From: a virus
Lineage: Duplodnaviria > Caudoviricetes
IMG/VR virus record: IMGVR_UViG_3300029448_000162
Coordinates: 1 to 35,685 of that record
Length of the DNA stretch: 35,685 nt
Reading direction: 5' to 3' (one strand)
Within the stretch, counting starts at the first letter, position 1; every line of letters begins with the position of its first letter. Positions 1 to 35,685 of this stretch are shown here, in pieces. Below the pieces are notes generated by a model. It worked only from the letters and a program-made list of their open reading frames with translations, was not told where the DNA came from and ran no database searches. A program made the position numbers and the translations under genes.

Positions 1-229
1 CGCCGCCTACTGCAACTTTCATTGTTTTGCCTACATGTGATGAAATATCTACGTCATTGTTTTCAACATAATGACCTGCGGCACCAGATCGACCGCCACC
101 TGCTTGGTCGCCGCCACCGCCTCCACCGGCTCCACCATATATATCATATGTGATTGATTGAGTGCCTGCTGGTATGACTAATACTTGAGTAGTACCTGTG
201 TACGTGAAAATTTTTGTTACGGTTGGCAT
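1..229 (-). CDS. Glycine-rich tail-fibre/receptor-binding-type protein, N-terminal part (runs off the window edge)
   Basis: Not in the ORF track. Manual translation from ATG at 229: MPTVTKIFTYTGTTQVLVIPAGTQSITYDIYGGAGGGGGGDQAGGGRSGAAGHYVENNDVDISSHVGKTMKVAVGG..., open to the edge. It starts 6 nt after the stop of the upstream fibre gene. Confidence 0.75.
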   Translation of the reverse strand, partial: MPTVTKIFTYTGTTQVLVIPAGTQSITYDIYGGAGGGGGGDQAGGGRSGAAGHYVENNDVDISSHVGKTMKVAVGG

Positions 230-235
230 AAGGTT

Positions 236-1696
236 CTACGCCTCCCTTACGAACCAAAGATCTCCATTTGAACCCTGACCGCTAGTAGGTGCTGATGTCT
301 CAACGTACCTGTTACCTGCTACGCTGTTACTACTGTCATCTGATATGACACTGCCACCCCAACGTTTAATAGATTCTGCCACTTGACCAATGCTTGGCGC
401 TTTGGCATTTGAAGTATCTGATGTTGCGATGTTTGACCCTACTGCTCCCAATGTCAAACTGGTTACTTTTAAATCTCCTGTAGATGAATCTGTTGTTAAA
501 CCTTTTGTACCTTTGTTAGCATCACCATCATCTGTTAAGTCTGCAACTCTTACGATTTGAGAATAAGATTGATTGTGACCTGCTGACCAAAAGTCTTCTG
601 ATACATCATAGAACAATCTTGCATCATCTGTGTCTGAAGTTTCTACAATTATACCTGCGTCTACTTCTGAATTTCCAGTGTTGACTTTTATGAAAGCATC
701 ATCTACTGTAATAATACCAGAAGATGTGTTTTCAAATTCACCTGTAATGCTTAGGTTACCTGTAATGGTTGTGTTACCTGTTAAAGTAATATTACCTGTA
801 GTACCAGCAAATGATAAAGGTGTTTTAGTCACTCCGCCATCATTTATTGTAAAACTTAAATTTTTGTCTTGTCTTGTCTGAGCAACTGTTACATCACCCG
901 AACTAGCAGTTATTGTTAATTCTTGTTCATCTCCAACAATTAAACCAGCATCAGCATCAATTGTTAAAGCACCTGTTGTAGTATCTGCCGCGTCTGCTCT
1001 TAAAAAATTTCCTCCAGCAATTACACTTGCTGATGTGTTTGTTGTGCCGCTAACATCTACAGCAGTTGCTTGTGTTGAATTTCCTGAGAAACTTGCACCT
1101 AGTGTTGAATTTAATGTAATACCTGCCGCGATTGTTGCAAAACCATTTGCCGCCAACGGTGTACCTGACGGTGATCCGGCATCTGGCGTAAATGCTTCTT
1201 TGGACAACACAGCCACCCTAATATTTCCTGCATACATTGATGCAATAACTTTACTAATACTAGATGCTGTTACTGTTTCAACTACCCAACCTGAAAGTGT
1301 TTGTCCAGATGTAAAGACTGGACCTAAAAGTTGCCATGCACTTCCTGTATAAAAATAAACTTGATCGTCATCTGAGTCATGCCATAAATCACCTGCTGAC
1401 GCAGAAGTTGGTTCCGCAGATTGTGATCTTGCTCCGCCTGTTGGTTTAAATGATGTACCATCATAAACTTTGATTGAATTTGCACTGGTATCAAACCAAA
1501 GTTCTCCTTTAAGTGGAGCAGTTGGTGCTGATGTTGATGCTGAATTTTCTAATAGTTTAACTAAATTTTCGTTAAGTCCTTCTCCAAAACCTGAAAAACT
1601 TTTTCCAAATAACTGCAAAGATGTGGAAGTATCAACTGTGCCATCTGTGATTGTTGCAACTACTGTACCGTCTGTTTTGTTGATTGTGTACGCCAT
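236..1696 (-). CDS. Tail fibre / baseplate-attached fibre protein (paralog of 1707..3197)
   Basis: 486 aa, T/S/G/D-rich. Repeated 'P..G.LW.D' fibre motifs and C-terminal 'SAPTSGQGSNGDLWFV'. The N-terminal ~300 aa are colinear with the neighbouring gene. Confidence 0.7.
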   Translation of the reverse strand: MAYTINKTDGTVVATITDGTVDTSTSLQLFGKSFSGFGEGLNENLVKLLENSASTSAPTAPLKGELWFDTSANSIKVYDGTSFKPTGGARSQSAEPTSASAGDLWHDSDDDQVYFYTGSAWQLLGPVFTSGQTLSGWVVETVTASSISKVIASMYAGNIRVAVLSKEAFTPDAGSPSGTPLAANGFATIAAGITLNSTLGASFSGNSTQATAVDVSGTTNTSASVIAGGNFLRADAADTTTGALTIDADAGLIVGDEQELTITASSGDVTVAQTRQDKNLSFTINDGGVTKTPLSFAGTTGNITLTGNTTITGNLSITGEFENTSSGIITVDDAFIKVNTGNSEVDAGIIVETSDTDDARLFYDVSEDFWSAGHNQSYSQIVRVADLTDDGDANKGTKGLTTDSSTGDLKVTSLTLGAVGSNIATSDTSNAKAPSIGQVAESIKRWGGSVISDDSSNSVAGNRYVETSAPTSGQGSNGDLWFVREA

Positions 1697-1703
1697 ATAC
1701 CAG

Positions 1704-1711
1704 TATTTATA
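1704..1711 (-). promoter_or_regulatory. T4-type late promoter TATAAATA
   Basis: Exact TATAAATA on the minus strand, 7 nt before the ATG at 1696. A gp55-like sigma factor is encoded in the window. Confidence 0.75.
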
Positions 1712-3197
1712 GTTTTCCTACAGATACAAAGATCCTGCCAACCTCTGTTGAATCGTAGTTTTCTAATGCCTTTCCAATTATAGTGCCTGTTTTAACATCT
1801 ATTGCTTTTTTTGCACAACCAGTGTGTTCACCACTAGTTGTTAAAAGATCACCTTTGGCTATGGTACCATGTACTTTTACTGGCACCTTTCCGACTAAAG
1901 CCACTGGCTGTCCTTCTGATTTGTCATTCATTAGATAAGCAGGCTTATCAGATATGACTCCTGCTACTCTAGTGTCTTGTGAAAATTGACTAATTGTAAT
2001 TTCTTTGTCACCACCAAAAATCACTACTGTGCCTACTTCGTATGTGTTGTCGGACTCGTAAATCTCTGCCAAGTCAGCGTATTGTGCTGAAGTGGCTTTT
2101 GCGTAAACAACGTTATATGCTAAACTGCTTGAACCAATGTCGTATGTTGTATTTGCAGATGGCAAAATGTTTTGTGATGAAATATTTCCTGACATTGTCA
2201 ACGATGCCATAGTATTGGCTCCCGAACTAGAAAGATTTCCTGTGACATTGCCTGTCAAGGGTCCTGCAAATGCTGTTGATGTTGTGGTGCCTGAAATTTG
2301 TAATTTTGTTGTTGGAGTTGTTGTTCCTATTCCAATTCTTGACGTTGAACCATCGATTGTCATGACAGTGGTAGTTGAACCGCCATCGTTGACTTTGAAT
2401 GTTATATCTGTGTCTGAAACTTGATTCTGTAAAATTGCACCTGTGCCATCCACACTTATTTTAATGTCATTGTCAGCGCCTATGGTTAGTCCTGTGTCAT
2501 TTACAATGCCCAAGGTTCCTGATGTGGTATCATTGGCATTTGATCTCAAATAGTTTGCCGCTTCTACTCCACCTAATTTGTCTGAATCACTGGCAGTGCC
2601 TGCAAATCTTAAGTCCGCAATTGCAGTTGACAGTGTAATTCCTTTTGTGATTGTGGCAAAACCTGATATTGCAATTTTTGGAGTGAATGTGTCTTCAGAA
2701 ATAATTGCAATTAAATTTCCATCGTTGTACCAATAAGTTACATTTTGATTTGTGTCTGTGGAATCTGCAATTACGTTGTATACAAATCCGTTTATAGTTC
2801 CTGATGATGATGGTGGTCCTACTAGAATATTATCATTTCCATTATAAAAATACAGTTGCTGAGTGTCTGAATCAACCCAAAGATCACCTTGTTGTTGATT
2901 GGTTGGTTCAGTTGATGAATATTCTGCACCACCAACAGATCTAAAAGTGGCATCGTATACTTTTAATTTGTTTGCTGTTTCATCGTACCAAAGTTGTCCA
3001 GTGATTGGCTTGCTTGGTGCTGAACTGTTTGAAAAATTTTCTAGAAGATGTAAAAAGTTTTCAGCAACAATTTCTCCATATCCTGCATAACCTTTTCCAA
3101 TAAGGCTTAGATCAGTTTGTGTGTTAAGAACTGAATCCTGCACTGTATACTGATTAGGTGATGCTGAACTATTTGTTTTGTTTACTGTATATGCCAT
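1707..3197 (-). CDS. Tail fibre protein with C-terminal intramolecular chaperone/autocleavage (peptidase G2-like) domain
   Basis: 496 aa. C-terminus 'SAQYADLAEIYESD..YEVGTVV..GGDKEIT...DTRVAGVISDKPAYLMN...PVALVGKVPVKV.G.I.KGDLL' is typical of that domain. 'RIGIGTTTP' is a fibre-shaft motif. Confidence 0.75.
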   Translation of the reverse strand: MAYTVNKTNSSASPNQYTVQDSVLNTQTDLSLIGKGYAGYGEIVAENFLHLLENFSNSSAPSKPITGQLWYDETANKLKVYDATFRSVGGAEYSSTEPTNQQQGDLWVDSDTQQLYFYNGNDNILVGPPSSSGTINGFVYNVIADSTDTNQNVTYWYNDGNLIAIISEDTFTPKIAISGFATITKGITLSTAIADLRFAGTASDSDKLGGVEAANYLRSNANDTTSGTLGIVNDTGLTIGADNDIKISVDGTGAILQNQVSDTDITFKVNDGGSTTTVMTIDGSTSRIGIGTTTPTTKLQISGTTTSTAFAGPLTGNVTGNLSSSGANTMASLTMSGNISSQNILPSANTTYDIGSSSLAYNVVYAKATSAQYADLAEIYESDNTYEVGTVVIFGGDKEITISQFSQDTRVAGVISDKPAYLMNDKSEGQPVALVGKVPVKVHGTIAKGDLLTTSGEHTGCAKKAIDVKTGTIIGKALENYDSTEVGRIFVSVGKL

Positions 3198-3200
3198 AAT

Positions 3201-3929
3201 CTAGTAAGTCGTTGTTGTGGTTGATCCTGACGTTGTTGAAGTAGTTGTTGTAGTTGTAGTTCCTGTCGATGTTGTTTCATTGAAACTTGTTAAACTTTGT
3301 ATTCTCAAAGTGTAATCAATCTGTATCAATCTGTTTAAACTTTTTTGTACAGGATGGAATATTACGTGTGTTAAAAGTTTATTGGTATCTGAGTTTTCTG
3401 TGCCTTCCCAACTTTTTAATCCAAGTTCGTCAAAAACATAGTCACCATCAAAATTTGTTGTGTTGTCAAATGCTTGTTGTCCAGTAGGTTCACCATAGTC
3501 CAATGTGCAAGTGCAAACAATATCTGTGTATTTGTTTCCTGCTGTGTGTCTTACTTCCATTTTATTTCTAGAAGTGTCTTTATTGGTTGAACTATTGTCA
3601 TCTATAACTTTGTAGTATGTTTGATTATACAATTTTGCGTTAGTACCTGTTGAATTTGGAGTAAGGTATGTGATCACACCAGTTGTGTCAACAGTTGTGC
3701 CACCGTTACCAAAGGCCATTTCATGAACAAAACCTGTTGTTTTATTGGCTAGTGAGTTTGCTAATGCTGTACTCATGTTTTCATAATGAATAGCATTTCT
3801 CTTATCTACAATGACCTCACCTGTTTCAGGATCCCATATTTTTATGTGTCCTTGCATCATCACTCCTGATTTGTCATCTGGTTTTTTATTTGAATTTTCT
3901 TGTTTATTTTCGTTTTGTTGTTGTTGCAT
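3201..3929 (-). CDS. Conserved virion structural protein (baseplate/fibre-junction type) with Thr-rich C-terminal tail
   Basis: The ORF track starts at 3953, but the ATG at 3929 follows a late-promoter motif and avoids overlapping the upstream gene. Motifs 'MAFGNGG', 'FDELGL', 'LLTHVIFHPVQKSLNRLIQIDYTLRIQ' resemble the phage fibre-attachment fold. Confidence 0.6.
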   Translation of the reverse strand: MQQQQNENKQENSNKKPDDKSGVMMQGHIKIWDPETGEVIVDKRNAIHYENMSTALANSLANKTTGFVHEMAFGNGGTTVDTTGVITYLTPNSTGTNAKLYNQTYYKVIDDNSSTNKDTSRNKMEVRHTAGNKYTDIVCTCTLDYGEPTGQQAFDNTTNFDGDYVFDELGLKSWEGTENSDTNKLLTHVIFHPVQKSLNRLIQIDYTLRIQSLTSFNETTSTGTTTTTTTSTTSGSTTTTTY

Positions 3930-3936
3930 TACGTTG

Positions 3937-3944
3937 TATTTATT
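3937..3944 (-). promoter_or_regulatory. Late-promoter variant AATAAATA
   Basis: Overlaps the stop codon of the 4298-aa gene and lies 7 nt before ATG 3929, the same spacing as at 1704-1711. Confidence 0.6.
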
Positions 3945-6900
3945 CTGGTGCATTTGTTGGTTCTCCTGCTATGAATTTAGCCTGTGATGTTGTAGACTTT
4001 TGTAGTCCTTTACCATCTGCGGCGGTTGACGATCCTGCTGTGTACCATGTATTACCACGTTTTTGCACAATTTTTATTTGTGTACCACTGGCCGGAGCCG
4101 TTGTTAGTGTTACGTTAGGGGTGCTACCATCTACCGAATAACCTCTAGTTAATGTACTATCGTCCAACTCGTGTTTGAAAGACAATCGTTGGCCACCAAT
4201 GAATATGTCTAAATCTTCACCACGAGTTGGAGCGTAAGTAGTAGCAAAACTGACCGTTGAACCATCACCTGTATAAGTTTTGGTTGCAATTGTGTCAGCA
4301 TAAGGCACAGTTTGGTGTCCACCTGCGTCTACTACAGAAGCGCCTGAGGAGTGTGCCTTAATTCCTGTGCCAAGGGTACCTCTTCTAAGTTGAGATAAAG
4401 TATTACCTACCTTGACAAAATATTCAATTCTTTCTTTGTCAACAAACACAACACCTGGTTGATTATTGCCAGCATTCGGCGTTGTTAACACAGTGCCATC
4501 TGATACAATCATACTTTGATCTCCTGGCTCTAGTGCAACTGAAAGTGTTACAGTATTTGTTGAACTAATTCGTTTGTAAAATGTTCTGTTTAACATATCT
4601 TTAAAAATTCTAAATCCTGTGGCATTTGTTGCGGATTCAACAGCAAAATACATAACATCTATTCTGTCAGAACTTGTCAGCGTTATACCATGTATGGTTA
4701 ATTTGTTTCCATTTAATGTAAAATCTGCACCTTGTGTCAAAGTGTTTGTTGAATTCACAGTAACAAAAACATAATCAGAATTTAAAGGTTCTGCGTTTAA
4801 AAATAATTCGCCATTTGGTCTTCCTTCTAAAACTTCTCTTCTTTGTTTCATACCCAAAGCATTGTTAAATGTTGTTGCTGTGATATTATCTCCAGAACTC
4901 AAAGTAATTCCATCTGCGGCAATTTGTGTTAAATCTAAAATAACTTCATTAGCAATCATCTTATAATGATTATCAACTAATGTAGTAATTGCCACTACAT
5001 CAGATGCTTCAGGAACAGTAATAAAATCAACTTTCTGCCCAGCAATATTAACAGTATAATCTGTGTTTAATAATTGTTTTACACCATTCTTATAAACTTC
5101 AACTTGGGCCGCGGATGTTATAGTTTTTGCAGGGTCAACAGTTGATCCATCTGATAGTGTGCTTAAAACTGCAAAGGTATATGTTGATCCATCTGAACTA
5201 TAATATGTGTTATCTGGTCCTCTTAATAGATTTCCATTTACTTCTAGTAAAGTAAGTCCTGCAAAAGGACCAATTGCTCCCGGAGGATAATCTAGACTAT
5301 ATGTGGTTGTTGCTCCATCAAAATTAATATTTTCAGATCTAATCTCGGCAAAGGCTCGTGTAGATGGATCTTGATTAAATCCTGCTACTTGAATTGCTTG
5401 ACCTGCACCCGGCGCAGTATTAAAAGTAATGGTCACTGCTTTATTTTGTTCGGACGTTGTAAAATCAGTAGACACTTGTCCGTCAACTGTGACATAGAGT
5501 TGAGGCAATGCACTATCTAAAGTGTATGTGTCTCTGGCTCCTGTTGTAAATGATCTAGTGCTTCCGTCACCTGTGAAACTGTTTAATAAAACGTAGTTAT
5601 TGCCAGATACCGCAAAACTTTTTATACTAATAACAGATCCTGATGCTGGGGCATTTGAAAATGTTACAGTTTTTGCCGCTGTGTCCACAGTGTAATTCAC
5701 TGTGCTGTCTGATGCTAAATTATTTTGTCTAACACCATTTACAGTAACCATAACTCCTGCCTGTGTACCAGGTTGTTGTCCAATATCGAAAGTTGTTGTG
5801 TTTGAATCACCTCTATAAGTTTTGTCTACAATAAAAGGCACTCCAGACTCAGGCGAAGTATAAACTTTTATATCCAGCGTATCAAAAATTTGTCCAGGCA
5901 CTGTTTCTTCAGGTGCAAAACTAGTTTCTGGTGTAATAAATGCATCGCCATCTTGAATTATGTCACCAGGTGATATTCCCACTGCTGAACTGAAAAGGCC
6001 TCCTGATATTAAACTATCAAGTGTTCTGTCGTCGGTAGGTGTCAATACTTTATCATCATCAAATAAAATTAATTCTACTTTTACTCCATTTGCTGGTGCA
6101 GTTGAAAGAGTAAATGCAGTTGTTGTGCCATCGCCTCTAAACACATCCGCTGTTTGTCTTACTCCATCATAATAAACTGTATAAACTTCTGTTGCTAGTG
6201 GTGCAGTATCAAAAGTATAAAGCACAGTTGAACCGTCTCCATAAAAAGTTTTTACTTTGCTTGAACCAAAATTATCCCATGGAGTATTATACCATGGAGA
6301 TCTATCCCATCCTTGATCTTCATTGAAGGCCAATCCTGTAACCATTACTCCGCCATAATCAATGCCTTCCATTAATTGCGTTAGATCATTGCCTGCCATC
6401 CCTGCTTCTGGGGTATACATACCTAGTGTTCTACCTGCCGCTGTTAAAAATACTTCGTCTCCTTTTAATTTTTGTAAATCGCCAATATTTTCATCAAATT
6501 TTGTACTTGATGCAAAAGTTTTTGTTGCCCTATATAATTCGTTATTATATCTTATAAGTGCGCCATAAGAATATGCAGTATTTTTTGCCCATTCAAAAAC
6601 AGTTGCATTTTGATCAACTCTATCAAATTTCAAGGTTATGTCTAAATCTCGCACTAAATCGTTGCCGAGATTTGCATATGCTGTCGCTGTGTCTGTTGGA
6701 GTTGATCCATCAGCGGCTCCGCCTGTTAACAATATTTTTGGTGTGGCAGTATATCCAGATCCTGCTGTCAATAAGTTTATTTTAGTTACAGAGCCATCTC
6801 TAACCACAGCAGTAGCAGTGGCATGAGTTACATCTGGTTCTTGATAAAGTTTGAAATCAAAGGTTCTTGTGCTAACTGCTTCATTTGTTGTACTTGCAGG

Positions 6901-9900
6901 CATATAAAAAGTTTTTCCTGCATGTTCATCAAATGTCACAATAAATGCTCTTCCTGATCCACCCTGTTGTTGATCATAGATGTTGGCATTTTGTTCGCTA
7001 GTAAACAAAGGATAGTAGTAACCATAATCACCAGATGTGCTACCAGAATTACTTCTTCCTAGAATTTGGAATGGGCCTGTGTTTTCTACAGCGCCACCTA
7101 TAAACAACACAGTTGGTGCAGAAGAATATCCTGAGCCACCTTTTGTTAAAGTTATTGTTTTGACAGATTTTTTATAAGAATCGTTCCAAATTTTGTAAGG
7201 ATATTCTGTCAATCTTGTGGCATCAGCAACGCCATCTTTATCTAAATTTCTTATAGCACTAATTGATGAATCGTAAAACGCTGGATTATCAAAATCTGTA
7301 AACAATCCGTCTTGTGTTTCAGTTTTATTGTACCCAACTTTATACTCACGCAGTTTTGTATGGAACGGTTTGACTTCTTTTATGTATTCTTCAACATATG
7401 AGTCTGCACCAACTGTGTAGGTTTTTCTTTGTGTTAATTCTCTAAAATTATTTCTGATATTTAAAAATGAAGTTTTAAATAACCAGTCAACATAAGTTTG
7501 TTCTTCTAATACTTTTCTTAAACCTATAAAGAATATGTTATTGTACTCTACTTTTAAATCACCAATAAAGATGTCGTCTCGTAGTGCAGTCAAAACATTT
7601 CTTGTTTCAATAGTTGGTTCTTGATCAAAAAAGTTGTCATCAAACGTGTCATCGCCTGCGTAGCCTGTGTTATCTATAGTGTAATCATACAATGTTTTTT
7701 TAAGTTGAATTGTGCCATTTTCGGTTCCAACATTTGTATAACCTGTAGATGTTTTCATAAACAACTTCCAGCCACCTGTGTCTGCTTTTGTTACTTTTAC
7801 ATGTTTACCAATAGCAAGGTCGAGTGTGTCAAGTTCGTATTCAAATGTTATCTGAGCATCAATCATGGTGTTGCTACTGTGATCCATTGAACTACCTGTT
7901 TCATACCAATCTGCTAATTCATAGTAGGCCGATGTTTTGTAAGTCTGCAGTCTTGTTCTACTCCAAACAGTGCCATCCCATTGATATATGGCCCAGAAAC
8001 CGTTGGAATTTTCTTCATCTGCTTTGACAAGATAATTCACAGTTCCACTTAGATCCCTTGTGTCAATATAGGTCAATTCTGCATAGGTATCAACAGTGCC
8101 ATCATACAGGCCCGAGGCCGCAGTTGGCAAAGGTTCCTGTTTATCGAGATTGGTGTAACTTATTGTGTTTGCCAACTGTTTTTTAAGCATAACACTGTTG
8201 GCATAATCAACAATTTCTTTTAGTGCGTCAAAACGATTCACATACCAACTCTGTCTTGGTCTCAAATCAGTGCCGTACCTACGATTTACTGGCAACTCAA
8301 TGTCTGGTACTTGGTTACCTGAACTGTCAGCACCAATCAAACTGTCCCACCATTTGTTTTCTAGTCTGGTAGTTGGTCTATCATCTGGATCACCTTCACT
8401 GAAAAGTTTCCAAACTTTATGATCTTCTGCGTCTTCAACATTGTCTGAATAGTCTACATTTAAAACAACATTTGAATTAAACAAACTGTCTTTAACATTG
8501 AATGTTAAAATTTTATTTTTGTCAGACACAGTGAAATATTTCAAGCCTGATCCGTAAGGATTGGCAATGATGTTAGAAATGTATGCAGTTGTGTTCTTTC
8601 TAGTTACAACACTTTTGCCAGCATCAGGTAAAAACACACTGTTTTTAACCCAATAATAATAATAATTTACAAAACTGTTTGATGCACTGTCGTATCTTTG
8701 TTTGACTGTGTACACAGTGTTGTCTGCATATTTTGGTTGACCACTTATACTTTGTGAAATACCTTGTGTTGTGTCAGCCAAATTTGACCAATCCGCAGGC
8801 AATTGGGTAGATTCAACCCATTCATATACATCAATTGTTGATCCAGGAAACAAATCGCCCCAGTGTTTATTTTTAAATTCTTGTGTGCCTTGTTCGTACC
8901 AAGTCCACCTTGCAGATGACAGATCCCACCATACTTGTCCGATGTGTTCTTGACCCCATGCTACATTTTCATCTACGGTTACTGCTCCTTGACCAACTGA
9001 ATAAACTGCTGGATCCCATTCTGATTTGAAATTTAATTCTCTGTCTGCTACTCCTAAAATTCTGCCCTTGATTGGATCATAATAATCTAAATAATCTATC
9101 ACTTGATTGTTTGCACTATTGAATATGAACGCTGATTTAATTTTTCTGTTGTCTATCAAAGCGTCTTCTGTTACTAGTTCATTCCAGGCAAATGATCCTA
9201 TAGTGTTAAGTTCAAATTTTGTTACAGTCCCATCATTTGATACGCCGCTAGATGAATCATCTTCAGGTGCTCCAACATACACACCTCTATCACTTATAAA
9301 CATGCCTCTACCAAAATCATCATTGGCACTAACATTTGTTGTCACAAGTTTTTGATCTATTACAAATTGCGTGTCGTACATAGTGGCAGTGTATGCGCCG
9401 CCTGAACCAATGTTTTCATCTGTGATAGTCGTATCTTGAAGATCGAAAGTTGTTGCGCCTGCATCAAATTTCATTTCTCTTGAATTATTTTTTTTCTCAG
9501 CACCAATCGAAAGTCTAGTACCAGATTGATTACATTCAATTGCTGTACCAAAACGCATGTTGGTTTGCAGATCAGGTGCTTCTACAGTCTGTTGTAGCGT
9601 GTATGTGTTAGTTGATCCATCTGCATTGAATAGATAATAGTAGACTGCTCCTGCATCTGCTTGATTTGTCTTGTCATAGCCGGGTGCTGATACAAATAGT
9701 CTTGTGCCATCTTTGCTCATTGCAAGATCATCACCAAATGAAGTGTTTAGTGTTGACCCGTCTGATGTGGCTCCTTGTAAAGTTTGCCTGTGTGTCCAAA
9801 CATATTGGGTGCTGTCATCATTAGTCAAACTTGATCTTGTGAAAATTTCTATTTTGCCTGCAGAGCCTGGAGCAATACTTGACACAGCCAGTATATCGCC

Positions 9901-12900
9901 GTTGTCGTTGACTTTTACTCTGTGTCCAAATCTTTGTCCTCCATCTGCATCAGGAGATTGTATTGAAACTTGCTGTGTCCATGTGTCATAGGTTGATCCG
10001 TCAGCACCAATGTTCCAGTCGTACATATGTACTATACCTGTGTCATTGTCATAACCAGGTGCAGATACAAAAAGCAATTTTGGAGTTGTGCTTCTGCCTG
10101 ATGAGTCACTAGGTTCTGCCACAGCAGTTGACCAACCAAAGTTGGCATTTTCAAGATTACTGGATCCATCATTTGGACCTTTTATTGTTGAAAGTTCTGT
10201 ATAATTGAAAACACTAGGATCCCATATATAAGTTTTGATCAAACCAGCATCAACGAATCTTGTGCTACCGTCTGCCCCAATGGCATTGGTGTAAGGGGCA
10301 CCTGCCACTACAAAATTTTCATCTGAACTGATTGATAAACTTTCTCCAAGCCTAGAAGAAGTATCATCATTGTCAGTCATAGTGAAACTGTTTTGTATTG
10401 TAAATTGTGTACCTGCAGAATGAGTTCTTCTAAAAAAGAAGTGTACTGTACCTTGACCGGTACTTGGTGCTGACACAACCAATGTTCTGCCATCCTGTCT
10501 TCCAACTATTCTGTAGCCAAAATCTTGGTTGTTTGTTGAGTCTGGAGATTGCAAAATTTTTGTGGTATAAGGATCGTCTTTTTCATATATTTTCCAATCA
10601 CCACCAACATTGTTAACAAAAACTCTGTCACCATTTACATTGTTAGTTGAATCTTTGAATTTATAATCGCTATAACTTAAAGCATCATTGACATTGTTCA
10701 TTGACGCTATCCTTACACTGATAAATTTATAAACATCTCCATATGTGTTAAAAGTTGATTCATCTTCTAAAACACTTATTGCACTGCCCAACCTACTGGC
10801 ATTTAAAAAATTAACTAGAACTTGTTTACTAGTAGGCACTTCTTGGACTTCATATACTCCATTAAAGTCAGGAAACTGTGAATTCCTAATTCCAATATAA
10901 TCACCTTTTATAAAATTATGACTTAGGTTAGTCTGTATTAATACTTGAGTGTCATTGTTAAATGATTGAATAGATTTAACAGTGTTGTTTGCTGAAGTCA
11001 CTCTCTGTACGTCCCAATCAGCATTGGCCTTTTTAGCGATCCAAACAAGGTCATTGTTGCTTATGTTATTCATGTCTAGATTTGTTAGTTGTGTAATATC
11101 AAAAGCAGTGTGTTGAACGTCTTGTAATCTTGGCCATCCTGCATGTTTTATCAACACAGGAGTGTCTCGGTCAAAACCTTCCTGAGTGTAATCATATTGT
11201 GCAAAAGTTGTTGATGCTGTGTACTCTAAAGGTTTTGAATACAGTTGTTCTGCTGTGGCTGTGGCTGATCTTGTGTATGCTTGTGTTTGACCACTGTCCA
11301 ACAGTTCAATTGACTGAACATTATTTGTAAATGTGCTGTCTGGCATTTTGATTTGTACAGATTTTAAGCCATCACAATTTCCAAACTCACCAACTCGTAC
11401 TGCCCATTCAGGGTAGGTATCTATTGTTAAACTTTCGTCATTGAACTGTGCTTTTAACAACCTATCAATGGCTGTTTTAGTTCCTTTATCTCTGATAAAA
11501 CCTTGATAGAATTTGTACTGTGAAATGTCATTTACGAAAAGATTTTCCAGATAAGATCTACTTTGGTACCCGATTAAGTGTTGAGCAAGACTTTGCTGTG
11601 ATTCATCAAAGTTATTGGATTCTAAATTGTAAAAATCATTAAATTGACTTATCTTATAATCAAAATTTGGTATTAAGGACGGCTTAGGTTTGCTGTCTTT
11701 TTTCTTCCATTGTGCAAAATCAAAAGTTGAACCACTGTTGTGATTCTTTTTTGCTACAAAAAACTTGGCATCGTATTCTACTGAGTCACCAATTTCGTAG
11801 TTGGTATTTGCTGACCAAAGTGAAACTTTGGCCTCGTCAAAAATAAATCCAGGTGAATAATAATCGCCATTCCAATTGCCTGTTTTCCAGCCAACTAATT
11901 TCAGTCTTTGTTGTCGGAATCCTGTGGCTAATTCTAATATTACATCATTAAAAACGGTGGTGTTGTCAAACAACAATACATGTTCTTTCTGTACAGAATT
12001 CATTGTGGCATTAAATATTCCAACCTCACTGTTTTTGATTTCTATGTTGAAAGTTGTACCAATTCTTTTGGTTGAAATATCTTTTCTAGAAATTATTCTT
12101 CCGCCAGCATCTAGCACAGTGTAGTCACCACGCATGTTGGCCAGTCTGCTGATAATACTGTTATTTGTTGTTAAATTAAAACCATCTGCGCCAGCACTTA
12201 GAGTGATTGCTGATCCAGCGGCCCATCCCTGTGTTGTCCAATATAAAAATTCTTTAGCAGATGTTTCCCAATTTAGTGTTTCTTTAATTTGATTTGAAAA
12301 ATTATCAAAACTAAATCCTTGTGATTCTAAATATTTTCCATATCCCACTAAAAAATCCACAACTTTTTGAACAGAATCAAAAACTGTTCCGTAAGTTACA
12401 GTTTTAACATTTTCAGTCCAGTTGTTGTATATCAAAGCAGAAGCATTGCCAACTGTTATTTTTGTTGCATTGCCATTTCGCATTGGCTCTAAAACTTTAA
12501 AATAAGGCCTTAAAGAGTTGTAACCTATTACTTTATATCCACCTTGAAGTGTTGATCCGTCTGTGGTTGTATTTGTGTTGAGTTCAACTAACACACCTGA
12601 ATAATCAAAACTGTTTACAGGATTTGATGTTCTAAATAATATTTTGTAGTTTTCATCCGGTACAAATTGTGAGCCTGCTGATGATGCAGGACTTGTTGAA
12701 TCTGTTAAAACTTTTAAATTTGCCTTATCACTAAAACCTCCAAGTTTATATGCTAACTGTACATTTAAGTTTTTTAATTTATCGTAGTAGAAAGTTGCAG
12801 GATCTAAATCATTTTTAATAAGATAGTTTACTATCCACGGCTGATAGCCTGCTGTAAGATATCTTGTTACGACACCTGTATCAGAATTTGTCACAGTTTC

Positions 12901-15900
12901 TAAATGATATTTTGCACTAGATAATTTTTGTCTTACTTCTGTGTCAGCATCAATTAAATTATTGGACACATTGGTTGTCAGTCTTGAATTATCAAAAAAT
13001 AGTCCAAAAAATTTGGCAGGTTTGGTTAAAGCCAACATTTTTACTGCTGAAAAAGGATAAGAGGACGATCTTCTCCAGGCAGTTTCTGAAGGTGATTGAT
13101 CTCCAAAACTCCAGACTCTGTTCATGGTTCTCGTGGTGTTTCCTGTCACTAGTCCAATTGCAATTGGAGTTTTTAGGTTGCCTGAATCATCAACTGGTAG
13201 ATAGTTTTTTAAACCGGATCTAATATATCTTGTGTTTGTTGAATTTATAGTTCTGTCATACCCGGCCGCTAGATCATCCCATAACACCGAGTTACCTGCT
13301 GTGTAAGGTGCAGGACCGTAGTTGTCTTCCCACGTGGTTGGTTTTTCTGAGTAACCTAACATTTCCCATGGATGTGTGTGGGGCCTGTCAGTGTCATAAA
13401 ATAATTTAAATATGCCTCTCCAGTATCCCGGCAAAAGATTTCCGTTCACTGCATCACGTGTGAGGTTGTAATTCCATGTAAATGCATCTGAAGCATTGTA
13501 GGTTGTGTTGTTTTGCCAGTCAACTCCGTTCTTACCTGCCCATGCATAAAAATCCAATGAAAATACAGAATCAACTTCTTGAATTGTGTAGTCTGTGGTT
13601 GCAAAACCAGAAGGAATAACATCTGCAGTTTTTAACAGAGAAGAATCGTATGGAGTTTTACAGTTATTGTAAATTCTTTTTTCTAATTCTAACAGCAAGT
13701 CATCTCGATAGTCACCATATGCAATAGTTCTTGATCCGTCATGACCAACTATTACTGTTTTGCTTGTTCTGTATGTGTTGTCTGTAACAGATTCAGGTTT
13801 GAACTTTGGATATAGGCCTAATTTTGTAGGAGTTGGCGGAATAAAACTTCCGGTTGTGTCGCCATAATCTTTTATTTTTATGATATCACCTTCAGCAAGT
13901 GCTGTTTTAATGTTTATGCTATCATCAGTTGTACTAAAAGTATAGTCTGTGTCTACTAAAAGTTGAGTGTCATTCAAATAAACATACACTGCCCTACTGC
14001 TGACAGTGGTCATTGAATGTTGAGAATCAATTGCATAATCCACTTCCGAAGAATCCTGCACAGTATATGTTCTAGTTGATACATTTGCACCAGTACCAAT
14101 CATGTCTTCATAATAAAAAGCAAAACTAGATGTTTTGTCTTTGGTTATTGTTTCTATTAATTGATCAACATAATCTGCCACATTGCCTTCAAAACTTTTT
14201 CCTGTGCTTATAGATAAAAAGTTTTCTTTAAATTTTTGATATTCTAAATTTGCGTAGTCTATTGATTTAATTGCATTGGCATTTTGATCTATTAAATTAA
14301 AAATACCTGCAGGTAGTGGAGCCGAATGTTGTAAAATTGTTCCGCCTTTTGTTCTTACATCAGGTAAATCACGTAAATTTGTCGCACCAGGAATCTTACC
14401 TGTTAAATCTGTATTTTTTTCGTGTATGTCATGCACATGATTTAAAACTTCTCCAAAAGTAAATTCGTCTTCTTGTGCATTCAAAGGATTAATTGATAAA
14501 TTTTCTGGAACTTCATATAGACCAGTGCCATCAACTTTGGTTGCTGACGAATATGTTTGAATTTTTACGAGGTCGCCAACTTTAAGTTCATCAACAAAAC
14601 TAACATATTTGTTAGTTGTGCCATTTTGTAAAGTGTAATCAGTTGTAAGGTCCTGTCTCACATGATTGACATCAACACTAACTTCTAGATCTGAAAGAGA
14701 CGCACTATTTTTATATACGTCTATAGGAAATAAAGTTTTTTCATCTGCTGTAACAACAAAAGTTCTAATAACCCTTTGTTTGCTTTCAGTAGTTCTTTGT
14801 ACCCATGAACTTCTTGAATTGTGTGTTGTTCTACTTGTTGTATAATGCAAGTGTCCTGACGCATATTGTTTGCTTAAAAAATCGTCTCCGCTTTTGTATG
14901 TAAATGTGCCTGATGACAAATCACTTTCAAAAACAATATCACCAACATTGTTTATTGTCTTGTATTTGACTTTAATACCTAAAACGGTATCCGTCACTGC
15001 TGTAGTTGAAGTTTTAAAAGCAAAAACTTTTGCACCTGTAAATGAACTGTTTGGATACACTGTGGTGTTAGCAAAACTGTTATGAGAATTGTCAAACATA
15101 TCAAACAATGGTTGTTGGTTTACTTCTGTTTTTGTTTGTCCAGTTTGCCATGTTTTTGTATCTTCTTCGTAAAAATAAGTTTTACCTTGATTACTTGTGC
15201 CTAGTTCTACAAAAACATTCTCACCGTCTGCTGGGTCTGTGTCTGTTGTTGGTGTCAAAGCAATAACTTTAGCCGCTGTGCTGTCTCCCACATCAACAAA
15301 ATTTACAGTAAAGATTTTATTTTTTACTAAACTGTCTGTGTCTGCTGTAAACAATACTCGCATGCCATTTTGTAAAGATATTCCATCAATAATATAGCCT
15401 GTTTGATTTACAATATTACTAAAAGCATCAGTTGTCACTGTGTCAACTAGTGCCACTGACGTTTTGGCCTGAACTCCGTGATTGTATAAAGCCAGTCCTG
15501 AATCAAATTCAATGATAGGTCTTTTGGCTCTGTCATCTTCTAAAAGATCAGCAGTATAACCATTAGCGGTTGCTGTGGCTTCAATTACAGATTTATGAAA
15601 CCACCTATTATATCTCGACCAAGCATTTTGGTCTAATGAATCTCTTTTAATTGTGATATAATCTTTTGTTTCAGGTCTGTAAAAAGCAATTGCGTAAGGA
15701 CGTGCATCATAGGCAACATCATCATAAGTTTCTGATGTTTCAGTAGAATAACTTTCCGGAGTAATGAGGTCAGATGTGCTTGTGAATGTAATGGCTTCTC
15801 CAACACCTTCCACATAAAATTCTTTGGCTGAGTACGTGGCTGTATCTGTTACATTAGAACCAAACTTAATTTTCATTCCATTTGATAGACCCACTCCTGA

Positions 15901-16836
15901 CGATGTGGTGTAATTTTTTGCACCAAGAATATCTTCAGAGACATTTATATTTGTTGAACTGTCAACTGTTTGCACATTGATAACTCCATGCATGGCAGAA
16001 TGATTTCCGCCTTGATAATAAAGCACATCTGGAGCGTTTGTTGGCACAATAAACTCAACTGTGCCACTGTCTGTGCCTGCATTTGTAACTCCTGATGTAT
16101 ACAAAACAGAAGTAGAACCGTCTACTGCTACTCCTGTCTTGAATGGTTCTGTCATTATGTAAAAAGGATGACCCGCGGCATTAACTATAAATTTGTAAGT
16201 GTTACCTCTGTAAAGTGTTAGCGTTGGATTGTCAACTCCTGACCTAGTGCTGAAATTGTATGCATCTGCCGCGTTGTTTACCACATCTATTTCTGTGACA
16301 GTACCTGTGCCAACGGCACTTATTGTGATGGGATTTGGACCATCTGGTAACCAATAGTACTCTCTGTAATTTACTAGTTTGTCAAAATCTATAGCAGGAT
16401 TCCATGCATAAACTTTTTCCTTGTTTAATCTATCATGATTATCTACTAGTCCACCAAAATATTTTATTTGATTTATGTAATCGTCGTATGTGCCTGTAAA
16501 CTTAACTTGATCTTCGGGATTTACACTAGATGTGTCTCTGTCTGTGTATGTGACAGCAGGTTCTAATTGATAGTTTTTTCTATCTGTGCTTGTGGCAGTA
16601 AGATATTGATCTTTGTTTGTGTTTCTTGTGTAGGCATATTCATGCCCGATAAAACCATCTAGCCTTTCTAAGGCTCCAGGTTGGATCAATTGGTCAACTG
16701 TGCTTGATAAAAATCTTTCGTTGCTGTCTGTTCTATAAAAACTAGGTAGATGTGCTATAGATCTTCGTATAACAACACCATTTTTGTCTTTGTAGGTTAC
16801 ATTATTTGTTTGTGAATTAACTGGTTTATCTGCCAT
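3940..16836 (-). CDS. Giant multidomain baseplate wedge/adhesin protein (4298 aa; gp7-like position)
   Basis: Uninterrupted ORF directly downstream of the gp6-like gene. Contains a cupredoxin-like module, FG-GAP-like beta-propeller repeats, 'GGSGY..APTV' repeats, a 'YIKEVKPFHTKLRE' wedge-like motif and C-terminal 'GDGST..F' beta-sandwich repeats. Confidence 0.7.
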   Translation of the reverse strand: MADKPVNSQTNNVTYKDKNGVVIRRSIAHLPSFYRTDSNERFLSSTVDQLIQPGALERLDGFIGHEYAYTRNTNKDQYLTATSTDRKNYQLEPAVTYTDRDTSSVNPEDQVKFTGTYDDYINQIKYFGGLVDNHDRLNKEKVYAWNPAIDFDKLVNYREYYWLPDGPNPITISAVGTGTVTEIDVVNNAADAYNFSTRSGVDNPTLTLYRGNTYKFIVNAAGHPFYIMTEPFKTGVAVDGSTSVLYTSGVTNAGTDSGTVEFIVPTNAPDVLYYQGGNHSAMHGVINVQTVDSSTNINVSEDILGAKNYTTSSGVGLSNGMKIKFGSNVTDTATYSAKEFYVEGVGEAITFTSTSDLITPESYSTETSETYDDVAYDARPYAIAFYRPETKDYITIKRDSLDQNAWSRYNRWFHKSVIEATATANGYTADLLEDDRAKRPIIEFDSGLALYNHGVQAKTSVALVDTVTTDAFSNIVNQTGYIIDGISLQNGMRVLFTADTDSLVKNKIFTVNFVDVGDSTAAKVIALTPTTDTDPADGENVFVELGTSNQGKTYFYEEDTKTWQTGQTKTEVNQQPLFDMFDNSHNSFANTTVYPNSSFTGAKVFAFKTSTTAVTDTVLGIKVKYKTINNVGDIVFESDLSSGTFTYKSGDDFLSKQYASGHLHYTTSRTTHNSRSSWVQRTTESKQRVIRTFVVTADEKTLFPIDVYKNSASLSDLEVSVDVNHVRQDLTTDYTLQNGTTNKYVSFVDELKVGDLVKIQTYSSATKVDGTGLYEVPENLSINPLNAQEDEFTFGEVLNHVHDIHEKNTDLTGKIPGATNLRDLPDVRTKGGTILQHSAPLPAGIFNLIDQNANAIKSIDYANLEYQKFKENFLSISTGKSFEGNVADYVDQLIETITKDKTSSFAFYYEDMIGTGANVSTRTYTVQDSSEVDYAIDSQHSMTTVSSRAVYVYLNDTQLLVDTDYTFSTTDDSINIKTALAEGDIIKIKDYGDTTGSFIPPTPTKLGLYPKFKPESVTDNTYRTSKTVIVGHDGSRTIAYGDYRDDLLLELEKRIYNNCKTPYDSSLLKTADVIPSGFATTDYTIQEVDSVFSLDFYAWAGKNGVDWQNNTTYNASDAFTWNYNLTRDAVNGNLLPGYWRGIFKLFYDTDRPHTHPWEMLGYSEKPTTWEDNYGPAPYTAGNSVLWDDLAAGYDRTINSTNTRYIRSGLKNYLPVDDSGNLKTPIAIGLVTGNTTRTMNRVWSFGDQSPSETAWRRSSSYPFSAVKMLALTKPAKFFGLFFDNSRLTTNVSNNLIDADTEVRQKLSSAKYHLETVTNSDTGVVTRYLTAGYQPWIVNYLIKNDLDPATFYYDKLKNLNVQLAYKLGGFSDKANLKVLTDSTSPASSAGSQFVPDENYKILFRTSNPVNSFDYSGVLVELNTNTTTDGSTLQGGYKVIGYNSLRPYFKVLEPMRNGNATKITVGNASALIYNNWTENVKTVTYGTVFDSVQKVVDFLVGYGKYLESQGFSFDNFSNQIKETLNWETSAKEFLYWTTQGWAAGSAITLSAGADGFNLTTNNSIISRLANMRGDYTVLDAGGRIISRKDISTKRIGTTFNIEIKNSEVGIFNATMNSVQKEHVLLFDNTTVFNDVILELATGFRQQRLKLVGWKTGNWNGDYYSPGFIFDEAKVSLWSANTNYEIGDSVEYDAKFFVAKKNHNSGSTFDFAQWKKKDSKPKPSLIPNFDYKISQFNDFYNLESNNFDESQQSLAQHLIGYQSRSYLENLFVNDISQYKFYQGFIRDKGTKTAIDRLLKAQFNDESLTIDTYPEWAVRVGEFGNCDGLKSVQIKMPDSTFTNNVQSIELLDSGQTQAYTRSATATAEQLYSKPLEYTASTTFAQYDYTQEGFDRDTPVLIKHAGWPRLQDVQHTAFDITQLTNLDMNNISNNDLVWIAKKANADWDVQRVTSANNTVKSIQSFNNDTQVLIQTNLSHNFIKGDYIGIRNSQFPDFNGVYEVQEVPTSKQVLVNFLNASRLGSAISVLEDESTFNTYGDVYKFISVRIASMNNVNDALSYSDYKFKDSTNNVNGDRVFVNNVGGDWKIYEKDDPYTTKILQSPDSTNNQDFGYRIVGRQDGRTLVVSAPSTGQGTVHFFFRRTHSAGTQFTIQNSFTMTDNDDTSSRLGESLSISSDENFVVAGAPYTNAIGADGSTRFVDAGLIKTYIWDPSVFNYTELSTIKGPNDGSSNLENANFGWSTAVAEPSDSSGRSTTPKLLFVSAPGYDNDTGIVHMYDWNIGADGSTYDTWTQQVSIQSPDADGGQRFGHRVKVNDNGDILAVSSIAPGSAGKIEIFTRSSLTNDDSTQYVWTHRQTLQGATSDGSTLNTSFGDDLAMSKDGTRLFVSAPGYDKTNQADAGAVYYYLFNADGSTNTYTLQQTVEAPDLQTNMRFGTAIECNQSGTRLSIGAEKKNNSREMKFDAGATTFDLQDTTITDENIGSGGAYTATMYDTQFVIDQKLVTTNVSANDDFGRGMFISDRGVYVGAPEDDSSSGVSNDGTVTKFELNTIGSFAWNELVTEDALIDNRKIKSAFIFNSANNQVIDYLDYYDPIKGRILGVADRELNFKSEWDPAVYSVGQGAVTVDENVAWGQEHIGQVWWDLSSARWTWYEQGTQEFKNKHWGDLFPGSTIDVYEWVESTQLPADWSNLADTTQGISQSISGQPKYADNTVYTVKQRYDSASNSFVNYYYYWVKNSVFLPDAGKSVVTRKNTTAYISNIIANPYGSGLKYFTVSDKNKILTFNVKDSLFNSNVVLNVDYSDNVEDAEDHKVWKLFSEGDPDDRPTTRLENKWWDSLIGADSSGNQVPDIELPVNRRYGTDLRPRQSWYVNRFDALKEIVDYANSVMLKKQLANTISYTNLDKQEPLPTAASGLYDGTVDTYAELTYIDTRDLSGTVNYLVKADEENSNGFWAIYQWDGTVWSRTRLQTYKTSAYYELADWYETGSSMDHSSNTMIDAQITFEYELDTLDLAIGKHVKVTKADTGGWKLFMKTSTGYTNVGTENGTIQLKKTLYDYTIDNTGYAGDDTFDDNFFDQEPTIETRNVLTALRDDIFIGDLKVEYNNIFFIGLRKVLEEQTYVDWLFKTSFLNIRNNFRELTQRKTYTVGADSYVEEYIKEVKPFHTKLREYKVGYNKTETQDGLFTDFDNPAFYDSSISAIRNLDKDGVADATRLTEYPYKIWNDSYKKSVKTITLTKGGSGYSSAPTVLFIGGAVENTGPFQILGRSNSGSTSGDYGYYYPLFTSEQNANIYDQQQGGSGRAFIVTFDEHAGKTFYMPASTTNEAVSTRTFDFKLYQEPDVTHATATAVVRDGSVTKINLLTAGSGYTATPKILLTGGAADGSTPTDTATAYANLGNDLVRDLDITLKFDRVDQNATVFEWAKNTAYSYGALIRYNNELYRATKTFASSTKFDENIGDLQKLKGDEVFLTAAGRTLGMYTPEAGMAGNDLTQLMEGIDYGGVMVTGLAFNEDQGWDRSPWYNTPWDNFGSSKVKTFYGDGSTVLYTFDTAPLATEVYTVYYDGVRQTADVFRGDGTTTAFTLSTAPANGVKVELILFDDDKVLTPTDDRTLDSLISGGLFSSAVGISPGDIIQDGDAFITPETSFAPEETVPGQIFDTLDIKVYTSPESGVPFIVDKTYRGDSNTTTFDIGQQPGTQAGVMVTVNGVRQNNLASDSTVNYTVDTAAKTVTFSNAPASGSVISIKSFAVSGNNYVLLNSFTGDGSTRSFTTGARDTYTLDSALPQLYVTVDGQVSTDFTTSEQNKAVTITFNTAPGAGQAIQVAGFNQDPSTRAFAEIRSENINFDGATTTYSLDYPPGAIGPFAGLTLLEVNGNLLRGPDNTYYSSDGSTYTFAVLSTLSDGSTVDPAKTITSAAQVEVYKNGVKQLLNTDYTVNIAGQKVDFITVPEASDVVAITTLVDNHYKMIANEVILDLTQIAADGITLSSGDNITATTFNNALGMKQRREVLEGRPNGELFLNAEPLNSDYVFVTVNSTNTLTQGADFTLNGNKLTIHGITLTSSDRIDVMYFAVESATNATGFRIFKDMLNRTFYKRISSTNTVTLSVALEPGDQSMIVSDGTVLTTPNAGNNQPGVVFVDKERIEYFVKVGNTLSQLRRGTLGTGIKAHSSGASVVDAGGHQTVPYADTIATKTYTGDGSTVSFATTYAPTRGEDLDIFIGGQRLSFKHELDDSTLTRGYSVDGSTPNVTLTTAPASGTQIKIVQKRGNTWYTAGSSTAADGKGLQKSTTSQAKFIAGEPTNAPE
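4050..6250 (-). repeat. Tandem 'GDG(S/T)T..F' beta-sandwich protein repeats
   Basis: TFYGDGSTVLYTF, VFRGDGTTTAFTL, TYRGDSNTTTFDI, SFTGDGSTRSFTT, NFDGATTTYSL, YYSSDGSTYTF and TYTGDGSTVSFAT, many followed by 'F..AP..G..I'. Boundaries approximate. Confidence 0.7.
9210..10550 (-). repeat. FG-GAP-like beta-propeller repeats (about 7 blades)
   Basis: QDFGYRI..VVSAP, RLGESL..VAGAP, NFGWST..FVSAP, RFGHRV..AVSS, SFGDDL..FVSAP, RFGTAI..SIGA, DFGRGM..YVGAP. Boundaries approximate. Confidence 0.75.
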
Positions 16837-16838
16837 CG

Positions 16839-19800
16839 CTAGTATCCTGACCCGCTACTGCCTGAACTGGATGATGAACTTCCACTTCCTGCACTACTAG
16901 AGGTCACCGAAGATACTGCTGATGTTGATCTTGTGCTTGATGTTGTGTCTGTGGTTGATGTAACAACTGTGCCAGAAGCCGCCAATTGATTGGCACTGAT
17001 AGCATCAATTATAGAAACATCATCAACGGTGGCCCCACTGATAAAAATTTCGTCGTCTGCTCCAGACACTTGGAATAATGATCCAAAACTTTGTCCAGAT
17101 TGATTTGGCACAATCACAACAGAAAGCAAATCAGGTGCTAATTGTTGATGAACATATGCCGCTAATTCTGTAAAATAAAATGTGTCGCCAAAATCAAAAT
17201 TATCCAAGGCAAAAAATTCGTTAATTGCTTGTATGACTCTTGTTTGAATAACAGCATTGGTTACATTTGTGGCTGTGTTTTTTACAACTTTGAATGTTGC
17301 TTGAAATTCGCTGTCTGCTTTTGAACCAAACAATATTTTATATTTTACAGGGTGATAAACTATTTGATCTGATAGACCTTTTAATGGATTTAAAAATCCT
17401 GAATAACTTATTCGTAATTGATCCGATGTTGATGCAGAAGGTTTGGTTCCACCATCTTTTAACCAGGTTCTAAATCTTGAATCATAACTTCTTTCCAACA
17501 TGTAAATGTCTACAATATTGCTAACACTTGGATCAATTCTGGTGTCTTGTCCTGCATGATGTTTGTATTGGAAATTAATATTGGATCTACCTCTTCTGGC
17601 TCTGTAATCTGTAGTAGTGCTTAATGTGATTGTGCTTGAATCATACTTTTTAATAACATTTTCTGCACTGTCATAAAAGTAGAACAGTTGTCCGTCAGCG
17701 TATGAACCAGGTAGTGTAATATCTGTCTCGTTTTGTGTAACAACAAAGTTTGTGCTGGCGTAAGGTCTAAATCTTTCAATGTTGTTGTAACTTAAATATT
17801 TTTCAAAAAATACAAATTTTGTTGCTGGAGAAGTTTCTGGATCAACAATAATATCAAATATTTCAGGATTATCAACTACACCATCGTCGTCGCCATCAAA
17901 AAATCCAACCTGCACTTTTCTATTGTCTTGGTAACCATCTGATTCCTCCACTGTGTCAACAATCTGCCAATTAATTGGATAACCAATACCTAACCCTGTG
18001 CTAGGTACGGTGTTGTTTTTTAGCACCTTGATTCTGTCTTTTACACTAGTGCCAGTGGTATAGTCATAGACTTTTTCAGTTTTGTCATAATGAAATTTGT
18101 TTTGCCCTTCGGACTCAAAAAGATATGCTAAAGACCTATAAGTGACTGTGTAAGTGTTTCCGTCATTTGTAAATTTAAAAAACCAACTTTGATCTAAATT
18201 GGTTGCAGTTGTGTCCCCTGCATTAGTAATTGAAAACACGGAAGAAGCACTTAAATTTGCTGAAGTGATCACTGACCATTCGCCTGTTTCTTCATTGAAT
18301 CTTAATCCAAATTCTTCATAGGCATTGATTCTGTCAATTAGATCATCTTTCAATGCTGTTGTAAAAGTTGTGGTAAACACTGGAAACACAGCGTTTAAAA
18401 CTGCGTTTGCTGGTATAATGTCGTTAAGTGTTATTGGTCCTAGTCCTGATTCTAGATTACCTTCTCCGCTGTTTGACCCATCGCCTACAACAGCAGAAAT
18501 TTTTACCCAGGCTCTGTCTTGTGCATTGTCTGTGCCGGCAGTTACTAATTTGCCATTTAAAAATTCTCTAGTGTCAGGAGATGTAAATTTAACTAGTGAT
18601 CCAACTTTGGCATATTTTAAATTTGACGTTGAAAATCCGCCAACTGCTAAAGGACCACCTGCATTAAAATAACCAGTGTTAGTGTTTGTGCCTGTAGTAG
18701 TTGATACCCAAGACGCACTTAATGAACTTAAATCTTTTGTGCCATATTTTAAATAAAAAAACTGTCTTGCTGTGGCTTCTTTTAATTTACTTTCAACTGA
18801 ATTGTTAATCGTGCTTAATATTTCATTGTTGTTGTTGAAAGTAAATGTGAATGCTGGTTCTGTTTCTTCTCTGTACAACACTCCATCCTCTGCAAACACA
18901 GACACATTTGAATATGCTCCTGTTGGATCAATGATTTCTTTGGCTCTGCTGATTCCAGAAGCAGTTCTATTGACTGATCTAACTTTGATAATTTCCTGTG
19001 ATGCTGACAATGGCACCACATTGTAATCTTCTGCAGTGATCATTCTGTTTTGTGAATAATATGCTTGAGGTGCTTTTTGTTTAATTGAATCTGATGATTC
19101 TGTTGCCGCGGCATTGTATATTGACTGTTGTAATGACGCTGACACTGTCAAGGTCTGTGGAGCACCATTTTTGTCTGTGTAACCCAACGCAAAAGTAATA
19201 CCGGTCATGTCTGCTGGTTGCACAGAATAAGTTGCATTATCTGACTGTCTGTAATAGGCTCTGAATGCTCCTGAAGGAATATTAGAAAAATTGCCATCAC
19301 CAAACACTAGATCAATAGCATCGTTGTTTTTGGTTACAACATTGTAGATATTTCTTCTGTCAGTGCCCAAGGAATTGTAAATGGCATTGTTGCCCACAGT
19401 TGTTGGAACTTTGTCCCAAAGATTTTCAATCTGTCCAAAGTCATCTAATTCATATAACCAAACATCTGAATTGTTAATGTTGTTGACATTCAGTGCTTGT
19501 ACAAAGTTAGTGCTTGGGTTGGCTATATTAAATTCTGAATTTGACATTGAACCTTGTTTGAACAAAGCAAAAAATCCGGTGTTGTTTGATGTATCGCCTG
19601 CGCCGTCTGTTCTGTATACATAACTGAATCCTCCACCTGGTAGCGGAGTTCTTTCATAAATGCTTTCAGAATCTTGTATTGTGGCCGGCACAATTTCAAA
19701 TGTTCTGTCTACACCGCTTACTGTTCTCCTAAATGTGAAAATAGGTAAGTCTGTGTTGTTGGAACTGCTGTTGTAAATCTCTGTTTGTATTCCGCCAATG

Positions 19801-20333
19801 GTGTCTGATTCCGCTGGCTTGCCAAATGTTTGTCCTGACGAATTAGCGGCATTTAAAATATTGATAAACTGTTCTCTATAATTGGCATTGGTGCCATCGT
19901 TCCATACAACAGTTGTGTTGGAAAGATTTGTTCCTGATGAATCTGTTACATTTTCTGTAGTAGCCACACTTACAAATTTTAGTAATCCTGTGGCAGGTGT
20001 GTTTCTTTTGGCATTATAGTTGATCAATCTTGCCAACCTTAAAACTGAATTTCTTCTTTCAGCGGTTTCCAAAAAGTTTTCTCTAGCATTTAGATCAACT
20101 CTGAAGGAAAGTGACTGTGCCAGGTAAGCAATAAGATCCAAAAGTGCAACATATTCAGAACTTTCAATATAGTCGTTGAAATCGTCTGGATAATTTTCTC
20201 TGAGATAGGCCACCATTGTTCTTCTAATGGTCTCAAAGTCGTATGATTTGAAATCTGCTTGTTGAAAAGCGGTGTAAATTTTCCGCCAATCTTCAGCAAC
20301 TAAAAGTCTGTTCTGTCTATCTGTTGTGGCCAT
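16839..20333 (-). CDS. gp6: Baseplate wedge subunit, T4 gp6-like
   Basis: N-terminal 'DFETIR..MV.YL....DFNDYIESS...LLDLIAY......DLNARENFLETA.RR.SVLRLA..INY', then 'LVFGDG' and 'ESSDSIKQKAP..YYSQNRMITAEDY'. Directly downstream of the gp25-like gene. Confidence 0.85.
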   Translation of the reverse strand: MATTDRQNRLLVAEDWRKIYTAFQQADFKSYDFETIRRTMVAYLRENYPDDFNDYIESSEYVALLDLIAYLAQSLSFRVDLNARENFLETAERRNSVLRLARLINYNAKRNTPATGLLKFVSVATTENVTDSSGTNLSNTTVVWNDGTNANYREQFINILNAANSSGQTFGKPAESDTIGGIQTEIYNSSSNNTDLPIFTFRRTVSGVDRTFEIVPATIQDSESIYERTPLPGGGFSYVYRTDGAGDTSNNTGFFALFKQGSMSNSEFNIANPSTNFVQALNVNNINNSDVWLYELDDFGQIENLWDKVPTTVGNNAIYNSLGTDRRNIYNVVTKNNDAIDLVFGDGNFSNIPSGAFRAYYRQSDNATYSVQPADMTGITFALGYTDKNGAPQTLTVSASLQQSIYNAAATESSDSIKQKAPQAYYSQNRMITAEDYNVVPLSASQEIIKVRSVNRTASGISRAKEIIDPTGAYSNVSVFAEDGVLYREETEPAFTFTFNNNNEILSTINNSVESKLKEATARQFFYLKYGTKDLSSLSASWVSTTTGTNTNTGYFNAGGPLAVGGFSTSNLKYAKVGSLVKFTSPDTREFLNGKLVTAGTDNAQDRAWVKISAVVGDGSNSGEGNLESGLGPITLNDIIPANAVLNAVFPVFTTTFTTALKDDLIDRINAYEEFGLRFNEETGEWSVITSANLSASSVFSITNAGDTTATNLDQSWFFKFTNDGNTYTVTYRSLAYLFESEGQNKFHYDKTEKVYDYTTGTSVKDRIKVLKNNTVPSTGLGIGYPINWQIVDTVEESDGYQDNRKVQVGFFDGDDDGVVDNPEIFDIIVDPETSPATKFVFFEKYLSYNNIERFRPYASTNFVVTQNETDITLPGSYADGQLFYFYDSAENVIKKYDSSTITLSTTTDYRARRGRSNINFQYKHHAGQDTRIDPSVSNIVDIYMLERSYDSRFRTWLKDGGTKPSASTSDQLRISYSGFLNPLKGLSDQIVYHPVKYKILFGSKADSEFQATFKVVKNTATNVTNAVIQTRVIQAINEFFALDNFDFGDTFYFTELAAYVHQQLAPDLLSVVIVPNQSGQSFGSLFQVSGADDEIFISGATVDDVSIIDAISANQLAASGTVVTSTTDTTSSTRSTSAVSSVTSSSAGSGSSSSSSGSSGSGY

Positions 20334-20347
20334 ACTGTTTGTACGAA

Positions 20348-20355
20348 TATTTATG
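20348..20355 (-). promoter_or_regulatory. Late-promoter variant CATAAATA
   Basis: Intergenic, 14 nt upstream of the gp6-like ATG. Confidence 0.6.
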
Positions 20356-20375
20356 GTTTATATTAAGTGCGTATA

Positions 20376-20795
20376 TTAAGATAGACGCAGAGTGCTGTTT
20401 TCGTCAAAACTGAATGTCAATTTTTCTACAACATTGTAGGGCACATACCTTATAGTGGCCTGTACGGAAATGCCGTGTTCAAACTCACTAACAGTTATAT
20501 CTTCTGTTTGTAGTCGTGGATCTGCGTTAAGATTTTTTGTGATATCTTCTGCAACTGCTTCTTTAACTGCTTCTGTCAATGGTTCAAAAAGCACATCATA
20601 GATTATGGTGCCAAATTCAGGATTTTCTACACGCTCACCTTTACGCACACTCAGTCTATTAATGAGATCTTGCTTGATTAATGCAAAATCATACAGTTTA
20701 AAATTGTTTTTGTCTGCTCTAGAACTGAATCCTTTGAACACAGACTGACCTTCTATGTATCCTGATCCGTTTCCTGATGAACTATTGTACGCCAT
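20376..20795 (-). CDS. gp25: Baseplate wedge subunit, gp25/GPW family
   Basis: 139 aa with 'IKQDLINRLSVRKGERVENPEFGTIIYDVLFEP' and 'DPRL', hallmark motifs of the family. Confidence 0.9.
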   Translation of the reverse strand: MAYNSSSGNGSGYIEGQSVFKGFSSRADKNNFKLYDFALIKQDLINRLSVRKGERVENPEFGTIIYDVLFEPLTEAVKEAVAEDITKNLNADPRLQTEDITVSEFEHGISVQATIRYVPYNVVEKLTFSFDENSTLRLS

Positions 20796-20797
20796 AA

Positions 20798-22897
20798 TTA
20801 AAATCCAAAATATCTTCCTATACTACGAGCCACCTTACTTACAGTAGTGACAACATTTGCAACTGTACTTACCGTCTCTGCTGTTCGTACAACTGATGTC
20901 ACTTTGCCTCCAACAACATTTTTGTATGTGGTGGTCAGATTTGACATATTATTATATACGTTTGCTCCAGAACTTATTGTTCTAACCTGTGATAAATTAC
21001 CGGTTTTCTTAACTGTGCCAGACTCTTCAAGATTTGTTGTGCCTTTGGTGTACAGCACTCCGGATTCATTTACATTAACACTGGTGAAATTGGCAGTGCC
21101 AGCCACTGTGTTCGGCGTTGAAATAATTTGATTGTATGTTTCACTTTTTCCTGCATCTAAAGTTTGATAGTCGTCAATTTTGTCGGTTAGAAAGTTTGTT
21201 GTGCCTTGTCTTTTCCTGTAGTCTGCATTAAAATTATTGGTGACTGAATCCGCAGAATTGTTTGGCTGTTTTGCCAGTTCTGCATCAAGGTCTGCTTTGT
21301 ATTGTGCCCAACGTACACTTAACAGGTCACTGTTTCTGTTAAGATCTTCTATGTGTCCAGGAGTTCCAATATTTGTATCGGTTCCTCCAACGGAACCAAA
21401 AGCAGGTGCATTGTCTTGGTGTCCCCAAAACGGTTCATGCGTAGGAACTCTCATGCCTGACAAGCCTGGCAACGCTCTATCTACTTCGTAATTTTCACCT
21501 AAAGGTTTCAATGTGACATCTGGATAAGAAGTAAGTGCTGTGCCTGTGCCAGAAGGCTGTAAAAAACTTGTTCTAAACATAGACGGCACATAATTTCCTA
21601 CTCCTACGCTGTTAAAATGCACTTGTCCTCCTACTAAATGAACTTGACTTTTACCTTGTTGAATATTTTGCGTGCCAGCATCTGCGACTATTTTCCCAAA
21701 CGCTTTTTCATAAATGTTTTGTGCTTGAAATCTCATATCCAAGGTGGATATCGCTTTGACTGTTGCACCATCAATACTTACACCGCCTAAAGGAACTTGC
21801 ACGCCATTTTTTGTCTCAAAATTCTCGTTGGCTTTTATTTTAATGCTTTTGTTGGCATACATGTTAATGTTGCCTTCTGCGTGGAAATTTATATCTGCAC
21901 CTGATCTTAAATTGTAACCTGTTTGTGCATAAACATCAACTAAACCGTTGTTTGAAAACTCCATCCACACTGTGCCATCTGCGTTTGCTAGATACACAAC
22001 ACCTGCACTGTCACTCATGACAAGTTGATGCCCAGAACTAGTTCTCAATCTTACCAATTGATTTGCACCGTTGGCATCACCGTCATCCATCACAAAGGTA
22101 TGTCCAGCGTTTCTAGTTAAAACTTTTTCTTGTTGATCGTCTAAGGTGCCGACTCTTGCTTTTTTATTTGATCTTGTATCTATTCTTCCTGGAGTGCTTA
22201 TTCCAAAAACATTACTAGGAGTTTCTCTTCTTGCACTGGAACTGGTAGTGCCTCTCACATCGTCTTTTACAAGACCTTGTTTTTTTAAAGTGTTTGCAAA
22301 TGGATGGATTGGTTTTTTTAGTTTGTCGAAACCTTCAGCACTTGCTGAATCCCAAATTCCTCTATTGACTTCTCCTGCAGGTAAATCTTCAGTGCCAAAA
22401 CTTTTAATTTTCTCTGATACTTTGTTGGTAGGGTCGTTCTCTCCGCCTCCAACTCCTAATGGATTGTAAGTATTTGTTGAACTTGCTATACCAGGAGTCA
22501 TGTGATTGACAAATGGTTCCTGTATACAACCCATCCAGTAGGCCTGATTAATCTTTCCTTCTGCAAAAGTGACTAAAACTTTGGTGTCTATGTCAGGTGG
22601 AACCATCCACATTCCATACGAATGTTGTGATTGTTCATAACTTGTTATATCGCTGGTGTTGACTGCCTTGGGACTCTTGGCTCCATAAAAAGGTGCAAGA
22701 TAGTCACAGGTGATTAATTGATCACTGTTGACATTTTGAGCATTGTGTATTGCTGGAATCACAACACCTATTCTGCCCATTCTGGTCACGTCTCTGTTTT
22801 CTTTTACAATGGCCACATACGGACCTGGATCAACAACAGTGTAAGACTTGTCGTTGTCAAGTTTTGTAGTTGAGGTATATCCTTGATTAAGTGCCAT
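20798..22897 (-). CDS. Baseplate central spike, gp5/VgrG-like (OB-fold plus beta-helix)
   Basis: 'GPYVAIVKENRDVTRMGRIGVVIP', 'SYGMWMVPPDIDTKVLVTF' and 'GHTFVMDDG....LVRLRTSSGHQLVMSD'. Lies between the hub-like and gp25 genes. Confidence 0.8.
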   Translation of the reverse strand: MALNQGYTSTTKLDNDKSYTVVDPGPYVAIVKENRDVTRMGRIGVVIPAIHNAQNVNSDQLITCDYLAPFYGAKSPKAVNTSDITSYEQSQHSYGMWMVPPDIDTKVLVTFAEGKINQAYWMGCIQEPFVNHMTPGIASSTNTYNPLGVGGGENDPTNKVSEKIKSFGTEDLPAGEVNRGIWDSASAEGFDKLKKPIHPFANTLKKQGLVKDDVRGTTSSSARRETPSNVFGISTPGRIDTRSNKKARVGTLDDQQEKVLTRNAGHTFVMDDGDANGANQLVRLRTSSGHQLVMSDSAGVVYLANADGTVWMEFSNNGLVDVYAQTGYNLRSGADINFHAEGNINMYANKSIKIKANENFETKNGVQVPLGGVSIDGATVKAISTLDMRFQAQNIYEKAFGKIVADAGTQNIQQGKSQVHLVGGQVHFNSVGVGNYVPSMFRTSFLQPSGTGTALTSYPDVTLKPLGENYEVDRALPGLSGMRVPTHEPFWGHQDNAPAFGSVGGTDTNIGTPGHIEDLNRNSDLLSVRWAQYKADLDAELAKQPNNSADSVTNNFNADYRKRQGTTNFLTDKIDDYQTLDAGKSETYNQIISTPNTVAGTANFTSVNVNESGVLYTKGTTNLEESGTVKKTGNLSQVRTISSGANVYNNMSNLTTTYKNVVGGKVTSVVRTAETVSTVANVVTTVSKVARSIGRYFGF

Positions 22898-24936
22898 TAT
22901 GCTGATACTTCTCCTGGTCCTACAAATACATTTTCTGATACATTTTCGGAATTTATCGAACCGCCTTTATCTGCCGCTCGAAGTTGTCTTCGTGTAATTT
23001 TTTGTTGATTCATACATCTTGCCATAGTTAAATTTTGAGTAAACTGTCCATTTTCTAATCTGCTTTCCACTCTAATAACTCTATATAAGCCACTGAACTG
23101 AGGTGTTGCTTCAGTATTGAACTTGTACAATCCTTCATTTTCATCAAAATCACTAGGAAATTTAAAATCTAGTTGCACTACAACTTCTCCGTTGTCAAAA
23201 TTGAATGCTTTATATTGAGGATCCCAAACACTTGACCCTATGTTTATTCTTTGTTGATTTGAATTGTCGCCCACTCGTAAAGGTATGGCATAGTCCTGGC
23301 CTAAAAAAGCAGGATCTCCCATGATCTTCATATCAACATTTACCATGTCTCCTTTGGGATTGACCAGATAATCATACACTGTGTCTGCCAACGCTTGGTT
23401 TTCTTGAACTTCTTTGTCCTGATTGTCCACACTAGGATTTTCTGTGTTCAAAGTTGTTACGTATGAATGTAATGGCAGTAATGGATCTGCTTCATAATTA
23501 TTTGTTTTGATTAATTTTGACAAAGCACTTTTTGCCTTGTTTAATATTTTTATTAAAATATTTGGATCTTGTTTTCTTAAAATTGATTGATAGTAACCTG
23601 CGTTGTATTCTACATTAAGATCTAATATATCTAAATTTTCTCCAGTGTAAATGTAATTAAATTTTTTACGTACAGCGTTTTTGTAATCGAAACTAAAACC
23701 AAAACCTGCTCGCACAAAATTTAGTACATGTATTTTGAAAGGTTTGACATGATAGTGTATTATTCTGTTATGGGTACCTAATTTTTTGTCAAAGATTGGT
23801 CCTTCTTTTACTGTTGTGACAATTTTAAACCAATCAACATATTGATCATCTTCTGAAATAGAACCAGATACTGTAAAAAGATCTGCTTTATCTGCTAAAA
23901 TTTGCTCAATGTCGTTGTATTTTACAAATTGCCTCACTGTGTCTTCAATAATTTTTACAATGCTTTGATTTTTTCCGTAGGTAAAAACTTTAAATGAACC
24001 TTGTTTTCTATTCTTGTTAAAAAATCCAGTTGTTGGATATACATCTCCATTTTGACTTTGCAATTGTCCAATACCAGCACCGACTGTGATTTCATATTTG
24101 TCTGCTGTATCTCTCAGTTTATCAGGACCTACCTCTTGATCTTCAATATCATTGTTTAGTTGTCTAGCAAATTCATTCATTTGGTCCTGTATAGTGGATT
24201 GACCTGCTACAGTACCGCCGCCTCTGGTGAATAAAAAAGCATTGATCATGGCAAATTCAGTCCAAGGATATGCTTCTACTGTGTAGGTAGTTCCGCCTGC
24301 ATTCATTTGTAAGGAAGATTTTGAAAGACGAACAGGATATACTCTTTTAGGCACAACATTAGGAATTTCATTACCTAGATCATCATATCCTTTAAATTCT
24401 ATTGTGATCAAAAAAGGTGCTGTTGTATGGTTTCTGTATCCAGAATTAAATGCGGCCGCTCTACACTTTTCCCAAAAGGTTATTCCGTTAGGCTCTTCAA
24501 GAACCATTTCAATTTTTGTGTAGTTCATAAGTTTTCTGAACTCGTTGGGTCTAGGAAAACTATCGATAGTGACACTATTAAAATAAATGTCTCTTCCTTT
24601 GTTGAGCACTCTTTGGCTTTCACCAACTACATCTTCATAAGTTTTTTTTGTTGTTTTTTTGTCACCTAAAACATCAGCGGATCTGGCTTCTTCAATTGTT
24701 CTAGTGACGTTTGGATTACCTATACCTCCGGTTCTGGCAATTATATTTTGTGGCACATCTGTTGGAATCTTATCTGGATTATCCAATTGACTTCTGCTCA
24801 ACGCACTCAAAGTCAAAACGTAGTTGTAACTGGCAAATTTATGCAACACATTGTCTTCAACAAGACTTCTTTTGCCTGCACCAACTTGTGTTGTATCAGT
24901 TAAAACATTTTCCTTAGTTGTAGGATTTACAAACAT
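22897..24936 (-). CDS. Baseplate hub protein (gp27/GpD-like)
   Basis: 679 aa between the gp53-like and gp5-like genes. C-terminal 'MKIMGDP' and 'FSGLYRVIRVESRLENGQFTQNL' are typical hub motifs. Confidence 0.65.
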   Translation of the reverse strand: MFVNPTTKENVLTDTTQVGAGKRSLVEDNVLHKFASYNYVLTLSALSRSQLDNPDKIPTDVPQNIIARTGGIGNPNVTRTIEEARSADVLGDKKTTKKTYEDVVGESQRVLNKGRDIYFNSVTIDSFPRPNEFRKLMNYTKIEMVLEEPNGITFWEKCRAAAFNSGYRNHTTAPFLITIEFKGYDDLGNEIPNVVPKRVYPVRLSKSSLQMNAGGTTYTVEAYPWTEFAMINAFLFTRGGGTVAGQSTIQDQMNEFARQLNNDIEDQEVGPDKLRDTADKYEITVGAGIGQLQSQNGDVYPTTGFFNKNRKQGSFKVFTYGKNQSIVKIIEDTVRQFVKYNDIEQILADKADLFTVSGSISEDDQYVDWFKIVTTVKEGPIFDKKLGTHNRIIHYHVKPFKIHVLNFVRAGFGFSFDYKNAVRKKFNYIYTGENLDILDLNVEYNAGYYQSILRKQDPNILIKILNKAKSALSKLIKTNNYEADPLLPLHSYVTTLNTENPSVDNQDKEVQENQALADTVYDYLVNPKGDMVNVDMKIMGDPAFLGQDYAIPLRVGDNSNQQRINIGSSVWDPQYKAFNFDNGEVVVQLDFKFPSDFDENEGLYKFNTEATPQFSGLYRVIRVESRLENGQFTQNLTMARCMNQQKITRRQLRAADKGGSINSENVSENVFVGPGEVSA

Positions 24937-24937
24937 T

Positions 24938-25237
24938 TTAGATTCCCAAGTCTTGTTTCAGATTGCTGAGTTTAGGCAATTGAATTGTAACTCCAGGAGC
25001 AAAATCATAAATTGGATCTTCTATTTGGTTTGGATTTCTTTGTGCGAATACCCACCAAAGCCTCGGTGAACCGTACAAGTCAAATGCTAATAAGTCTGGC
25101 CTGTATGCGTAAATTCTGTCAATGGTGTAAGACACATCATCTGCATCAGCAGTTATTGTTCTTGGCACAAAAAAACCTAGGCCAATATTATTTTGTTCTG
25201 TTGCAAAATATGGAGATGTGTTTGAATATTCAGCCAT
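24938..25237 (-). CDS. gp53: Baseplate wedge protein, gp53/LysM-like
   Basis: 99 aa with 'YTI....YRPDLLAFDLYGSPRLWWVFAQRNP....PI.DF.PG..I.LP'. Confidence 0.8.
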   Translation of the reverse strand: MAEYSNTSPYFATEQNNIGLGFFVPRTITADADDVSYTIDRIYAYRPDLLAFDLYGSPRLWWVFAQRNPNQIEDPIYDFAPGVTIQLPKLSNLKQDLGI

Positions 25238-26130
25238 TAAATAAATCCTATTCCGTTAACATTGTTTAATTCGCCAGTAACAAATTTTTGTAAAGAAAAC
25301 TGTTTAATTGTATCTCTTGAGTAGATAGGTTGTATTTGCACTGTAATAGTACTTAATGAAGGTGCCCAAGTTGCTGGAATGGTGCTTGTTGATTGTGGAG
25401 TTATAAAACCATCATCGGGTGTTTGTATATTTGAAGGATTAGGTATTTTTACTCCTTGTGATGTTGAAATGTAATCTACATCAGATCTTAATTCACAAGT
25501 AAAGTTTGTTACAATTACAGGAATATTTTTAAAAACATGATCACCATAACCGTTGAACTTTAAAATTGGTGGTGGATTACCTCTTTGAGCATCTGCTCCA
25601 CCAAAAAACATTTTTGTTACTGCTCTTAAGAAATGAATTGCACCTACCCAGTATGCCGCGTCAGTTTGATTCTGTACAGGAAACTCTCCCACAATGGTCA
25701 TGTTTGCTGGTTCAGAATTTTGATATGCATAGTAAGGATAGTTTGCGTGTGTTGTTGCCAACTGTGAATAATTGGCTTGATGTTGCATGATTACCGAAGG
25801 AGTAATTGGAAAAATTATACCATTTGTTTTTACTAATTCTCCTAAAACTTTATAATCTTGTTGGTTTGCTGTTTTATTACTGCCTTTAAAGAATATATCG
25901 TTTAATGAACTTTCAGGCGGAATAGTCAATTTTACTCTCCAGTCTGTAGAACCCGATCTTGTTCTCCAACTGGCTGTTCCAGGATTACCACCAAACAATC
26001 CTTTTTCCGCACCTTTGTTTAGTCCTGCACCAAACAGTCTGCCTAAGGTTCTATTGAACACACCTCTAGCCGATTGTCCCACTGCTTGACCAAGGGTCTT
26101 TTGATTTGGTTGTATAGGTTGCGTACTCAT
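25237..26130 (-). CDS. Baseplate tail-tube initiator/cap-like protein
   Basis: 'IIFPITPSV', 'FLRAVTKMFFG....GNPPPILKFNGYG..VF.NIPVIVTNF' resemble a tube-fold protein, and the gene is first in the baseplate operon. Start moved to ATG 26130 because the track's start (26166) lies upstream of the late promoter. Confidence 0.6.
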   Translation of the reverse strand: MSTQPIQPNQKTLGQAVGQSARGVFNRTLGRLFGAGLNKGAEKGLFGGNPGTASWRTRSGSTDWRVKLTIPPESSLNDIFFKGSNKTANQQDYKVLGELVKTNGIIFPITPSVIMQHQANYSQLATTHANYPYYAYQNSEPANMTIVGEFPVQNQTDAAYWVGAIHFLRAVTKMFFGGADAQRGNPPPILKFNGYGDHVFKNIPVIVTNFTCELRSDVDYISTSQGVKIPNPSNIQTPDDGFITPQSTSTIPATWAPSLSTITVQIQPIYSRDTIKQFSLQKFVTGELNNVNGIGFI

Positions 26131-26147
26131 AAAAAATATTGTATAAT
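26119..26147 (+). promoter_or_regulatory. Host sigma70-type promoter for the gp55-47-mazG-46 operon
   Basis: TTGCGT (26119-26124), 17-nt spacer, TATAAT (26142-26147). Confidence 0.65.
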
Positions 26148-26153
26148 AAACAA

Positions 26154-26161
26154 TATTTATA
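26154..26161 (-). promoter_or_regulatory. T4-type late promoter TATAAATA for the baseplate operon
   Basis: Exact match, 23 nt upstream of ATG 26130. Confidence 0.75.
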
Positions 26162-26263
26162 GGCATAATAATAGGCGCATTTAATTACCCTTACGGCACA
26201 ATTTTACAGCACATTTCAACAGACCTGTTTGTGGTCATTTCAACCAGACAATGAAAGAACTAT

Positions 26264-27202
26264 ATGAAAAGAGTAAACTATTTAAACAACAGAGATCTGC
26301 TGAAACAAATACATTTAAGCAAAAATACCTACTGCTCTTATGTTAGTGCCGAAGACAGCAATTATGACATCATAGTCAAGGATGTCAAAAAAATAAACGC
26401 CAAAACAATTTCACAGGCTAGAAAAAATAAAGCCAAAAAAATGACACAAGAATCATGGGAAACTGCCAAAGCGGCCGCAGGCAGGAAAAATAAATTGAAA
26501 ATGTCAGACTTTGAAGTGAGTCCAAGAAAAATTGACAAAACTGATCTAGTGTTTAGAGTCATGTGTTTTGACCATATTCCAGAAGAGCCAGGTAGAAAAA
26601 ATAATCCTAAGACTGTCGCAGACAGACACACTAAAGTTAACTTTCCTCCGTTCCAACATTATAGATTCGACAAAAAAGGCAAACTCAATTGTGTGGGAAA
26701 ATCACACTGGGTTGGCGGAATGCAAAACGGTTCCTTCAAACACACACAGGGCAACATCACTGCTGAACTAGCAAAGATGTACATGAAACTGTGCGAAAGA
26801 TACGGCACAAGATCAAACTGGAGAGGCTACACATACAACGACGAAATGCAATCTCAGGCTTTGATGCAATTGAGTCAGATAGGTTTGCAGTTTGATGAAT
26901 CAAAATCAGAAAATCCTTTTGCGTATTACACAGCGGCTATCACAAATTCATTCACAAGAATACTAAACATTGAAAAGAAAAATCAAAACATCAGAGACGA
27001 TATTATGGAACAAAATAATCTCATGCCGTCAATGACTAGACAGATGAGTGAACTGATTGCTAAACAGAATAAAAGAATCAAAGAAGAAGGTTCCACAGTG
27101 AGAGTAGCCACAAAAACATCAATGGCACAGTTTAACAGACACTACAAAAAAACTGGAGAACGAAAATATGATCTTCTTAAATACAAGGAAGTTAAAAAAT
27201 AA
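26264..27202 (+). CDS. gp55: Late-transcription sigma factor, T4 gp55-like (with large basic N-terminal insertion)
   Basis: 'NYLNN.DLL' and 'NWRGYTYNDEMQSQALMQL...GLQFDESKSENPFAYYT..I.NSF.RILN.EKK'. Canonical position upstream of gp47/46. Confidence 0.85.
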   Translation: MKRVNYLNNRDLLKQIHLSKNTYCSYVSAEDSNYDIIVKDVKKINAKTISQARKNKAKKMTQESWETAKAAAGRKNKLKMSDFEVSPRKIDKTDLVFRVMCFDHIPEEPGRKNNPKTVADRHTKVNFPPFQHYRFDKKGKLNCVGKSHWVGGMQNGSFKHTQGNITAELAKMYMKLCERYGTRSNWRGYTYNDEMQSQALMQLSQIGLQFDESKSENPFAYYTAAITNSFTRILNIEKKNQNIRDDIMEQNNLMPSMTRQMSELIAKQNKRIKEEGSTVRVATKTSMAQFNRHYKKTGERKYDLLKYKEVKK

Positions 27203-28224
27203 TGGCATTATTTAAAAAAGTCGCTTGTTTTACTGACATACATTTTGGAATGAAAGGTAATTCAAGAATACACAATGACGACTGTGAGTCTTTTATCTAT
27301 TGGTTTATTGATCAAGCCAAAGCACAAGGTTGTGAAACTTGCATATTCTTAGGCGACTGGCACCATCACAGATCTTCAACAAACGTTTCCACAATGAACT
27401 ACACAGTTTCCAACATGGAAAGATTGGGCCAAGCATTTGAAAAAGTTTATGTGATCATGGGCAATCATGATTTGTTTTACAGAGACAAACGAGAAATAAA
27501 CTCAATGGAGTTTATCAGAAATATTCCAAACATACACATTGTCAATGAATGGATTGAGACAGAAGATGTCGCTATTATTCCTTGGATAGTACAGGATGAA
27601 TGGAAACGTATTCCACAGATGCAACAGAAATATATTTTTGGACACTTTGAACTGCCATATTTTAAAATGAACGCAATGGTAGAAATGCCAGATGTGGGTG
27701 GTATCAAGGCAGAACATTTTGTTAATCAGCAGTATGTGTTCACAGGACACTTTCACAAAAGACAAGTGAGAAACAATGTTGTATACATGGGTAATGCTTT
27801 TCCACACAATTATGCTGATGCTGGTGATGACGAACGAGGCATGATGATTTTGGAACATGGTGGCACACCAAAATATTATAATTGGCCAGATATGCCAAGG
27901 TACAGAAACTATAAAATAAGCCAACTGTTAGCAAATCCAGAGGGACTACTAAAAGAAAAAATGTATGTGAGAGTCACACTAGACATCAAGATCAGTTATG
28001 AAGAAGCCAATTTTATTCGAGAAACATTTATAGACAAATACAAACTACGAGAACTACAATTGATCCCTGAACAGGTTGATCAAGCACAAGAAACCACAGC
28101 CACGATAGAAAAGTTTGACAGTGTGGATCAAATTGTTGTTAAACAATTGGAAAGTGTTGATTCTCAAACATATGATAAAAAAATACTAATGGCAATCTAC
28201 AACAACTTGGACGTAAACAACTAA
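27202..28224 (+). CDS. gp47: Recombination endonuclease, Mre11/SbcD-like
   Basis: Metallophosphoesterase motifs DIHFG, LGDWHH, MGNHD, FGHFE and TGHFH. Confidence 0.93.
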   Translation: MALFKKVACFTDIHFGMKGNSRIHNDDCESFIYWFIDQAKAQGCETCIFLGDWHHHRSSTNVSTMNYTVSNMERLGQAFEKVYVIMGNHDLFYRDKREINSMEFIRNIPNIHIVNEWIETEDVAIIPWIVQDEWKRIPQMQQKYIFGHFELPYFKMNAMVEMPDVGGIKAEHFVNQQYVFTGHFHKRQVRNNVVYMGNAFPHNYADAGDDERGMMILEHGGTPKYYNWPDMPRYRNYKISQLLANPEGLLKEKMYVRVTLDIKISYEEANFIRETFIDKYKLRELQLIPEQVDQAQETTATIEKFDSVDQIVVKQLESVDSQTYDKKILMAIYNNLDVNN

Positions 28225-28225
28225 A

Positions 28226-28516
28226 ATGCAAGAATTAATTGAAAAAGTAAACAAATGGTTTGAAGATCGCAACTTGATAAAAGGAAGCACAGACAAAGAT
28301 CAAATTTTAAAACTGATGCAGGAACTAGGTGAATTAAGTGACCATGCCTGCAAAGGTGAAGACATCAGAGATGATTTAGGAGATATGTTGGTTGTAATAT
28401 TGAACATAATGAAAAGAAACGATTATACCATTGAAGAATGTCTGCAGATAGCATACAATGATATTAAAGACAGAAAAGGCCGAATGGTTGATGGCATATT
28501 TGTAAAAGAGGAATAA
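28226..28516 (+). CDS. mazG: MazG-like nucleotide pyrophosphohydrolase
   Basis: 'WFEDRNL..GS...Q.LKLMQELGEL.......DIRDDLGDMLVV' and 'ECLQIAYNDIKDRKGRMVDGIFVKE'. Confidence 0.88.
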   Translation: MQELIEKVNKWFEDRNLIKGSTDKDQILKLMQELGELSDHACKGEDIRDDLGDMLVVILNIMKRNDYTIEECLQIAYNDIKDRKGRMVDGIFVKEE

Positions 28517-28518
28517 CA

Positions 28519-30288
28519 TTGTTAACAGTAAAAACACTCACAGTAAAAAACTTTCTAAGCGTGGGCAATCAAGCACAGGCCATAAACTTTGAAGGTAAAA
28601 ATTTAGTATTGGTATTGGGTGAAAACATGGACCTTGGTGGTGACGATGCAGGTGCTAGAAATGGTACAGGTAAAACCACAATAATAAATGCAATCAGTTA
28701 TGCACTATTTGGCGATGCACTAACACAAATTAGAAAAGACAATCTTGTTAATAAAACCAACAACAAAGATATGTTGGTTTCAATCACTTTTGAAAAAAAC
28801 AATACCACGTACACAATTGAAAGAGGCAGGAAACCAGCCAAACTTAAATTTTATATTAATGATGTTGAACAAGAAAGCAACGAAGCACAGGGAGAAAACA
28901 GAGAAACACAACACGAAATAAACAAATTAATTGGAATGAGTCATGCCATGTTCAAGAACATTATTGCTTTGAACACATACACTCAACCGTTTCTGGCCAC
29001 TAAACAGGCAGAACAAAGAGAAATAATCGAACAACTTTTAGGAATTACAATACTTTCAGAAAAAGCAGATCTACTTAAAGATCAAATGCGTGGTACAAAA
29101 GAAGAATTAATGAGTGAGAAATACAAACTGGACAGTATAAAACAAAGCAATGATAAAATTAGCGAATCAATAAAAACTATCAAACTACGAAGCAGTGCAT
29201 GGCAGTCACAAAAAGAACAAGATGTTGAAAAGTTCAAAGACGCAATCGCTGAACTAGAAAAAGTAGACATTTCAGCCGAACTTGAATCACATAAAAGTCT
29301 ACAAAAACACAACGAGGACTCCAAAACACTGGCCAGTTTGCAAAAAGAAAAAGCATATCATGAAAACAGTTTGACCAAAGCAGATTCCAATGTTGACAAA
29401 ACAAAAGGCGATATAGAATATGCTAAAGATGCCAAGTGTCCAACATGTGAACAAGAACTGCATGGAGATAAACACATGCAACTACAAGATAAACTGCAAA
29501 AAATACTTACAGAAGGTGAAGATTACAGTAATAAACTAAAAAGTGATCTTGCAAAAATACAACACCAGATTGACGACATAGGTGATTTGGGTGTTATACC
29601 AGACACTTATTACGATTCAATAGACGAAGCATACAATCACAAAGGCACACTAAAAGATCTCAACAGACAACTGGAGCAAACTGAGTCAAAAGAAGATCCT
29701 TACGCAGAACAAATACAGGAATTAACTAAAAGTGCCATACAAAAAATAGATTACACAAAAGCCAACGAACTAGAAGATTTATACAGACACCAAGAATTTT
29801 TATACAAATTGCTAACAGCCAAAGACAGTTTTTTACGAACAAAAATCATAGAACAAAATTTAACATATTTGAATCAGCGATTGGCCAACTATTTGGCAAA
29901 AGTAAAACTGCCACACACTGTGGTGTTTAGGCCGGATCTGTCTGTTTCCATTGAAGAATTGGGCAGAGAACTGGACTTTGATAATTTAAGTAGAGGTGAA
30001 CGTAACAGATTGATTTTGAGTTTGAGTTGGGCGTTCAGAGATGTGTGGGAAGGATTATATCAACAGATCAACTTGCTGTTTATTGACGAATTAATAGACG
30101 CAGGTATGGATACATCCGGTGTTGAAAGTTCCATGGCTGTACTAAAAGACATGGCAAGAACACAAAACAAAAACATTTTTTTAATTTCACACAAAGACGA
30201 ACTGGTCAGCAGAGTAAATTCTGTTTTAAAAGTGATAAAAGAAAACGGCTTTACCAATTATGCCAACGATGTGGAAATTGTTATTTAG
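28519..30288 (+). CDS. gp46: Recombination ATPase, Rad50/SbcC-like
   Basis: Walker A NGTGKTT, coiled coil with CPTC zinc hook, signature LSRGE, Walker B LLFIDE and H-loop ISH. TTG start preceded by GAGG. Confidence 0.93.
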   Translation: MLTVKTLTVKNFLSVGNQAQAINFEGKNLVLVLGENMDLGGDDAGARNGTGKTTIINAISYALFGDALTQIRKDNLVNKTNNKDMLVSITFEKNNTTYTIERGRKPAKLKFYINDVEQESNEAQGENRETQHEINKLIGMSHAMFKNIIALNTYTQPFLATKQAEQREIIEQLLGITILSEKADLLKDQMRGTKEELMSEKYKLDSIKQSNDKISESIKTIKLRSSAWQSQKEQDVEKFKDAIAELEKVDISAELESHKSLQKHNEDSKTLASLQKEKAYHENSLTKADSNVDKTKGDIEYAKDAKCPTCEQELHGDKHMQLQDKLQKILTEGEDYSNKLKSDLAKIQHQIDDIGDLGVIPDTYYDSIDEAYNHKGTLKDLNRQLEQTESKEDPYAEQIQELTKSAIQKIDYTKANELEDLYRHQEFLYKLLTAKDSFLRTKIIEQNLTYLNQRLANYLAKVKLPHTVVFRPDLSVSIEELGRELDFDNLSRGERNRLILSLSWAFRDVWEGLYQQINLLFIDELIDAGMDTSGVESSMAVLKDMARTQNKNIFLISHKDELVSRVNSVLKVIKENGFTNYANDVEIVI

Positions 30289-31072
30289 AAATTAACTGTT
30301 CAGACACACTGACACATTCGCCGTCTTTTTTTGCAACATAAAAGAAATTAGTTTCTTGTAAATTGTTATCCTTACAAATCTTTTTATATTTTTCACCATA
30401 CGTATTCCATCCGTAATCTCTTTCAATGTTGTCCATAACTAAACTTCCACATGATATTAGTGCATCATTGTATTTTTGCTGAGCGTTAAACATTGTTATT
30501 GAGTCCATTGATTTTTGTTTGCTATATCTAAGGCCTATTCTGTTCCATGATCCAATGTATTTTGATAGACTCATTCCAAAACTTTTTATGTTGGGATGAC
30601 CAAAATCTAAATTTATGTCTTTGGATACAGTAATCCATGCACAATCAATATGCACATCGATGTTTTTATTTTCACATTCTTCTAATATTTGGTTCCATTT
30701 TGGTCGAGGTCCATAATAATAATTTGGTATTGATACAATTAAAGGTACCTCCGGTTCAAGACTACCAATTTCAGTTGGACGTTTACCCATCACTGCATAG
30801 TAAGCATAATCTCTTGGCAATATCTGAATATTCCATTTATTTTTAAGTGCTAGACTTTCAATAAATTGTGTGCATCCAATTATGATATCTTTATTAGGAA
30901 ACTGATCAACATTGTGCAATTGATTTAATTTTGTTGCCATAAACCAATTGTCTGCTTGTTCTATAAACTCATTTCTAGAAACAATTTTCTGTGGATCGGA
31001 AAAAAATCTTTTTTTAAGATTTTTAATTTTTTCGTCCTCGATGGGTATCAACTTTTTACTAAATTCTTGCAT
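30281..31072 (-). CDS. Compact PLP-dependent transferase-fold enzyme (aminotransferase/decarboxylase-like)
   Basis: 'VHIDCAW' (PLP-binding Asp motif) and 'MSLSKYIG.WNRIGLRY' (SxSK Schiff-base Lys followed by RIG), as in fold-type I enzymes. Confidence 0.65.
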   Translation of the reverse strand: MQEFSKKLIPIEDEKIKNLKKRFFSDPQKIVSRNEFIEQADNWFMATKLNQLHNVDQFPNKDIIIGCTQFIESLALKNKWNIQILPRDYAYYAVMGKRPTEIGSLEPEVPLIVSIPNYYYGPRPKWNQILEECENKNIDVHIDCAWITVSKDINLDFGHPNIKSFGMSLSKYIGSWNRIGLRYSKQKSMDSITMFNAQQKYNDALISCGSLVMDNIERDYGWNTYGEKYKKICKDNNLQETNFFYVAKKDGECVSVSEQLISK

Positions 31073-31640
31073 ATCTTATATAAATGCTTTTTCTTATTGC
31101 ATCGCCGACAAGTTTATGTTCTGTACCGTGCCAACTTTGTGCATTGTTTAAAAGAGCGTATCCTGTATTTTCTTTATATTTAAAAACAGTGAAAGGAGTT
31201 TTAGCATTTTGTGATGAGTATAATACAGTGCCGGGCATACTTTGTTCACTACCTAAATAAATTTGTAGTGCTAATGCTATTCTACTATCGTCCCTGTGGG
31301 GCAAAAGATTATATCCGTCGGAATCAAACCATATGTCTGCTGTTTCTGCTTGTAATTTAATTTTATATTTGTCTTCCAACACTTTTTTAATTTTTGCTGA
31401 CCTAAAAATTAAATTTAATTCTTTAGAAATATTTTCTTTATAATCAACTCTTACTCGATTTAGATTTTTTTGTTTTTCAAGTTTTGTTACTACACAGTTG
31501 GTAGGATTTATTTTTTGTAATTGTTTAATTAGACTTTCAGGTAGAATATTTTGAAAAGTTTGGTAATAAATGCCATGTTTTTCAATTACCACGCTTTTTT
31601 CTATTGACTGAACCAGAAAATTAATGTTATCATTGAACAT
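31059..31640 (-). CDS. 2OG-Fe(II) oxygenase superfamily protein
   Basis: 'GYNLLPHRDD' (HxD), 'LQIYL', 'PGT', 'SWHG' (distal His) and 'RKSIY' (2OG-binding Arg). Confidence 0.8.
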   Translation of the reverse strand: MFNDNINFLVQSIEKSVVIEKHGIYYQTFQNILPESLIKQLQKINPTNCVVTKLEKQKNLNRVRVDYKENISKELNLIFRSAKIKKVLEDKYKIKLQAETADIWFDSDGYNLLPHRDDSRIALALQIYLGSEQSMPGTVLYSSQNAKTPFTVFKYKENTGYALLNNAQSWHGTEHKLVGDAIRKSIYIRYARI

Positions 31641-31679
31641 ACGTTAATTAATTATCGTACGACAACAAAGGAATAAAAT

Positions 31680-31868
31680 ATGTCACAAACACATGAATCG
31701 ATAATGACAGCAATTCAAACTTACTCAGAAGAAAATTCTAAGTTTGTGGAAAAAGGTGTAAAGGCATCTGCGACTAGAGCCAGAAAAGCCCTTGCTGAAT
31801 TATCTAAATTAATAAAAGCAAGAAGAAAAGAAATTCAAGAATCTAAAAACGCACAAAAAGCCGCGTAA
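31680..31868 (+). CDS. Small basic Hc1/histone H1-like protein
   Basis: 62 aa with 'ENSKFVEKGVKASATRARKALAELSKLIKARRKEI'. AAGGA Shine-Dalgarno upstream and its own terminator. Confidence 0.75.
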   Translation: MSQTHESIMTAIQTYSEENSKFVEKGVKASATRARKALAELSKLIKARRKEIQESKNAQKAA

Positions 31869-31890
31869 AAATCTTAGAATTGCAATTCAT

Positions 31891-31928
31891 AATAAGCCTG
31901 TAATTAAACTTGCAGGCTTATTTTTTTT
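31891..31928 (+). terminator. Intrinsic terminator, possibly bidirectional
   Basis: AATAAGCCTGTAA-ttaaac-TTGCAGGCTTATT hairpin followed by a T run, between convergent genes. Confidence 0.85.
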
Positions 31929-32799
31929 ACATGTAATTTTCTAAAATACCTTCTCTGAAAAGATCTTGAGTGATACAATGAAGGCCGTTGTCCCAAAAAT
32001 ATTTGTCTCTGAATTGACACACTATTGGGTTAATTTTGTGTTTTTCTAAAAAATAAAATAACTCTTTATTTTCTTTTGTCATTACACAGTTTTGTTCATC
32101 AATTGATAATATGTTGACATTGTAATTGCTTTCATTAAAATTTCCTGACCACTTGTACCCAGTTTTTTTCATCCAATCTATAGCGTCGTAATTGTATGGC
32201 TTACTGTGCTCTACTGTAAGATAATGTATATCCCAATTTGGATAGATTTTTTCTAAGTCGGGCAAGTCACGAGTAGCAACTATAACTCCTGGTTTAAGAA
32301 TACTGTAAACTCCGTCCATGTGCCAGCCGTATCTTGTTATTTTTACTTTGTATTTGTTTTCGTCAAACCATTGTAACATTTTTTCTTCAGTGCTTTTAGA
32401 CACGTTTGAACTAATATCCCAGTGAATTTGTGTTCCACACCTGATGATGTTACCGCTTGATATGTCGTCTTGCATAAACCATTTTGTATTTTTCCGATCA
32501 ATGTTTTTTAAAATATTTGTGTACCCGCCTATAATCTTGCCTACAAACAATTGCTCTCCCAACACTGTAAAATAATCACGAGGAGATATTGGCGGTCTTT
32601 GATTATGATCTGTGATTGCTTCTGGCCTTACACAATTTACTCCCATTGACTCTAACACTTGAATTAAATTCTGTATATCTTCCTCAGTGTTGTGCATAGT
32701 TTCCTTTAGGATATCTGGAACGCTCTCAGGACTGTGTCCTCTACCAACTATGCAGTGTTTCAACGGATGAAAAGTTGTATAACCTTTTACAGGTATCAT
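31927..32799 (-). CDS. Amidinotransferase family (pentein fold) protein
   Basis: 'FHPLKHCIVGR', 'PRD', 'HMDG..SILKPG', 'NVNILSID' and C-terminal 'GLHCITQDLFREG' with the catalytic Cys. Confidence 0.85.
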   Translation of the reverse strand: MIPVKGYTTFHPLKHCIVGRGHSPESVPDILKETMHNTEEDIQNLIQVLESMGVNCVRPEAITDHNQRPPISPRDYFTVLGEQLFVGKIIGGYTNILKNIDRKNTKWFMQDDISSGNIIRCGTQIHWDISSNVSKSTEEKMLQWFDENKYKVKITRYGWHMDGVYSILKPGVIVATRDLPDLEKIYPNWDIHYLTVEHSKPYNYDAIDWMKKTGYKWSGNFNESNYNVNILSIDEQNCVMTKENKELFYFLEKHKINPIVCQFRDKYFWDNGLHCITQDLFREGILENYM

Positions 32800-33221
32800 T
32801 TGTTAAGTATACCTTTACCGTGTACCCTTACCCTTATATGACCATTGTAATATTGTTCGCTTAACAGCACGCCTTTTGAAAATTGTTCGTGTGCTTCCCA
32901 ATAATTACATTCTGCTTTACTTTTACAATATCTTAAAATAATTCTGTTAAATTTAGATTTGCCAAAACGTTTGATGTCGGCGTGTAAGGCATCACTGCTA
33001 CCATAGTAGTCTTTCCAGTCGCTGTCCACAGCGCCGCGAATTCTTTTGCGTATTTTTTTTCCGTTTTTTTGCGTATGCATCTTATAGCGTAAGGTTTTGA
33101 ATTTGGCTAGTTTCTTTCCAATGTATCTGCGATTGTTCTCAAGGCAGATGATTTCATACACAAAACCCACACAATCTTTTGGTAATTGTTCAACTCTAGT
33201 GTTTTGATACTGCCATGTCAT
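32796..33221 (-). CDS. Stand-alone GIY-YIG family nuclease
   Basis: 'GFVYEI......RRYIGKK', 'WKDYYGSS', 'F.R.IL', conserved Glu in 'NYWEA' and 'YYN'. No separate DNA-binding domain seen. Confidence 0.75.
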   Translation of the reverse strand: MTWQYQNTRVEQLPKDCVGFVYEIICLENNRRYIGKKLAKFKTLRYKMHTQKNGKKIRKRIRGAVDSDWKDYYGSSDALHADIKRFGKSKFNRIILRYCKSKAECNYWEAHEQFSKGVLLSEQYYNGHIRVRVHGKGILNK

Positions 33222-33226
33222 TGTGG

Positions 33227-33234
33227 TATTTAAA
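33227..33234 (-). promoter_or_regulatory. Late-promoter variant TTTAAATA
   Basis: 5 nt before ATG 33221, with no Shine-Dalgarno. Confidence 0.5.
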
Positions 33235-33244
33235 GTCAGAAAAG

Positions 33245-33273
33245 TTGACCATGCAAATAATCTGTGTTATATA
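33245..33273 (+). promoter_or_regulatory. Sigma70-type promoter with extended -10
   Basis: TTGACC (33245-33250), 17-nt spacer ending in TGT, then TATATA (33268-33273). Confidence 0.7.
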
Positions 33274-33279
33274 CAAGTG

Positions 33280-33660
33280 ATAGGCACACCACAAATAGCA
33301 CACAAAATCAACAGGCACACATAGCATCGCAATCAGTGAGCAGGGAAATGCGGCTACACAGCGACAGGTGAATCCCTTGATGTAAATGCAAAAATGAAGA
33401 GGCTCTGGGAAACAGATCCAACCTCAGGTAGGCATGAACGTATCGTACAAGGGTCATGTCTGCTCGCGTTGTAATGAATGAGCAAACGGGTACAGCACAA
33501 CCGCCCGACCAAGGTAGCGATGTACGGTGACTGTGAACTCACCACAGGAGGTTCGGCTAGCAATAGCCGAATTGTGACTGTTCATCTACCACAGGAGACG
33601 CAACTAAAGACGAAACGAGCACAGCGAAGTTTCAGATGTGCGAATGCACATCTTTCCAGA
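33280..33660 (+). ncRNA. Putative large structured non-coding RNA, family not recognised
   Basis: Own promoter, several hairpins with G-U pairs, a GCAA tetraloop, a 24-nt imperfect direct repeat, possible long-range pairings and a terminal hairpin. No credible CDS until 33679. Confidence 0.6.
33527..33597 (+). repeat. 24-nt imperfect direct repeat flanking a GNRA hairpin
   Basis: GTGACTGTGAACTCACCACAGGAG (33527-33550) and GTGACTGTTCATCTACCACAGGAG (33574-33597) are 19/24 identical. Between them is TTCGGCTA-GCAA-TAGCCGAA. Confidence 0.9.
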
Positions 33661-33678
33661 TCCATAACTATTTGTACA

Positions 33679-34455
33679 ATGATTTTAGTATGGGATCACA
33701 GTCATGGCAAACAGGAACAGCAGGACCTTGTGGTGTGTAGACCTTACGCGATCCCCGAAAGTTACGAAGAAGCCGAAATGGTCGACAGCGGATGGTTGGC
33801 ACTGGACAGGCCCATCTACCATGAGGGCAGACTGCAGGAGTGTTTCTACCAGAGCCGTAGCACACGCATACAACTAAAAAATTACCGTGCGCCCAAGACG
33901 GAGGCAACGCACCGCGGTGAAAAAATACAGATGATGGAGATAATACCCGAGGAGCACAACGTGGAGATGACCGGACTGCGACACGTGTACAACCGCTACA
34001 TCAAGCGCACCAGGTTCAGAGATATCTATGATCCGTTTGTGTCCATACAGCCACGCGACAGTTTCCTGATCTATTACGTGGGCGACGTCACCAACATACT
34101 GGGTTTCAGCAAGATCAAGAGGTACTGGTTCCAGGAAGAACTGCTGAACTACAACAACCGCAGGGAGATACGCAGGATCAGACCGGACCAGTGTTATGCA
34201 ATGGAGAGCGTCCTACACGCCAACACTGTGCCGATCAGCAGGATCACTGTGGACATGGAGGCATCATGGGCCAAGAAAAAAGGCATGAGCGAACTTTACC
34301 TCGGAAGCGGCTATGAGAGGTCCAGCATCTACAAGAGCAAGTTCAGAGGATTTCAATGGTGGACAGGCACCATGTGGAGCAGTGACAAGAAGAAGTACAC
34401 AAGACTGTGTGAGCGTGACAGCAGTGTCAAGAAGATTTCCGATCTCGCCACTTGA
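33679..34455 (+). CDS. Aminoacyl-tRNA-protein transferase, ATE1/Bpt-like
   Basis: N-terminal 'EMVDSGW' and 'STRI.L..Y', and C-terminal 'EASWAKKKGMSELYLGSGYERSSIYKSKFRGFQWW.G..W', resemble ATE_N/ATE_C motifs. Start moved from 33478 to ATG 33679, which follows CATAACTA by 8 nt. Confidence 0.65.
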   Translation: MILVWDHSHGKQEQQDLVVCRPYAIPESYEEAEMVDSGWLALDRPIYHEGRLQECFYQSRSTRIQLKNYRAPKTEATHRGEKIQMMEIIPEEHNVEMTGLRHVYNRYIKRTRFRDIYDPFVSIQPRDSFLIYYVGDVTNILGFSKIKRYWFQEELLNYNNRREIRRIRPDQCYAMESVLHANTVPISRITVDMEASWAKKKGMSELYLGSGYERSSIYKSKFRGFQWWTGTMWSSDKKKYTRLCERDSSVKKISDLAT

Positions 34456-34963
34456 CCACTTCCGCGAGATGTTTTTTAGTCCAATTGTTATAGTAGTTTG
34501 TGTTGGTAAGTTGTCGGCTGAAACGATTGAGTTTGCTTAGTCGTTGAACCAGCAACAAGATGTATTTGCCATTGCTGAGACTCACACCCTTAACCTGTTC
34601 TTTTATCTTAGGATGATCCTCCAGCACCACAATGTCTTTTTTCATGTAGACAGAATTCAATTGCACAGCGACTTTTCTTGTGTAGTCCGGCTTCCATCTG
34701 GTACCTGGTAGTATCATGCAAAGCACCTCGTGTTTGTCAAACTCGTGTCTATCTATCCAGGTCCAACAATTGCTGTCTGGTTCTTCGTCTTGTATGGTTC
34801 TAAAAAATATCTGCCCCTGTAGTCTGGCCTTTTGTGCAAATGGACACGGTGGCATGTTGCCAAAGACAGGATGAGGTATCTCCACAAATGTCTTTATCCA
34901 GTTGGTAATGTAATCTTTAGGACTGATCTTCTGACTGGTCTTCTGTCTGTTCTGCTTCGCCAT
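34427..34963 (-). CDS. Conserved hypothetical protein, DUF1415-like (PCPFA motif)
   Basis: 'WIKTFVE.PHP.FGNMPPCPFA..AR' and 'VLEDHP'. ATG 34963 has GAGG 6 nt upstream and is preferred over the track start at 35014. Confidence 0.55.
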   Translation of the reverse strand: MAKQNRQKTSQKISPKDYITNWIKTFVEIPHPVFGNMPPCPFAQKARLQGQIFFRTIQDEEPDSNCWTWIDRHEFDKHEVLCMILPGTRWKPDYTRKVAVQLNSVYMKKDIVVLEDHPKIKEQVKGVSLSNGKYILLLVQRLSKLNRFSRQLTNTNYYNNWTKKHLAEVVKWRDRKSS

Positions 34964-35216
34964 CTTTTTCCTCAGTCTCTTGTCCCAATTCTCTTCTGAA
35001 ACGTGAAATCTCATTGGTAAGTTCTTTTATTTCTTCTTCCTGTTCGCGTATTTTCTTTCCGCAATGGCTTACATCATCCACAGATTGTTCAAGTTGTACA
35101 AGCACCTGCTTGATACGACTTTCTTTGCTTTTTAATTTGGCAAGCAGATCGTCTTTCTCGTCGGTGAGTTCTTTTATTGTGTTTTTCAACTCTCTAAGGA
35201 GATCCTTCTGTGACAT
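34917..35216 (-). CDS. Hypothetical coiled-coil protein with acidic tail
   Basis: 99 aa with heptad-like L/I periodicity and a C-terminal E/D/Q-rich tail. AT-rich promoter-like region upstream. Confidence 0.6.
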   Translation of the reverse strand: MSQKDLLRELKNTIKELTDEKDDLLAKLKSKESRIKQVLVQLEQSVDDVSHCGKKIREQEEEIKELTNEISRFRRELGQETEEKDGEAEQTEDQSEDQS

Positions 35217-35280
35217 ATGAAATTATATATTAATACGAGTGTGTATCATTAAGTTAGTATATTTAAATATTATACATTAT

Positions 35281-35499
35281 TTAGAAGAAATCTCTACCTG
35301 ATTTTTTGGTAGTTTCCAGATTCTCTTTGACGATTTTTGCCACTATCTTGCGTTCTTCTATGTCCATGTTAAGAGATTCTTGGTAAGTTACACCTCCACG
35401 CATAAACCAACATATTTTCAAAAGTTCATGTTTTAGGTTCTTGATGTCTGATTCTAGTTCCTTGAGATATTTTATTATTTCAGAATCCGCGAGTGCCAA
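35281..35499 (-). CDS. gp51-like baseplate/tail assembly protein, probably the -1 frameshift extension of the upstream gene
   Basis: 'ICWFMRGGVTYQESLNMDIEER'. Only a TTG start without Shine-Dalgarno, and the frame stays open back through the slippery site at 35511-35520. Confidence 0.6.
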   Translation of the reverse strand: MALADSEIIKYLKELESDIKNLKHELLKICWFMRGGVTYQESLNMDIEERKIVAKIVKENLETTKKSGRDFF

Positions 35500-35504
35500 A
35501 AGTC

Positions 35505-35685
35505 TTATACGAAAAAATTTGAGTTATCAAACGTCAACGGCACTTCGAAACTAACCGGCGCTCCTTTTTTTATCTGTTCGTCTGTGGATTTAAGTTTGAT
35601 AGGTTTGACCTGTGCTTGGTTCCTGATTACAAGCATTTTATTTTGAAGGTCGTTCACAGTTTTAGTATCTGCGTTGTTTAAGAAT
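35505..35685 (-). CDS. gp26-like baseplate hub assembly/chaperone protein, C-terminal part
   Basis: Not in the ORF track. Manual translation: ...FLNNADTKTVNDLQNKMLVIRNQAQVKPIKLKSTDEQIKKGAPVSFEVPLTFDNSNFFV*. The 'P.TFD.SNFF' ending is typical of gp26-like proteins. Confidence 0.65.
   Translation of the reverse strand, partial: FLNNADTKTVNDLQNKMLVIRNQAQVKPIKLKSTDEQIKKGAPVSFEVPLTFDNSNFFV

Follow-up and report, generated by a model that had tools for sequence, protein, structure and literature searches.

A probable non-coding RNA of giant aquatic phages that carries one variable seven-nucleotide word in two matching copies

The window, by which we mean the whole stretch of DNA analysed here, is a virus record of 35.7 kb with a completeness of about 10%, in which baseplate, late sigma factor, SbcD-like and MazG-like genes are present. 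Records related to it extend to 300–345 kb, and among cultured phages a comparison of the sigma factor places the PA5oct-like and Atu_ph07-like jumbo phages closest to it (42–47% identity). An ORF of 4,298 amino acids is located among the baseplate/tail genes (positions 3940–16836), and a gene for a 62-amino-acid basic protein resembling histone H1 (Hc1, PF07432) lies at 31680–31868, near the locus described below. No tRNA or tmRNA gene was found in the window.

The locus under study is a 457-nt gap, flanked on one side by a gene for a SegE-type GIY-YIG protein and on the other by a gene for an ATE/Bpt-like protein (Table 1), the latter protein giving no Pfam or PHROG match. The ATE-like gene is the next downstream gene in 28 of 110 RNAs of the family described below, the other neighbours being variable, and is contained in 12 of 26 large records; it is therefore no constant partner of the RNA. 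The GIY-YIG gene is directly upstream in 80/84 RNAs of the largest lineage, and at most 1.2 kb away in 100/127 RNAs of the first set, which was partly fetched through that gene. It was not found in G004, a 90%-complete record that has the RNA.

An earlier note on this DNA had reported two 24-nt repeats in the gap, and these are real: their coordinates (33527–33550 and 33574–33597) and letters were correct, and the copies are 79% identical. They are likely the 3' tail of a free-standing non-coding RNA of about 375 nt (about 33279–33653), which we infer to be a transcript of its own. A promoter-like site read from the sequence would place the start of this RNA near 33279–33281; a similar −35/−10 arrangement is observed upstream of the RNA in many close homologs, and a strict promoter scan did not flag the site at 33245–33273. 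Metatranscriptome contigs cover the RNA region in 6/6 RNA runs (five samples), these runs having been chosen via this very stretch, and in one run a single contig spans 33432–33649 at 100% identity, ending at 33649. Such contigs cannot prove transcription, of which they are a weak hint.

Table 1. Features of the RNA locus and its two flanking genes in the window
Feature	Position	Strand	Basis or remark
SegE-type GIY-YIG protein gene, 141 aa	32796..33221	-	PF19835, E 3.8e-31
Sigma70-type promoter-like site: TTGACC, 17 nt, TG-extended TATATA	33245..33273	+	Read from sequence
Whole putative non-coding RNA, ~375 nt; 5' domain different from that of Polynucleobacter-1	33279..33653	+	Ends inferred
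A/C-rich leader with two AGGCA repeats	33281..33320	+	RGGCA one to three times in 7/7 homologs checked
5' domain: inner helix 33342-46/33373-77, internal loop with AGGTGAA	33324..33383	+	Covarying pairs
Likely outer helix GCATC/GATGT of 5' domain		+	Consensus fold
AAAAATGA linker, helix 33398-401/33423-26, long stem 33428-37/33454-63	33391..33463	+	
Near-invariant core CGTT...GGGTACAG..AACCGCC	33464..33526	+	Holds pseudoknot B and 3' strand of pseudoknot A
Module 1: GTGAC...CTC, word ACCACAG (33541-33547), G	33527..33550	+	
Central hairpin between modules, 9 pairs	33551..33572	+	100% paired, 3 double-sided changes
Module 2: GTGAC...TCT, word ACCACAG (33588-33594)	33574..33597	+	
3' hairpin, likely RNA end	33634..33653	+	Fold; stem kept in homologs with changed letters
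ATE/Bpt-like protein gene, 258 aa	33679..34455	+	Atlas look-alikes: ATE_C in 16-100% of members

The fold of this RNA is defined by covariation. In 35 close homologs a structure of 47 pairs, picked by covariation from the same 35 sequences on which it was scored, has 97.9% of its cells paired and changes on both sides in 31/47 pairs; the fold of the single sequence was no better than those of shuffles (z −1.26). Covarying pairs in the 5' domain are 33343/33376, 33344/33375, 33352/33365 and 33350/33369, and a GTGAG motif sits just 5' of the inner helix. The AGGCA repeats of the leader are possible protein-binding sites. The loop of the long stem, 33444–48, is the 5' strand of pseudoknot A (33444–48/33522–26), in which 5/5 pairs change on both sides and 99.4% of cells are paired. 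Pseudoknot B (33468–71/33498–501) is 100% paired, with 2/4 pairs changing on both sides, and its pair 33471/33498 covaries throughout the family. We also noticed, in L154 and in most close homologs, an AGTC segment between the first word and the central hairpin that can pair with the GACT of either module, an alternative pairing that might act as a switch between two states; this segment is lacking in the sub-lineage of the window.

Searches via the neighbouring proteins and with core patterns gave 368 loci with profile matches, duplicates included, and a variant pattern added 120 loci, 112 of which score at least 30 bits. The family is present in hundreds of uncultured giant-phage sequences, every member coming from viral or metagenome contigs. 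Among 120 pattern matches from 24 of the 64 parts of the genome collection no bacterial member was found, RF01718 was detected in 0/151 genomes of one bacterial family (a search in which no control gave a match either), and blastn against cultured phages gave no significant match to the RNA. Pattern scans of IMG/VR returned on the order of 1,500 stretches, chance matches included, and a covariance model of only five pairs (R1) added nothing. In two unrelated phages, L001 and L004, the arrangement CTGATGA...GAAAC upstream of the pattern match is reminiscent of a hammerhead ribozyme. Genes that these jumbo phages have in common, seen in G182 (L750–L767), code for numerous radical-SAM proteins, for FolE, for a QueD-like protein and for a carbamoyltransferase, among others, a set that suggests modified DNA.

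In the cultured phage PA5oct, a gap of about 1 kb (NC_071039.1, about 75800–76900; L845:17000–18100) contains only tiny ORFs. It is syntenic, lying after sbcC and a resolvase gene and behind a near-consensus sigma70 promoter, and it has one motif similar to the linker and stem of the RNA family as well as a hairpin followed by TATGACT. The gap gave no significant match to the family profile or to Rfam, and the four ncRNAs given in the accessible part of PMC7318152 do not include it; possibly it holds a distant homolog in a culturable phage.

As judged from sequence and part order, the window RNA is the long form of an orphan motif, Polynucleobacter-1, with a different 5' domain and an additional 3' domain. 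In the available part of its description (RF01718; Weinberg et al. 2010, PMC2864571), Polynucleobacter-1 has the same succession of parts, namely an AAAAAGA linker, a stem, a stem with a pseudoknot loop, GCCGUU and GGUAC..AACCGCC, and the alignment of 2010 has the same pseudoknot strand behind AACCGCC. In the window, the A-rich linker followed by a stem is found at 33391–33426, the long-form core GCCGUU ... GGUAC..AACCGCC, compared by eye, at 33464–33507, and the pseudoknot from the stem loop before GCCGUU to the strand after AACCGCC is pseudoknot A, all five pairs of which covary. That alignment, of 16 sequences, ends before the twin-word domain, and the accessible text states no function for the motif (PMC2864571). 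RF01718 scored above its cut-off in 4/20 distant loci (L115, L096, L197 and L153; 48–91 bits), in their 5' domain, and in 2/5 large records; the 5' domain of the window gave no match to it (141-nt 5' domain model). Rfam found nothing at gathering level in the window and nothing at E up to 10 in 33100–33800.

The window RNA also has a GGGUACAG..AACCGCC stem-loop in common with cow-rumen-2 RNA (RF02947), with which about 22–85 nt align weakly and downstream of which no twin words were seen. At two cow-rumen-2 loci (L149:1140–1246 and L259 near 6000), about 300 nt upstream are conserved between both and a long inverted repeat follows; cow-rumen-2 RNA may thus also be part of a larger RNA. ROOL, GOLLD and OLE are likewise large pseudoknotted RNAs of unknown function, and ROOL occurs in phages and prophages according to the part of its literature available. 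Their Rfam models gave no match at E up to 5–10, and the accessible part of the ROOL alignment did not bear out a suspected likeness between its RNA and the core. In the open-access literature, no paper on the twin-word 3' domain was found.

The 3' domain has the layout GTGAC..CTC-word-G, hairpin, GTGAC..TCT-word, and both modules share the variable word, ACCACAG in the window. In the largest lineage the two words are identical in 129/131 RNAs, a count for which only the flanking CTC and TCT set the register; of the two exceptions, one resembles a misparse. Family-wide, identical words are present in 230/257 distinct 3' domains, a set that is biased, being registered in part by identity, and 33 different matched words occur. 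In the 99 context types of the first set, with a register chosen by identity, the copies agree at word positions 1–7 in 89, 97, 99, 99, 99, 89 and 87 types, the expected fraction being 0.27–0.49 at six positions and 0.84 at position 6. In a swap control, the longest shared word was 6.8 within an RNA and 3.5 between RNAs. All four bases are seen at word positions 1–5, which suits a base-pairing code, and the modules are spaced by 47–66 nt in 256/257 of the 3' domains.

The two words also change jointly. On a tree of the core, taken after dropping one apparent misparse, the minimum numbers of changes at word positions 1, 2, 5 and 7 are 19, 5, 9 and 20, and the corresponding joint counts 20, 5, 9 and 20, i.e., about 53 joint changes, with one mismatched tip in 130. 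At each of these four positions, the strongest covariation partner is the same position in the other copy (0.35–0.92; background sd 0.05). The tree counts are probably inflated by exchange of whole 3' domains between phages. Cores that are 98% alike may differ in both words, yet also differ just behind word 1. Flanking positions −5, −4, 9 and 10 match partly between copies (57–81%) and change partly in concert, and the words are only modestly unpaired in local folding (0.5–0.7 at positions 1–6).

The earlier note had read the repeats otherwise, as CTGT/ACAG hairpins that differ only in their loops, each loop pairing with the 5' region of the RNA in a long-range pseudoknot. For this genome, the copies do differ in that way, and loop 1, CTCAC (33538–42), is complementary to GTGAG (33336–40), as loop 2, TTCATCT (33581–87), is to AGGTGAA (33366–72) with one G-U. 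Across phages this description breaks down, since the hairpin is intact in only 8/51 (copy 1) and 3/51 (copy 2) close homologs, the six-nucleotide "loops" are constant and the supposedly constant ACCACAG varies. A covariation check on the 35-sequence alignment gave no support to the two pseudoknots. In the second, 0/7 pairs changed on both sides and the last pair forms in 3/34 rows; in the first, 1/5 pairs did, and the double change seems to come from misaligned columns in the lineage without GTGAG. Overall the proposed pseudoknots have 76.8% of cells paired and a covariation score of 0.049, against 0.555 for the covariation-derived structure. They surpassed all 500 column shuffles in percent paired and in score, a control that ignores relatedness, because both segments are conserved. 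It is by conservation that the first is fully complementary in 30/51 close homologs, and GTGAG is missing in 17/51. Nor do the loops track the 5' segments, as AGGTGAA becomes CGGCGAA while the 3' side stays CTCATC; 33369, the centre of AGGTGAA, covaries locally with 33350 (G-U in 34/51, A-C in 17/51). The caveat that the matches could be chance was well placed, both arising in 27/500 shuffles of the 5' 153 nt and at least one of them in 196/500. With covariation contradicting it, we give almost no credence to loop-to-5' pairing, in spite of the complementarity in this genome. The idea of a scaffold with variable guide-like parts holds in outline, the variable part being the 7-mer that had been called constant and being the same in both modules. 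IS110 bridge RNAs have two different guide loops and a recombinase gene; here the words are identical, so that the suggested likeness to bridge RNAs does not fit, and the two flanking genes are not recombinases.

Within the RNA, no Watson-Crick partner of the word was found, either over the 300 nt that precede the core or along the 3' flank, and the complement of the words in their own RNA was no better than for other words (5.07 vs 4.93). The word shows no self-avoidance (182 observed vs 175 expected), 10 records contain no repeated longer copies of it, and 9/10 records showed no enrichment of it near ORF starts, the exception being the A-rich GGAAAAA of G004 (11 vs 3.4). In codon usage, the amino-acid share is unlinked to the triplet of the word, and the synonymous share of that triplet is slightly low (z −0.48, se 0.18). 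These findings call either for an outside partner, common to both words and reading every one of the seven bases, or for a process in which identity as such is required.

A decoy of the sigma −10 element would suit words such as GATAAT/CATAAT; it fails for ACCACAG or TGTCAAG, and is opposed by the same 9/10 records without start enrichment. Amber recoding in the CTA lineage was rejected, as TAG does end ORFs there. A 325-aa ORF (33478–34455) runs through the two repeats; we read it as an upstream extension of the gene starting at 33679, since the spacings of the modules are spread over all three frames (72/102/83 of 257), which also opposes a coding concatemer. Ribosome hopping is known from T4 gene 60. 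As an explanation here it was discarded, the words of the largest lineage both containing a stop codon and those of other lineages none.

Our preferred reading, which we hold tentatively, is that the twin words form a two-armed gripper pairing with two copies of one outside RNA, the anticodon loops of tRNAs being the leading candidate. Each word, presumably exposed in a loop, would base-pair with one copy of the same RNA, a tRNA anticodon loop would be read via the codon-like middle triplet of the word, and with a new target (a new host or a new tRNA) the two words would have to change jointly. A T-box carries a single specifier together with an antiterminator. The window RNA is similar to the T-box riboswitch (RF00230) in having a codon-like loop triplet that would pair with a tRNA anticodon, and differs from it in its two matched 7-nt words, in giving no RF00230 match and in having no constant downstream gene. 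When 46 words were compared with the anticodon loops (positions 31–37) of 187 tRNAs, they were slightly more complementary than column shuffles, of which 1/200 scored as high with G-U pairs and 11/200 without; this excess amounts to 0.15 of 7 pairs, was one of three tests and concerns words that are related. In G001, the word and the loop of the phage's own tRNA-Gln(CUG) form six Watson-Crick pairs, the best among 39 tRNAs. These tests speak slightly for tRNA pairing. Against it, the own-phage cognate tRNA fits the position-31 prediction in 3/6 phages, 48/53 joint changes fall outside the triplet, and at position 5 the invariant U33 would accept A as well as G, the two bases that flip there, so that matching of the copies at this position is left unexplained. 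C stands at position 5 in the lineage of the window and cannot pair with U33, one lineage has the stop codon TAG in the triplet register, and the concerted change at −5, −4, 9 and 10 is not explained by pairing to a loop.

Identity combined with free sequence is most simply accounted for by an A-B-A' template of the telomerase and DRT10 type, on which repeats are synthesized, and we nevertheless regard this as unlikely, no enzyme having been found. A polymerase would begin copying at word 2, pass the hairpin and reach word 1; the new strand would then re-anneal on word 2, which would yield tandem hairpin units of 47–66 nt (33541–33587 in the window). The accessible part of the DRT10 study describes direct repeats of free sequence and strict identity downstream of a stable structure (10.1101/2025.10.16.682844). 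The same arrangement is found in the window RNA, the word domain lying just downstream of a pseudoknot, and a template needs identity of the copies and no particular sequence, as observed. Identity also stops sharply 5' of the word, with 6–15/99 at positions −2 to 0 family-wide (the 0/131 of the largest lineage being fixed by selection of the set), and 53 of the 109 scanned shared phage proteins have no Pfam family. Unlike DRT10 and telomerase, the RNA is phage-encoded, no reverse transcriptase was found and B is a hairpin region of 40–59 nt, which greatly exceeds in length, and also in structure, the 9-nt repeat of Eco3 DRT10. PF00078 found none in 26 member records and four more (including 99%-, 90%- and 86%-complete ones), phmmer detected none in 2,436 ORFs (best E 0.12), and there was none among the 109 proteins scanned of 123 shared; a very divergent enzyme may still serve. 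The sole PF00078 match was in G024, a cow-rumen-2 record and not a family member, whose 503-aa reverse transcriptase lies about 15 kb away. The contigs of eight runs, read as contigs only, showed no back-jumping joint, which weighs weakly, and the partial identity at −4 and −5 is not predicted by a template.

If the words instead imitated anticodon loops, they would bind a dimeric tRNA-reading protein, such as a defence anticodon nuclease or a synthetase. The thrS operator has two loops, and its synthetase is dimeric. Stem-loops of this E. coli operator mimic the anticodon arm and bind the synthetase, according to the available text of PMC7373986; it is a cis-acting leader with a fixed Thr anticodon, whereas the window RNA would be free-standing and mostly lacks U33. 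Of 46 words, 39 have a purine at position 5 and 41 an A at position 6. Among 22 triplets none starts with A, and several lineages resemble real loops (T-GCC-AA, T-GAC-AT). The equivalent of U33 is U in only 16/46 words, so that a Y32-U33-NNN-R37 loop is not seen, and as look-alikes the words score no higher than column shuffles (192/200). To our knowledge CTA and GCG are not normal bacterial anticodons, and a host protein would need dozens of specificity changes. A Seg-type GIY-YIG gene does adjoin the RNA, and T6 SegB amplifies a tRNA gene against tRNA-cutting defence, in the accessible part of PMC13096335. On balance we consider such mimicry quite improbable, and rate barely lower a parallel docking of the two loops by pairs of identical bases (A-A, G-G, U-U, C-C), either inside a single molecule or between the molecules of an RNA oligomer. 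Docking would need no other molecule and agrees with the same-position covariation at 1, 2, 5 and 7; the available part of the OLE work describes a symmetric bridge of four A-A pairs (10.1101/2024.12.08.627333). C-rich words would, on the other hand, need protonated C-C pairs. We know of no parallel RNA homo-helix of seven pairs and free sequence at neutral pH. Very improbable, in our view, is that the words match only by recombination or slippage copying one module onto the other, even though the modules are alike over 24 nt, identity fades outward and a RecA-like protein is encoded by these phages. About 19 joint flips are counted at position 1, whose three 5' neighbours differ between copies, and a conversion tract reaching position 1 should erase that difference; mismatched tips, moreover, are only 1/130. 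Slightly less credible still is a scaffold and twin guide directing the adjacent minimal GIY-YIG nuclease to DNA. The closeness of the gene favours it, and so does the finding that residues of the protein do not track the word (MI 0.23–0.27; control mean 0.40). It is opposed by G004, by 15/39 full-flank GIY-YIG loci without detectable RNA, by the occurrence of the protein family in 447 cultured-phage records, a collection in which the RNA has no significant match, and by the lack of depletion of own words in 10 records, although the FolE and QueD-like genes suggest modified DNA.

Pairing with an outside RNA, the preferred reading, belongs to a wider picture that is possible and which we hold a little less firmly: a widespread jumbo-phage RNA with a ribozyme-like core and a reprogrammable twin 7-nt address, either a bivalent tRNA-capturer or an A-B-A' template for a polymerase of no known family, would be a new kind of RNA device in phages. 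An orphan motif described in 2010 from 16 sequences is seen here as part of a longer RNA in aquatic phages of about 300–350 kb, and its 3' domain shows a rare constraint, two words that are free to change and bound to stay identical. The function is directly testable, since changes of one word and of both words separate the models. If the picture is true, these phages would possess a new programmable RNA or a new way of handling host tRNA.
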